IMG/VR virus record: IMGVR_UViG_3300035490_000050
Location: 1 to 64,000 of that record
Length of the DNA: 64,000 nucleotides
DNA from: a virus
Reading direction: 5' to 3' (one strand)
This document shows, one piece after another, positions 1 to 64,000 of this stretch. Made by a program: the position numbers and the translations under genes. The stretch's first letter is position 1. The number at the start of each line of letters is the position of its first letter. Under the pieces are notes generated by a model, which saw nothing but the letters and a program-made list of their open reading frames with translations, made no database searches and was not told where the DNA came from.

Positions 1-197
1 GCTAGAAATTGCTTTCGCTGTTTGTCCACTTCTTTGTAATACTGGCGCGAACATAACATGCGCCCGTCAAGCATACCGAAGCGGTCAATCTTCGGTCCAT
101 GTTGTCTCTTGCATCCGTCACAGAAGAATGGTTTCTCCCACCAATTGTGAACGTGATGCGCTCCTCGCAGGAATCCATGTTTGCGATTGCCGCCCAT
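1..197 (-). CDS. Hypothetical protein, runs off the left edge (MGGNRKHGFLRG...FFCDGCKRQH...LC)
   Basis: ATG at 197 preceded by AGGAG; open to position 1; Cys/His cluster. Confidence 0.6.
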   Translation of the reverse strand, partial: MGGNRKHGFLRGAHHVHNWWEKPFFCDGCKRQHGPKIDRFGMLDGRMLCSRQYYKEVDKQRKQFL

Positions 198-208
198 TTG
201 TTCTCCTA

Positions 209-1219
209 TCAAGCAGCGATCTGTTCCTGAGTGGTTTCCTCATCTTCCGGTGGAGTCAAAGCCCGTATGTCAGCCCGTGCGTTCTTGAGCCGCCATGCCA
301 GCAATTTGATTCCAGTCAGATACACTTCGCCATTTTCATCAACTTGCTCCGGCTCTGGAATGTAACAATTGCGCCAGGAACGCGATACGGTGTATGTTTG
401 TTCCTTTGGGTGTTTGGTAATCCAAGAATCGCGCCAGTAGCCTTTTCTCTCGCCGTCTTCACATTGCCAGGAATAACTAACCCACTCGCGGAGCGAAAGA
501 CTCTCATATTGCTTTTCGAGTTCCCCGATCTGGTAGATGAGAGCCGCATACTTCACCGCGTTCTTTGGGTTGCGGAGTACGAGTTTCTTGCTCTTGAGAT
601 GCTTGCGGCGGCGACCATAGCCGTAAGTTACTTCGTACTCGCATTGGTTCTTGACCATCGCGGCTTTCTCTTTCCTCAGCTTTGCCAGTGTCCAGCGAAT
701 CACAGAGGCGCGTTTCCTGATGTCACGTTGACGCCTAAAGGCCGCATAGAATTCGATGATGTCTTGACGCCTTTCCGGGTTTACAGGCGTTAGGACGGGG
801 CAGACGGTTGCTCTGGACAGGATTTCAGCCTCAACTTTCCGCGCCTCTATCAATTCAGCGATACCGGCTTGCTCCGCTTGTTTTAACTTGAGCGCCCGTT
901 GCTCTGCGGCGGATAGGACACCCTTCAAAGCGATAACCTTCCGCTTCTGCCGTTCGCGGTAGGACCACTCACTGATAGCTTTCAGCGCGTCATAGCGAGA
1001 GATAGGAGTGAGAGAGCAAGATGTGTGGACGTTTCCCGCATGGCCTTTGATTTTAAGCCAACGAGTCTCTGTCAACTCCACAGAATCAATCGTGACGCCC
1101 TTCAATGCGCCCTTGAGCAGTTTTGCTCGGATACAGACGGGCGCATGACCGGGCACAGGAATTGCGACTACAGGGGCGGAGCCTCTCAGCGCCGCCCGCA
1201 CAGAGTTCAAGTGTTCCAT
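209..1219 (-). CDS. Hypothetical basic protein (336 aa)
   Basis: Long ORF, GGGAGAGGG RBS, co-oriented with neighbours. Confidence 0.75.
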   Translation of the reverse strand: MEHLNSVRAALRGSAPVVAIPVPGHAPVCIRAKLLKGALKGVTIDSVELTETRWLKIKGHAGNVHTSCSLTPISRYDALKAISEWSYRERQKRKVIALKGVLSAAEQRALKLKQAEQAGIAELIEARKVEAEILSRATVCPVLTPVNPERRQDIIEFYAAFRRQRDIRKRASVIRWTLAKLRKEKAAMVKNQCEYEVTYGYGRRRKHLKSKKLVLRNPKNAVKYAALIYQIGELEKQYESLSLREWVSYSWQCEDGERKGYWRDSWITKHPKEQTYTVSRSWRNCYIPEPEQVDENGEVYLTGIKLLAWRLKNARADIRALTPPEDEETTQEQIAA

Positions 1220-1233
1220 GACAGCCCTCTCCC

Positions 1234-2184
1234 TTAGAACTTGACATCCCCGTTATTCGCGCTGGTTGCCTTGTTGACAAGATGTGAGAGCGCCAGGAGT
1301 TTCAGAGCGGACACGGACACCCATTCCACATCGGGATTGGTAAGGTCCGCAGGCTCAACATCCTTGAGCAAATCGTTCAGGCTCAAAGAAAATGTCCGCA
1401 GCTTGTGGGCATCGGAATCCTTGTCAACGTGCTTTCCGTTGCCCTTGCCGTTGGCGGGTTGCGGAGCAGGAGCCGGAGCAGGAGCGGTTTCAATCGGAGC
1501 CGGAGCCTCAGCGGGTTGCGGCTTTGCCTTTGACTTCTTCGCCACGTCACTGACCTTGACCCGTCCAGGTCTGGACACCTTTTCCCTCTGCTGATCCTTG
1601 GTGAGTTTGGCAAGACCCACAGCGGCGGTGAGCTTAACGCGCCCTTCCCTTACGGCATCGGCGGCTTCGGGAGCGAGTTCCACAAGTGAGGCACGCTGTT
1701 TGACGTAACGCAGAGCCTCAGCCTTTTCCTCATCCGTCTTTGCTTCGGGAAAATAGATGGTCGCAATGTCTTCATCGGTGAACTGGAAACGCTTGCGCAG
1801 GGTGATAATGTTGGCGCAATCGTCAATCGGGGAAACGTCTTTCCGGTTGCGGTTTTCCCGGATTGCCATGCTGAAAGCCTCAACCTCAGTGACAGCCGCG
1901 TATTCAAACTTCACGCGCATAGGCTGTTCGGGGTTGCGCTCGTTCAACAGGCATATAGCCCTGTAGCGGCGATGTCCAGCTACGAGGACCGGCAAGCCTT
2001 GATCGTTTTTCCGGCAGATAACCGGGACAAGCTGCCCGTTCTTGGCAATGTCGGCTGCCAGTGTTTCCACATCCGTATGCTCATGCCGACCATTCAGTTC
2101 CGGCACGATAAGGATGTTCTCAGGCCAATCGCTGTAGAGCGCACAGGCCCGCTTCGTTGTTTCGTTTGCAAATTCAACTGCCAT
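1234..2184 (-). CDS. ParB/Srx-like N-terminal domain protein
   Basis: LAADIAKNGQLVPV...VLVAGHRRYRA...EN..RKDVSP ParB-N pattern; Pro/Ala linker; GGGAGAGGG RBS. Confidence 0.85.
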   Translation of the reverse strand: MAVEFANETTKRACALYSDWPENILIVPELNGRHEHTDVETLAADIAKNGQLVPVICRKNDQGLPVLVAGHRRYRAICLLNERNPEQPMRVKFEYAAVTEVEAFSMAIRENRNRKDVSPIDDCANIITLRKRFQFTDEDIATIYFPEAKTDEEKAEALRYVKQRASLVELAPEAADAVREGRVKLTAAVGLAKLTKDQQREKVSRPGRVKVSDVAKKSKAKPQPAEAPAPIETAPAPAPAPQPANGKGNGKHVDKDSDAHKLRTFSLSLNDLLKDVEPADLTNPDVEWVSVSALKLLALSHLVNKATSANNGDVKF

Positions 2185-2304
2185 GATCTTTCCCTCTCCC
2201 TTTTCGCTACGCTCTCCGATCCTCTGGAGATTTGTAGAATTCTCTGAGTTCGGTTTAACGCTCTCCCAAGCGTTGATACAACACTTTCACATCTCACAAA
2301 TGAT

Positions 2305-2320
2305 TGTCAAGAGGAAAATG
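2305..2320 (-). promoter_or_regulatory. Leftward promoter, -35 TTGACA preceded by CATTTT
   Basis: CATTTTCCTCTTGACA on minus strand, intergenic, upstream of the ParB-like gene; -10 not clear. Confidence 0.5.
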
Positions 2321-2331
2321 ATAAATCTTTT

Positions 2332-2517
2332 TCATTCGCCTCTTGGTTGAATGTGCCAGCCAGTAATGCTGAGTATCGGTTGGCCAGATTCACTCCGAAC
2401 GGTTTTGTCGATAATACACAAACACGGCACGGCCTCAGTACCGGAATCCAAACGCGGTAGGACATTCAGTTTAAAATCATCCTCTTCCGATCTTTGCCAG
2501 TCACGATTGATGAACAT
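2332..2517 (-). CDS. Hypothetical protein (MFINRDWQ...)
   Basis: AAGGAG RBS before ATG 2517. Confidence 0.6.
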   Translation of the reverse strand: MFINRDWQRSEEDDFKLNVLPRLDSGTEAVPCLCIIDKTVRSESGQPILSITGWHIQPRGE

Positions 2518-2686
2518 TGGTAAACTCCTTTTCGAGTGTTGCAAATAGGTTGCCTGAGTCCGGTACTTTTCCTGTCGCTTTGCATTTTGGGCAGGGCTTA
2601 GTCACGGTCACCATACAGCCCTTGACGCCAGGATGAGGCTGCAAGCGCCGTAGGAATGTATCTCCATTGCACAGTGGACACGTCAT
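2501..2686 (-). CDS. Small Zn-finger protein (CPLCNG...CPKCKATG)
   Basis: Two CxxCxG-type motifs; GAGG RBS. Confidence 0.6.
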   Translation of the reverse strand: MTCPLCNGDTFLRRLQPHPGVKGCMVTVTKPCPKCKATGKVPDSGNLFATLEKEFTNVHQS

Positions 2687-2868
2687 ATCGCCCTCTTGAG
2701 TTTCCGCGCTCCCCATAGCATCAGGTCGCGCATTCTGGTAGTGCGTTGCCTCTTACGGTCGGGATGCTTCACTTCCCGGCTGAAGAAAATCGGGTTTAGC
2801 AGTTGCCTCATATTGAGGTTGCCGCCAAGGAAAGGACGATGAAACTCTCGTACTATAAACACTTTCAT
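2683..2868 (-). CDS. Hypothetical basic protein (MKVFIVREF...)
   Basis: GAGGA RBS; 4-bp overlap with downstream gene. Confidence 0.5.
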   Translation of the reverse strand: MKVFIVREFHRPFLGGNLNMRQLLNPIFFSREVKHPDRKRQRTTRMRDLMLWGARKLKRAI

Positions 2869-2876
2869 TGCGATCC

Positions 2877-3530
2877 TCACGCGGGAGTGATAGAGTTGCG
2901 AACGTGTTCCGGCAGTTGTGCGATCCGTGACGCGGTAATCGCCTTGTAGTCGTAGCCCTCTTCTTTGGTGTCCATGTAGTGCAAGAGCCACAGGAAAGGC
3001 CGATTCTCCCATACTGGCAGGAATGTTCCGGTCTCTCTCATTTTCCCAAGGTAGTACCGGATAGCCTCACGGCAATCGAGGGACTCATAGACTCCACCGC
3101 CGCCGCTCAGCGGAATATTCAACGTGCAAAACTGTTTCCAGTCGTTCGGCTTGAAATTGAAGTAGATGTGTCCGCCGTTCACGGAATCGCCAAAGTAGGA
3201 ATCAAACGAGAGCAGCAGACCGTCAGGATGCCAGTAAATGAAATACTTATCCTGATAATCCTTTTCGTGTGTTGGGTCGTTCGGAATCTCCATCTCGAAA
3301 ACCTTCGAGAATCCTTCAGCCGCTAGGACTCTCTCGTAATAATCGAGTTTGCTAGAAAACGTGCTGTCGAGTTGAGCGGTCAAGAGTTCTGACTTGCGTT
3401 TGCCGTTTGCCTGCATCATTCCTATGGCGAGCCATACGGGAAGGTCTGTTTTATGCGAGTCAAGCCCAGTCAAGTCTTCGGCGGCTTGAATAGCATCAAA
3501 TTGCAAGCGCCCTTCGAGTTCGCTTTTCAT
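2877..3530 (-). CDS. Hypothetical phage protein (217 aa)
   Basis: AGGAG RBS; globular aromatic-rich composition. Confidence 0.75.
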   Translation of the reverse strand: MKSELEGRLQFDAIQAAEDLTGLDSHKTDLPVWLAIGMMQANGKRKSELLTAQLDSTFSSKLDYYERVLAAEGFSKVFEMEIPNDPTHEKDYQDKYFIYWHPDGLLLSFDSYFGDSVNGGHIYFNFKPNDWKQFCTLNIPLSGGGGVYESLDCREAIRYYLGKMRETGTFLPVWENRPFLWLLHYMDTKEEGYDYKAITASRIAQLPEHVRNSITPA

Positions 3531-3545
3531 TTCGTTTGTCTCCTA

Positions 3546-4736
3546 TCAAATGGTTTCAGTGTGTTCCCGGTGAGTGCAAGGGAATTCCCAGAATCCATTA
3601 AAGTCGAGGCTTCCGGTCCCGTAGTTAATCTCATCTGCGATATTCGTACTAGCCGAACAGCGGCAAGGATTAAAGAAATAAGACTCAAGTTCTTGCGGAG
3701 TCCAATTTTCCATTTCCAACAAAGCATGAGCAGCGTGAGCCAGTTGCGGCGTGTATCCTGTGCGCTTGACGGCCTCTCGCCATTCGTTCCAGTGGTCGTT
3801 ATCGGGATGGTGGAGCATTGTTACTCCTGTACAAGAGTTTCGCCAGCGTGAATGATCTGTGACCATCCTTCAGCCCTTGCGCTCCACATACAGCAAGCGC
3901 TGCCCAGGTTATGCCTGTACTCGCCATGCGGCCCGTGGAATTCATAGGTGTGCCGTACTCCCCCGCTTGTTTCCCAGGCCCATGCTGCCTTGATCTCTTC
4001 GGGCGTGTACTTCTTTCGCACATCCGCCATGACTTGAGCGAGCAGGATACGGCAATAATCGTGTGTGGAGTAATGCTTGCCCATCACGCATCCACCTCAT
4101 GTAAAGCGGTTACTGAGAACGGCAGGTTAACTGTATTTGCGATTGCATCTCCCGCCCGCCCGATAATCACCGTAGCTGTGCCGTTAGTCGGATGTACCTC
4201 ATGGACGCGCATCATACGGGTTTCAATGCCGCCCTTGACGGTCACGCGGCCCGGTTGCACGTCTAGCTTCAAATTCGTGTGAGCGTACAGGTTGCCGTCG
4301 ATCTGGCGAACCACAGCGCCCGCAGGAATAGTAGAAACGTAGGTAATCATGCCGCCACCTCATCCGTGCGATAGAATCTGCTGTACATCGGGATACCGCT
4401 CTGCCTGATAACCTCTTTGGCAATGCTGTGAATCTCGGAACACTTCATGCCGTGGATGCCCAGCGCCTTTTCCGTGTGCTCACACGTAGAGTACATATAC
4501 CGTATGCCCTGCTCTGTCTTATGCGCGGTCACGAAAAAGCATGTGCCGGTCTGCGAGTCGATCACGGCATAGGCGAACGGTTCACGGTCCCTGTCAAGCA
4601 ATAGGACCCCGTTCGTATGCGTCCGGTAGAATCCGCCGTGAGTGTGAGTTGCTAGAAAAGCCTCTCCACCCTCTCGTACAAGCCTCTTGGACTCTGCCAG
4701 ATTCTTTGAGTAATGCTTGCCGTTCAATTCGATCAT
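3546..4736 (-). other. Four coupled small hypothetical genes (3546-3818, 3821-4087, 4084-4350, 4347-4736)
   Basis: Each has a GGAG/GAGG RBS and abutting or 4-bp overlapping stop/start junctions. Confidence 0.65.
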
Positions 4737-4774
4737 TGCTTACATCCTCCCGGTGTTGCTTGCTTGATGCTTGC

Positions 4775-4832
4775 TAATCCTTGCACGTCTATCAAACGCT
4801 TGTCAAGTGGAAAATGTAACGCGCAAGGATTA
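4775..4832 (-). promoter_or_regulatory. Leftward promoter enclosed by a 14-bp imperfect inverted repeat (candidate operator)
   Basis: TAATCCTTGCACGT (4775-4788) / ACGCGCAAGGATTA (4819-4832) flank CATTTTCCACTTGACA (minus strand, 4816-4801). Confidence 0.6.
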
Positions 4833-4882
4833 TTTTGATCCCCTATCAATTAGTACAAGAGTTGGACCGCTATCAAAGCCGG

Positions 4883-5293
4883 TTAGTTGCTTTCCTTGCC
4901 CGCTTTGAATCCCGTGCTCACTCCAGCTTTCCATGCAGCCTCTAGCGCCGTCTTCAGGTTCCACACGGCGATACTGTAGAAGTCGAGCGAGTCTGAATTC
5001 CGCATGTCAAGCGTTTTGATTCCCAGGTAATCCCGTGCGATCTGGTGAAGCAGCGCGTCCGGTGGAGTTTGCACGTTCGGCTTACTTGCGCCTTCACAGC
5101 CATACTCCGCCGCGTACCGTTCCACGTTTAGGAGTAGTTGCTCCCGTGTCGGATAGGACGCGCCGATACAGTGCATGTTATCTTTGTTTCCATCCTGCGC
5201 GTCGGACAGGTCAACGAATCGCCAGTCTCCAGGCGAATTCAACGTGAAACCTATTTCAGTGAATCGTGTTTTGTACAGCTTGCCGTGAATCAT
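4883..5293 (-). CDS. DUF6900-like domain protein
   Basis: C-terminal IARDYLGIKTLDMRNSDSLDFYSIAVWNLKTALEAAWKAG matches the remembered DUF6900 consensus. Confidence 0.7.
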   Translation of the reverse strand: MIHGKLYKTRFTEIGFTLNSPGDWRFVDLSDAQDGNKDNMHCIGASYPTREQLLLNVERYAAEYGCEGASKPNVQTPPDALLHQIARDYLGIKTLDMRNSDSLDFYSIAVWNLKTALEAAWKAGVSTGFKAGKESN

Positions 5294-5327
5294 TTTCCGT
5301 TTCTCCTCTCAATTCGTTATACCGCTA

Positions 5328-5672
5328 TCAATGCAAGAATTCTGACAGGCCCATGCGCGTGAATGCTTCGATAATTTCCGGTTCACACATCCCATCTATC
5401 CCGATGAAATAACCGGCCTCACTATGCCAGCGGATGCACTCGCGCACAGTGGCGATAAAATCGGCTTCGTCTGTGCAATCGGTCAAGGTTGTATCGCCTT
5501 CGCAATAACTCATTAGCTTGAGCGTGAGCGGGTTAATCCAGTTGCCAAAGTAAGACGCATCCTGCCGCGTGTCCAGTTGCGCCCATCCATCCCTAGACGT
5601 GCATTTTCGGAAGTCGTATCTGTACCGATCTCCCATAACGTCAAATCCGCGTGTCATTGTCGCCATTTTCAA
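5328..5672 (-). CDS. Hypothetical protein (RYRYDF...WAQLDTRQDASYFGNWINP)
   Basis: GGGAG RBS; globular composition. Confidence 0.7.
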   Translation of the reverse strand: MKMATMTRGFDVMGDRYRYDFRKCTSRDGWAQLDTRQDASYFGNWINPLTLKLMSYCEGDTTLTDCTDEADFIATVRECIRWHSEAGYFIGIDGMCEPEIIEAFTRMGLSEFLH

Positions 5673-5722
5673 TCTCCCATAAACGTGTTTGGTTGCCTAT
5701 CAATTGCCGGTGAGCGCAAGGA

Positions 5723-5926
5723 TTAGTACAAGAGTTCTCTGCGCGTGTAATAGCCCCATTCCCCGCGCCGGACAATGACAAAGCGATCAGGAGCTAAGCA
5801 GTCAGAATCGGGACCGTGTACCGTGTAATTCTGTGCGATCTCTTTCGCTTCGGCCACAGAGTCAACGGGACCGATAATCTGGTACTCGCCGGACTCGCTC
5901 TCAACTACCAAAATTCCGTATTCCAT
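5723..5926 (-). CDS. Small hypothetical protein
   Basis: GGAGG RBS; bracketed by direct repeats. Confidence 0.65.
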   Translation of the reverse strand: MEYGILVVESESGEYQIIGPVDSVAEAKEIAQNYTVHGPDSDCLAPDRFVIVRRGEWGYYTRRELLY

Positions 5927-5972
5927 AAAGCTATTCCTCCGTGTTTGGTTTGGGTTCCTATCAATTGCCGCG

Positions 5973-6221
5973 TCAAGACTTCGATAACAGTTTTAGTGCG
6001 TAGTGTGCGGCTAATCGAACACGCGGTTTAACTGTTGCACCGATTGCCTCATCCGATACCCTGCGCGTAGCATGGACAGCATTGTCAATCGAAGAAAGCA
6101 TGATACGCACGCAGCGGTTGAGTCTTTCTGTAGTGCAATCGCGGCAGATGCAGGTTAGTGTGTGGCCGTATTTCATACTCCCGCCTTCCATGCTTGCGTA
6201 TGCTTGCGTTAAATCGCTCAT
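5973..6221 (-). CDS. Small hypothetical protein with a Cys cluster (HTLTCICRDC)
   Basis: ORF co-oriented with neighbours; start uncertain. Confidence 0.5.
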   Translation of the reverse strand: MSDLTQAYASMEGGSMKYGHTLTCICRDCTTERLNRCVRIMLSSIDNAVHATRRVSDEAIGATVKPRVRLAAHYALKLLSKS

Positions 6222-6290
6222 TCCTGCCCCGTAGGATGCCCCAGGAACGATTGTTAAGGGGGATGTGATACCTAACCATCCCCCGAAGTG

Positions 6291-7442
6291 TCATCGGTCA
6301 ACGTAAACCACCTCACCAAACGGGGCAGTTGCGTCTTCAACAGTTGAAAGCCATAGAACAGGAATAGACGGGGGAATATCGGGGAAAGTACCGTCAAGGT
6401 CACTGATACAGACCGCGCAGACCGCTTGCCCGTCTAACTCTATCGCCTCAAGAGCGGGGATAAAAGACGTTCCACCTCCGCCTTGAGGTTTCCACGTCAA
6501 AGAATCCCCGCGCTCAAATCGGTCAATACTTGCAATCTCGGAATCAAAGTAATAGACCGTGACCGCAGCGGGATTGCACTCATCGATTACCGATTCAACG
6601 ATAGACCGCGCATAGGATAAACTTACCTCATCCACACTGCCCGAAGTGTCTACCATGATTGCGATCTCGCCCAGGGCTTTAGATTCCAGCGCGGGAAGAT
6701 AGAGACCTTGTGAAAGATACCGCGAGTTTGGGCGAGTCCATGAATAATCGCCCGTGCTACGCTCGGAGAAAAATCGGAGTAACAGAGACCTAACGTCCAA
6801 CTTAGGCCGTAATGCTTGCGACACTTGACGCGCAAGGCCAGCGGGCAATGTGCCTTGCATCTTTGCCTGCTGTAAAGCGCTGGCTGCTCTTTGTTTCCAT
6901 TCCTGCTCAGTTGGAGCGGGTTCCCCGTCACTATCGGGACCCGTAGGGGCATCCCGAACTTCCCCTAATGGGTCCGGGACACTTGGACCTTGACCCGCTG
7001 TATTCCCTTGCCCATTGCCCTGCCCGTTCGGGTCCGGGTTATCATCCTGTTGCGCGTGCGAGTAATGCCATTCCGCAGACTTGCCCTTTTCAGAGTCCGA
7101 AGGATACAAAGCACCTTCGGGCAAAGTGAAGCCGGATTCTCTCAGTTCTGAATTGATAGCCTTATCGCAGGCAACGTTCCACGGTTTAGGCTCACGTCCA
7201 TCACGTCTAAACGGATGACCCATTGCGCAATGCATCACCTCATGCGCAACTAGAGCGGTAATCTGCTCATGCGGCAAGGATTCAATGAATGTAGGATTGT
7301 ACCCCAGTGTACGGCCATTGACCCATGCGGTCTCGCAAGTGTCATCCGCTTGCATTTTAAGCGATAAGGCGAGCGTACCAAAAAATGGCTGCTCTAGTAC
7401 TAGGCTAGTGCGCGCTGCGGTCATTTTGCTCTGTGCATTCAT
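6291..7442 (-). CDS. DUF2201-like HExxH metallopeptidase + vWA domain protein
   Basis: AHEVMH HExxH; DTSGS MIDAS; GGGGTSF; SDLDG; start moved to ATG 7442 (AAGGGG RBS). Confidence 0.88.
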   Translation of the reverse strand: MNAQSKMTAARTSLVLEQPFFGTLALSLKMQADDTCETAWVNGRTLGYNPTFIESLPHEQITALVAHEVMHCAMGHPFRRDGREPKPWNVACDKAINSELRESGFTLPEGALYPSDSEKGKSAEWHYSHAQQDDNPDPNGQGNGQGNTAGQGPSVPDPLGEVRDAPTGPDSDGEPAPTEQEWKQRAASALQQAKMQGTLPAGLARQVSQALRPKLDVRSLLLRFFSERSTGDYSWTRPNSRYLSQGLYLPALESKALGEIAIMVDTSGSVDEVSLSYARSIVESVIDECNPAAVTVYYFDSEIASIDRFERGDSLTWKPQGGGGTSFIPALEAIELDGQAVCAVCISDLDGTFPDIPPSIPVLWLSTVEDATAPFGEVVYVDR

Positions 7443-7524
7443 GTAATCCCCTTCCGGTATCTCGCCAGCACGATTAGTGCCTGATACCCTTCCCCGTTTG
7501 CCCATGAGCCCATGGGCAGGGTTA

Positions 7525-8421
7525 CTAGGCAAAAATGCCCTTGCCATAAGTGGCCGTCATCGCGTCAAGAATTGCCTGCGCCTCATTCGCCGTGCTAACG
7601 CGCACATCGGGATTATCGCGCAACGTTTGAGGATCACTTGCCGCAAGTATCTCAGTCTGCCTGCGCAAGGATTCAAGTGTCGAGTCATCCGTGAGATTCA
7701 AGCGGGTCAACACATCGCACAATTCCCGTGCGTTACCTATTAGCGAATCACGGAAGATAGCTTCTGGCTGCGCCAAACGTTCGTGAATCCGTGAGAGACA
7801 ATCGGCCAAACGTCTGACGGCATCCTGCTGAGCGTCTTTGAATGCTTCCGTGACCCGCTGTTCAGTCCGTGCCGCGATAGCGTTAATCTCCTCCGCCGCA
7901 ATAGTCACTCGAAAGTCGGTCCCTGCGGGAACGGGATTGTATTCCACTCCCCAAGAGTAACGTCCAGCGATGTCTGAGGGATAATCGGTCTCTTGAAACA
8001 TGCCATTCAAGACTTCCCTTGCTTGCTCACGATAAGCCGGGTAATCGGCGATAAAATCGGCGAGCAAAGAATCGGCATCATGGAACATTTTGCGCACCAT
8101 ATCGGTATATGCCTGATAATTCTTGACGGGGAGTAATCTCCATCCGTCATCGGACCATGCAAGAGTTTGCGCGTAATGCTTGACTCTCAAATCCGCAATG
8201 TGACCCGTTAACGCCTTGTACGCTGGACAATCACCCGGCAATAGGTGTTTATTGTAGCGTCCAGCGTCAAGAGTGGTATTGTGTGCCGCAGCGGTCTCTT
8301 GTGAAACCTTGCGGTCATACTTGCGAGCACTCCATGCGCTGATTCTCAGAGAGACTAGCATTGCCCTTGTATGCAAATCTGAAGCGGTCATTTTCTCACT
8401 CTCCCAAGTGAATTCCGGCAT
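7525..8421 (-). CDS. DUF3150-like protein (start possibly 8391)
   Basis: MLVSLRISAWSARKYDRKV...GRYNKHLL...W.DDGWRLLP...IFRDSLIGN; lies between AAA and vWA genes. Confidence 0.65.
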   Translation of the reverse strand: MPEFTWESEKMTASDLHTRAMLVSLRISAWSARKYDRKVSQETAAAHNTTLDAGRYNKHLLPGDCPAYKALTGHIADLRVKHYAQTLAWSDDGWRLLPVKNYQAYTDMVRKMFHDADSLLADFIADYPAYREQAREVLNGMFQETDYPSDIAGRYSWGVEYNPVPAGTDFRVTIAAEEINAIAARTEQRVTEAFKDAQQDAVRRLADCLSRIHERLAQPEAIFRDSLIGNARELCDVLTRLNLTDDSTLESLRRQTEILAASDPQTLRDNPDVRVSTANEAQAILDAMTATYGKGIFA

Positions 8422-8444
8422 ACGGTCCGGTAACGGCGATAGGA

Positions 8445-9479
8445 CTATGAACGGCCTGAAATAAGCTGGCCCAAGGGACCAGAATTCAAGCGAACAAAGG
8501 AATCAGTGTATTGAATCTTTTCGTCACGGCGAATTGCGTCACGGATGAGGAGAACGGCGAATTCGCCCTTGCCCGCTTCAGTGTAGAGCCTATTCGCATA
8601 GGTCACAATGCGGGCAAAATTCTGATCGTTAGCGCGGGCAGCGAGTCCAACTGAGACCGCGTACAATTCACTGGGCTTGCTCGGAATTGTAGCCTTATCG
8701 GGATTCATGAGAATGGCGTCAAGGTTTACCAGACTCTTCACCATTGACCGGAAAGCAAGGTATTCAAGCGCTGCTCCTTCCCCTACACTCCCCGCCATCA
8801 CGGCGGATTCAATCACAGCGGGCAAGGAAAGAGACTCAATCTTAGCAAGATGCGCCCATGTACGGGGAACTGGAGAGTTTGTAAGGTCTGCCGTCGCTTC
8901 AAACTTGCAAAGCAATTCCGGCCTGAAACGTAGGAAAGCTATCAGGGTAGCGGGGATACCGTGCGAGAATGCCCAGTTGCACCACGAGTCAATATCGGGT
9001 TCCAATTCGACAATGGACACGAAACGGGATTTTACCGGCTCTAGAATGCCCGATACTCCCGCGCGGTCAATGCGCCGATTAGTGGCCGCAAGGAAAGTAA
9101 CGCAGTCCGGGAGTACATGGCCGTTGACCCGGCGGGCAAGGAATAGTTGCATACATGCGGCCTGCACAGACGGGGGAGCTTGCCCCAAGTCATCGAAAAA
9201 CCAGACAGTGGGTTTGGTTGCTTTCAATGCACGGGCAAAGTTCCCGAACGGCAGGAAAGTTGCTTCCGTTGCACCTTGATTACCCCATGGGAGACCTTTA
9301 AAGTCTGTAGGGTCACCCACTGCCGGGTGTTCCAAGATGAGGTCATTGGACAGTGACGCGGTGACGGATTCAACGGTATCAGTCTTGCCGATACCGGGCA
9401 TCCCTGTAATGAGTAAAGGCAAACGGGCAGGAATAGCTGCGGTGAGAATGGCTTGCAATTGTGACGGGTTAACGCTCAT
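8445..9479 (-). CDS. MoxR/CbbQ-like AAA+ ATPase
   Basis: Walker A GMPGIGKT, Walker B WFFDD, sensor AATN, SRF arginine finger, PRTW. Confidence 0.9.
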   Translation of the reverse strand: MSVNPSQLQAILTAAIPARLPLLITGMPGIGKTDTVESVTASLSNDLILEHPAVGDPTDFKGLPWGNQGATEATFLPFGNFARALKATKPTVWFFDDLGQAPPSVQAACMQLFLARRVNGHVLPDCVTFLAATNRRIDRAGVSGILEPVKSRFVSIVELEPDIDSWCNWAFSHGIPATLIAFLRFRPELLCKFEATADLTNSPVPRTWAHLAKIESLSLPAVIESAVMAGSVGEGAALEYLAFRSMVKSLVNLDAILMNPDKATIPSKPSELYAVSVGLAARANDQNFARIVTYANRLYTEAGKGEFAVLLIRDAIRRDEKIQYTDSFVRLNSGPLGQLISGRS

Positions 9480-9518
9480 GTAATCCCCTTTCGTATTGAA
9501 TTCAATCTTACATATACA

Positions 9519-9558
9519 CGTTTACACCCGTTACTATTCCATTGTCAAGAATAAAATG
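9519..9558 (-). promoter_or_regulatory. Leftward promoter of the early arm
   Basis: CATTTTATTCTTGACA-18 nt-TAAACG on minus strand, upstream of the AAA gene. Confidence 0.55.
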
Positions 9559-9559
9559 A

Positions 9560-10760
9560 ATGGAATAGGATTATTTATCTACATCTTTAGTATCATACGT
9601 TTAGATGCACGCTGTACACTTGCCACACTCGCCTATATCGCGCAAGGATTAAAGACAATCAAGAGTGACGCATCATTATATATAGCGGAGTATCAGCGGG
9701 GACTATCCCGCGATACGCGGGGGACCGTTACCATATAGGCAACAGGAATCAAAGCGAATATTACTCATTAGTCAATAGGGGAGTTGAAAAGGCGAAAATT
9801 GCACATTTGCCCTAGAGCGAACGTTTAACGCCCGGATGATAGGGGAGTGTCACTTTTCACGCCGAACGCCTTAAAACGGCAGCAAATCGCAGCGCGGGGT
9901 ATGTACTATATGGTAACAATGACACTTGAAAACAGGTATCTAAAGGCAATAAATACAGTAACTTACAGGATATTTGTTTGGAATCTTAAAAGGTTACCAT
10001 TTAAGCAATAGGAGTATTGATTCTAAACGGTTTAACTATGCCATAGGGGGCGGGGGTATCGGTTTATACCCTATGGGGGTATCCCTGAAAACCCATAACG
10101 CGCAAGGATAATACAGACTCTCAGATTAGTACACGGTACACGGTGGAGCACGGCAGGGGATACCCCTGCGCTTTGCGGGGTACGCTCACCCCTTGCTCAC
10201 CGCTCACAGCGTCAAGGGACCGGCAAAGCAAATAATCATTACCGCTCGCCTTGACGTTTGTACGCAGTTCCACCGTTCGATTATTCCCGATGGAGTGACG
10301 CCTTTTAGCTCGCTCGCCATTCGTCTAAGCGCTATCAAAGAATCAAGGCGCATATAAACGGACGTACACGCGGCAATGGACGCGCAGGGACCGATAGACG
10401 GCCTACAGGGACCGTAAACGGGGGATAATGGGCAAATACAGGCATTTATAGGGGATTATGGGCAGGATGGAGATATAGCGCCGATCTAGCGCCTTGCTTA
10501 ATCTACGCAATGGGGATTATAGGCAGGTAACCACTGCCGGTAATGGCATTATTCGCGGGATAATAGGCTAGTTGTACCTGTATGGCAGTCCACTTGCTAG
10601 GCTAGGAGTTGTCCACGATAGCGCACGGCTCGAAGACGACTTACGGCTTGGAGGGTTGTGGTTAAAACAAGGAAAATCGGTAGGCGCAGGAAAATGAAAT
10701 AAAAAAATAGGAAATTTGGAAAAAGAAAAAAGGGGAGCGCAAGAAAATAATTTTGGTTTT
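9560..10760. other. Divergent non-coding control region (candidate ori, pac or genome-end region)
   Basis: About 1.2 kb with no convincing ORF at the strand switch; repeats, palindromes and an A-tract. Confidence 0.6.
10422..10568 (+). repeat. Four iteron-like 12-mers GGGATWATRGGC
   Basis: Copies start at 10422, 10452, 10513 and 10557. Confidence 0.8.
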
Positions 10761-10764
10761 GCTA

Positions 10765-10794
10765 TTGACAACGGAAATGCGGTGTGAGTATAGT
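10765..10794 (+). promoter_or_regulatory. Rightward sigma70-type promoter
   Basis: TTGACA-18 nt-TATAGT with an upstream A-tract; ATG 10804 follows almost leaderless. Confidence 0.75.
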
Positions 10795-10803
10795 TGCATC
10801 ATT

Positions 10804-11427
10804 ATGAGTGTAGTTGAACGGAAATCGTGGCATTGCGATGTTTGCGGATTTGAGTGGCTGAGGACGGAGGGAATAAATCCGGTTCAGTGCGCGTCGAGTA
10901 AATGTCGGAGTCGGAAGTGGAATTTAATGGGAGGGGAAATAAATGGCAAACCGGGAATTGAAAGTATATCAGGAGCAAATGGCGGCGTTGAAGCTGGAAA
11001 TTCGGCGGGACGGGTGGAACCGGGGAATTCGGGCGGCGGCAAGGTTGGCGGGGAATTGCTGGGTGGTAGGGACGGAGCACCGAGAGCAGGCAGAGGAAAC
11101 GGGAAAGGCGATATTAAAGCTGATAAAGCCGCCCTTGAAAGAGGGAAGATACGGGATGCTGGCGGTGAAGCGGTAGAGTTTGTTCGCGCACCGGAATTGA
11201 CGGAAGAGCGTAAAGCGCAAGGATGGGAATTAAACAAGCGGGTTCCTGCGCGGCCTTTGGAGAATCCGATAGAGACGGACGCGGTAGGAACTACGGGGTG
11301 CAAGGTGACGGTTTCTAGGCCGATGGCGGGGCATCCTGCGCCGGAGTGGAGATGCGTGTGCGGGTCTACGGGGAAGCGGATGAAGGGGAAGGAATTGGTC
11401 TGCTTTAGTTGTGGGAGAGGGGTATAG
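10804..11427 (+). CDS. Protein with N- and C-terminal Zn ribbons and a Gly-rich middle
   Basis: CDVCGFEW...CASSKCRSRKWN and CVCG...CFSCG. Confidence 0.6.
   Translation: MSVVERKSWHCDVCGFEWLRTEGINPVQCASSKCRSRKWNLMGGEINGKPGIESISGANGGVEAGNSAGRVEPGNSGGGKVGGELLGGRDGAPRAGRGNGKGDIKADKAALERGKIRDAGGEAVEFVRAPELTEERKAQGWELNKRVPARPLENPIETDAVGTTGCKVTVSRPMAGHPAPEWRCVCGSTGKRMKGKELVCFSCGRGV
10943..11176 (+). CDS. Nested hypothetical protein (MANRELKVYQ...)
   Basis: Own GGAGGGG RBS; helical, protein-like composition; lies inside 10804-11427 in another frame. Confidence 0.5.
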   Translation: MANRELKVYQEQMAALKLEIRRDGWNRGIRAAARLAGNCWVVGTEHREQAEETGKAILKLIKPPLKEGRYGMLAVKR

Positions 11428-11429
11428 AG

Positions 11430-11606
11430 ATGAAATTCTTTGCGTTAATAGCAGTCTTGGCTATAATCTTGGCTGCTTGTGGGGTGTTTGGGGAGTTGGC
11501 GCAAGCAATAATAGTAGCCGCAGGAGTGATCGTGCTTTGCGCAGTTGGAGTGCTTTTCGTTATTTTCTGGTTTGTTATGTTTTTCATGTCGCTAAATTCA
11601 CTTTGA
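11430..11606 (+). CDS. Small two-TM membrane protein
   Basis: Two hydrophobic stretches; possible LAAC lipobox. Confidence 0.6.
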   Translation: MKFFALIAVLAIILAACGVFGELAQAIIVAAGVIVLCAVGVLFVIFWFVMFFMSLNSL

Positions 11607-11617
11607 AGGGAGATGAA

Positions 11618-11875
11618 ATGAGCGTCGCTAATCAATATATCACCGCAAATATCTGGCGCGGCGAACTGGATTATTGTTCTGTTGGCGATGTGCTGTACTG
11701 GGTGGAACCACTGGAAGATTACATAGTGAGTACAAAGCTGCGAAGCCAGTCTTTAGCGTCTGTAGCTGGCGTATTTGTGGATCAAGAGATAGTGCGTAGA
11801 GTGCTTGGCGAGTGCGGAACTATTAAAGCTATGGATGGGTATGAAGGGATTTTCGTTCTACAGAGGAATATATGA
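11618..11875 (+). CDS. Hypothetical protein
   Basis: GGGGAG RBS; ATGA overlap with next gene. Confidence 0.55.
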   Translation: MSVANQYITANIWRGELDYCSVGDVLYWVEPLEDYIVSTKLRSQSLASVAGVFVDQEIVRRVLGECGTIKAMDGYEGIFVLQRNI

Positions 11876-12195
11876 TTTCACGGCGCGGATTTTTCGGATT
11901 ATTGGGCGGCGCTTTGGCGGCTGAGGCTGCGCGGAAGATTTACGTCCTGCCGCCTTTGGGTGGGTGGAGATGTGCGGGCGGGGTTATTACGCCGGGGGAG
12001 ACGCTGTTTTATTTGTCGCCGGAAAATTGGTCGTACCGCAATACAATCACAGGCCACGTTTCGGAGGCGATTCCTGAAATTGTGAGGTTAATTCACACCT
12101 TCGCCTACCCGGAAATGGATGTGATGGATATTTACCGGCAACTGGATAAAGTTGATATTCATTATTGTCAGACGATTTTAGGAGTCAAGGGATGA
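11872..12195 (+). CDS. Protein with a twin-arginine (Tat)-like signal peptide
   Basis: MISRRGFFGLLGGALAAEAA. Confidence 0.6.
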   Translation: MISRRGFFGLLGGALAAEAARKIYVLPPLGGWRCAGGVITPGETLFYLSPENWSYRNTITGHVSEAIPEIVRLIHTFAYPEMDVMDIYRQLDKVDIHYCQTILGVKG

Positions 12196-14536
12196 GCACA
12201 GTGAAGTGCGAGAGTTGCGATGGGACTGGGCAAGTAACGATTGTGCTCAAGGCTCGTTCGGTGGGAATTTCGACATTAGCATTAGGTGGCATGGGAAAGG
12301 TTCATTGCCATAGGTGCGGCGGTACAGGGCAGTTCAACGAGCATGACTTCGTGGACACCGGAAATAGAGATCGCCAATGCCGTGCATGTGGGGCGATAGA
12401 TTGCAGCACGATGGGTGAGTGGTGGTGCGGCGGGAGAAAATAATGCGCGGAACTATTTTTGAATACGATGGCCTTAGATTCAAGGCGCAGGACGATGAAA
12501 TATGTTCATTGCTTTCTGATGCTGCGATTTTCGAGAAAGCGGGAACTTGCAGCCTTAAAACGGCTATGAGAGTTGCCTTGGAATGTCAGAGGATAACGTT
12601 GGCTGATTTGCCGGTTCCCGTGGGGTGCGTATGATGGATAGGATAATTTTTCCACCAGACTTTCCGGGGAACGAAATCAATATACAGCGCCGACAGCTAT
12701 TGCGCGATGGGGTGCCTTGTAGCCATCCGGGGTGCCTGAAGCACGTTACGCATCCATGCGAGGGCTGTGGGCGCGTAGGAGGGCGTAGGGAGTGCCAGCA
12801 TGAGCGATTAAACGAAGATGGCATCTGCCGCGTCTGTGGGAAAGATAGGAGAGGAATCTGATGCGAGTGATATTCGTTTCAAAAGATGCACAGGAAAAAG
12901 ATAATGCTGACAACGAACGCTATCGTCAACAGGAAGATCGTCAGCGAGTGGAGCAATTTCGCCGTGACGACTTGGACCAAGAGAGAGGCGTTTGGAATGA
13001 GACACTGCAAGCCAGAATCGGGCAGGAGTGGTCTCTGTCGAAGGCTTTGGAAGATGCTGATAAGGCGCTTGCAGCCTATCGAGAGAGGTTCCAATGATGG
13101 GCGCTGACGAGAAGTTTGTTCGGGAGAATTGGGAGCATGTGAGGTCGTGGGTACGCGACCTTGATTCCTATGGGACTGACCAATTTAATGTCGCCTTATT
13201 CCTCAACGAAAAAGATGCGAAGTGGTGCGACAATCCTTTCAAGAGATGGCAAATGGATTTTGGGAAAGAGAAGGTAGTATGGAAATTAGCGGCGGAATTT
13301 ACGCGGGGGAGGATTGAAGAAATTCGGCTTCTTGAAGAAGAGATTTCGACGCAAGGAGAATTTTGTCAGCATGGCGACGAATGTGGACTTTGCGCTGTCG
13401 TAGCTCGCACGGTTGGACGTTTACAGGCGGCGCTGGCGGAATTAAAGAGGGGTATGAAATGAATCCTAAAACGCTAGAGGATATGATTGCTCACGTCAAA
13501 AAGTATCCGGGATGGACGATGTATCCGCCCGATATTGACGCTATCGGGAATCGTGTGGAAGTGGCGAAAAAGATTGCGAAAGAAACAGGGACTATTCTTG
13601 AATGGGATGTTTTCGGGAGTCCGCGATTTATGCCTACTGATTATAGGCAGCGGATGGACATCAAAGCGGGTTGGGAAAGGTGCGATTTGGACAGCAAGGA
13701 TTATGGAGCGCCGAAGGAGCCTGAATACAATCCTGAGACGGGCGAGGAATTAGAAGAGGGATGCTATATGATGGCTCACAATACTCCTGACGGCTTATGC
13801 GATCCGATTACTGGCTGTCCGGGTTGCGCTCAGGAGCGGAGACGAAGGGCGAGGGAGGGGAAATGAGCAAATCTATCTGGATTATTGAAGCAAGACGAAG
13901 AAATCCAAATGATCCTTGGGGGCCGTGGGAAGAGATGCGAACAGGACAGACCACTACCGCCTATCCATCGAAGCCTTTCACCGCAACTAACGACGAATCT
14001 GCATACCAGCGCCGCCCCGTAGAGTATAAGCGCATGGAACCAGAACCACCTAACCTTGTATTGCAAGAGACGCCGATGATATTCACTGTTCCAAAAGCAG
14101 GTCGCTATTGCATAGGAGCGGACTACGGACAGGCATCGGATGAGACAGTAGCGGCTTTGATGAGAATAGGAGAAGATGGGGAACCTGATGAATTGATTTC
14201 CATCCTTCGGCGCGATAAGGAAACTGGTAAATGGGAGCAGGAATGCCAGACGAAGTAACATGGCGTGTCAGTCCACAGGTATTCCACGATCTACACACGA
14301 TCATCGGCAATCATCTTACTGAAATGGCTTGGGATGAGGCTAGGACGCAACTAGACGGTATTCCTCGCACTGACGGTGCTGATGCAGCGGCGATGGAGAT
14401 TCGTGAGAAATATAATCTTAGTTACCTTCCTATCGGAACTCAGGTAAAGGTGATTGTGGACTACAAGATGGATGGGTACGACAAACCGGAGTATGGCAAG
14501 CAGTGCCAGCCGGGACCGGGGGAAAAGGGGGAGTGA
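12192..14536 (+). other. Eight coupled small hypothetical genes, several Cys-rich (12192-12443, 12443-12634, 12631-12861, 12861-13097, 13094-13462, 13459-13866, 13863-14258, 14243-14536)
   Basis: ATGA/TAATG/TGATG overlaps and purine-rich RBSs; CxxC motifs. Confidence 0.65.
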
Positions 14537-14970
14537 TGCTTCTTAATTACACAACCAAGGTAGCAAGCGCCAAAACAGTCTCGCAGATTCAAGAGATTCT
14601 TGGGGCTAAAGGTGCTTGCCATGTTTCAGTTGATTATCAGAGCGGCAAGGCGACAGCGGTCATATTCGGCCTGAATATCGGCAAGAACACCGTCCACTTC
14701 CGGCTTCCCTGCAACGTGCAGGGTGTGAGCGCCGCACTCAAGAAAGGCAGTCAGAGAAGCGGAATCTGGCGGGATATTCCTCAATGCGAACGTATTGCAT
14801 GGCGCATCGTCAAGGACTGGGTAGAGGCGCAGATGGCCCTTGTGGAAGCTCAACAGGCCGAGATCGCCGAAGTGTTCCTGCCGTATGCGGTTGCGCCGAA
14901 TGGAGAGACATTTTTCCAGCATTTCAAGAGCAATCAATTGGCGCTAGGGGCAGGAGAAAAGGGGGAGTGA
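14536..14970 (+). CDS. Conserved-type phage hypothetical protein
   Basis: NYTTKV...TVSQIQEIL...FRLP...AWRIVKDWVEAQ...EVFLPY, a pattern familiar from phage proteins. Confidence 0.7.
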   Translation: MLLNYTTKVASAKTVSQIQEILGAKGACHVSVDYQSGKATAVIFGLNIGKNTVHFRLPCNVQGVSAALKKGSQRSGIWRDIPQCERIAWRIVKDWVEAQMALVEAQQAEIAEVFLPYAVAPNGETFFQHFKSNQLALGAGEKGE

Positions 14971-16627
14971 TGGCAGTTAAGAAAACGAAAGCGAAGGATG
15001 GGGCAATAATCCCTAAAGTAGCAGAGAAGGTGAGCGCGGAACCTCTCTTCAAAAAAGGGGATTTCTGTTTCCACGGAGATATGCTGGTATGTGTCGAAGA
15101 GGGCATCTGGGTAGAGGAATTGACCTGCTTCCGATACCACATCTATTACACGGGCGGAACAAAGATGGAGCCATGCGCTGAGCCGTTTCATCTTGGCGGC
15201 GGCGGTTCTTTTTGGTGGTCAGAGAAAGAACTGACAGCGATTACCGATCCCGTCCTTCTGCTCCGCGCATCCTTAACCAAAGAATTAAAGCGCGTGGCAG
15301 ACGCGGAACAAGATATTCGTTACGCCAACCGCAAGATCGAATCGCTTCGGATTGCGCTTGAAACAGTAGTTCCCGCGCAAAAGAAACCGGAGGCGCCCCA
15401 TGCCTGAGTTGACAGCGCAGGAAGCAATCGAATTGGCGCAGGAAAAGTTTGGTGCGGGAACCTATGCGCTCGAAAAGGCGAACCGCTTTCCCCGCTATGT
15501 GATTGAGGATTGGCGTGGATGTGTCATTGGGCAAGGCTTATCCTACGAAAGCGCAATCGCAAACGCGGAGCAGTATGTAGAAATGAAATCGGAGGCACCC
15601 CATGAGTGAACTGACAGCAGCGCAGGAGCGGGAGTACGTCGAGAGCAAGTGGATGGGTGTGACCATCGAGTATAACAACTGCGGGATGGCGAACAGCTAT
15701 TGGTCGGTTACTACGCAAGATTGTTCCCGCTGGCGCGGCGCATCGAGGCCGAGAAGAAAGGGCAAGGCAATGAGAACTAAGTGCCAAAGATGTGGAGATG
15801 AATGCGAGGCATCTGATAGCACTAAGCTCTCCGCTCGCCCATTCAAACGTGCGCGTCAGGGCTTCTGCGCTCCCTGTGTAGTCTGCAACTTCTTCCAAGC
15901 GGACGGCGACCAAGGAATAGTTTTTTCTTTGCCACTCAATTTCGACCCTCAAGGGTTGAGGTTGGCGCATATTCAGAGACAGTTCGCTCGCATACTAGAG
16001 ATCGGCTGCTCAGAGTTGAGAGCGGAGCAGATCGACTGGGACAAGGTAATTGAGAAATGGCAAATCGCAGCGAAGAAAGGGAGCCATGAGCAAAAAGCCT
16101 AAAGTAGAGATTTGCGCTTACTGCGATCAGAAGATCACTCGCCAGAGGACACCACAGGGATTTCCCCGCTTTGCGTGGAAGGCCGAATCTCCCGGCGGAT
16201 GGTACTGCCCTCAAGCGGGCGGCGATTGCTGGCATAGCCCGAAACAAGAAAGGGAGCCATGAAAAGTAGCAGACTCAAAGGGCACGCGCTGAAATATGAC
16301 TGGGTTCCCAGTGGCGATTCGTTCTACCCTTATACTGCCCGCTATGGTTGCCGCTGCGGTCAGAATATGGATGAACCAGCAACAGCGAAAGAAGCCCGCG
16401 CATGGCACCGTGCGCACAAGGCCGAGGTGCTGGCCAAGATGGACAAAGTACTGGACTCTCTGACAGACCTGATGCAGGAGGTCGCAGACGAAGACCCTGA
16501 CTTCTGCGACCGGCTTGCGGCAGACAATGACCGCATGATGAAGGCCGCAGTCCTGCCCAGCGCGGCTAACCTGGACGCGGTAGCAGCCGAGCAGCGGGCT
16601 GCGGAGGCAAAGGAAAGCGCAGAATAA
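14970..16627 (+). other. Small hypothetical genes (14970-15407, 15400-15609, 15602-16102, 16086-16262, 16259-16627)
   Basis: Coupled ORFs with RBSs; Zn-finger-like motifs in several. Confidence 0.65.
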
Positions 16628-16665
16628 ACTTGACATATTCCTGCGCCGTATGAGAGAGTCTCTGT

Positions 16666-17310
16666 GTGAAGCCATACTACAGCGAAAAGGGAATTTTAAT
16701 ATATCACGCGGATTGGAGAGATGTTCCAATTGAACTACTGAAAGCGGATTTGCTTTTAACCGATTGCCCGTACGGGATCGGAGAGGCGAAGGGAAAGAAC
16801 AAGAGCCGAACAAAACTAGCGGTCGCCAAGGATTACGGAACGAGTGATTGGGATGATGAACCACCATCGGACTTTGATCTGATTCGCTTGAGGGACTTGA
16901 CGAAGTACCAAATCATCTTTGGCGGTAACTATTTTGTCCTTCCGCCTTCAAAGTGCTGGCTGGTTTGGGATAAGGTGAACGGGGCAAATGATTTTGCAGA
17001 CTGTGAGTTGGCATGGACGAATCTGGACAAAGCGGTGAGGATTTTCCACTACATGTGGAACGGAATGCTGAAAGAGAATCCAGAGTATCGAATGCATCCG
17101 ACTCAGAAGCCGCGAAATTTGTTTTCATGGTGTCTCACGCAAGTTCCCAGTGACGTTAGGAGCGTTCTTGATCCTTACGCTGGAGTTGGTACTACAGCGG
17201 TGTGCTGCAAGGCTGTAGGACTTAGTTGTATTTGCGTGGAGCGCGAAGAGAAGTATTGCGCCGATGCGGTTCACAGGTTGCAACAGGAATGCTTTGATTG
17301 GGAGGCGTGA
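16666..17310 (+). CDS. Beta-class N4-cytosine/N6-adenine DNA methyltransferase
   Basis: Motif IV TDCPYG, HPTQKP, motif I LDPYAGVGTT; GTG start. Confidence 0.88.
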   Translation: MKPYYSEKGILIYHADWRDVPIELLKADLLLTDCPYGIGEAKGKNKSRTKLAVAKDYGTSDWDDEPPSDFDLIRLRDLTKYQIIFGGNYFVLPPSKCWLVWDKVNGANDFADCELAWTNLDKAVRIFHYMWNGMLKENPEYRMHPTQKPRNLFSWCLTQVPSDVRSVLDPYAGVGTTAVCCKAVGLSCICVEREEKYCADAVHRLQQECFDWEA

Positions 17311-18051
17311 TGTACGGAACAGAAGATTTTCAAATGATGGTAATCAGGCGCTTGGAGGCCATTGAAGCTCGTCTTAATATCCCGACACGTTTAGGTTTGC
17401 ACCCTGAAACAGAAGAAGAGCGCATAGAACGAGAGCGGCAAGTGGATGAACTGGTAGAGGCCGCAGGAAGAAAGTTCAAGGAGTCAAACAATGTACCTAC
17501 ACTGTAAGAAATGCCTCACCAGTCGTTCAGAGGACGTGCTAGGAGCGCCCTGTAGGACCGAAGGATGCGATGGCATCATAGAAGAACAGCCAGCCTTCCA
17601 TACGCTCGTAGACACGCTTCCTGAGCCATTCTACTGCCGTCGCCGTGATGAGAGTTTTGTCGGTGCTTCCTTTCCCGGACCAGATCACTGGAATAAATTC
17701 AAATCAAACGGGGATCGCGTTTGCTCTTATTGCGGGTCGCTGCATTGGGAAGACATGCTTCGACTCGTCCATGAGTCCGCTGAAGCGCCAGAGGATGCGG
17801 ATTACAGTTCTACCGTGGAGATTGAGCCTAGCGACAAGAGTTACAAGGTTTATGTTCATCAACCTGGAGTTAGAAACGCGCACGAGGGAGGAACAAAATT
17901 CTATATGCAACATGTGCCTCGCGGTAACGATGGAAAAATTATGGTCACACAGGATCAACAAGAAGAATACGCAAAAGCAGTCAAAATGTCAAGGAAACGA
18001 TTCAATCAATACTTGGCAAAAACCTATCCACCGGGAAGGATAGGAAACTGA
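17310..18051 (+). other. Two hypothetical genes (17310-17507; 17491-18051, Cys-rich, CSYCGSLH)
   Basis: GGAGG/AGGAG RBSs, coupled. Confidence 0.6.
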
Positions 18052-18070
18052 AACACAGGGAGAGGGAAAT

Positions 18071-18913
18071 ATGTACACCAAACACACGACAGTAACACCA
18101 GAAGAAGCGCGTCTATGGCTAGACACCAAGCGCAGTAAGAATCGTCCAATTTCTGAAAATGCTGTGCTTAAATACAGCCAAATGATGCGGGACGGGAAAT
18201 GGGTGGACAACGGAAAAGGGTTAGTGTTCGGGAAGAGTGGACAGCTTTTGGATGGTCAACACCGTTTGACCGCATGTGTCCGCTCTAATAAGTCATTTGA
18301 GACAACGATCACATGGGGTGTACCTGACGAGTATTTCGACACCATTGATGATTGTAACACCCGCTCAATGGCCGATGTACTGCACATCAGGGGAGAAGCC
18401 AACCCTAATCTTCTTTCGGCAGGATTGCGATTCCTCTGGCTCTATGTTAGGGGCGAGATCGAGCATAAGGACTTGAGAAGAGGACAGGTATGCACGAAAC
18501 AACTCTTGCAGGCAACTCTTGATAAGAATCCTAAAATCAGGAGTTCGGTCAAGTTCTACGGTTTACTTAAGAATCGTCCTGGCGGCTTATTGATTAGCGC
18601 AGGTATGGCGATTGGATTGCATTATCTTTTCTCTCTTGTAGACGAAAAGAAAGCGGATGAGTTTTTCAATCGGTTTCAATCTGGACTAGAGTTGACAGAG
18701 GATAATCCAGTCTATATTCTTCGCAATAGGCTTATTGCTGCACAAAAGGAAGTATCGACACGATTGACCAACTCTGCGACTTACTATTACACAGTCATGT
18801 CGTGGAACGCCTACGTCAAAGGAACATATGTGAAGCGTCTTGTGTTTGCTCCAGACGTTCCACAGATTGAGATTGACGATCTTCCGAAAAAGGTGATGAA
18901 GGATTTGCTGTAG
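18071..18913 (+). CDS. ParB-like / DGQHR-motif protein
   Basis: NRPIS...Y...MRDGKW...GQLLDGQHRLTA...DTID...RS. Confidence 0.8.
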   Translation: MYTKHTTVTPEEARLWLDTKRSKNRPISENAVLKYSQMMRDGKWVDNGKGLVFGKSGQLLDGQHRLTACVRSNKSFETTITWGVPDEYFDTIDDCNTRSMADVLHIRGEANPNLLSAGLRFLWLYVRGEIEHKDLRRGQVCTKQLLQATLDKNPKIRSSVKFYGLLKNRPGGLLISAGMAIGLHYLFSLVDEKKADEFFNRFQSGLELTEDNPVYILRNRLIAAQKEVSTRLTNSATYYYTVMSWNAYVKGTYVKRLVFAPDVPQIEIDDLPKKVMKDLL

Positions 18914-18921
18914 GAGGCAGA

Positions 18922-21612
18922 ATGGCGTACCCTGTAACCAACGATGCGTTTAACCCAAACAAAGCTATTCTTGAGCAGCTACAACTTGCTTTTTGGACCA
19001 CAATCAAGCAGAATTACCCGCCGATAGGAGAGAACGCAAAGTTACGCATCCAAGAGCTATCGTACTCTGTCGATGAAGTTGCGATGACGGTGAATACGTG
19101 GATTCTTGACGGCCATAAGATAGACAGAATTGAGCCTGAGTCGATTGACTTTCCTGCAACGCCATGGGATTTTGTGAAACAGGAATATGCTCCGAAATGG
19201 TTCCTTGAACGGTACCCAGTGAAGTATAAGACGACAGTAGTCAACAGGAACATTCACAAGCATTTCGTCTGCCCACACATCAACATCAAAGAAGATCGGT
19301 ATCCTCACATCGTATGGATGTACGAGCATAGCGGACAAAAAAAGGATTAACCAATGGACGCGGACGAACTGAAAGATTACGTGTGGACGCGAGAGCCTAT
19401 ATGCTGCTGCACAGGCAACGGAAAACCTGTCTTACTTGAGGGCCAGATGGTTATATTCCGTAGTCTAGGATGCCGAGTCCATAAATCTTCAATAAGTGTA
19501 ACAAGCAAACCTCTGAGTGCGGAGACGATAGTTGGGAATTGGAAAGAGAGGGAGTAAATGGAAAAGATTTGTTTGCATAAGTACGAGTATGATCCTGTTC
19601 GCAAAGGATTTTATTGCGTATACTGCGGGAATCCGATGCCGGAAAAGGTGCTTGAGGTGCCGTTCTAATGACTCCAGAGCAACTAAGTATCCTCCAGCAC
19701 TCGCTAGGCGTGGATAAATATGGCCTTGGTGAGCAGTATCGCAATCACTACGTTGGCGGCGCTGAGGAATGTCGTCCATTAGTAGAGATGGGCTACATGA
19801 CAGAGCACAAAACCAGTGAGATAACAGGCGGCGATCCTCTGTTTACCGTCACGATAATAGGAAAGCAAGCTATGCGTTTAGAGAGTCCTAAGCCGCCGAA
19901 GATAACGCGGAGCCAGCAGAGAATGATTGACTATAGAGCCTTTGCCGATGCATGGGACTGCACGTTCAAAGAGTTCCTTCAAGTGCAAAAGACGGAGTGG
20001 TATAAGCGTATGAAGGATGGCAAGCCACTTCCTTCAATCTTTGATGGTATATGATGCCTCCTATTTGGATACTAGAGGAGTCTCTTGACGGCGGGAAGAC
20101 GTGGCGAGTGAGTAGTCCTTACCAAGTCTACAAGCGCAAGGAATCAGGTGAAAAGCGTCTTGAAACCTACAAAGGTTGGCGATGGATGTACAGGATAACG
20201 GAATACAAAGCAGTAGTGGAGGAAAAATGAGCGATCCATTCACAAGAGAGAAGTGCGGTATCTGCGGGGAAACGTTTGAGGTTCCGATGGAGCGTAGTCG
20301 TCGCGCAGGATGGATTCCAAAATCTGCAACTTTGTCATTTACCTATATGGAAGATGATGGGTATTATCAAGAAAACGTATGCGGCAATTGCTATGACGCG
20401 GTAAATGAGGCCGTAGAAAAGACTGTGGAGAATCTCAAGAAAGGGAGAGGACCAGATGACAGACGAAAAGATAGTGATGTATGACAGCCCTGAAGCGGCT
20501 ACTCGTGTAGATATGCCGGGGTGGTTATCGCGCTTGGGACACTTCTATCCTGGAAACCACGCAAGCAGCGAGCATGGCGCTAGGTGGTCAGGCTGTACGC
20601 ACCAAAAATGCGAGTGCGGGAACATATTTGAGCATGGTCGTGTGCGTTGCAATTCCTGCCAAGCGAAAATAGACTGCGATAAGTATTACGCGCTCCCTGT
20701 GGCCGATTGGGACGAAGTAACGCCAGTCTGTGACTACAAGAGCGACAATTACTTTTGGGATCGTGAGGACGTTCTTGAACATCTCTTCGACGTTTGGGAG
20801 GATGCACAAAAGAACGGCTATGAACCTGAATCACGTCTAGTCCTCTGCGAACCTCGTTACCTGCATCCTATTGATTGCGAAACATGGTCAGATGATCTTG
20901 CCGATGAAGGAGAACTTTCAGACGAAGTAGGAGCCGCTGTAGACGCTCTTAACGCCGTCCTCAAGGCGCAGGGACCATCGTGCTGGTATCCCGGCAAGCA
21001 GAGGATAAACATGGAGCCTTTGTGGGCCGAGTTGAAGGCGGATTTAGCGAAAGAAGCGGAAAATGCAAAGTGAGAAGATCGAAAAGATCGTAGACCTCGC
21101 CGCAACTCTAGCCTCAAAAGCCGATGATATAGATCAAGTGCTGGTCATCTATCGGCTTAAGGAGGGAGTAGAGGATGCAACGCATGGCTCTCTCGACAAC
21201 GATCTTGAATTGAGGGATTCTCTGTGGTTGGTAGAGGCGTTCAAGTTCTGGCTGCAAGCTGGAGCATACGGTTTGCTTAAGGCTAAGGATAATGACTGAA
21301 AAATGGGGCGTGATCGACGTTCGTGACGAAGACGGAAGGTTCATCGCCTACCACGTAATGCCTGTAGTCCTGAGCAAAGGCGAGTGGATGATGACCGATT
21401 CCCATGAGTTGAGCGAGAACTGCCAGTGCAATCCGTTTCTATCTCACGGTAACGGCGGATGGCCGCTATGGAATCATTTCGATCCAAACTTTCCTGGCGC
21501 TCTGAGCGCAGAGGAATTTAACCAGAAGGCTCAGGAAGCGGAAAAGGAGTGGGAAGCGATGCAGAGGTTGGAGATTGAGGCAGAAAAAGCAGCGGGACAG
21601 GAGAAAATGTGA
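18922..21612 (+). other. Cluster of hypothetical genes (18922-19350, 19354-19557, 19668-20054, 20054-20230, 20227-20484, 20456-21073, 21063-21299, 21292-21612)
   Basis: Coupled ORFs with RBSs; 20054-20230 (58 aa) read by hand. Confidence 0.65.
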
Positions 21613-22034
21613 AGAGTAAACCAAAGGAAACCATTCAACCAAAGACTCCAGAGCAGATCATGGAGCAACTACAGGCCGATCTCAAGCACTGGCAGAGAGA
21701 GTTGCGCTTAGATGATGTTGATATTGAAATCCGTTGGCTTAACAGGGATGAGCGTCACGAGAAACTAGGATATTTTGACGATTTATCTTTAGCGCAGCTA
21801 TATTCTATCGGCATCAGACATCCAGAACACCGAACAATGGCAGGACTTCGGCATTTTAACGCAGATTACGAAGTTATACTTGTCCATGAACTTATACACG
21901 CCCGGAATAGCAGGTGGTACACCACCGAAATCGCCGAAATTATTGAAGAAGAGCTTGCTAATAGTCTCTATGAGGTATCTCTTGACGCTATTGCTGAGGC
22001 TCTGGTACGCGCTAGGAGGGGGATAACGAGATGA
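21609..22034 (+). CDS. Putative HExxH zinc metallopeptidase-like protein
   Basis: ILVHELIH motif followed by a downstream Glu-containing helix. Confidence 0.6.
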   Translation: MKSKPKETIQPKTPEQIMEQLQADLKHWQRELRLDDVDIEIRWLNRDERHEKLGYFDDLSLAQLYSIGIRHPEHRTMAGLRHFNADYEVILVHELIHARNSRWYTTEIAEIIEEELANSLYEVSLDAIAEALVRARRGITR

Positions 22035-22578
22035 GCAAAAAAATCGAAGTACCTGAAGGAATGTCGAATGCGGTTCGTGAGGCGACTCACGGATACGATG
22101 CTCAGACCGTAAATATAGGCGTCGAAGCGGCTCTTCGCTGGATGGATGAAGAACTTCAAAAACTCAAAGAAACCGTTTCCCACAAGCAAGCCAAACCGGA
22201 AGCGTATAAGGCGGCCATTCAAGATGTGCGCCGCATGTTTCTTGCGCCGGAGCCGGAAGTGCCAGAGGCGATCCAAGATTTGTGGGATGCAAGCCCTACC
22301 CCAGATACAAAGAGACGTACAATCGAAGCCTACCGGCGCGGTAAGGAATCCAGTAAAAAATGAAGACTCCAGATGAACGCCGAGCGACCGTAGCCGACTG
22401 TCTACGCCGCAGGAAAATAAGGCTAAAGAGCATAAACCTATGCCAAGACTGCGGTAATCGGCCCCCGTTTGAAGATAAAACGCTTTGCATAGACTGTTTG
22501 GAGTCGAGACGGAAACTGGGAAGAGAACACAGGGCGCATGAGAAAGAACTTGACAAAGCATCGAAAAGCGCATACTAA
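22031..22578 (+). other. Two hypothetical genes (22031-22363; 22360-22578, Zn finger CQDCG...CIDC)
   Basis: ATGA overlaps. Confidence 0.6.
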
Positions 22579-22595
22579 AGAGAAAGGATGCAAGC

Positions 22596-22880
22596 ATGGG
22601 ACGGCATAAAAAAGACCCTACGCCTACAATCGAAATGAAGCAGAGAGCGGCGGAGTGGAGACGCTTTCGGACAGATAATCTGTTGAGTCAAAAGAGGTTA
22701 AGTGAGGTAATAGAAATCTCCAGACGAACAATTCAGAACATCGAGGCGGCGCAGGAGTGCTCACCGCATCAGAGGGTTTTGGATGCTTTTGCGGCTTTGC
22801 AAGCACGGTACGAGCGCGAAGGAAAGAAAACCGGCAAACGTAAAACGAAGAAAAATCACCATGACGAAGGAGAGTTCTAA
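22596..22880 (+). CDS. XRE/Cro-family HTH regulator
   Basis: RFRTDNLLSQKRLSEVIEISRRTIQNIE. Confidence 0.8.
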   Translation: MGRHKKDPTPTIEMKQRAAEWRRFRTDNLLSQKRLSEVIEISRRTIQNIEAAQECSPHQRVLDAFAALQARYEREGKKTGKRKTKKNHHDEGEF

Positions 22881-23344
22881 TGGCAGATGTAATGATTGAG
22901 GGTTTGAGCGGCAGCGAAGTGATCGAAGACATTTTAGCGCAAATCAAGCGCAAACTACAGACTTCATGCGATTTGCGAGAGGCTGATTCGTATGGTCAAG
23001 GATACTCAGGCGAGATAAAAATCAGCCTGAAACTGTACGGAATGGATGCTCTTCCTGCCGAATTCACGGTCGATATTAAGCCGAAAGAGTTGCCGCCAGT
23101 CTCGACTGAGACGACCATCGTAACGCCGCTGGAAATCCAAGAAAGCATCACAATCGAGCAGGAATTGGACCTTGAGGCTGTTCGTGAGCGCCTCCATGAG
23201 CCTGCACCGCTGCCACCCGTAAGCGAAGAAGAGGAAAACAGGATGCCGCAAAGACTCAAGAGAAAGTACACCAAGCGCACAGGTGTTCCAAGCCTTGAGA
23301 TGACTGCTGCTGGCGGAGCGGTAAGCCTAGACGAAGCATTCTAG
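22880..23344 (+). CDS. Hypothetical protein
   Basis: GGAG RBS, TAATG coupling. Confidence 0.7.
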   Translation: MADVMIEGLSGSEVIEDILAQIKRKLQTSCDLREADSYGQGYSGEIKISLKLYGMDALPAEFTVDIKPKELPPVSTETTIVTPLEIQESITIEQELDLEAVRERLHEPAPLPPVSEEEENRMPQRLKRKYTKRTGVPSLEMTAAGGAVSLDEAF

Positions 23345-23362
23345 CGCAGGTAGCTAGAAACT

Positions 23363-23443
23363 CTGCCGCTCCGTTAAGGTGTAAGCTCGACTCCCAGTTT
23401 GCAAGCCTTCGGCGACTCGCTGGCGCAATCGGGCAAGCGGCAG
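23363..23443 (+). other. Intergenic stem-loop structure (candidate cis-regulatory RNA)
   Basis: CTGCCGCT/AGCGGCAG closing stem with inner CCG/CGG, CCAG/CTGG and GCC/GGC pairings. Confidence 0.4.
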
Positions 23444-23468
23444 GATAAAGATTCATCGGGAGGGAACA

Positions 23469-23645
23469 ATGGAAGCGTTGAATGTAGGCGTGAAGTATTT
23501 GGTTTTGGTTGACCAAGACGTAGTTGGTCCTGACGGTGTTGCGGAAAAACTCAAAGAGGCGGGAATTGAAGCGGTAGTTTTGGGTATTCCTACACTTCGT
23601 GAAGTCATTCAGTTCTACGCAATACTTGATGGAACCGCAAAGTAG
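23469..23645 (+). CDS. Small hypothetical protein (58 aa, not in ORF track)
   Basis: GGGAGGG RBS; MEALNVGVKYLVLVDQD... Confidence 0.6.
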   Translation: MEALNVGVKYLVLVDQDVVGPDGVAEKLKEAGIEAVVLGIPTLREVIQFYAILDGTAK

Positions 23646-23672
23646 TGATTCATCGGGAGAGGGAACGGAAGT

Positions 23673-24431
23673 ATGAGTGAACCATCTGCACGAGGGTCAA
23701 ACGGCGGGGTTGCTAGAGCCGCAAAGCTGACGAAAGAGCAGCGCAGCGCGATAGCGGTAATGGCGGCAAAAAAGCGATGGGCAAAGCCAAGAGAAATAAC
23801 AGAGCAAGAGCTAAAGGTTGGCATTGCCCAAATCTCGGATGGATTGAAAGAAGTATTAGTTTCAGCAGCCGCTCAAATCGCCCCACAAGCCGCTCCAGTA
23901 CCTCAACCTACGCCTATCTACATTCCTCCCCCTCCAGACCCTCCCAAGGCCGTCCAGAAGCGCAGGAAGCCTATGGTAAAGGAGTTTGGGCAGGCATATT
24001 CTCGCGCTGAAAAGCTGCTAGAAGAGGCTCTCAAGAAACGCTCAGATGCCGTCAAGATAATCATTGCCTGCAATGAAGACATTCCGATGTACGTGAATGT
24101 AATCAAGTCGCTTGGAGGTACGGTAGACCCACAGGCTATGAGAGCGGTTGATATAAGATCTCTCGACGGTGCATCCACTGCACAGAACATGAATTTTTAC
24201 CAACCTCCCCAATATCAGCAGCCTCAAACTATTCCATCCCAAGACGTTAACCCTATTGACCCCGCGCTCTACGCAACAAACTCCAACCCGTTACCTGGAC
24301 TATCCCCTGCAATAGCGAATGCCCCTGTAGTTCTCAACAAGCCTTTAGGAGGGGCAATAGACCTTGGTTACACGCCTGTTGATGAGGACGCAGGTCCAGG
24401 TTTGCCGAACATGGGCGGCGGCTGGGCGTAA
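23673..24431 (+). CDS. Protein with an N-terminal GGxARAAKLTxEQRSxIA...AAxKRW motif
   Basis: Motif typical of small basic nucleic-acid-binding modules; Pro/Gln-rich remainder. Confidence 0.65.
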   Translation: MSEPSARGSNGGVARAAKLTKEQRSAIAVMAAKKRWAKPREITEQELKVGIAQISDGLKEVLVSAAAQIAPQAAPVPQPTPIYIPPPPDPPKAVQKRRKPMVKEFGQAYSRAEKLLEEALKKRSDAVKIIIACNEDIPMYVNVIKSLGGTVDPQAMRAVDIRSLDGASTAQNMNFYQPPQYQQPQTIPSQDVNPIDPALYATNSNPLPGLSPAIANAPVVLNKPLGGAIDLGYTPVDEDAGPGLPNMGGGWA

Positions 24432-24502
24432 GGAATAAATATTGTTTCTTTTTGCTCACCACAGATTCACAGAACTGATGTAGACTTTGAATCGAGGCGC
24501 TC

Positions 24503-25030
24503 ATGAGCCACGAAGAAAAAGAGATTTTGAAACGCCTGTTGCGGGAGTCCAAAGAGAACTCTGAGGAGATTGCCCGTATTCTCGAAATCATTAGAAAGAT
24601 TGAGCGCGAAGTGCGCCCACACCCTCAACCCCTCACCGCTTCCATCGCAGTCCAATTCTCAGGAGAATCTTCCATGCCGAACAATGCATTGACTTTGAAC
24701 GTAGGACAAACTTCTCAGGCGTCCATCTTGCCGCTTTTGGCCGATGGCGTTACTCCTTCGGGCGGCACACTCTCTGCTGTCTCGTATGTGTTTGCCGATC
24801 CTTCGGCAACGGTAGTTCTAAACGCGGATGGCTTGACCGCTACCGTGACCGGCGTAGCTCCATCCGTGGGCGCAGTGACCGGCACGGCGACTGCCACGGT
24901 GACGGATACCGATCAGGCAGTCTTCACGTTCTCTCAGGCTTTCACAGTGACCACGCTTGCGGTGACGCCTCCGCCTCCAGCGCAGTTGACGCAGAGCATC
25001 GCTGTCCAGTTCACAACTCCAACCCCATAA
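24503..25030 (+). CDS. Ig-like beta-sandwich protein with N-terminal coiled coil; possible internal start at 24674
   Basis: Thr/Val/Ala-rich beta pattern (DPSATVVLNADGLTATVTGVAP); AGGAG before ATG 24674. Confidence 0.6.
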   Translation: MSHEEKEILKRLLRESKENSEEIARILEIIRKIEREVRPHPQPLTASIAVQFSGESSMPNNALTLNVGQTSQASILPLLADGVTPSGGTLSAVSYVFADPSATVVLNADGLTATVTGVAPSVGAVTGTATATVTDTDQAVFTFSQAFTVTTLAVTPPPPAQLTQSIAVQFTTPTP

Positions 25031-25115
25031 CCTGTTTCTCGCATGACGACCGCCCTTGACAATTTACCTGTTGAGGGCGGGTGTGTTTGTGGTATATCTG
25101 TTGAGGAGAGGGAAC

Positions 25116-25666
25116 ATGACGCCAGAGGACAAGAAAAAAGAATGTGATCGCATCTGCGGACCTTATTTTAGCGAGAAATCACGCAAAGAGGGGCTACATG
25201 AGACAAAATCTCTGGACTTGGACGCTGCCGATACCTGTCCGATTCTGAGGGATTTATGGCTAACGAAGAAAAGGGTCTATGTATGACCAAAGAGCAAAAC
25301 GACCGTCTTGTGGTAGCATGGGAGTTGATTGCAAAGTCTTTAGAGGGTCTGCATGAAGAAGTCAGAAAAGCAGGAAAACGATATTGGCCCGAACCAGGAC
25401 AGCAAAGAGAGTCCGTCCTCACGCGGGTTGAAACCGAAGAGGATAGAGCAAAGAAAAACCTTGGACTCGCAGACGAGTCAATCTCAATTAACGAGTGGCT
25501 CGACATTGGAGACCCCGAATCCGAATCCTATATTGGAGAGCGCACAGCACAATGGTTGCGAGATCACCCCAAAGAAAGCAAGGAAGTCAAAGTCGTTGAT
25601 GCCGGTGCCGAAGAATCTGGAAAGCAGGACTCTCCAAGCCCTAAAAAGACTAAAAGTAAAGCCTGA
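25116..25666 (+). other. Two hypothetical genes (25116-25286, 25283-25666)
   Basis: RBSs and ATGA overlap. Confidence 0.55.
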
Positions 25667-26246
25667 ATCTCTCATAGCGTCTCCCCCACTCACTCCGATG
25701 TTGAAAACGACCGTCAAGGGTGGCTTAAAGGCTGCTCTTGACGCGATGCGTTTTGCGACGGATGATACAGAGATTAAGGCGTTCTTAAAGGTTTACGATA
25801 AGGTTCCTATAGGCGACAGGGAATGTTTGTCATGGGAAGCGATGTCCATAGCCGCAAAGGTAAACATAAAGCATCTTCTAGGAGCAATCCAGTTGGCTGT
25901 ACAGACCCACTGCTGGAACCGGAGCAGGTTTATTGCGGTATCCAACCATCCCGACGTAACGAAATCAAGAGTAAAATATGCGAAGATGGCTGGAGGGGAG
26001 AAGGACAGGACAGCGTTGGATATTGCGCTAGGAATCATGCAATCTCCGAAGGGACCGACATTCATTGGCACGCAGCAGGTAGCCGTGTTTCGTGGTGGTG
26101 GGCAAGGTAAAGCTAAAGATGAGGACGATGGGAAGACAGTCGATGCGGAGTATACAACCAACAATGATTTTGACGACCTCTTCCCACCTCCAACCGATAT
26201 TCAAGATAAGCTAATTCCGATCAGACAGAGACTATTGGAGGGGTAA
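25599..26246 (+). CDS. Putative terminase small subunit
   Basis: Position upstream of TerL; helical protein with acidic tail; start uncertain. Confidence 0.45.
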   Translation: MPVPKNLESRTLQALKRLKVKPESLIASPPLTPMLKTTVKGGLKAALDAMRFATDDTEIKAFLKVYDKVPIGDRECLSWEAMSIAAKVNIKHLLGAIQLAVQTHCWNRSRFIAVSNHPDVTKSRVKYAKMAGGEKDRTALDIALGIMQSPKGPTFIGTQQVAVFRGGGQGKAKDEDDGKTVDAEYTTNNDFDDLFPPPTDIQDKLIPIRQRLLEG

Positions 26247-26492
26247 TTGATCCGATTTATAGACCTTGGCAAACAGATAGCGCAGGACAAGGACGATCCT
26301 GACTGGCCGCGAGAGTTCGCGTTATATGACACACTACAGGCTTCATTCCTATGCTTTGGTGGTCAACAGGTCTTTGATAGCCAAAAAGATTTACTCGAAA
26401 ATATGGACGACAACGACCAATCTTACATGAAAAAGGTCTTGAGCGTTCTTCCTGAGTGGGTTCCGAAGGCTAACGGGACGATGGTTAGGTAG
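26247..26492 (+). CDS. Hypothetical protein
   Basis: TTG start after GGAGGGG. Confidence 0.6.
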   Translation: MIRFIDLGKQIAQDKDDPDWPREFALYDTLQASFLCFGGQQVFDSQKDLLENMDDNDQSYMKKVLSVLPEWVPKANGTMVR

Positions 26493-26496
26493 ACTT

Positions 26497-28647
26497 ATGT
26501 ATAGCCCAAAGATCATCGAACAAAATCTAAACTTTTTTGCCGCAAAAGAAGGGTGGATGCCGACCCATCACACCTTCAATGAAGTTGTAGAGTTCACGAA
26601 TTACATTAAGTCTATAACCACCCTAGCAAGCAATTCCAAAGGCGCATGGATCGATAAGGTAGCTCCCCTCACCGACAAGAGACGTGCGGAGATACGACGC
26701 TGGATATTGAATGAGCAGGTACTCTGCTCTCTCTCTTACCACTACTGGCGTGATAATTACGCTTATTGCGTTGACGAAGGTGGGCAGATTAAGAAGTTCA
26801 AAAATAGGAGATCGCAAGACGTTTTCGATTCGATTGTTGCTGAGTTAGAAGAGAAACAGGCGGGTATACAGATTTTATGTCTGAAAGCCCGCCAAATCGG
26901 GATCACGTCTCTCGTAGCTTTGTACTTCATGCACAGGATGCTTTTTGTACCTAACGTCTTAGCTGTTATGGCGTCCGTACAAAAGGAAAAGTCAGAAGAG
27001 ATTGAGGTAAAACTAAACACAGCATACGACATGTGTCCGTTTTGGTTGATTCCTCCAAGGACTCCGAAGAGAGGATTTTCAAACGGATCACGTCTCAATA
27101 TTGAATCCGGTATGCAGCCGAAAGGTATTGCACAAGGAAAGAGTCCTACCTTAATCCACATCTCAGAGCTTTCTCTTATCCCTAATCCTCACAACACTAT
27201 TGAGGAAGGATTGCTACCTGCTACTCACCCGACGAAAAACCTATTTATGGTATTCGAGAGTACAGGATCGGGAAACGTTGGATGGTTTGCTGATTTCTGG
27301 AGATCGCAGAAAGAAAAGTGGCCTCTAAATACAGGAAGAATGTGCCCTATATTCCTATCGTGGCCTCTAGCAACCGATCTTTATCCTGAAGCTGATTGGA
27401 TGAGGCAGCACCCTGTCCCGGCAGGATTCTATGAGAGACGCCTAGACGCAACGAAGGCTCATATAACACGCTGCGAGTCGTACATTAGAAACACCCCATA
27501 TCTAGCCAAAGTTGTAGGTTCGGATTATCGTGTTCCAATCGAACAGCAGTATTGGTGGGAAATTGAGTATGCTCAGGCAAAGGAAAGACATTCATTACAG
27601 CAGCACGCTGCACGTTTACCTGCCGATGACTTTGAGGCTTTAACCGGAGTACATGATAGTGTCTTTGACCAAGAGACAATCATGGAACTGGAAGACGATA
27701 TTTACGAGATTAAGAGTGATGGGAAAAAGGTCCGCAAAGAACCATTCCACGCCTATGCGATCACAGGACATTCCATTTTAGAAGAGTTCGATCCAAGTGA
27801 ATCTCAAATAGACTACAGCAAAGAAGTCATTCACTTAACCCATAAATCAAATCGAGATGAACGATACGATTGGGAACTTGTTCCTTTGCTTCCGATAGAC
27901 GAAGAAACCGAAAGCTATACATTCGACAGGCTTCTTGTTTATGAGCCTCCGCAAAGAGGAGCTTTGTATAGCTGTGGAGTCGATACTGCGCACGGTCTAG
28001 GTCACGAGGATGAGGATAGATTCTGCGCATCCATGACAAGAGTTTCAAGCGGATCGGGTTGCGATTTTCAAGCCGCAGAGCTTACATCTTTGAGATTCAG
28101 CCCCGCGCAAGCAGTTCCTTTCCTAGCGGCTATGGCGACGTGGTACGGACAAGTATCTGGACATTATAGGGGAGTGAAGTTCTCAATCGAACAGGTCGAA
28201 GGACCAGGAGATACCTGCCAGAACCAATTAAAGATTATGGGTTTCAACTGGCACCATACTCCAGGAAGGCTAGATGGTAAGAAAGTAAAGGACGAAAACA
28301 AGCATCGGGAAGGATGGTATTCCAACAAAGTCACTGTACCTATTTTGATGGATCGATTTATTGAGGCTGTAAATGGAGGTTGGTACGTTCCTTACTCCAA
28401 GTGGCTGATAGAGGAGTTGAAGACTCTTGAGCGCCATACGAAAGACGGCGGAAGAGACGTTATGACGCACCAAAAGAACAAGCATGACGACAGGATACGT
28501 GCTGCTGCACAGAGCTATTTGAACTGCCATACTTACGATGATCTATCCGCACGGTCGCAAAAGAGGTACAATGTTCCAAGCAAGAAGAAAACAGACCCCA
28601 ATAAGGGTAGGTGTATGTCGAACACATTCTCAGTTGGAGATTGGTAG
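26497..28647 (+). CDS. terL: Terminase large subunit
   Basis: Walker A LKARQIGITS, Walker B IHISE, FEST coupling motif, nuclease GVDTAHG and HDDRI. Confidence 0.92.
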   Translation: MYSPKIIEQNLNFFAAKEGWMPTHHTFNEVVEFTNYIKSITTLASNSKGAWIDKVAPLTDKRRAEIRRWILNEQVLCSLSYHYWRDNYAYCVDEGGQIKKFKNRRSQDVFDSIVAELEEKQAGIQILCLKARQIGITSLVALYFMHRMLFVPNVLAVMASVQKEKSEEIEVKLNTAYDMCPFWLIPPRTPKRGFSNGSRLNIESGMQPKGIAQGKSPTLIHISELSLIPNPHNTIEEGLLPATHPTKNLFMVFESTGSGNVGWFADFWRSQKEKWPLNTGRMCPIFLSWPLATDLYPEADWMRQHPVPAGFYERRLDATKAHITRCESYIRNTPYLAKVVGSDYRVPIEQQYWWEIEYAQAKERHSLQQHAARLPADDFEALTGVHDSVFDQETIMELEDDIYEIKSDGKKVRKEPFHAYAITGHSILEEFDPSESQIDYSKEVIHLTHKSNRDERYDWELVPLLPIDEETESYTFDRLLVYEPPQRGALYSCGVDTAHGLGHEDEDRFCASMTRVSSGSGCDFQAAELTSLRFSPAQAVPFLAAMATWYGQVSGHYRGVKFSIEQVEGPGDTCQNQLKIMGFNWHHTPGRLDGKKVKDENKHREGWYSNKVTVPILMDRFIEAVNGGWYVPYSKWLIEELKTLERHTKDGGRDVMTHQKNKHDDRIRAAAQSYLNCHTYDDLSARSQKRYNVPSKKKTDPNKGRCMSNTFSVGDW

Positions 28648-28660
28648 ACGGGAGAGGGCA

Positions 28661-30589
28661 ATGAACCACGACGTATTGATGGCCGTTTTTATGCTTGTTA
28701 CGATCCCACCTTTGTTAGTTATCATGTGGTGGAGTAGAAAAGGACTACAGGGAATAGATTGGGAGCATCGGTTTGAGGTCAGGGAAAGGTTGCTTATGGC
28801 AAGACTTCCTCATGCTATCACCCTATGGCGTAACTTATTGGAGGCGTTTCGTGACAATAAGCCGGAAGAAGAAAAGAAGAAGTGTGCAAAACAGGTTTAC
28901 GACTACATCGAACTCATGACAAAATAACGGGAGGGGAAAATGGGCATAATCAAGTGGTTTAACGACAGGTGGAACAAGCCAGAGGAAGCGGCGCAGGAGG
29001 CTCCAAAGGTTGAACCTGAGCCTGTTTTGAGCGACTTTGACCGCGTAAAGAACTACTTTGCATCTGGCGGCAAAATTGTAGACCTAACGAACAGGCCGCG
29101 CATCGAAGGAGACGGTTTTGCTCCAGATCACGAACTCCTGACGCCTTTTAATCGGGCGCATGAAGGAACGAAGGCTGGACTGAACTCTCTGGTGAGAGGT
29201 AAGAGATGAGTGATAGAGCAAAAGCCTTCATAGTCGTCTTAGATTCTGACCTAAGCGAAGAGGAATCTGAAACAACACGTCAAGCACTGCTTCATTTTCG
29301 CGGTGTTATAAACGTTAAACCTCACATTCACGATATTGCCGATGTGATCGCACAGGACCGAGCGAAATACAAACTTTCCACCGCGATATACGAATTTCTA
29401 AGGGACTGGAAATGAAGTTTCTCAAACTTACCAAGCGCCTAAACGAGCACGAGAACTGCGTATGCTTATGGACTAGGTGGTTTACAGTTATTTGGGACCG
29501 TGGCTCTATCCAGTGCCGTGGAACTGATGAATTTGAGTTGGTGATAAAGTATCGCGCTTGGGGTCCGGTTCTGTACTGGGGCAATAGGGACATTGAGAAG
29601 CTAGGCGAACGTTCCAAGTTCGACAGGCTCCAGTGGACAAAGATTCAACCTCGTTACGCCGAACTCAGGAAGCGCAGGATAGATGAGAGAGATTATTATG
29701 AGCGCAAGGAACAGGATGTAAGGCTAGGAAAAAGGAAGAATCCTGCGGACATGGATTACAAAGAACGGCATGAGGCCACAATGGAAGCCGTCAGGAAAAT
29801 GAAATTTACGGACAACTTTATGCATTTAATGACCACTCCTGTCGCTAAACTGGCATTGGAGCGTGGGGAAGTAGTCGAGGATATTGACTTCGACGGTACG
29901 CATACAGGAAAGTTTTTGACGCAGGAATGGTTTGATAAAGACAAACAGAAATACGTTCCTGTCGGCCTTCCGAATGGTGGTATTCTAGGGTTCAAGCGTT
30001 CGGAGACGGGCGAAGGATACGGGACAATAAACGTTCCCGGAGCGGAGTTGAGGCAGGTTTCTAGCGGTCAAATGGACAGGATGAAATTGGAGGATGGGAA
30101 ATGATTACCAAAGACACTGAATTGATGACACCGGAGCAACGCGACGCGGTAGAACGCGCCAGAAAAAACGCACCGCCAATCGAGATTTTCGTGGAGATAG
30201 CGAAATCTATTCATCAAACCATTCCAAATGTAGATGATAGACCGGGATGGAGACATGGCGCAACGAGGATGATCACACGTATCGGGGGAGTAAATGCTTA
30301 TGAAATCGAAGACGGCTTAGCTCCTTCCGATCTTAACCTTTCCAAGATTGACTACATTGTGTTCTATCGCCAAGCAGTAAAGAATAAACACACTGGAGAG
30401 GTAAAATACTTTGCCACTTGGGTTCCTTTTGGATCAGTGTCAGAGGTTCACCACGGTCAAACGATTGAAATAAAAGGTGACGGAATCTCTATTGAGTGGG
30501 ACCGTGAGGACGTGGAAGAAAAAGCGAGAGAATCGTTTCTTAAGCTGCAAGAGATGTGCGAGGAGTTCTACAACCGGGAGGATGTGTGA
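28661..30589 (+). other. Five genes inserted between TerL and portal (28661-28927 with TM, 28940-29209, 29206-29415, 29412-30104, 30101-30589)
   Basis: Coupled ORFs with RBSs. Confidence 0.65.
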
Positions 30590-31419
30590 GCGCACAGGAA
30601 AATAGAATAGAGGTATTGCAAACTGAACTTGCCGCTCTTAAGCAGCAGCGCAAGGAAAAGGCTATTGCCGCCAAGAGATCGAAAAAGTGGGTGAGCGTCA
30701 AAAAGAGAATGCCAGGGGATGATGATCCATGGGACTGGATTGACAGCATAAAGGCGGCTGTTCTCATCTGGAGGAATGGTCACGTAGAGCATGGATGTTA
30801 CGATAAAGAAAATAAAAGATGGTACGAGGATGATGGAACGTATTGTTATATTTGGGCAAAAGAGACAACTGAAGGAATCACACATTGGATGGATCAACAT
30901 TGGCGTACCGCAGATTGCTGGTATCCCCCATACGGACCAGGAATAGTCAACCGTATCGTATATATATGGAGAAGGTTTACCCAAGGAGTATCAGATACGG
31001 CGCACGACATGAGGCCGAAATCGTGGAGCATGGGAAAAGCTCAACTAGATAAAAAAGTGGTATTTTACAAGGACGCATCAGGAAAGATTATGAGCGGTAT
31101 GCCTGAGAATCTTCCTGCGCCGCGAGGATACGAAAAGATTATCTGCAATTCCGCACATGAAGCGGAGAGGTTGTCGGAACTTCAAAGGCGACAGGAAAGG
31201 GTTGAGCATCGACGCCAGCAGGAACAAAGAGGGGCGATTGAAGCCGAGTTCATCGGCCAGATCAGGAGCGACCGTAGGACTTTGATGGCAAATGCCAGAG
31301 ATAACAAAAACAGGGATTTCCTGCGCAGGGCTGAGGAAATGAGCGAGGGTAGGAAAAACCCAACAGCGTATGAGAGGGAAAGCTACCTCCACGCAGAAGC
31401 CTACGAAAAAGGGCACTAG
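30586..31419 (+). CDS. DUF551-like domain fusion protein
   Basis: WVSVKKRMP...ITHWM motif; C-terminal coiled coil. Confidence 0.6.
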   Translation: MSAQENRIEVLQTELAALKQQRKEKAIAAKRSKKWVSVKKRMPGDDDPWDWIDSIKAAVLIWRNGHVEHGCYDKENKRWYEDDGTYCYIWAKETTEGITHWMDQHWRTADCWYPPYGPGIVNRIVYIWRRFTQGVSDTAHDMRPKSWSMGKAQLDKKVVFYKDASGKIMSGMPENLPAPRGYEKIICNSAHEAERLSELQRRQERVEHRRQQEQRGAIEAEFIGQIRSDRRTLMANARDNKNRDFLRRAEEMSEGRKNPTAYERESYLHAEAYEKGH

Positions 31420-31445
31420 ACGGTTGACAAGATTTGGTTTACTAT
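31417..31445 (+). promoter_or_regulatory. Candidate promoter for the portal gene
   Basis: TAGACG-17 nt-TACTAT. Confidence 0.45.
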
Positions 31446-31498
31446 GCGTTTAGCCACGTCTGAGGATGCGGCATGTACCGGGAGGAAAGTGACCATGA

Positions 31499-33619
31499 GT
31501 GACGTACCTTAGACTAGAAACTCCGTCTCCTCAGCAGACAGAGACAATTCGTTGGCGTGTTCCTAATTGGGAAGCCTCTGACTCTGAGAAGATCGCTTGG
31601 GTTGATGAGCAGGTTTCCGAAAGCGAGGGTTGGCTTGAGGGTCAGCCGTCCTATAAAAATCTAAATCAGAATCTACGTGTCTTTGATGGGATTTTCAAAG
31701 ACAAAACTCGGTCAAGTCTCGTCACAAACGAATTACGATATTCCGTCAATAAATTTTGCACGACGATGGCGGAAGTTCGTGAAATCGCGGGATTTAGCTC
31801 CGATGTACCCAATTACAAAAAAATGGCTGAGATGCTCACTGGAGTATCGAAGGCTGTTTATTTAGAGTCTGACTTTCCCCTTCAAATTCTCAAGGCTCTG
31901 CAATACGCGACGGTCATGGGTGTCGGATACCTCTGGGCGAAGGTCCGTGGCTCTCAATATAATTTCGGTCCAAGAGAATTAGTATTTGACGCGCTAGGAC
32001 TATTGGACGTAATGCCTACGCAGGTGCCGTCAAAGACAAATGATGTTCAGGATGCCTATTCGGTAACGATTTACGACTATATGCCGATTGCGGAGGCGTG
32101 TGCAAGATTTCCTCTATTCGCAGGCAAATTTCAAACAGTCGGGCGCAATAACTACAAATCTCTGATTCAGGCGCAGCGGCAGGACTTTGCTGCAACGTGG
32201 CGTTACGGGCAAGTGGGGGAGACGCAGAGCAGGAGCTTCGGAAACCTCTACACAGAGATAAGATACACATTTGTAAGGGACATACGAATCAACACATCTG
32301 GTTTAGAAATGAAGATGGGAGACGAGGGAACGTCCTGGTTTTATAAAGTACCGGCGCTAGGACAGGAAATCTTTGGAGGGATGAAGAATGGCCAACCTTA
32401 CTATCGCCCTGCAATGGTGGAGGACTGCCGCATCTACCCTAACCTTCGGCTCATCATTACGTCTTCAGGACTCGACCAAGTTATGTACGACGGTACTTCT
32501 TTCGACTGGGACCCGGAAATTCCAATAATCCAATACACAGTAGACGATGTAGCGTGGGAGCCTTCAGGAAGATCGTTAGTAGGGGATGTAGCGTCAATCC
32601 AGACAACGATTAGGAAGCATGAGCGCAAGGTCGATCAGACCATGACGGCCAAAAAGAATCCTCCAATGGGCTACGATCTGGATACCAATGGAGGAGCGAA
32701 GATTGAGCACTTCGATATATTTGAGGAAGATGTTCGTCTAGGACTAGCAGGCGGTCAGGAGCCAACAAAGGCATTTCAATCCCTGCTTCCTGATACGGTT
32801 ACAGTCGATAATATAGACTTCACTTGGCTGAAATACCTTTCTGAAAAACTCCTAGCGCAATTAGGATTGAACGATGTTGGCAACTTGGCCAATATGAAGT
32901 TGAATATCGCCAACGACACAGCAGATAAGGAAGTAGGGGCTATCGGTCCTATCGCCAGAGGGATTGCGATGAGGATTGAGAAGGCGAATAAGAAGTTGGG
33001 CGAGAGGATGAAGTACCTTATTCCTCAATGGTTTGACGCTGCTAGGCTTATTGAGTATGTTGGACCTGACGGAATTGCAAAGGAGATGTTCGACCTCAAT
33101 CCTGATGACATGGTTCCAAGCCATTTGCCTGATGAATTCATAAACGGAAATATGTACCCCACCACGCCGTCGATGTACGACAGACTGACGAGGGCAAAGT
33201 ATTTCGTTCGGAAACTAAGGTTGATTTCCGTGCCGAGTACACTGTTGAAGATCACACAAATCCAGGAGCAAATGAAGTGGCTTCAACTAAAGCGCCAGCC
33301 TGATTGCCCGGTAAGCTGGGAAACGACAATGGAGAAGTTGGACATTGCCAACCCAAAAGACGAGATGAAGAAATACTTCAAGGAGCAACAGGAACTCACC
33401 AAAGCCAAACTGATTGGTATGGCAATGGCGCAGGAGGAAATGAAGAAGCTCGGTATCCAACCGCCAGAGGAAGGTGGAGGTAAGGGCGGCGGTGGAGGCA
33501 AGGGTGGAGGCGGAGGATTACACGCAGGTGGACGGCCCCCTTCGGGAAGCAAGCCGCCTCGCATATCGCAAAAAGGTGCGGCAGGTGGAACGCCCAGAAC
33601 CGTGGTGAAGGAATCCTGA
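31499..33619 (+). CDS. Portal protein
   Basis: 706 aa between TerL and scaffold/capsid; podovirus-type portal features (GRSLVGDV..IQ..I, NPP); Gly/Lys-rich tail. Confidence 0.8.
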   Translation: MTYLRLETPSPQQTETIRWRVPNWEASDSEKIAWVDEQVSESEGWLEGQPSYKNLNQNLRVFDGIFKDKTRSSLVTNELRYSVNKFCTTMAEVREIAGFSSDVPNYKKMAEMLTGVSKAVYLESDFPLQILKALQYATVMGVGYLWAKVRGSQYNFGPRELVFDALGLLDVMPTQVPSKTNDVQDAYSVTIYDYMPIAEACARFPLFAGKFQTVGRNNYKSLIQAQRQDFAATWRYGQVGETQSRSFGNLYTEIRYTFVRDIRINTSGLEMKMGDEGTSWFYKVPALGQEIFGGMKNGQPYYRPAMVEDCRIYPNLRLIITSSGLDQVMYDGTSFDWDPEIPIIQYTVDDVAWEPSGRSLVGDVASIQTTIRKHERKVDQTMTAKKNPPMGYDLDTNGGAKIEHFDIFEEDVRLGLAGGQEPTKAFQSLLPDTVTVDNIDFTWLKYLSEKLLAQLGLNDVGNLANMKLNIANDTADKEVGAIGPIARGIAMRIEKANKKLGERMKYLIPQWFDAARLIEYVGPDGIAKEMFDLNPDDMVPSHLPDEFINGNMYPTTPSMYDRLTRAKYFVRKLRLISVPSTLLKITQIQEQMKWLQLKRQPDCPVSWETTMEKLDIANPKDEMKKYFKEQQELTKAKLIGMAMAQEEMKKLGIQPPEEGGGKGGGGGKGGGGGLHAGGRPPSGSKPPRISQKGAAGGTPRTVVKES

Positions 33620-33654
33620 TAACTGTAAGAAAACAAACAACATAAGGAGAAGGA

Positions 33655-33897
33655 ATGGCAATCAAGGTCAAGACACAGAAATCATATTACGTCACGGAAT
33701 TTAATCTGGAATTACCTGCTCACGCTGGTGAACTCGACGACACATTGAAGGCAATCCAAACCACAGGAAAAAGCGTCACTCTGTATAATGATGGGAGCGT
33801 GCTTGGAATTAACGTAGAGCAGAAAGAAAAGATTCCATCTGAGGTGATTGACCAGAAAATTCGTGATCTTTTAGGTTTGGATACAAAATTTCTGTAA
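33655..33897 (+). CDS. Hypothetical protein
   Basis: AGGAG RBS. Confidence 0.7.
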   Translation: MAIKVKTQKSYYVTEFNLELPAHAGELDDTLKAIQTTGKSVTLYNDGSVLGINVEQKEKIPSEVIDQKIRDLLGLDTKFL

Positions 33898-33904
33898 AAA
33901 GTGC

Positions 33905-34037
33905 TTGACAAACAGGTACGAATTGCTGTAGGTTTTTGAAAGAGATTCATCGAGATACATGCGCCCCTCGCGCAGAAGTTTAGAGGGAATACGCAATGGC
34001 TCATTAGGCGAAGTGGCCTGATGGGCCATTTCCTTTT
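33905..34037 (+). promoter_or_regulatory. Head-operon promoter with structured leader
   Basis: TTGACA-18 nt-TAGGTT; 15-bp hairpin AATGGCTCATTAGGC/GCCTGATGGGCCATT (33995-34030) followed by TCCTTTT. Confidence 0.55.
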
Positions 34038-34071
34038 GCAGTCAACCTCAAACAAAAAAGGAGTATTCCCA

Positions 34072-34176
34072 ATGGCAAAGCATCGTGTAGGCGGAAAAAA
34101 GGCGCACGTGAAGAAAGTCGGCAAGAAGCGCAGAGGCGGCAAGCGTCACAGCAAGAAGAGCGCAATCAAGGCGTAG
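34072..34176 (+). CDS. Protamine-like basic microprotein A (34 aa)
   Basis: AAGGAG RBS; MAKHRVGGKKAHVKKVGKKRRGGKRHSKKSAIKA; 15 K/R, no D/E. Confidence 0.75.
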   Translation: MAKHRVGGKKAHVKKVGKKRRGGKRHSKKSAIKA

Positions 34177-34208
34177 TTGGTAGCCACTAACCGTTAGACG
34201 GAGACGAA

Positions 34209-34514
34209 ATGGCTACACCAGCAATGCCACCAACGCCAGATCAAGGAGGATCGCCCCCTTCGGGAGCAGGTGGTCCTCCTTCTCCACCTCAAAGTGGACC
34301 ACAAGGAGGCGCACAGCCTCCATCGCAAGGTCCAGCCAATCAAATCCAACAATTGCTCGGCCAATGGTCGCAGGTAGCGCAGCAAATCGCATCTGCGTAC
34401 CCTCAGATTGCTTCACAGATGAACAAGGTCGTACAGGCGATAGGAGAGGCACAGACGGCAATGGTTACGCCTTCTCAGCCGACTCCAATTTCGCAGCAAC
34501 CTCAAGTAAGCTAA
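34209..34514 (+). CDS. Pro/Gln-rich small head-associated protein
   Basis: GGAG RBS; low-complexity N-terminus then amphipathic helices. Confidence 0.7.
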   Translation: MATPAMPPTPDQGGSPPSGAGGPPSPPQSGPQGGAQPPSQGPANQIQQLLGQWSQVAQQIASAYPQIASQMNKVVQAIGEAQTAMVTPSQPTPISQQPQVS

Positions 34515-34536
34515 CGAACACAAATCCGGGAGAATA

Positions 34537-35532
34537 GTGCAAATGACATTAGCCGAAGTTTTGAAGAATTCGGGCTGGAGCCAGGAGCAGATTGATGCTC
34601 TTGACGCGAAAGCCATGAGTGGGCTTACCAGCTACGTTTCCAATATCGAACAGACAGCGGCACAGAAAGAACAGGCGGCAAAAGATTTAGCAGCAAAGGC
34701 GGAAGCGGATCGTAAAGCACAGGAAGCAGCCGCCGAAGCTGCCAGAGTTGCACGGGAAGCAGCAGAAGCATCCGAAAGAGGATGGGCTGATTGGCGGGAT
34801 AATGTTTATAATCCTGGCATCGCCGCATGGGAAACCGAAAGACAAAAGTTGGCGAAGGCAGCATCAGATGCCGCAGCGGAAGCAGCGTTCTACAAGGCGC
34901 AGAGAGAAAGTTATTTGGGGACGCTCAACATCAACCCGGAAGACGCTCCGGTATTCACTCCTCCAGCCGCAGTTGTAGTTCCTCCCGCTCCAAAGACTCC
35001 CGGAACTCCCACATTTACGATTGATGAAGTTCGCAACGAACTAGGAAATTCTCTTGGAACGGTAGCCAATATCCAATGGGAGTACCAAACGCTTTACGGA
35101 AAGCCAATGCCGATCTCTCCTACCGAACTTCTACGGCAGGCTGAGGCGAACAAGTTCAAAGACCCTGCAACCTACGCCTCTCAGATTTTCAAGTTCTCGG
35201 AGAAGAAAGAAGAGATGCGTCTAGCAGCAGCGAAGGCCCATGACGATGCCGTAGCCGCCGCTGCTGTAGCTGAGAGGGAAGCAAAGTACAAGGAAGAGAC
35301 CGACAAGCTCAAGGCTGAATTTGCGGCTAAGGAACGTTTAAGAGCGGAGCAGGCCGGTAGCAATCCTGATACGAAGTTGCCTCCAGGATCATCGAAGTTC
35401 TCCGATTTACAGAGAGCAACGAAGGCGGGTGAGCGCAAAGACCCGACAAAGATGACTCAAGCCGAACGCAGACAGACTTCTCTCGACAATATTCACAAGG
35501 CTCTGGAAGAAAGACAAGCAGTTGTAGCGTAA
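34537..35532 (+). CDS. Capsid scaffolding protein
   Basis: Ala/Glu/Lys coiled-coil composition directly upstream of the capsid gene. Confidence 0.7.
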   Translation: MQMTLAEVLKNSGWSQEQIDALDAKAMSGLTSYVSNIEQTAAQKEQAAKDLAAKAEADRKAQEAAAEAARVAREAAEASERGWADWRDNVYNPGIAAWETERQKLAKAASDAAAEAAFYKAQRESYLGTLNINPEDAPVFTPPAAVVVPPAPKTPGTPTFTIDEVRNELGNSLGTVANIQWEYQTLYGKPMPISPTELLRQAEANKFKDPATYASQIFKFSEKKEEMRLAAAKAHDDAVAAAAVAEREAKYKEETDKLKAEFAAKERLRAEQAGSNPDTKLPPGSSKFSDLQRATKAGERKDPTKMTQAERRQTSLDNIHKALEERQAVVA

Positions 35533-35578
35533 GCGGAAGATTCAGAAAAACAGCGTAAATCGCTGAAAGGAAACGAAA

Positions 35579-36856
35579 ATGCCAATTACACCGACCGATC
35601 CAACCTTCGGCGAAATTGATTCCACAAACCTAGAGAGCGTCCGCAAAGAGGTGGTCTGGAATAACTTCTTCGTCGGGACTCCTTTCTTGGAAGAGTTACG
35701 CCGTGCCGGTGTAGCTGACCCGTATCTTGGCGGCGCAGGTATGACGGAAGTCTTCCTGTACGGTCGTCCGCAGGGCGCTGGCGTGAATCCAGGTCAGACG
35801 ATCACTGTGACCCGTCAGCAAATTACCGACAAGCTGAAGTTCTATGAGAAGGGCTACGCTTCATGGTTCCCGATGGACGATTGGCAGATGGATGACGGCT
35901 CTGGACAGGGTGGTGTGATTAACTCCGGTCCTGCGCGGATTTGCGACATCTACGCGATCTTTATGGAAGCGTTGGTGATGCAGATCAACACGATGCTGGA
36001 AATGGACTCGTTCCGTCACGGTCAGCAATCATCTTCAACCGTGCAGGACAACCGTTACAAAGTATCGAACGGCTTGGACGAAGCGTTGAATAACGGCATT
36101 GATCCTTCGCTCTATGGCAATATCTACAAGAGCTACGGACAGCAAGCCAGAAACGGCGCGGTAGGTGCTGCAATCAACGTGACACCGCTTTACCTTGGAC
36201 AACAGGTAACGACCGGAACCGTGGCCGCACCTGCAACGTCAGGACCGGGACAAATCAACTTTGGTTCTCTGATGCAACTCTGGTCGCAGTGCAAGGCGGT
36301 GGGTGGAAAACCGAAGCTGGGCATCACAAATGTGTTCGGATTCAAGGCAATTGCGATTGCTCTTGACGCTTATCGGCGTGACATCTCGAACACGAAGCAC
36401 GACATCATGTGGGATGCTCTGGACTTCAACGGTACGCAGATTTATTCCGATCCTCTGGCTCCTTCGGCAGTTGCGCAGTATTACATTCCGCTTGCAACAG
36501 GTGGAGCATCTGGAAACACGAGCTTGGTGGACGGCGTTGGATCGAACACGACAACCATTACCTATACGACTCCTCAGTTTGTCAACTCGTCAGGCGCATC
36601 GGTTACGACTTCGCCAACGAACTCCGGTTTGCCATCGAACGCGAACATTCAGCCTTCGGAAGCGATTTACTTCCTGACGCCTGAGACGTTCAAGTTGCGT
36701 ACAACGGACAAGCCTGGATGGAACTTCGGAGTGCGCAGGACGAGCCAATGGAACAACGTTAGCGTGGACACGATCTTCATGCGCTTGGCAACGAACCTGT
36801 ACTGTGTGCAGCCTCGTCAAAACGCATACGCTTTCGGCTTTACGTCAATCGGTTAA
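35579..36856 (+). CDS. Major capsid protein
   Basis: 425 aa after scaffold; NGLDEAL, LDFNGTQIYSDP, IYFL and C-terminal NLYCVQPRQ typical of HK97-fold podovirus capsids. Confidence 0.85.
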   Translation: MPITPTDPTFGEIDSTNLESVRKEVVWNNFFVGTPFLEELRRAGVADPYLGGAGMTEVFLYGRPQGAGVNPGQTITVTRQQITDKLKFYEKGYASWFPMDDWQMDDGSGQGGVINSGPARICDIYAIFMEALVMQINTMLEMDSFRHGQQSSSTVQDNRYKVSNGLDEALNNGIDPSLYGNIYKSYGQQARNGAVGAAINVTPLYLGQQVTTGTVAAPATSGPGQINFGSLMQLWSQCKAVGGKPKLGITNVFGFKAIAIALDAYRRDISNTKHDIMWDALDFNGTQIYSDPLAPSAVAQYYIPLATGGASGNTSLVDGVGSNTTTITYTTPQFVNSSGASVTTSPTNSGLPSNANIQPSEAIYFLTPETFKLRTTDKPGWNFGVRRTSQWNNVSVDTIFMRLATNLYCVQPRQNAYAFGFTSIG

Positions 36857-36912
36857 TCCGTACTAGGGTGACGGAACAGGAAAAAACGAAGTAGTTTTAA
36901 GGAGATTTAATC

Positions 36913-37776
36913 ATGCCACAGCAACAGGCACTTCCTACCTGGCTTTGCATCAACGACGTAAACTCCCCGTACCAGTCGGGGCAGGGGGATAGCAATACCG
37001 GCTTCCCGTACAACGCTGGCGGGTTGAATCAGGGCGACTACTTCGACTTGACGAATGACGAAGCTGCTGGTGCGTCCTATCCGACCAACGGCCTTCTGTA
37101 TAGCGGTCGTTACCGTTATGTGCAGGTTGATTCAGGCGCGACGGCGGCGAACGTGAAGACGGGAACCGTTGGCTTTATCCGCTCAGGATCATCGGTAAAG
37201 AGTGTGGTGGTTTTGACCCAGGGTAGCGGTCAGACTATCGGCACCTATACTGTTGCGGCAAATGTAGGCAGCGGCGGAGGATCGGGCGCAATCATTCAGG
37301 TTATCGTAACGGCTGCGAACGCGATAACAGCTACTGTGGTCAATGGTGGGCAGGGATACGTTTCGCCTCCAACATTCACATTAGCAACTGGCGGAACTCC
37401 AGGCACGGTTGTGGCGCAGTTGGGAATCAGCCAGAATATTTTCACCAGCGCAGACGTTGCCTTGAGCAGTTCTGCCACGGCAGCGGCAGTAGGACCAGTC
37501 CATCCGGTAGTGTTCTTGAATTCTATCACTCCTGGAAACTATGGCTTTGTTCAGGAATCTGGTGTGGCGACTGTGATAGTACAAAACACAAGCGCCACTC
37601 AAACGGCACAGCAGTTTGCTATCGTGCAGAGTTCATCGCCAAACGGAACGATGGCTCCATCGAGCGCAACTTATGGACCGTTCGCAATCGGCAACGTTCT
37701 CGATCCACTGCCAACTACGCCGCCTGCTGGAACTCCGTTTAAGATTCAAATGGACTCGCCAATCTACCAAGACTAA
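36913..37776 (+). CDS. Capsid decoration/cement-like protein with inserted beta module
   Basis: Follows the capsid gene; GRYRYVQ...GNYGFVQ..G pattern. Confidence 0.6.
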   Translation: MPQQQALPTWLCINDVNSPYQSGQGDSNTGFPYNAGGLNQGDYFDLTNDEAAGASYPTNGLLYSGRYRYVQVDSGATAANVKTGTVGFIRSGSSVKSVVVLTQGSGQTIGTYTVAANVGSGGGSGAIIQVIVTAANAITATVVNGGQGYVSPPTFTLATGGTPGTVVAQLGISQNIFTSADVALSSSATAAAVGPVHPVVFLNSITPGNYGFVQESGVATVIVQNTSATQTAQQFAIVQSSSPNGTMAPSSATYGPFAIGNVLDPLPTTPPAGTPFKIQMDSPIYQD

Positions 37777-37785
37777 TCGCGCATT

Positions 37786-37811
37786 CGGGGTGGGTAGGAA
37801 TATCCACCCCG
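37786..37811 (+). other. Stable intergenic hairpin with GGAA tetraloop
   Basis: CGGGGTGGGTA-GGAA-TATCCACCCCG; no U-tract. Confidence 0.6.
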
Positions 37812-37836
37812 CAGTTCTCGGAAATAAGGAGCGGAA

Positions 37837-38184
37837 ATGATTCTCAACACGCTAACCCCGGTGAAGTACCCGATCCATACTGGAAACCGTCAGGTTTTTG
37901 TGGGATACGGTAATCCTACTGCTTCTTATAACCAGACCACAGGCGATATTATTTCGGTAAGTTTTATTCCGTTTAATATTGATGCTGTGCTTGGACTTGC
38001 CGTGACGACAGACGGAACTTATATTGGCGTTCCTGTTCCGGTTGGTGGTGTTGCAACTGCGGCAACATGGGCGATTTTCTGGTACACGTTCTCTCTCACA
38101 AGCACTCCAGAATGGGTTCCATTAGGAAGCGGAGCCAGTATCGCAACGAAGTCGGTGCAGTTGACAGTGATTGGTGGGGCTTAA
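37837..38184 (+). CDS. Small virion structural protein
   Basis: AAGGAG RBS; beta-rich. Confidence 0.65.
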   Translation: MILNTLTPVKYPIHTGNRQVFVGYGNPTASYNQTTGDIISVSFIPFNIDAVLGLAVTTDGTYIGVPVPVGGVATAATWAIFWYTFSLTSTPEWVPLGSGASIATKSVQLTVIGGA

Positions 38185-38236
38185 CGAGTTTCAACACAAG
38201 GTCTGTCTTTCCCTCTCCCGGTGATTGCAGACAATT

Positions 38237-38281
38237 GACGCCCTCTGTAGCCCCGGAAGGGTAAACTATGGAGGGCGTTTT
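38237..38281 (+). terminator. Candidate intrinsic terminator
   Basis: GACGCCCTCTGTAG...CTATGGAGGGCGTT followed by TT. Confidence 0.5.
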
Positions 38282-38324
38282 AAGTCAGGGGCGGTAGAAA
38301 AATCAGAAACAAAGGAGAACTGAA

Positions 38325-38498
38325 ATGCACAGAGGTTTAGGAAAAGCAAAAATTCACAAGGCTTCCGCACCAAGGAACGCTAAGCACACGGTAGCAGCAA
38401 ACCATCATGTCAAGGGTCACAGCACGATTCATGTTCACAAAGGTGGCAAGGGCAAGGGACGCGGGAAGAAAGCATCGCACAAGACGATCCTCAAGTAA
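38325..38498 (+). CDS. His/Lys-rich basic microprotein B (57 aa)
   Basis: AAGGAG RBS; MHRGLGKAKIHK...HVHKGGKGKGRGKKASHKTILK; 9 His, no D/E. Confidence 0.75.
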   Translation: MHRGLGKAKIHKASAPRNAKHTVAANHHVKGHSTIHVHKGGKGKGRGKKASHKTILK

Positions 38499-38543
38499 TG
38501 AGGTATGTCGAATCGAAAGTTCAACAGACGGAAGGGAACAGTC

Positions 38544-38645
38544 ATGGCTAAAAAGAAGGTAGCATCGAAAACAAATCCGTTGTTATCGGAAAAGATACCG
38601 TCCAACAAGAAGAAGGGCGGCAGGAAGCGCGTAGCTGGAAAGTAG
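38544..38645 (+). CDS. Basic microprotein C (33 aa; alternative start 38505)
   Basis: MAKKKVASKTNPLLSEKIPSNKKKGGRKRVAGK. Confidence 0.7.
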   Translation: MAKKKVASKTNPLLSEKIPSNKKKGGRKRVAGK

Positions 38646-38652
38646 GTAGCTG

Positions 38653-38814
38653 ATGGCAAAGCCAAAGGCAGGCTCTAGGAAACACCTAGTCGGAGCGGGA
38701 AGCAAAAGCAACGGCAGACCGGATGTTGTGTACCCTATGGGCCACATGACGAAGGTCAGCGGGAGCGGACGGACTGGCGGCAAGCGAGTGGCGCGGAAAC
38801 GGGCGGGGAAGTGA
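38653..38814 (+). CDS. Basic microprotein D (53 aa)
   Basis: MAKPKAGSRKHLVG...GRTGGKRVARKRAGK. Confidence 0.7.
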   Translation: MAKPKAGSRKHLVGAGSKSNGRPDVVYPMGHMTKVSGSGRTGGKRVARKRAGK

Positions 38815-38824
38815 GTGTTCATAC

Positions 38825-40060
38825 GTGGCACTGCAAAACATGATTCAGGATGTGCTCGGCATTCCTGGCATGAACCGGGGACTTGCGGTATCGCGCATAA
38901 ACGAGGCATTCCAAAAGATTCAGAATGAGAATGTATTTAGTTTTCAGTGCGTGACTGGAGGGTGGTTAACACCCTCTCTGCTTGGTGGTCCTAATACTTC
39001 ATTCCTTAGCCCCGGAACGATCACTGTAGTACCCTACACAAACACGATCACAGGTGATGCTATAGCGACGGCTGCATGGACGGCTGCCGTTCCTTATCCC
39101 CCTCTGTTGACCCAGCAGCAGATTCGTGTACCCTCATACGGTCTATATTCTATTATCGCGTTAGGAAATAACGGAACAGTTGCTTATGCTACCTTGTTGA
39201 CTTCTGGTTCTGGTCAGACCCCAGGACAATATACGGTTCCAGTTCTTGATCCGGCGACAGGCGCAGGTGGAACCGTGTCCATCACGGTAAATGCAAATGG
39301 CACCGTAACTCTTCCACCTGTGCTAGTGACGGCAGGAAATAATTATACCGCTCCATACATCGCTTTTGCAGAGGGTGGCACTCCAGCGACATTTTCGGTG
39401 ACACTAATTGCTACAATCACCATAGATAGACTTTGGACGGAGCCGCCGCAGGTTGCGTCTAGCTACATGATTTATCAGGCTTACTACCCTGCACCTGCTA
39501 ACTTCAAGAGGTGGTACAACGTCCGCGACACACAAAACAATCAAGCAATGAAGTTCTCGGATATGACACAGATCGACTTAGCCGAAGAAGACCCGCAGCG
39601 CGAGATATTCGACCAACCTGAGTATGTGGTTCCTTTCGGACCAGATACAAGACAAGGAAGCGCGACCTATGGGCAATGGCTAGTAGAATTATGGCCACAT
39701 CCAATTAGCCAACTAAGCTATACATTCATGTGCCAGTGTAACTGGCCAGCACTTATGAACCCTACCGACACGCTTCCTTTCCCTCTGACAGATGAGATTG
39801 TTAGAGAGAGAACTTATGAGGTAATAAGTTTATGGAAAGAGGGACAGAAGGGCAATGATATGGAACGAGGATCGGGCGCAAATTGGCAGTTTCTCGCAAA
39901 AGCTCATCACGAAGAGTACAAAGACTTGCTCCGTCAAGCAAGGATTATGGACCGTCATCTTGTTGACCTATACTTCACAAAGGCGAAGATGAACGCACCA
40001 TTTAACGGAGGCGAACCATTTACAAACACTAACGGAACTGCCAACGTAGGCAGTTGGTAA
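38825..40060 (+). CDS. Head-tail adaptor-like virion protein with inserted beta module
   Basis: N-terminal INEAFQKI helix, ELWPHP, C-terminal helices. Confidence 0.6.
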   Translation: MALQNMIQDVLGIPGMNRGLAVSRINEAFQKIQNENVFSFQCVTGGWLTPSLLGGPNTSFLSPGTITVVPYTNTITGDAIATAAWTAAVPYPPLLTQQQIRVPSYGLYSIIALGNNGTVAYATLLTSGSGQTPGQYTVPVLDPATGAGGTVSITVNANGTVTLPPVLVTAGNNYTAPYIAFAEGGTPATFSVTLIATITIDRLWTEPPQVASSYMIYQAYYPAPANFKRWYNVRDTQNNQAMKFSDMTQIDLAEEDPQREIFDQPEYVVPFGPDTRQGSATYGQWLVELWPHPISQLSYTFMCQCNWPALMNPTDTLPFPLTDEIVRERTYEVISLWKEGQKGNDMERGSGANWQFLAKAHHEEYKDLLRQARIMDRHLVDLYFTKAKMNAPFNGGEPFTNTNGTANVGSW

Positions 40061-40070
40061 GGAGAATAAC

Positions 40071-40466
40071 ATGCCGAGCTATCCGGGACCGGGACTAGCA
40101 GCACCTTTGGCTTACACGAAGCAAGGAATCTTTTGGGCAGGGGAGACAGTAGGAACGACCTTCCCACAATCGTTAAGCACCGCGTTTCAGTTGCAGCGGG
40201 TGGATGGCAATTATTATCCGTGGGGATTTGCTGTGGAGGTACAGTTTACAGGGAATCCTGGCACGACTAAGGTTGACATTATGGGAGCGGAGACGGACAA
40301 CCCTGCCAATTACATCAGTATCGGGTCAATCCAAACATTTACCGCCCCAGTTGCGGGACAGTATGTAGGGCGTTTTGAATCGTTAGCATTATATCCGAGA
40401 TACGTTGCTTTGAACATGACCACGCTAGGAAACTCAGTTCCAGTGACGGCGAAGATTTCGAGGTAA
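40071..40466 (+). CDS. Small virion structural protein
   Basis: AGGAG RBS; beta-sandwich pattern. Confidence 0.65.
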   Translation: MPSYPGPGLAAPLAYTKQGIFWAGETVGTTFPQSLSTAFQLQRVDGNYYPWGFAVEVQFTGNPGTTKVDIMGAETDNPANYISIGSIQTFTAPVAGQYVGRFESLALYPRYVALNMTTLGNSVPVTAKISR

Positions 40467-40470
40467 AAGG

Positions 40471-43400
40471 ATGAAAAGATTTCTCTTACTTTTGGCGCTT
40501 TTGTTTCCTATCGCGGCTCATACACAGACCGCTGCGTATTCGGGATTTTGCGACCAAGGGGCAACTTCGGCTACAACTTCAGGATTGAATAGCACGAATA
40601 AGCTACAGGGGATTATTCCGTACTGTACTGTGACAGTGTACTTAGACGGTGTGGGTCAGGTTTCCAGTGCATCCTATACGAGCGGAGGAACAATTACCGG
40701 AAATATTGGTCAGACTTGCAATGCAACATTTCTTGGAGGCGGTCCTAGCGGATCGGGAGTGATTGCGTTGACTGGAATAAATACAATAGCTGGAGGGACA
40801 GCATTTTCTATTACACCTCCCGGAGTAGGGATATATCCGACAGCACCAACCACAGCTACACTTACGAGCGGAACTGCCACTTGCTCAGGAACAGCTACGG
40901 TTGTTACTTCGTTAATTCCAATCAAGGCTACGATATACAAAGACGCAGCCAACACGCCGCTGACAAACCCTTACCAAACAACTGTAAACGGGCAGATTAC
41001 TTTCTTTGCAGCGACAGGAGTAGGGTACGACATTGTTAAGTCGGGTGGTATTTATCCGCTTGTTTACACAACTCCACTAACTGTTACGGATTGGATAGCG
41101 GGCGGTGGCGGCATGATCTATCCCGGAGCTAATACTATAGGTGTGGGAAATAGTGGGAATAACGCATGGCGGACTCCGACTTACGGTGACATTCTGGCTC
41201 TGTGGAGCGGGATCAAGGACGCGGAGTATTGTCTTGCTGGGGATGGGACCATGCAGCTTTGCGGCAATCTCATCTCCCTTACCACCACAGGCAACCCCGG
41301 TCCGGCAACGCTCTCTCCTACTGGTGCGCTCAATATCCCTACTGGGGTGAACTGGTTTGGATCGGGGAATGCAAATGTCGGTGGGTCGCTGCCGACAGCA
41401 TCGACAGGAAATTATAATACCGCAAGTGGACAATCCGCTCTAATTGCAGATACGACCGGCAGTTATAACACCGCCCTCGGCTATCAGTCTCTCAACGCTA
41501 ATACGACGGGTGTCACTAACACTGGAATTGGATACGAAGCCTTGCAAAATATGGTGACTGGCCAGGAAGATACTGCCGCTGGCGCTTTCACTCTGACTTT
41601 TGACACAGGCGTCGGGTTTAACACTGCCGTGGGTGAAGGAGCACTGTACAGGAATACGACTGGAGGCTACAACGTCGCCATAGGTGACAGTGCGCTTACA
41701 AACCCAACCACAGCATCGGGAAACACGGCAGTTGGGTACAACTCACTCAATGGTGTGTATGGCGGGTCGAGCGTCGGTGGTGAAAATACGGCGGTAGGTA
41801 ACGGCGCTCTCGTGGCTAACACTACAGGAACCTATAACGTCGCCATCGGAGCGATTGCCGGAAATGGAACACCTGCGCTACAAACGGGAACTTACAACAC
41901 GTACCTCGGTTCCGCCGCTACGGCTAATGCGGACGGCTATACAAACAGCACAGCCGTGGGTCACGGTGCTACAATCACCGCCAACAATCAAGTGACCTTG
42001 GGCAATAGCGCCGTTACCAGCATTACAGCACCAGGCATTGCTCCTTCCAGCGGCGGTCCTGATTGTTTGCAGATCAGTAACGCATCTACGGGCGGGCAAG
42101 TTACAACTGGCGGAACAGGCTGTGCAGTCTACTACAACGTGGTCAACTACGGGGCAGTAGCCGACAAGCAGCCGCTATCCGGGTATCTGGTAGCGAGCTT
42201 GACCGCCAGTAGCACGACACTGACTTGCTCGACCTGCGCGTTTACTACGGCAGCGGTGGGGAAGTACGTCACTTTCCAGCCTTACTTCGATGCTTTTACG
42301 CCGTTTGCTACGACGCCAGCCGTAGCTGAGATCACGGCTTATATCTCAGCCACGCAAGTGACACTTAGTAAGACAGCCGCAAACACGGGTAACTTTAGCA
42401 TTGAGTGGGGCACGGACAATGTACCGGCCTTCAATGCCTGTGCAGCCGACGCAATAGCGAAGACTCTTGGGGGAACCTGCATCATCCCGGCCGGAAACTA
42501 CCTGCTGGCGACCTATCCGTACTACATGCTTAACGACGTAAGCGACGATGGTAGTTACTCAGCCAATCCTGGTGGCTCAGGCGGAACGGTCACTTGTACG
42601 CCGTCTTCTGGATCGCTGACTAGTGGTGGCTGTGTAGTGAGCGGAGGAACGCTTTACAAGCACAGCGCGACTTTGCAAACGAGCTATGCAAGCGGCGGCG
42701 GATGCCCTGGAGTTGGGTGGGGTTATGGTCCGTGCGGGTCGGATGTAGTGGTAACAGTGACAACCAATTCCAGTGGCATCCCCACAACCGCAACGGTGGT
42801 GTATGGTGGCTTCAACATCAACTCCCCGGTAACATTCAATGTGGTTCCTCTCGGTGGCGACGGCGCTACGCTGACCGCTACGGAGACAGGCGGCACAATG
42901 AACACGCCCACCTTGACGGCTGGCGGGGATGGCTATACCGCATCCTCAACAGTGCCCTGGTACGCGATTGGCGGAGGCTGCACGGCCTATGAAGGTGTTG
43001 CGGGCGGCCCTAACCCAGTGGCTTACGGAACCGTGCCAACGAACTCCAACGGCTTTGCTTCCGGTGCAGTGACGGTGACACAGAATGCTACCGGCTGCAC
43101 ATCCAATCCGACTATTGTCACAGGACCGGCGGCTTGCAATACAGGTACACTTGGCAGTCCTGTGTGGGGACAGTGTTCCAACATAGCTCCATTGAATTTA
43201 GTTGCGCTGCCGGTTCAGGTGTTGCTGACTGCGGACGTGAATTTTAACGGAGCTTCGGGAGCGGGAGGTCCAGGAGGCGGCGTCAATCTCTATTCCGTAT
43301 GGGATGGAGTGACCGTGGACAATAACCAGCCCATCATGTTCGGCGGCACGATGCAGTACGAGGATATTGGGCAATTCTCGCTAAACAATGGATTTATGGG

Positions 43401-45216
43401 AATTGCGGCAGTCAACAATGCGAACTACACAAAGATTCACGACATCAACTTCAACACCGCTATCGGAATGTGGACAGCCGCGACCGATATTGGGTTCGTT
43501 GCGGATAACTTTGTATTCAATGGGTATGCGTCATGGATCAATGGCGGCGTCTGGTCACACCGTCTCGATTTCCCGGAAGCTAACGGGGGGTTCTTCGATG
43601 CTTTCGCAGTCAGTAACATTCTAGTCCGGGTTGCAGCCTATGGTGGGCCTGGTTCTATTTCGCAGCAACTCGACGACTGGTTCAACAACAACTTCTGGCA
43701 CGCGGAGTTTAGTGGAGCGAGCACAGACTTTCCCGAGACGTGCAAATTTCCGCAAACTGTGAATCAGCGGCAAACAAGCGCGACTTTTAACATCCCTCAA
43801 AGAGCAAACGATATGTGCTATCGTGGCATCTCTTCTCTAGGCATGGCAATTCTCACAAGGGATGCCAGGAGCACCGGCGCGGCTGAGTTCAACAATCTGC
43901 AAGTAAAGGGCGGCAGCAGATATATCTTCTATGGCAGTATCGGCGCAATGCGTATGACAAACCTCGGCGGCGAGGGTCTGACCCCCATTACGGGGACAAG
44001 TGACCCATACCGCAGCGCCACAACGCAGGAAGGTTGGCTGGTTTATACAGGGGATGGCTCCTCTGCGCCTAGCGAGGGGCCACAAATCAACGGGATAGCA
44101 GCTACCGCAAATTCCAACGTCACGCAGACGTTGTGGGATATTAGCGGTCTACTTGTAGTCGGCACTGCGGGACTGCCGTTCGGCACCAAGTGGTACAACC
44201 TTTCCAATAGCAACACGAATACGAGTCAGACGAGCCAGAATCCCGACTTCAACGATCTTATCTCTTTCTACGGAGGGGCTGAGATGGGAGGGCCGACGCC
44301 GGTTAACTCAACCTCTCCCCCGCTCTACTTCGACGCCTATTACACTAACGCTCTACACAGAGTGGGAGCAGTCGTTGGGGAGATGGGTGGTATGGAGTTC
44401 ATGGACCCGACACTCACAACAGACTGGCTGGATGTGCTAGGCACAGGAGTAACGTTCCACGTTCCTGTGAGTGGCATTACGAGTGTCAACGGTCTGCCGA
44501 TGGGTGTTTATAACACGTACACTTACAACATCGGTGGAGCTATTCCGGGGACTTCCACCGGCCAGTACAATACTGCGAGCGGCTACGGTTCCTTAGTGGC
44601 GCTGACTTCGGGAACCAATAACGTCGCATATGGCGCAGAGACGCTAACAACCAACACTACTACCGGCAGTTATAACGCCGCTTTTGGCACGGGAGCTTTG
44701 CAGTTCACAAACGGAAACTACAATACGGGCATCGGTCAGACCGCCTTGGAGTACAACACCAGCGGCACGAACAACACAGCGGTCGGCGCGCTGGCGAGCG
44801 ATTCCAGGAGTTACCTGTCCGGCTGCTCGTTCTTTGGATACAACTCGCAAGCCTCCGCCGACAGCTTATCTGACTGTATGGCGCTCGGAGCGAACTCGAC
44901 TGTAGGAGCAAGCCATCAAGTAGTAATAGGAGCAAGCACGATTACAAGCACGATACTGCAAGGAGCCGTGCAGATTAACGGCACAATCAATGTGGCAACG
45001 GCGCGAAAGGGAACTTTTGTCTGCACTAGCGGGGGCAGCATCGTAGTTTCAAACGCAAACTATTTGGCAACCTCGGATGTAGTGATTACAAACAATTCTC
45101 CTGGGGGAACTGTGTCTTGGGCCCCAAACATCAAAGCATCCACTCCTGGCACCAGCTTTACTGTCATTTGTGCGACTAGCGACACTAGTACGTACAACTA
45201 TGACATTTTGAATTGA
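40471..45216 (+). CDS. Tail fibre/tailspike (1581 aa) with NTAxGxxAL repeats and pectate-lyase-like beta-helix entry motifs
   Basis: Two blocks of about 14-aa NTAxG repeats; YNVVNYGAVAD...GTDNVPAFNAC...IPAGNYL; N-terminal signal-peptide-like stretch. Confidence 0.75.
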   Translation: MKRFLLLLALLFPIAAHTQTAAYSGFCDQGATSATTSGLNSTNKLQGIIPYCTVTVYLDGVGQVSSASYTSGGTITGNIGQTCNATFLGGGPSGSGVIALTGINTIAGGTAFSITPPGVGIYPTAPTTATLTSGTATCSGTATVVTSLIPIKATIYKDAANTPLTNPYQTTVNGQITFFAATGVGYDIVKSGGIYPLVYTTPLTVTDWIAGGGGMIYPGANTIGVGNSGNNAWRTPTYGDILALWSGIKDAEYCLAGDGTMQLCGNLISLTTTGNPGPATLSPTGALNIPTGVNWFGSGNANVGGSLPTASTGNYNTASGQSALIADTTGSYNTALGYQSLNANTTGVTNTGIGYEALQNMVTGQEDTAAGAFTLTFDTGVGFNTAVGEGALYRNTTGGYNVAIGDSALTNPTTASGNTAVGYNSLNGVYGGSSVGGENTAVGNGALVANTTGTYNVAIGAIAGNGTPALQTGTYNTYLGSAATANADGYTNSTAVGHGATITANNQVTLGNSAVTSITAPGIAPSSGGPDCLQISNASTGGQVTTGGTGCAVYYNVVNYGAVADKQPLSGYLVASLTASSTTLTCSTCAFTTAAVGKYVTFQPYFDAFTPFATTPAVAEITAYISATQVTLSKTAANTGNFSIEWGTDNVPAFNACAADAIAKTLGGTCIIPAGNYLLATYPYYMLNDVSDDGSYSANPGGSGGTVTCTPSSGSLTSGGCVVSGGTLYKHSATLQTSYASGGGCPGVGWGYGPCGSDVVVTVTTNSSGIPTTATVVYGGFNINSPVTFNVVPLGGDGATLTATETGGTMNTPTLTAGGDGYTASSTVPWYAIGGGCTAYEGVAGGPNPVAYGTVPTNSNGFASGAVTVTQNATGCTSNPTIVTGPAACNTGTLGSPVWGQCSNIAPLNLVALPVQVLLTADVNFNGASGAGGPGGGVNLYSVWDGVTVDNNQPIMFGGTMQYEDIGQFSLNNGFMGIAAVNNANYTKIHDINFNTAIGMWTAATDIGFVADNFVFNGYASWINGGVWSHRLDFPEANGGFFDAFAVSNILVRVAAYGGPGSISQQLDDWFNNNFWHAEFSGASTDFPETCKFPQTVNQRQTSATFNIPQRANDMCYRGISSLGMAILTRDARSTGAAEFNNLQVKGGSRYIFYGSIGAMRMTNLGGEGLTPITGTSDPYRSATTQEGWLVYTGDGSSAPSEGPQINGIAATANSNVTQTLWDISGLLVVGTAGLPFGTKWYNLSNSNTNTSQTSQNPDFNDLISFYGGAEMGGPTPVNSTSPPLYFDAYYTNALHRVGAVVGEMGGMEFMDPTLTTDWLDVLGTGVTFHVPVSGITSVNGLPMGVYNTYTYNIGGAIPGTSTGQYNTASGYGSLVALTSGTNNVAYGAETLTTNTTTGSYNAAFGTGALQFTNGNYNTGIGQTALEYNTSGTNNTAVGALASDSRSYLSGCSFFGYNSQASADSLSDCMALGANSTVGASHQVVIGASTITSTILQGAVQINGTINVATARKGTFVCTSGGSIVVSNANYLATSDVVITNNSPGGTVSWAPNIKASTPGTSFTVICATSDTSTYNYDILN

Positions 45217-45303
45217 GCATAACCGCAGCGCCGCGCATCGCTGGCTTCCCAGTAATCGGAAGGGCCGGGACGAGCAAGGCAAACTGAAAACTGGGGTGAA
45301 GGA

Positions 45304-45810
45304 ATGGAGTCACACGCTGACACCGAAACACAGCGCCAGCATGTTAACCGAATTGAGCGCATGGAGGAGCATGTTGGCACATTGGAGACGAAGATGGAAC
45401 GGGTGATTGAGCGTCAGAATACTGTCTGGTCTGATCTATACGGAGGGGCAGGAGAAACGGGGATAGTAGATACCGTAAAAGCCTCTTTTATTAAATCAGC
45501 AACGATTGCCGAAGTGTCAGAGGCATCGGCAAAAAGGCGGCATAATACAATCCTCATTTTGCTTGCCATTCTCTCGTTGCTTGTTGCGATCGCCGCACTT
45601 CCTCAAGTCGTCAAACTCTTTCATGCCATCACCGACAATGCTCCACAATTATTCACCCCGCAAGGTTTTCACAAAGTGATTGACGCGGCAACGATACCCC
45701 CTGAAGGGCTTACGCGCCGGAAGGATGAACCAGTGTACGCAACCAAGCAATCTACGCAGGACGCCGGAGGATTCAACGCCACTACAATGTGGCAGAAGGA
45801 GAACCAATGA
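45304..45810 (+). CDS. Coiled-coil plus single-TM protein (holin/antiholin-like)
   Basis: RIERMEEHVGTLE coil; TM ILILLAILSLLVAIAAL. Confidence 0.55.
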   Translation: MESHADTETQRQHVNRIERMEEHVGTLETKMERVIERQNTVWSDLYGGAGETGIVDTVKASFIKSATIAEVSEASAKRRHNTILILLAILSLLVAIAALPQVVKLFHAITDNAPQLFTPQGFHKVIDAATIPPEGLTRRKDEPVYATKQSTQDAGGFNATTMWQKENQ

Positions 45811-46073
45811 CAGAGCCTATCGTACCGCCGCGCCCGTGGGACCCGCCAGGGCCGATACAGTGCGTCCATTGCGGCGCGAAGCTCAAGGGTACAAAGGTTT
45901 GCCCGAAGTGCGGTAAGAAGCAGGTTCCCGTGGCCGACTTCTCTGTGCAGCAAATCGCGGCAGGGCTGGAGATTCCGAACAACCCCAGCCGTCTGAGCAT
46001 GGTTGCGGAGATTGGCGACCGGGCGCTGGCGAAGGCAGTCGAGGCCAAGCGCGGGCTGAAACCGATCATCTAG
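45807..46073 (+). CDS. Zn-ribbon protein
   Basis: CVHCGAKL...CPKCG; AGGAG RBS. Confidence 0.65.
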   Translation: MTEPIVPPRPWDPPGPIQCVHCGAKLKGTKVCPKCGKKQVPVADFSVQQIAAGLEIPNNPSRLSMVAEIGDRALAKAVEAKRGLKPII

Positions 46074-46101
46074 GCGCGCGCAGAAATAGTTTCGCAACCC
46101 C

Positions 46102-46136
46102 TTGACAAGGCGCTGACGTAGGGTACATTATGTACC
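46102..46136 (+). promoter_or_regulatory. Promoter with palindromic operator over the -10
   Basis: TTGACA-16 nt-TACATT; GGTACAT-T-ATGTACC at 46122-46136. Confidence 0.65.
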
Positions 46137-46137
46137 T

Positions 46138-46272
46138 ATGAGTACCAAGGTTGTCAGATTCGAGCCGGAACTTCACGCCAGAATGAAGGCGCGGGCGGCT
46201 GTCTGCCAGATGACCATCAAGGGCTGGTTGAAGGCGCTGATCGAGGTCGAACTCAAGCGGGAGCCGAAATGA
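46138..46272 (+). CDS. Ribbon-helix-helix (Arc/HicB-like) DNA-binding microprotein (44 aa, not in ORF track)
   Basis: MSTKVVRFEPELHARMKARAAVCQMTIKGWLKALIEVELKREPK. Confidence 0.7.
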   Translation: MSTKVVRFEPELHARMKARAAVCQMTIKGWLKALIEVELKREPK

Positions 46273-46487
46273 GCGTCTGTTACATTGCCGCCCCGTTCAT
46301 TCCTTGGTGGGATGAGGCTGAAACAGGACCAGCCCCATTATGTGAAAGATGCGGGGCCGCGATGGTGCGTTTCCCAACACCTACAGACGCACTTCCAGAG
46401 AACACGCCTCCATTGGGTTGGCGTCCTGGCTGGAAATGCCTCTCTTGCGATAATTACCGCGGCGACGAACTCACGGAGCCGCGATGA
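46269..46487 (+). CDS. Zn-ribbon protein
   Basis: CERCGAAM...WKCLSC. Confidence 0.55.
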   Translation: MSVCYIAAPFIPWWDEAETGPAPLCERCGAAMVRFPTPTDALPENTPPLGWRPGWKCLSCDNYRGDELTEPR

Positions 46488-46515
46488 TGCCTGTCGAGCG
46501 CGGGAAGGAGCCGAA

Positions 46516-46644
46516 ATGAGCCTGACCTTTTGCATTGTCGGTATCGCGCTGGGCTTTGCGCTTATCATAGCGGGCCTATTTGCAGCCTTTATAGGCGTGG
46601 GAATGCTCCTGGCATGGGCGGAGCGGAAGGAGAACGGAAGATGA
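46516..46644 (+). CDS. Small membrane peptide
   Basis: AAGGAG RBS; single long hydrophobic stretch. Confidence 0.55.
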   Translation: MSLTFCIVGIALGFALIIAGLFAAFIGVGMLLAWAERKENGR

Positions 46645-46934
46645 ACTATCTGAGCGCGTGGTTTAAGGCGCACAACTGGAGTACGCACAGCATCGCCGTG
46701 GTGCTGGCCGGACTTGCAACTTTGATTGTTACGGACCCTCAGGCAAAGGCATTCGTGCTGCAATTCTTCAAAAACAACCCTGACCTGGGTACGGCCATCG
46801 TGACGCTGGCGGGCATCTATGTGACCTACAAGACTTCGCACAGCCCCGCCGGAATCGTGGCAGCATCGAAGGCTATCATGTCCAACGGCAACGCCCCCAC
46901 CGCCGCGCAGATAGACGCGGCCACAACGAAGTAA
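46641..46934 (+). CDS. Putative holin
   Basis: Two TM segments, about 97 aa, upstream of the endolysin. Confidence 0.6.
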   Translation: MNYLSAWFKAHNWSTHSIAVVLAGLATLIVTDPQAKAFVLQFFKNNPDLGTAIVTLAGIYVTYKTSHSPAGIVAASKAIMSNGNAPTAAQIDAATTK

Positions 46935-46961
46935 CCCGCGCTCCGGCGCAAGGAGAACACC

Positions 46962-47561
46962 ATGAAGTATTATGTCTACGCACCGATCATCGCAGTGTTA
47001 TGTGCGCTGATGATCGTTCCCATAACCGCGTGTTCGCCGTCGCAAGCGAATATCAACAAAGCCGTCACTGACATTGGAAACGTGATGGGGATTGTCAACA
47101 CTTCCCTGACCGCTCTCCAGGCTGACATCGCTCTGTTCCCCGCAAACGACCAAACGGTGATTGGGCCTTACGTCTCCAAGGGAATCACGGACAGTGCAGC
47201 GGTCAAGTCTTTGTGTGCAACCTACCTAGCGGCTCCGAGTGCGAGCGTGTTGAGTCAAATCTCTGCCACGTTCTCATCTTTAGCGGCTGATGGAGCATCG
47301 GCAACATTGAGCATTCTGCAAATCAAAGACCCCAATTCGCAGCAGATCGCCAGGGGCATCATAGCCGCTATCGCTACCGCATTAGCTATTGCCAGCGTTT
47401 ATCTGGCTAATACGGGCGTAGCAACTCCGGCCTCGACCACAGCTTCGATTGAGACTATGAAGCCATTTGTAGACCGCGCACAGTTGGCAAATGAACTCCA
47501 GAGAGCGAAGAATCAGGGACTCGCGCCACAGAGCTACACGCTGGCACAGGCTGGATTTTAA
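46962..47561 (+). CDS. Lipoprotein, possible spanin
   Basis: Signal peptide with ITAC lipobox; second hydrophobic helix GIIAAIATALAIASVYLA. Confidence 0.55.
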   Translation: MKYYVYAPIIAVLCALMIVPITACSPSQANINKAVTDIGNVMGIVNTSLTALQADIALFPANDQTVIGPYVSKGITDSAAVKSLCATYLAAPSASVLSQISATFSSLAADGASATLSILQIKDPNSQQIARGIIAAIATALAIASVYLANTGVATPASTTASIETMKPFVDRAQLANELQRAKNQGLAPQSYTLAQAGF

Positions 47562-47597
47562 TGGCGAACGCCGTCATCAAGTAGGGCGGCGGCAAGG

Positions 47598-47746
47598 TTG
47601 CGCGGCGGCGTGGATAGGACACGCGGTGAAGACCAGACCGAGGCGCATTGGAACTGCCCACGTGGTGAGCTTTCATACAATGCGCAGCGGCGTAATCTAG
47701 GCCAAAAGCCAAAGGCTGGAGCCGGTATCAAACCCGGCCCGCGCAA
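47598..47746 (+). ncRNA. tRNA-like structured RNA (149 nt)
   Basis: Closing stem TTGCGCGG/CCGCGCAA; D-arm-like GCGTG-GATAGGA-CACGC; GCGCATTG/CAATGCGC arm; T-arm-like GCCGG-TATCAAAC-CCGGC. Confidence 0.6.
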
Positions 47747-47835
47747 TAAGTATTTGCTTTATGTGGGAATGTTTCACACTATCCCACACAGGTTGCGCCG
47801 GTCGCGGGATGCGGAGAAACGGCGTAAGGAGACGC

Positions 47836-47934
47836 ATGACCTACAACGCGCAGTGCGCCGCGTTCGTGCTCGTGGTCGCTGGTCTGTGCTGGGCGCTCCT
47901 GCGAGCGGGCATTCAGAGAGGATGGTGGGAGTGA
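47836..47934 (+). CDS. 32-aa single-TM peptide
   Basis: AAGGAG RBS; MTYNAQCAAFVLVVAGLCWALLRAGIQRGWWE; abuts the endolysin start. Confidence 0.55.
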   Translation: MTYNAQCAAFVLVVAGLCWALLRAGIQRGWWE

Positions 47935-48447
47935 ATGGCAGATTTTTCTACTTGTTTAGCTTGGACGTTGACTTTTGAAGACCCATTGCACAAGTACGCT
48001 ACAACTCCTGATTCTCCACTCGGTTCCTATGCTATTGCCGGAATCAACTCTGCCGCATGGCCGAAGGATTTTGCTACAATTAACGCGCTAGGACCAGACT
48101 ATCGACCAGCGGCGGTGGCACAGTTCTATCAAGAAGAATTTTGGAATCAATGGTTTGAGCAATTGACATCAGATGATGTTGCTAAACGTGTCTTTGATGA
48201 AGGAGTAAACGACGGGACTGGACCAGATGTAAAGATTTTCCAGAGAGCGATAAATTCTCTTAGAGGTACGCTTGTTGTCGATGGTCAATTAGGACCGGCT
48301 ACGATGGCGGCTGCAAATAATCTTCCTTCGGATGCTCTTGTAGCCGCGTTTAAGGCAGGGCGAGTGGCTCACTACCAAGCCATTGTTGCCGCCAACCCTG
48401 CGGATGAAAAATATTTAACAGGGTGGCTTGCACGAGCTAATATGTAG
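47935..48447 (+). CDS. Endolysin, glycoside hydrolase family 108 with PG_binding_3-like C-terminus
   Basis: FSTCLAWTLTFE..., FYQEEFW, VFDEGVNDG, VDGQLGPAT, YLTGWLAR. Confidence 0.82.
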   Translation: MADFSTCLAWTLTFEDPLHKYATTPDSPLGSYAIAGINSAAWPKDFATINALGPDYRPAAVAQFYQEEFWNQWFEQLTSDDVAKRVFDEGVNDGTGPDVKIFQRAINSLRGTLVVDGQLGPATMAAANNLPSDALVAAFKAGRVAHYQAIVAANPADEKYLTGWLARANM

Positions 48448-48455
48448 GTTAGAAT
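48428..48455 (+). promoter_or_regulatory. Candidate promoter
   Basis: TTGCAC-16 nt-TAGAAT. Confidence 0.4.
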
Positions 48456-48476
48456 GTAGACAACGGTCCACCGGGA

Positions 48477-48505
48477 GAGGGGCAGGCTTCGGCTTGCCCC
48501 TTTTT
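48477..48505 (+). terminator. Intrinsic terminator
   Basis: GAGGGGCAGGC-TTCG-GCTTGCCCC-TTTTT. Confidence 0.8.
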
Positions 48506-48522
48506 GCGTGTAGGATGATGAT

Positions 48523-48693
48523 GTGCCGACAGAACACTTCAAAGACGAGGAATCGTACCGGAAATCAAGAGCATACACTCATATTCACGGAATCAAAACA
48601 AACGCAAAGTACGTCGTAGTTGGCGGCAAGAAGCACAAGGTTAAGCACAGCAAAAAGAAGTCGGCGCACAAGAAAGTTTCCGCAAAGCGATAA
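48523..48693 (+). CDS. Basic microprotein E (56 aa)
   Basis: GTG start after AGGA; ...GGKKHKVKHSKKKSAHKKVSAKR. Confidence 0.7.
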   Translation: MPTEHFKDEESYRKSRAYTHIHGIKTNAKYVVVGGKKHKVKHSKKKSAHKKVSAKR

Positions 48694-48703
48694 GGAGAAA
48701 CCA

Positions 48704-48994
48704 ATGGCAGACGCGACAGACGATTTGATTGACGCAGCATCATTAGGACCGCTGCGTAGGAAGCTAACTGAGTACAACGATAAGATCGACAACGCTTCCG
48801 ACAAGGTTCGGGACGCTTGGAGAGGCAGTCCGTTGAAGAGAGCCATCGATTCCGCTTCCGATGCTTATACGAAGTACACAAGCGGAAACAAGAAAAAAGT
48901 TGCGGGTGGAGATCAGTCGTCAGGATACACCGCGAAGAGTACTCCTCCCAAAAAGAAGACTCCGCAACGCAAGAGGGTGGCGACTAAGAGGTGA
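48704..48994 (+). CDS. Protein F with basic C-terminal tail
   Basis: AAGGAG RBS; ends PKKKTPQRKRVATKR. Confidence 0.75.
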   Translation: MADATDDLIDAASLGPLRRKLTEYNDKIDNASDKVRDAWRGSPLKRAIDSASDAYTKYTSGNKKKVAGGDQSSGYTAKSTPPKKKTPQRKRVATKR

Positions 48995-48997
48995 GCG

Positions 48998-49231
48998 ATG
49001 AAAAAGAAGGCTAATAAGTGGATTCAGTCTGCGGTGAAGCATGAAGGTTCTCTAACCGCTGCTTCTAAACGTCACGGCGTCTCTGTTCTCTCTGAAGCAA
49101 AGAAAGAGGCACATTCTCCCAATAAAAAGATTGCTGCTAGAGGACGTTTAGCATTGCGCTTCAAGGGTAAAGCCAAGCACGGAAACATCAAAAAGCATCA
49201 CACTAAGAAAAGAGTGGCTGGCAAGGCATGA
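48998..49231 (+). CDS. Basic protein G (77 aa)
   Basis: GAGG RBS; KWIQSAVKHEGSL...ARGRLALRF; ends KKRVAGKA. Confidence 0.75.
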   Translation: MKKKANKWIQSAVKHEGSLTAASKRHGVSVLSEAKKEAHSPNKKIAARGRLALRFKGKAKHGNIKKHHTKKRVAGKA

Positions 49232-49377
49232 GTGAAGTAGACAGTGCGAATCTTGAATTCGTCAGGAAACGCAATGGAGGGAAAAAGGTTGCGTGTGCTG
49301 GAGTACCGAAGTCGGTAGGAAGGAAAACAGGGAGAGGAAAATCCAAGCGGAGGAAGATTTCAAATGGCAAAACGTAA
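49228..49377 (+). CDS. Basic microprotein H (49 aa)
   Basis: ATGA overlap; ends GRGKSKRRKISNGKT. Confidence 0.6.
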   Translation: MSEVDSANLEFVRKRNGGKKVACAGVPKSVGRKTGRGKSKRRKISNGKT

Positions 49378-49636
49378 AAAGAATCGCGGAGAAAACCCAT
49401 CACCTGCTCCCTCGTCTGGAGGTAGCAATATGCACTTAGGAATTGACTCGGCTGAGAACGGATTCACAATCCGTATTAGCGGTAATAAAGATGGGAACTA
49501 CCATGAGAAGACTTTTATTGCCACGTCTCCACGTCAAGCCTTCCGCGTAGCAGCCGCGCACATGACGACGATGGGAAAGAAAAAGGCCGGTAAAAAGTCG
49601 AGAGGAAAGAAGTACACGGCTGGCAAAAAGGTTTAG
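49364..49636 (+). CDS. Basic protein I (90 aa)
   Basis: GGAGG RBS; ends GKKKAGKKSRGKKYTAGKKV. Confidence 0.7.
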   Translation: MAKRKKNRGENPSPAPSSGGSNMHLGIDSAENGFTIRISGNKDGNYHEKTFIATSPRQAFRVAAAHMTTMGKKKAGKKSRGKKYTAGKKV

Positions 49637-49645
49637 AATGGACGC

Positions 49646-50968
49646 ATGGGAAACGGCGTTTATACTTGGTTGCCCGTATCGACCGCTGTGCAGCAACTTG
49701 CGCAAAGGCTGAATGACCCCACTTACCAGTTTTGGGTCTACGATGAACTTTTGACGTACATCTCGCAGAGCCTTCGTCAATTCAACTCACTTACCTGGAC
49801 TTGGAGACAGGACTTCACTTATAACGATCCTCTCAACATCTGGAATTCGTTGGGTTCTCTTCCCAGTAGCCCACGACTGAGGACGATTACAGATGTAGAA
49901 GTATACGCCGAATTAGAGTATATGTTGCTTGAGCCAAGCAACTTAACAGGAACATGGACCGGCACAAACCAATTCAATCTCAGTGTAATCTCTCAGGCTC
50001 TCCAGCGCCGCAGGGACGAGATGATTCAGATCGGTAATCTGAATCAGTCGTTGATGACGGGTATACCGATTGTTCCGAACACAATCCGCACAGAACTTCC
50101 TGATAATATAATCGACGTAGAGCGCGTCAGGTACATACCAGCTACAGGAAGCCCAAACACCCTCTACCGAGACGATACAGTGGCTTCCGAGTGGTACGAA
50201 GCCCCTCTTTACCAGTTGAACCCAGGAACGCCACAGACGTTTTCACTATCGTCTGAGCCGCCTTTATCGTGGCAGGTGGATATTGCTCCTAACCAGCCGG
50301 GAACCTATGAGGCTATCGTATTGCAATCAGGAGCACCGTTTAATCCTCCTACGCCGACACTGGTAGGGATACCCGACGATCTTATATGGGTGTTGGAATA
50401 TGGCGCACTTGCAGACCTTCTAGGACAGGAAAGTGAAGCGACTGACAGAGAACGCAGTGCCTACGCTCTCAAGAGGTATCAGGACGGCTTACAGTTGATG
50501 ATGAAGAGTCCGTGGATCGAATTGGGGAAGATAAACGGGGTGGCGGTGAGTTTGGATTCAATCGTGAGCATGGATCGTTATTCTCCGGAATTCGACTCGA
50601 ATCCTACCGGCTTTGGGCCTGTGATCGTGGTAGGAGGCCAAGACTTCATCGGCGCTCCAGTGGGAAGCGGCGTGGGGGTCACGGTGCTTGGATCAGCCCC
50701 TATTCTCGATAGCACAAATACGTATATCCAAGTGTCAAGATCGGATGCTGACATCATGTTCGATCTTGCCCAGGCGAGAGCGGCGTTCAAGCAAGGTGGG
50801 GCAGAATTCATGGCCGCATTGGAGATTGAGAAGCGTGCGTTGCTTGCTTGTGCCGCAGAAAACACAAGGTTGAAGTCGCTCGGAGCCTTCAGTGATGTGA
50901 TCGACCAGCGCGGGAATCAACAAGAGCGCGACATGCAACGCTTCAATAACGCCAACAAAAGAAAATGA
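49646..50968 (+). CDS. Head-tail adaptor / tail tubular A-like protein
   Basis: LAQRLNDPT..FW..DELLTYISQSLRQF N-terminus; IPDD...LEYGALADLL. Confidence 0.65.
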   Translation: MGNGVYTWLPVSTAVQQLAQRLNDPTYQFWVYDELLTYISQSLRQFNSLTWTWRQDFTYNDPLNIWNSLGSLPSSPRLRTITDVEVYAELEYMLLEPSNLTGTWTGTNQFNLSVISQALQRRRDEMIQIGNLNQSLMTGIPIVPNTIRTELPDNIIDVERVRYIPATGSPNTLYRDDTVASEWYEAPLYQLNPGTPQTFSLSSEPPLSWQVDIAPNQPGTYEAIVLQSGAPFNPPTPTLVGIPDDLIWVLEYGALADLLGQESEATDRERSAYALKRYQDGLQLMMKSPWIELGKINGVAVSLDSIVSMDRYSPEFDSNPTGFGPVIVVGGQDFIGAPVGSGVGVTVLGSAPILDSTNTYIQVSRSDADIMFDLAQARAAFKQGGAEFMAALEIEKRALLACAAENTRLKSLGAFSDVIDQRGNQQERDMQRFNNANKRK

Positions 50969-51025
50969 TGTAAACTAGGTTCATCCGCGCTTTCCGGGAG
51001 AGGCGTGAGGATGAAAAGGTGATTT

Positions 51026-51256
51026 ATGCCGTTTCCTGCTCCCGATCCCCGCTGGTTGCCATTCCTTAAACTTGGATTTGGTTTCATTCTCCTTATCGTC
51101 CTAGCGATATTGGCGGCTGTGATTGCCTTGGGAAAGGTGGAGCAACAGACCTCATACGGCCTTAATATAATCCTTGGCGGCTTGCTTACGCTTGCTGGAG
51201 GGTTTACACAGTGGGCTTACGGCAGCACTAAAGGCGTGGACGGTGAGGAGAAGTGA
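51026..51256 (+). CDS. Two-TM membrane protein (holin-like)
   Basis: Two hydrophobic helices; 76 aa. Confidence 0.6.
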   Translation: MPFPAPDPRWLPFLKLGFGFILLIVLAILAAVIALGKVEQQTSYGLNIILGGLLTLAGGFTQWAYGSTKGVDGEEK

Positions 51257-54200
51257 TGGCAGAGTTTAATAGGAACAAGGGCGGCGAACGTCTCGACTTT
51301 CACGGCATGAGCGTTGCTAGTCCCATAGACATGCTCCCCTCTGGAAAATTTGTCTTTGCACAGAATCTCAGAAGATATATTAAAGGTGCAATAAAAGGCC
51401 GCAACCTTCTCACGGCGGAGCTCTATGTATTATCTGCTGCGGTGCATAGTCTAAAGCGGCTTAATGACTCTACTCCTAACAGCCCAGTTTCCGGCTACTC
51501 GATCATCAATGGTGCGAACACTGTTCTTTCTATTTGGAACTCAACGTTAGGGGTTGAGTCTGTTGCGACAGGATTGAGCGGAAACCCTGTTTCAATGGTT
51601 CCTTTCCGGCCAAATACATCAGTACAACCATGGATGTATGTGGCTGATTCAGCGCCGCAAGGAAACGTCACGATCACAACTGAGTATCTGATTAACGGGA
51701 CAGGAACGACATTCCAGACTGACGGAATGGTAAAAGTTAGGTCGGATGGCATTATTTACAAGATGGGCATAGAAGAGCCTCAGACTGCTCCTGTGGTTTC
51801 TACATCCAATTCGGCAGTGACCGTAACAGGATCATTGTTAGCAACATCTATCCCATGGACAAACTATACAGGGGCGAACTCCTCTTACAATTATGGTGAG
51901 ACGAATGGTTATCCTCATCCGCTAGTAGGAAGAGATGGAACGGCACCGTTTGTTGTCAATTGCGCCAATGCCTCAACAATCACAGTAGCACTTAGTGGCT
52001 CCGCAACCATTAACGGAGGTGCGGCAAGCCCTACAACAAACGGACCATCGACAGGATCGTCTACAAATCCCGGTCACTATGTGATGGTGCAGGGAACAGG
52101 AATGACGCCGCCAGTCACGGCATCGGTAGTCATCGGAGCGTTTACGGATGGTTCTGGAAATGTTATTCCTGTTGGCGTAGCGCCCCTTTATATTCCATCG
52201 GTTGTAGACGTTGGAGGGGCATTAGGTGGGCCTATAACAGTTCCTTACGGCGCACAGGCATTTCAAATAGGCATAAACTCGACAGGAAACACATTCTCTT
52301 CCAACTCTGGATCGTTCTCAATGACGGTTACGGTAACGACAAATGCTCTTCCTTCCGTGACTTCGACTCTCGGTACGATGACGGCGTATTACTGGGGAGA
52401 CAGTCCTACATCTGGTCCAGTAGCGGGGTATATATTCAAGAATCCTGACGATCCGGGTGGATCGGGTCCAACACGTTCAACCTCAGATGCGATAGGAAAC
52501 ACAACCGGAAACTCATTCATCTTTGATGCTACTTTTACTGGAGGAATTCCTGCACTTCCCGGAATAGGTTCGCCTACTGTTCCGATGTTGTGGGCAGATT
52601 TGAATCCAGACAGTGTGGTTGTTGGGTCTAATCCAGTATTTGCGGCTCCGATAACAAACCCCTATACTACAAATACTCAATTTCAGAACTTCAATTTTTG
52701 CCTAACAGGTAGCATCTACTTTCCTTCCGGTGGAAACTACACATTCGTCTTAACTAATCATGATGACGTTATTTGGGGTATCGGCGGTGGAGTAACGTTA
52801 GTTTCAGCAACCGTATCAGGAAGCGGCGAAGGAGCAAGCGCTTCAATCTCAGGTTACGGTCAGACCATTACAGTTGTAGGAGGATACCCTCTACTTCCAA
52901 GACAGAATTATACGTCTGGAAGCGGTGGAAACTACGCTAAGACGACGGTCGTAGTCAGTGTTCCTGCGGCTGGAATTTACCCGATTGAACTTGACTATGA
53001 TTATTGGTATCATTCAGGACGTATTTTGCTCTTGATGGCCTCTGCGACCGCTGGAGGCGCTGCAACGATCATCCCACCTTTGACCGCAGGAGTTCGTCAA
53101 CAGGTACAATATCGCTACGTGTACCGCTCAAGCGCGACAGGAGCAATGTCGAATCCATCTCCTGAATCGACGGCTGAATCCGTTCCAGTCACAGCAAACA
53201 CGATTACGTCTATTTGGTCTCCTGACCCTCAAGTGGACGTTGTTGACTACTACCGAATTGACTCCGTGACTTCTGAGTTTACCTATGTGAACACAGGACC
53301 AAATGATAATCTCGGCGTAGGAGGGACAAACACTCCGGTTACGGATTCTCTGCTCGATACGGAACTTGGAACACAGTTGCTTCAATACGATAACTATGAG
53401 CCTTTTCCATCCATCGATCTTCCGCAGAAAGGAACTTGCACAGTAAGCGGTGGAGTAATTACATGGGTTTCCGGTGGGGCGATAGGAGGATCGGCAACTG
53501 GATTCAATAACCGTTGGCTGGCAGGAACCGAAATTCTTATTGGTTCTCCTACATCTCTGGCTTACACATTCATTGCCCGTCCTGTTTCTAACACGATCAC
53601 GATACCCGGAGTTCCTGATGGAACAGGACTAGCGTATGAGATTCCTGAGCCGATTTTGGCTGCACAGCCATTGCCGTACATGTGGGGTCCGACAGATAAC
53701 ATCAATTATGTCTTTGCCGTAGGTGACCTGTTTAGGCCAGGAACACTGTATTGGTGCAAGGGATCAAACCTGGATGCTGCTCCCGACACAAACCAAATGG
53801 ATGTCACTGATCCTGGAGAACCGCTGGTCAATGGTGCAATTGCCGGTGGGCTAGGAGTGCTATTCTCGATTAAGCGTGCATGGCTGATTGTTCCCAGTTC
53901 CGGTAGTGCTGTTGCCGCCGCCACAGGAACTGTAGGATCGATATGGAATTTGCAGGAATCCTCAATTACGAGGGGACTGTATATTCCTCGTTGCGTTTGC
54001 GTTTCAGGGGGTGGATTGATTTATTTCAGAGTAGATGATGGGATTCACGTTTCTTCTTACGGATCGGCAAGTAAGTCAATTACAGACCAAGATTTGTACC
54101 CGTTATTTACCCATGAATCCTCTGCGCCTGCTGCTGCGGTAACAATTGCAGGGTATACTATCTATCCGCCAGATGATACGCAGCCTAATCTCCAACGCTT

Positions 54201-54513
54201 CTCAATACAAGGTGCTTACATGTACTGGGACTATCGAGGAATCGATGGAAACCCTCACACACTCGTGTTCGACGAAGCGGCGATGGGGTGGGTTTATGAC
54301 GTTTACACGCCAGCAGCTACCATTCACGCTCCAGACGAAGGGCAGAGTATAGGAGAAACGCTTGTAGGATGCTCTGACGGAAGCGTAAGATTGATGAGCA
54401 GCGCAGGAACAGAATCGGCTACGGCGGTATTGTTGACGCCAGCGTTCGATAAAGGCGATACGAGATCGATTGCTCAGTGGGGCGATCTCTATATCGAAAG
54501 CACTAATCCATAG
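51253..54513 (+). CDS. Tail nozzle/stabilisation-like protein with inserted PA14-like domain
   Basis: 1086 aa; N-terminal FHGMS...LPSG..AQN; YRYVYRSS; beta-propeller-like C-half; PA14-like FCLTGSIYFPSGGNYTF..HDD...YPIELDY. Confidence 0.6.
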   Translation: MMAEFNRNKGGERLDFHGMSVASPIDMLPSGKFVFAQNLRRYIKGAIKGRNLLTAELYVLSAAVHSLKRLNDSTPNSPVSGYSIINGANTVLSIWNSTLGVESVATGLSGNPVSMVPFRPNTSVQPWMYVADSAPQGNVTITTEYLINGTGTTFQTDGMVKVRSDGIIYKMGIEEPQTAPVVSTSNSAVTVTGSLLATSIPWTNYTGANSSYNYGETNGYPHPLVGRDGTAPFVVNCANASTITVALSGSATINGGAASPTTNGPSTGSSTNPGHYVMVQGTGMTPPVTASVVIGAFTDGSGNVIPVGVAPLYIPSVVDVGGALGGPITVPYGAQAFQIGINSTGNTFSSNSGSFSMTVTVTTNALPSVTSTLGTMTAYYWGDSPTSGPVAGYIFKNPDDPGGSGPTRSTSDAIGNTTGNSFIFDATFTGGIPALPGIGSPTVPMLWADLNPDSVVVGSNPVFAAPITNPYTTNTQFQNFNFCLTGSIYFPSGGNYTFVLTNHDDVIWGIGGGVTLVSATVSGSGEGASASISGYGQTITVVGGYPLLPRQNYTSGSGGNYAKTTVVVSVPAAGIYPIELDYDYWYHSGRILLLMASATAGGAATIIPPLTAGVRQQVQYRYVYRSSATGAMSNPSPESTAESVPVTANTITSIWSPDPQVDVVDYYRIDSVTSEFTYVNTGPNDNLGVGGTNTPVTDSLLDTELGTQLLQYDNYEPFPSIDLPQKGTCTVSGGVITWVSGGAIGGSATGFNNRWLAGTEILIGSPTSLAYTFIARPVSNTITIPGVPDGTGLAYEIPEPILAAQPLPYMWGPTDNINYVFAVGDLFRPGTLYWCKGSNLDAAPDTNQMDVTDPGEPLVNGAIAGGLGVLFSIKRAWLIVPSSGSAVAAATGTVGSIWNLQESSITRGLYIPRCVCVSGGGLIYFRVDDGIHVSSYGSASKSITDQDLYPLFTHESSAPAAAVTIAGYTIYPPDDTQPNLQRFSIQGAYMYWDYRGIDGNPHTLVFDEAAMGWVYDVYTPAATIHAPDEGQSIGETLVGCSDGSVRLMSSAGTESATAVLLTPAFDKGDTRSIAQWGDLYIESTNP

Positions 54514-54521
54514 GAAACATC

Positions 54522-56012
54522 ATGGCGCTTGTAGGAATAAGTCTGACGGTCGACTGCTACACGGCACTCTATACGTCACAGGTGTCTAACGCCAATATTA
54601 CCGTCTCAAGTTCTGTATCTCAGGGACGCACAGAAACAGTCCTAGATTTTAACAATGGAGATGGAGTATACGCCCGTGACCTTGAGACCTCCTTCTCATG
54701 GCCTATCTCAGCAGGAACTATTCTCTACACATGGCAACCGACGCTAATTGAAAAACCGGAAAACACTTATAATCGCGCGACAGATTGGGATAATGCTGGC
54801 GTGCCGGGGAATAAACTTATCCGTGGATTTATCCTTGAACTTGACACGCTAGGAAATGCAAAAGAGGTAATAGTACAGCGCGTAGAAGACAATGGATTTT
54901 TTACTCCTAGCGAGTCACCGGCTACAACAAACTCGCAAGTTCTAAAGGCATTCAGTTTCAATCCACCGTTTGTATCACATAATGTTCGCATAACCAGCAC
55001 TGATAGTGTGGCATGGAGAAACTTTGGAGTAAAATGGATTGCCGATCCGTGGGTAGAATACGCAACATTAAGGAGCGCATGGTCTAATTTGGGAATGCAG
55101 GGAGCCAAGTATATTCGCGGATTAGTTATTCCTATGGATACGCAAGGGATAGCCGCAAACATAAACATACTTACGTCGGATGGAGGAAGTGTAGGATTTA
55201 CGGCGACGACTCCAACGGCTGTTAAAACTCCTGTATCTTTCGCATTTGATCCTCCAATAGTTGCACATGACGTGCAGATTGAAATGCTTACTGCTACAGC
55301 AGGAGCATGGGTTGAAGAGGCACGATGGGACTTCGATCCTTACCCTGAAATAATTCCAGAATATACGCCGATTATGGAGATCGGTGGTCCTGACAATAAG
55401 TTTGTACAGGGAGTGAAGCTAATAGCGGATACGGCGAACACTTCCGTAACATTTCAAGTATTGTACGATGGAGGGCAGATAGGTCCGACATTTACTGGAA
55501 CATTCAACGGTAAACAGACGTTGATATTCTCATGGATACCATTCCTAGCGCACGATATTCAGTTGGTTCCACAAGCAAACGCAAGAGTTTGGTACGGAGG
55601 GGTTGGACAAGGTCAATCGGAATGGGTTTACCAGCCATTCCCAGAGTCATCTACGTTATGGCAAACGGAAATGACATCTCTCGGAGGAGTTGGTTTCCAT
55701 CATTTGAGGCTTATCAACATTGAGTACATATCCACTGCGGCTGCAACGCTGTCGTTTGTTGTGGATACAGGTAATGGAAGTTATGCTCCGCTAAACATAA
55801 CGATTCCATCTTCGGGAGGAACGCAGACTAAATGGTTCACACAGGTGTCTCCGAATAAGTGGAAATTGATTTCTTTCAAAGTAGTATCATCGGCTCCAAT
55901 CACAATTTTCCAAGAGGGTTTTGAGGTCTGGACTAAAAGTTGGGGAAGCACAGGCGAGTACAACAAACAAAAGCCATTTGCAGGACCGTCAAATTCAGGA
56001 GCAATTGTTTGA
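54522..56012 (+). CDS. Virion protein built from four about 100-aa repeats
   Basis: Repeated GxKxIRG..L..DT...FxFxPPxxAHD/NV.I...W..DP.PE. Confidence 0.65.
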   Translation: MALVGISLTVDCYTALYTSQVSNANITVSSSVSQGRTETVLDFNNGDGVYARDLETSFSWPISAGTILYTWQPTLIEKPENTYNRATDWDNAGVPGNKLIRGFILELDTLGNAKEVIVQRVEDNGFFTPSESPATTNSQVLKAFSFNPPFVSHNVRITSTDSVAWRNFGVKWIADPWVEYATLRSAWSNLGMQGAKYIRGLVIPMDTQGIAANINILTSDGGSVGFTATTPTAVKTPVSFAFDPPIVAHDVQIEMLTATAGAWVEEARWDFDPYPEIIPEYTPIMEIGGPDNKFVQGVKLIADTANTSVTFQVLYDGGQIGPTFTGTFNGKQTLIFSWIPFLAHDIQLVPQANARVWYGGVGQGQSEWVYQPFPESSTLWQTEMTSLGGVGFHHLRLINIEYISTAAATLSFVVDTGNGSYAPLNITIPSSGGTQTKWFTQVSPNKWKLISFKVVSSAPITIFQEGFEVWTKSWGSTGEYNKQKPFAGPSNSGAIV

Positions 56013-56118
56013 AGAATCCGGTGACTCCAAGGCGATGCAAGCGTTGCGGGGCGATAGGTCATGTGCCTCACGCTGGAGGATTATGCCCTTCATGCACTAA
56101 GTGGCAGGAGAATAAGAA

Positions 56119-56967
56119 GTGAGTACAACTCCTACGATCACGCCGAAATTCCCGTTTGAACCGCATATTGCATCGCTTTCAAGCGAGCATCAGTACGTTC
56201 TTAGAAATTTATGGTACTCGATAAATGATGCACAAAATGCTGTTCCAATATTAAAGGCTCAAATTGACGCACTTACGAAAACAACGGCAGCGAATACAAC
56301 AGCCATAAACACAATTTCATCCAGCGAAACAGTTACTCCATCGTCCTCTTCTTCTATAGGATTTGTTAACAATCAGACTGGAAATACAACTTACGCGACA
56401 ACGCAGGCAGATGCGGGAGCATTTATCATCTTAGACGATGCTTCTCCGATTGCGGTTACATTAACGAGCGATCCTTCTATTCAATTGCCGTGGGAGACAA
56501 ACTTTCTCAATTTAGGGGTAGGAATAGCGACGTTAACGCCAGCGACAGGAACAATCAACGGACTTGCTTCGCTGACTTTACCTCAAAATGGGTATGTCAC
56601 GGTGTCGTTCGATGGAACAAATTTCTGGCTTGGACCGCCTCCACAAATCATTACAAAGGGCGGAACGGTTCTTAATCCTACGGCTCCAATCAACGTCATT
56701 GTGTGGTTTGCGCCATATTCTTTCACGATCACAAACGTTTTGGGGTACACTTCAGGGACGACAGGATCGGTGATAAACGCGCAGAGGAACGGTTCTTTAC
56801 CTCTTTTGGTGAGCAATTTGACCCTTGGAAGCGCAAATACTTGGACGGATGGAGGGGCAGTACAGAACACGGCGGTTTCAATCGGTGATAAACTGGAAAT
56901 CGTGATAGTAAGCGTTTCAGGGACGCCGACAGAGATTGCTATAGAAATTCAGGGTACGAGGCCATAG
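56119..56967 (+). CDS. Tail fibre-like virion protein
   Basis: Coiled coil, then TYATTQADAG...LT...FLNLG.G..TLTP..GTING domain typical of fibres. Confidence 0.6.
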   Translation: MSTTPTITPKFPFEPHIASLSSEHQYVLRNLWYSINDAQNAVPILKAQIDALTKTTAANTTAINTISSSETVTPSSSSSIGFVNNQTGNTTYATTQADAGAFIILDDASPIAVTLTSDPSIQLPWETNFLNLGVGIATLTPATGTINGLASLTLPQNGYVTVSFDGTNFWLGPPPQIITKGGTVLNPTAPINVIVWFAPYSFTITNVLGYTSGTTGSVINAQRNGSLPLLVSNLTLGSANTWTDGGAVQNTAVSIGDKLEIVIVSVSGTPTEIAIEIQGTRP

Positions 56968-57312
56968 ATGGAGATTCTCCCCGATTCCCGATGCAAGAAC
57001 GCGACAGGAGTAGTGCAGATAAATGGGGTGAATCATGTTCCTATTTTCTGTATGAATTGTGGAACACCGGGAGGATTGGTTACCGAGAGAGGGATAAACT
57101 TTGTTGGGTGGATGTGTGACTCTTGTCAGGAGAAGTATCCTTTGCCGCCAGGAACCTATGCATTACCGGATGACGAGCATAATCGTAAAGTGGCAGAGGA
57201 ATTGGCAAAGGTTGGGCCTCTGAATCTCAACAGGATAGCGGAACTTTTGAAGGATGACCGTAGTACTTTGGCGCGGCTTGCCAGAGACAATCCAATTTTC
57301 GGTAGCAACTAA
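56968..57312 (+). CDS. Zn-finger protein
   Basis: CMNCG...CDSC. Confidence 0.65.
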   Translation: MEILPDSRCKNATGVVQINGVNHVPIFCMNCGTPGGLVTERGINFVGWMCDSCQEKYPLPPGTYALPDDEHNRKVAEELAKVGPLNLNRIAELLKDDRSTLARLARDNPIFGSN

Positions 57313-57323
57313 GGAGAATCACA

Positions 57324-57809
57324 ATGGCACAAATGGTCTATGTTGACGGGTTAGCAACCCCCGGAAACTTCACAACGAGCGGTTCGGCAAACACGGAAGT
57401 CGGTGCTATTGACTTCTTAGCGGCAGCAACAGGGCAGAGCGTAAACATGCTTGCGCTAAGTTGCGGCGGAAAAAGCTCAGGCTTGACAACTCTGACTGCA
57501 ATCGCACTCCGTGTGCGCAAGTATGGAACCGCTTCAACGGGTGGAACTGGCTCATCTATTGTCGCGGTGGACCCAGCAATGCAGGCGGCTACGCACACGT
57601 CGAATACAGGCCAAACTTTAGGGTCTACACCAACCTATTTGATGAGCGTGATCTTTGGTGCAGCGGGTCCGGGTGGATGGGTAGCTCCTAACCCTGATGC
57701 CATGCCACGTTTGAAGGCTGCGTCTACTACAGCTTCTTTGGATATTGTTTCAACCACAGGCGGAACGTCATTGCCGTTTGAACTCACGGCTCAGATTGTA
57801 GAACTGTAA
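57324..57809 (+). CDS. Beta-rich structural-like protein
   Basis: AAGGAG RBS; T/G/A/S-rich. Confidence 0.65.
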   Translation: MAQMVYVDGLATPGNFTTSGSANTEVGAIDFLAAATGQSVNMLALSCGGKSSGLTTLTAIALRVRKYGTASTGGTGSSIVAVDPAMQAATHTSNTGQTLGSTPTYLMSVIFGAAGPGGWVAPNPDAMPRLKAASTTASLDIVSTTGGTSLPFELTAQIVEL

Positions 57810-57818
57810 GGAGCGGCG

Positions 57819-58403
57819 ATGGCAAGGCAGTATTTCAACACTCTTCTCGCGGATTCTCTTGTTGCGGCGCTTGCTACTACGCCGACGACCACTCAGACTG
57901 CTCTCTTCACTCAAGCACAAGCGAATCTCTATCTGCCTGTACCGTATGGAGCGAACGCCCCATCGGTCGGGCAGGTATTCCGGTTCGTGGTCGGTGGGAT
58001 TATCACCACGCCAGCCACAGGCACCCTCATCATAACCCCGTACTACGGGTCGAACACCGCAACGACTACGTTCGGCACGAGCATGGGTGCCAGCGCCGCG
58101 CAGACCGTGACAGCCAGCCTTTCAAGCGCGCCATGGAGGCTGGAAGGGTCGTTGGTATTCCGCTCGATCTCCGCGACCGCTTCTTCCTCCACGGCATGGC
58201 TCACCGGAACTTTCTGTTCACAGGGAACTCTTGCGACGGCTGGTGGCGGATGGACTATCGTTTTTGGCTCAACTGCCGCAGTGACCGTGGACACGACAGG
58301 AACGGTGACAACGAATTCGCAAAATTTGAATTTCTCAGTGACCTTCTCCGTGACCGGGGCAACGGTCACCGTCGAATACACAGCGATGCAATCGCTGAAC
58401 TAA
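57819..58403 (+). CDS. Beta-rich structural-like protein
   Basis: AAGGAG RBS; Thr-rich jelly-roll-like pattern. Confidence 0.65.
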   Translation: MARQYFNTLLADSLVAALATTPTTTQTALFTQAQANLYLPVPYGANAPSVGQVFRFVVGGIITTPATGTLIITPYYGSNTATTTFGTSMGASAAQTVTASLSSAPWRLEGSLVFRSISATASSSTAWLTGTFCSQGTLATAGGGWTIVFGSTAAVTVDTTGTVTTNSQNLNFSVTFSVTGATVTVEYTAMQSLN

Positions 58404-58404
58404 T

Positions 58405-59733
58405 ATGCCGCATGTAACCGGCACAGTCGGCGCGCACGGCCCGATCAAGCCGTTCGAGTTCTTCACTGAATCACCCGCCAATCCGCCCGCCCAAACGGCG
58501 ATTGACGACGGCTCCGATGGGTGGGACGGATTAGCTAGTACCTTCGGTCAGACAGCGGTAGCAATCGCCGCATCTCTTGCGTTAACCGTCTCCATGACGG
58601 CGGCGGCGCAACAACCGTATATCCAAGATGAGCTTCCGCAACAGGCTACTGTAGTCGATGATATTCAGTGGCAGAATCCTACTTTCCCCATTGCTCCGTC
58701 ATGGAACATTCAACAGTTCCTTGTTGACACGGATTACATCCCACAGATTTCGGTTGATGAACAGTACAGGGTCGAGCCGGTACAGCCTGTCGCTTTTGAG
58801 TCCGACTGGACAACCCCACTCATCTTCACGGACCCGGATTATCCTCCGCAAATAGGAGTAGATGAGAGTCCTTGGCAGAACCCTGTCCAACCTTTCTCTC
58901 CAGCATGGAACCAGCAAGTAACATTCTACGATTCCGATCCTCTTCCTTCGCTGGTTGATGAGGTTTACTGGTTTTATTCTACTCCGTTTAATCAGCCTTC
59001 ATGGAATATTCAACTATCTCAACCCGACATCGACTACGTACCGCCCATAGCCGCAACAGTTGTAGATGAAATCTATGCTCTTCCTCTGCCGTCAAGCGTT
59101 CCTGGTGCGGATTGGTTTACTCAGCCTGTTACGGTAGATGGAGACTACACACCTCAAATCTCAATAGAGGAGCAATTCTGGCAGAACCCTGTAATTCCTG
59201 TCCCGCCACAGGCGAATCTACAGTCTCCAGTACCACTCGATGCAGATTATCTTCCACAGATCACAGTGGATGAGCAGTACTGGATAAACCCTGTTAAGCC
59301 GCAGGTTCCTGGCGCGGATTGGACCTACCAGCCACCGCCTGTTGAGGATGACTACTTACCATCTCTTTCGATAGACGACACGCCGTGGGTCAATCCTGTA
59401 GCGCCGGTAGCGCCTCAGTGGAACGCTCAACCCCCTACGGCTCCAGACGCAGATTACATTCCTCAGATAGCCGTTTCTGATGACGTTTGGCAGAATCCTA
59501 TTGCGCCGCCAGGACCAGGAGCGGATTGGAATAAACCGCTGGTCACAGTTGATGAGCAGCGGGTTACCTACGTTGCGCCGCCGTTAGTTCCTGAAGAAAT
59601 TTACTGGATAAACCACGTCAAGCCGACAGGAATAGAGAACATTCCTTTACAGCAGTGGACGTTTGATGAGTGGGGATTACCGATTGCGCCGTCAGTGACG
59701 ACATCGTTTGTGGTCTGGCTAAATGATGATTAG
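58405..59733 (+). CDS. Acidic Pro/Trp-rich tandem-repeat protein
   Basis: About ten 32-36-aa repeats VDExxWxNPVxPxxPxWxxQPxxxDxDYxPQIx. Confidence 0.75.
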   Translation: MPHVTGTVGAHGPIKPFEFFTESPANPPAQTAIDDGSDGWDGLASTFGQTAVAIAASLALTVSMTAAAQQPYIQDELPQQATVVDDIQWQNPTFPIAPSWNIQQFLVDTDYIPQISVDEQYRVEPVQPVAFESDWTTPLIFTDPDYPPQIGVDESPWQNPVQPFSPAWNQQVTFYDSDPLPSLVDEVYWFYSTPFNQPSWNIQLSQPDIDYVPPIAATVVDEIYALPLPSSVPGADWFTQPVTVDGDYTPQISIEEQFWQNPVIPVPPQANLQSPVPLDADYLPQITVDEQYWINPVKPQVPGADWTYQPPPVEDDYLPSLSIDDTPWVNPVAPVAPQWNAQPPTAPDADYIPQIAVSDDVWQNPIAPPGPGADWNKPLVTVDEQRVTYVAPPLVPEEIYWINHVKPTGIENIPLQQWTFDEWGLPIAPSVTTSFVVWLNDD

Positions 59734-59744
59734 TAAGAGAACTG

Positions 59745-59772
59745 TTGCGCTATCTGTGTTTTGGGGTACAAT
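59745..59772 (+). promoter_or_regulatory. Candidate promoter for the ejection-protein genes
   Basis: TTGCGC-16 nt-TACAAT. Confidence 0.5.

Positions 59773-64000: not shown

Follow-up and report, generated by a model that had tools for sequence, protein, structure and literature searches.

Duplicated stop/start junctions flanking small genes in the accessory operon of a peat-soil phage

In a new 136-kb phage from peat soil, we find that short direct repeats bracketing small accessory genes are duplicated junctions between genes, each made up of a stop codon, a Shine-Dalgarno (SD) site, and a start codon, with a 17-nt exact core from which similarity decays out to about 40 nt. We consider it probable that these junctions were duplicated by general short-homology recombination at gene boundaries, and that they mark places where genes have been swapped in and out. 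An earlier sequence-only reading of the window (the whole 64,000-nt stretch of DNA analyzed here) had taken the repeats for footprints of genes gained and lost by recombination at translation-initiation regions. That the repeats are such footprints, or substrates of the process, is supported by an empty site at one of the three loci and by an enrichment of start-region likeness among adjacent genes.

Repeat pairs within a coupled operon

The three repeat pairs are all present, as verified by reading the sequence and by a repeat search, and are carried by a block of small accessory genes that forms one long translationally coupled operon on the plus strand, with stop/start overlaps visible in the sequence at every junction. 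The first pair, GAAAAGGGGGAGTGATG, lies at 14522-14538 and 14956-14972 (identity 17/17) and forms the exact core of a longer match of 43 nt at 72%. The first copy of this junction, J1 (14496-14538), takes in the tail of gene W (14243-14536, with an alternative ATG at 14231), the SD site, a TGATG overlap, and the start of gene X (14536-14970), while the second copy (14930-14972) takes in the native X tail (...LALGAGE), the SD/TGATG, and the start of gene Y (14970-15407). Here, the bracketed X belongs to a large phage family of unknown function (phrog_17260), and Y is a near-orphan, with relatives confined to one cluster of near-identical proteins. The second pair, 15383-15402 and 15585-15604, is identical at 18/20 positions within a match of 38 nt at 82% (31/38), and its two junction copies (J2, 15379-15416 and 15581-15618) bracket gene Z (15400-15609), which encodes 69 aa and has no family hit. 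The first of these comprises the Y tail (..KKPEAPHA*), the SD, the ATG, and the first Z codons, and the second comprises the Z tail (..MKSEAPHE*), the SD, the ATG, and the first codons of gene V, so that the likeness reaches the opening residues (MPELTAQE and MSELTAAQE). The third pair, AAGAAAGGGAGCCATGA, lies at 16073-16089 and 16246-16262 (identity 17/17), and provides the exact cores of junction J3 copies B (16061-16089) and C (16246-16262), between which lies gene U (16086-16262; 58 aa, zinc-ribbon-like). Moreover, a third, partial copy at 15748-15762 precedes an internal ATG at 15770, as part of copy A (15735-15772), where a tail remnant of a lost upstream gene (GCGGCGCATCGAGGCCG, as in the relative L113) is followed by AAGAAAGGG, a different spacer, and the ATG. 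At this locus, the junction is therefore found three times and brackets two successive genes, g15770 (15770-16102; a CxxC protein of 110 aa) and U, with g16259 (16259-16627) following copy C.

The ORF translations bear out the bracketed genes and the likeness of neighboring protein ends (GEKGE/GEKGE and EAPHA/EAPHE) that had been described from the sequence. In the third pair, the two upstream genes use different reading frames across the repeat (KKGSHE and QEREP*), and the likeness is thus at the level of DNA and not of protein. Beyond a purine-rich SD and the ATG, the three repeats have no common core, and their lengths range from 17 to 43 nt, with the similarity fading gradually into the neighbors' own coding tails.

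For statistics, we used 251 gene calls covering the whole 136-kb genome, made with a simple in-house caller and including one manual correction. In the region from -25 to +3, in-register identity over at least 16 consecutive nt occurs in 2/220 adjacent same-strand pairs and in 0/31,155 others. When a 6-nt offset was allowed, runs of at least 14 nt were found in three of the 220 adjacent pairs, in one of 415 pairs two to three genes apart, and in none of 30,740 pairs that are further apart or on opposite strands (Fisher p = 3.5e-7). Adjacent translation-initiation regions are hence far more alike genome-wide than non-adjacent ones, and the repeats are pair-specific beyond a shared SD, both as anticipated by the sequence-only reading. 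Ranked by 25-nt identity, pairs 1 and 2 (19/25 each) come second and third among 31,375 pairs, and the 26 nt upstream of the exact J1 core match in register at 14/26 positions, a value reached by 73 of the 31,375 random pairs (p = 0.0023). In G001, a complete relative, adjacent pairs show no excess (0/152 at ≥12 nt), and sharing at this length occurs in 3/304 pairs two to three genes apart versus 7/18,265 far pairs. Among 44 distinct loci with an X-family gene, a match of at least 12 nt between the start regions of X and of the gene after it is seen in four, of which the window's own type is one, against 0/1,860 control pairs taken across loci; another of these cases (L051) may be a convergence of two native tails holding an SD site.

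Presence and absence of genes at the junctions

Relatives were gathered by a related-locus search of IMG/VR, metagenome loci, and the contigs of four peat runs, while a blastn search of 13000-17500 against 50,697 phage records gave no match. A relative with one repeat copy and no intervening gene had been predicted, and at the third locus it exists. The relative L113 carries a single junction copy and lacks both 15770-16102 and 16086-16262, its layout running from the sequence left of the 15748 copy (A) through one AAGAAAGGG core into the sequence right of the 16246 copy (C), with its homologue of g16259 directly 3' of the junction. In fact, contigs from three of the four peat runs have the same A-to-C joint without the two genes, and they join 15762 to 16402 with 147 other letters between, where the window has 148 nt from copy C's AAGAAAGG to 16402. 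Here, g15770 and U are missing together. A joint between 16073 and 16246 was not found in the contigs of the four runs, which drop rare variants, and stretches uncovered in some runs (e.g. 15812-15995) were left out of the interpretation. The 17-mer of this pair matched four contigs, one of them (L113) related, and neither the conserved 5' end of g16259 nor the V protein of another relative, L001, brought up anything new as a query. One further protein, P0125, is a fusion whose N-terminus is like that of U and whose C-terminus is like that of W.

The last residues of g15770 (IAAKKGSHEQKA) form an extension that is missing in both of its homologues (2/2), which end ...EKW[RT]L. This extension resembles IEAAKKGSHD, the tail of the upstream gene in L113, so that the g15770 tail is non-native and, judging from this similarity, copies that gene's tail. 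A non-native tail is also seen at the first locus, in W, whose family ends ...KPEY and which here bears a 13-residue extension (GKQCQPGPGEKGE) absent in 8/8 aligned family representatives and in the W homologues of seven metagenome loci (L106-L112), where at least five different genes occupy the position after W. The likeness of the extension to the X tail comes from the 14/26 in-register identity given above, and an origin of the extension from an X tail failed a local-alignment test, as the scores against 80 X tails were not above those of shuffles. The geometry of pair 1 is unlike that of the third locus, since the bracketed X has its native tail and the upstream W carries the extension. 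X itself is 84% identical in G001, with homology over 14527-14959 only and with neighbors that differ from those in the window, and it is thus a module found in other contexts in other phages, though at 56% terminase identity G001 is too distant for fine mapping of breakpoints. The structure model of X (pLDDT 86.5) had no PDB match at E ≤ 0.001.

At pairs 1 and 2, assembled contigs, in which rare variants are invisible, showed neither the predicted empty sites nor any circle or joint that skips a gene. The joints 14522/14956 and 15383/15585 do not occur in the contigs of the four runs, and, as contigs drop rare variants, this is not evidence of their absence. IMG/VR contains a single close relative of W and Y; it is also the only match to the pair-2 pattern, and it retains the repeats of both pairs and so offers no empty site. 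It had also been expected that breakpoints between relatives would fall at start regions, and this holds in part. Against L001, 13 of 30 homology-block ends are no more than 10 nt away from a start codon (5.4% expected, p = 1.8e-9), but others lie inside genes, as in V, which has 170 aa in L001 and is truncated in the window at a recombination joint near 15724, after its first 41 codons (15602-15724), with in-frame read-on beyond it.

Known systems and alternative readings

The closest likeness we found is the Island3 gene 68/Brujita indel of Cluster I mycobacteriophages, in which, according to Pope et al. (PMC3029335), one phage has a single small gene that its relative lacks. The end of the gene upstream is repeated in the last 18 residues of this gene and over about 50 bp at the DNA level, giving direct repeats at gene 3' ends, and the authors invoke general recombination, by intramolecular deletion or intermolecular insertion, and liken the repeats to short conserved boundary sequences (PMC3029335). 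Alike in both cases are a single small gene between direct repeats, a relative without it, and general recombination as the explanation; the copying of an upstream gene's end also recurs here, in the g15770 tail and in the similar ends of W/X and Y/Z. The window differs in having J1-, J2-, and J3-type loci, three in a row within 1.8 kb with more elsewhere in the genome, cores that are shorter (17 nt exact) and centered on the SD and the overlapping stop/start, one locus with the junction three times around two successive genes, and an excess that is shown statistically both within the genome and across 44 loci of another family.

PeSL cassettes of T4-type phages, in the portion of Arbiol et al. 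2010 (PMC2839356) that we draw on, are ORFans in hyperplastic regions lying between two copies of a short regulatory element, with a relative that has one copy and no gene, and recombination between copies was proposed to excise or insert the gene together with its expression signals. These elements are promoter-plus-terminator units of about 100 bp belonging to one family found genome-wide, and mini-circles were detected (PMC2839356, same portion). The flanking of a gene by two short-element copies and the one-copy relative are common to both systems, whereas the element in the window is a locus-specific translational junction inside an operon, and neither a sigma-70 early promoter with a stem-loop terminator nor any other promoter-like or terminator-like site was found at the repeats on the plus strand, where counts were no higher than in shuffles. 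PeSL cassettes were reportedly also treated by Comeau et al. in 2014. Boundary linkers of lambdoid phages, together with homeologous recombination by phage recombinases, are the subject of the part of Martinsohn et al. 2008 (PMC2327257) considered here. As with those linkers, the joints of the mosaic coincide with gene boundaries, exchange can be guided by short stretches in common, and patchy, lower-identity shoulders stand beside identical tracts, but linkers are defined between genomes, while here one genome carries two copies of its own junction on either side of single genes. The original work on linkers is said to be that of Susskind and Botstein and of Clark et al. A recombinase of the Red-beta, RecT, Erf, or Sak type was not recognized among the 87 window proteins and the 53 larger proteins scanned.

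An unlikely alternative to duplication by recombination is that the repeats are translational signals kept alike by function, as coupling junctions or as sites of a translational regulator. Such a reading would suit their position over the SD and start codon and the stop/start overlaps at every junction, and it has a precedent in the start-associated repeats (SAS) of Cluster K mycobacteriophages, which, in the non-structural half of the genome and as far as the cited part of Pope et al. 2011 (PMC3203893) goes, are conserved repeats 3-7 bp before starts with an SD core and a 13-bp consensus shared by many genes and across phages. However, each sequence in the window is common only to neighbors, with 0/30,740 distant pairs sharing at least 14 nt, and the likeness extends into non-native protein tails and first codons. 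Moreover, there is presence/absence polymorphism at the repeats, the junction windows fold unremarkably (z between -1.9 and +1.6, not significant), and no Rfam family was matched around the junctions.

Less credible still is a dedicated integron-like cassette system, in which a site-specific recombinase would act on att-like start-region repeats and move single genes as circles. Like integrons, the operon has promoterless single-gene units that join at a defined place and depend on signals upstream for their expression, single genes lie between direct repeats with a one-copy form at the third locus, and the genome encodes a small serine recombinase (129,140-129,874). Yet this is the only recombinase found, and it is 113 kb away; the repeats copy the neighbors' own sequence, with variable length and gradual decay into coding tails; breakpoints fall inside genes as well; and unrelated phages with an X-family gene show the pattern too, with other sequences. 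The cassette ends have no inverted-repeat site in common, as a search for attC gave only three weak pairs, across the starts of X, Z, and U, with no shared sequence and folding z of -1.9 to +0.25. A tyrosine recombinase (IntI) beside the array was not found among the 87 window proteins searched with PHROGs or the sets of 14 proteins and of 53 larger proteins searched with Pfam, a scan that outside the window covers larger proteins. The integron analogy drawn by the sequence-only reading is rejected, since the repeats lack a common core and attC-like hairpins and the scanned proteins include no tyrosine integrase.

Equally improbable are old tandem duplications, by which adjacent genes would be diverged paralogues with starts and ends kept alike. 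X and Y are indeed of near-equal length (144 and 145 aa), and Z and V have their first 6 to 8 residues in common, but this reading was rejected, as BLASTP gives E values of 1.2 for X/Y, 0.32 for Z with the full-length V of L001, and 19 for U/g15770, and a second X occurs in 0/80 X-family loci; furthermore, a perfect 17-nt core stands beside unrelated gene bodies, as opposed to uniform divergence. Chance resemblance of purine-rich ribosome sites, although the exact pair-1 17-mer does occur in 12 other viral contigs, all unrelated, and such words are thus not rare in large collections, has practically no probability left, being refuted within the genome by three adjacent pairs at 14 nt against none among distant pairs (Fisher p = 3.5e-7).

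Recombination at junctions and its meaning

Each junction contains the closing codons of the upstream gene, the SD, the overlapping stop/start, and in some cases the opening codons of the gene that follows. Under duplication by general recombination, a gene body would be recombined into such an existing junction by homologous, homeologous, or microhomology recombination, with co-infecting relatives or genome copies as partners. Were both crossovers to use the same resident junction, a copy of it would lie on each side of the newcomer, whose 3' end would run into a duplicate of the tail and ribosome site of the upstream gene, leaving both genes with a working start. The copies could then serve as short homologies, between which recombination would delete the gene or exchange it among relatives. 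Here, we infer the order of events (gain versus loss), the double-crossover geometry, and the enzymes; that general homology-dependent enzymes do the exchange is suggested by similarity that fades gradually and by the absence of any site common to these sequences, and selection for coupled translation may filter the products.

We also entertain, as a speculative and rather improbable extension, that stop/start junctions of coupled phage operons are self-propagating recombination linkers, whereby each gene gain copies the junction and so makes a new landing site and excision substrate. Accessory operons would then be cassette arrays that need no recombinase, and phage annealing proteins might move mini-circle intermediates. 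If true, this would be a general and measurable mode, seen here in about 1-2% of adjacent gene pairs and, for an unrelated gene family, in 3-4 of 44 loci.

The window reveals no new machine, and the process is one already known in other phages. It does offer a natural filled and empty example of how small accessory genes are added or dropped inside an operon without breaking translation, with the newcomer inheriting its neighbor's tail and ribosome site through junction duplication. The comparison of start-region identity between adjacent and distant genes is a simple statistic for how frequent this route is in phage genomes, and our literature search found no survey of adjacent start-region repeats. 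The finding also bears on the debate over boundary-sequence versus purely illegitimate recombination in phage mosaicism.

Repeat pairs at neighboring start regions

The window is the opening 64 kb of a single 136,454-bp virus record (G000). PHROGs and Pfam scans put names to few proteins, among them a terminase (at 26497) and portal and tail proteins. The public runs in which the stretch occurs are metagenomes of peat, soil, or wetland. Between about 10.9 and 26 kb, small plus-strand ORFs of no known function follow one another closely, with stops and starts that overlap. In 10-18 kb, neither promoter-like nor terminator-like matches exceeded those in shuffles, and none lay at the repeats; no Rfam family was found in 10-20 kb. 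Farther along, 64-136 kb of the genome (loci L119-L122) holds an IS1595-family transposase (72,944-73,906), a 1,078-aa protein with an ART-PolyVal domain, a glycosyltransferase cluster with UDP-galactopyranose mutase, an adenylosuccinate synthetase, an RNA ligase, a C5 cytosine methylase, a Fic-domain protein, RusA, and one small serine recombinase.

By sequence reading and a repeat search, we recovered all three repeat pairs that the sequence-only reading had described around single genes. Pair 1 (14522 and 14956) encloses gene X (14536-14970, +), which is situated between W (14243-14536, +) and Y (14970-15407, +), and is 17/17 identical within a longer match of 43 nt at 72%. Pair 2 (15383 and 15585) encloses Z (15400-15609) and is 18/20 identical, with a longer match of 38 nt at 82% that reaches the first codons of Z and V (from 15602 on, +). 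Pair 3 (16073 and 16246) encloses U (16086-16262, +), flanked by g15770 (15770-16102, +) and g16259 (16259-16627, +), and is 17/17 identical, with a third, partial copy at 15748-15762 ahead of an internal ATG at 15770. Since its two upstream genes read the pair 3 repeat in different frames, this likeness is at the DNA level.

For a genome-wide comparison, 251 genes were called with a simple codon-usage and Shine-Dalgarno (SD) caller, one call (16259-16627, in place of two split calls) being corrected by hand. Here, in-register exact runs of at least 12 nt in the -25 to +3 region were found in 3/220 adjacent same-strand pairs versus 4/31,155 others, and those of at least 16 nt in 2/220 versus 0/31,155. 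With offsets of up to 6 nt, runs of at least 14 nt occur in 3/220 adjacent pairs, 1/415 pairs two to three genes apart, and 0/30,740 pairs at greater distance or on opposite strands (Fisher p = 3.5e-7, adjacent versus distant), and adjacent start regions are thus far more alike than non-adjacent ones. When all 31,375 pairs are ranked by 25-nt identity, the start regions at 103934 and 105352, two genes apart, come first (20/25), ahead of pair 2 and pair 1, which both reach 19/25. The likeness is therefore local and real, and it extends beyond the 1.8 kb of the finding.

Other sequence features near start codons were seen as well. Outside the window, at 103934-105558 (-) of the whole genome, genes 105352-105513 and 103934-104314 are each preceded by about 45 nt that match one another at roughly 80% (20/25 over the final 25 nt), and this repeat brackets two genes. 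Neighboring start regions have 13-15 nt in common at 46269 and 46516 (GGAGCCGAAATGAGC; window 46254-46274 and 46501-46521) and at 114831 and 115289 (ACGGAGGTTGAC; 114816-115640 of the whole genome). In the same 13-15 nt range, GGGGATTACATGA (7443-7460 and 9480-9497, -) precedes a DUF2201 gene (6291-7442) and an ATPase gene (8445-9479), two genes apart. Moreover, (G/A)AATTCA lies about 15-20 nt ahead of three genes beside the divergent region (7525-8391, -; 8445-9479, -; 11618-11875, +) and may be a common regulatory motif. Inverted repeats in 14.0-16.8 kb number only three (14484-14631, 15369-15461, and 16053-16122), each straddling the start of X, Z, or U, with the left arm shortly before the first repeat copy and the right arm within the gene itself; as their folding z is weak (-1.9, -1.75, and +0.25) and 14 such repeats occur in 15.5 kb, this may be coincidence.

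Filled and empty forms in mosaic relatives

The exact 17-mer of pair 3 matches four viral contigs, among which one, L113, is related. In L113, a 154-codon ORF ends in ...RRIEAAKKGSHD* and overlaps the start of a g16259 homologue, with g15770 and U both missing. Three parts make up the only junction in L113: the left flank of copy A, the 15735-15772 region (GCGGCGCATCGAGGCCG, 17/17), the core common to copies B (16073-16089) and C (16246-16262), and, to the right, the flank of copy C (22/23). An empty site as predicted therefore exists at this third locus, but it spans two genes together (g15770 and U); any direction given to the event, gain or loss, is putative.

Contigs of four peat runs carry the joints 13857>14242 (2/4 runs), 15721>16601 (1/4), and 15762>16402 (3/4), and none at the three repeat pairs. 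The last joint has 147 other letters in between, where the window has 148 nt from the AAGAAAGG of copy C to 16402, which fits the L113 arrangement; because their upstream loose end differs from L113, these contigs represent a further haplotype.

In IMG/VR, the one close relative is L001/L002; it and the window have in common a 99.5% block at 14242-15724, the surrounding DNA being unrelated or more diverged. The left edge of this block is at the W start codon and its right edge lies inside V, which in L001 is 170 aa; hence the window ORF 15602-16102, with its recombination joint at about 15724, is a chimera of the first 41 codons of V and what comes after. This single frame consists of those codons, a stretch of about 45 nt containing what remains of the tail of a lost upstream gene, and the entire g15770. 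With approximate BLAST ends and two starts added by hand, 13/30 ends of blocks shared by the window and L001 are no more than 10 nt from a start codon (expected 5.4%; p = 1.8e-9). Breakpoints at start regions are in this sense borne out, though some of the remaining ends are inside genes.

Two islands of homology to L001, 13417-13457 (41 nt, 93%) and 16585-16680 (96 nt, 86%), sit exactly on gene junctions amid unrelated gene bodies, and look like conserved boundary sequences common to different genomes. L001 also has its own start-region repeat pair (5212-5234 and 5817-5839), 605 nt apart and identical at 19/23 positions, with ATG at the end of each copy. From another metagenome, the W-related protein P0125 (80 aa) is a chimera, its first ~37 residues U-like and its last ~42 like the C-terminal half of W, and in P0126 and P0127 this W-like half follows different N-termini; fusion of genes in frame seems to be common among these phages.

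Gene tails at the junctions

The two g15770 homologues (65% and 54% identical) both end in ...EKW[RT]L, and the window g15770 runs past this end with IAAKKGSHEQKA. This extension resembles the L113 upstream tail (IEAAKKGSHD), and g15770 therefore has at its 3' end a copy of the resident junction. The W family ends in ...KPEY plus zero to eight residues (eight aligned representatives, leaving out P0128, a 698-aa multi-match protein; seven metagenome loci), with at least five different genes following W in the seven loci. A 13-residue W extension, X-like at its end, is found only in the window type (L001, L104, and L105). Its upstream 26 nt agree with the X tail at 14/26, a level met by 0.23% of random pairs, and local alignment against family tails did not exceed shuffles. 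The X end (...QLALGAGE) is native to its family (495 hits, 36 aligned), and homology to X in G001, a complete distant relative, covers 14527-14959 only, with different neighbors. At least 495 proteins, ~140-150 aa long and encoded on many phage contigs, make up the X family; the AlphaFold model of X is confident (pLDDT 86.5), and Foldseek gave no PDB match at E <= 0.001. In this check X was not recognizable as a nuclease.

Probable recombination at gene boundaries

General recombination that acts where genes meet, and duplicates the junction, agrees with the data. One resident junction would be used twice by a double crossover, or an equivalent template switch, which would leave a perfect duplicated core with patchy similarity flanking it, matching the pattern seen. 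Selection would then keep those products in which the ribosome site survives for both genes, and later recombination between junction copies could remove or exchange a gene. The enzymes, and any circular intermediates, are putative.

A site-specific system, such as the integron-like machine of the sequence-only reading, does not agree with the data; of that reading, gain and loss at start-site junctions is supported. The junctions have no common core and no attC-like site, vary in length, decay in similarity, and include the neighbors' coding tails. Neither PHROGs nor Pfam gave a tyrosine integrase among the proteins scanned, and the genome elsewhere has one serine recombinase, an IS1595 transposase, RusA, and HNH nucleases. 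One common signal for all repeats is rejected, as the three differ mutually and no distant start region is like them; in this they are unlike the start-associated sequences, which form a single consensus (PMC3203893). Adjacent genes are not paralogues (BLASTP E = 1.2 for X/Y, 0.32 for Z/V with the full-length V of L001, and 19 for U/g15770), and a second X copy was found in 0/80 X-family loci.

As for generality, G001 (134,250 bp, terminase 56% identical) has no adjacent start-region excess (0/152 at 12 nt or more), but does show one at a distance of two to three genes (3/304 versus 7/18,265). We kept 44 X-family loci from 80 fetched, dropping those with no called downstream gene, an X below 120 codons or too near the locus end, a next start more than 25 nt from the X stop, and duplicates. 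Start regions of X and the next gene have at least 12 nt in common in 4/44 loci versus 0/1,860 cross-locus pairs (Fisher p = 2.5e-7). One of these four is the window's own type, and another, L051, may be a convergence of two native tails holding an SD site, the L051 tail being a candidate YopX-like one.

Similar events are on record. Pope et al. (2011, PMC3029335) describe Island3 gene 68, which is not present in Brujita and in which the final 18 residues, along with about 50 bp, duplicate the upstream gene's end; the authors invoke general recombination and liken the case to conserved boundary sequences. Promoter-terminator cassettes, for which mini-circles were detected, follow the same logic (Arbiol et al. 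2010, PMC2839356). Phage recombinases can unite diverged sequences, with lower-identity 'shoulders' left behind (Martinsohn et al. 2008, PMC2327257). The junction duplication in the window thus belongs to an already known phenomenon, among which it stands out by its density (three loci in 1.8 kb), its triple junction, and its statistics.
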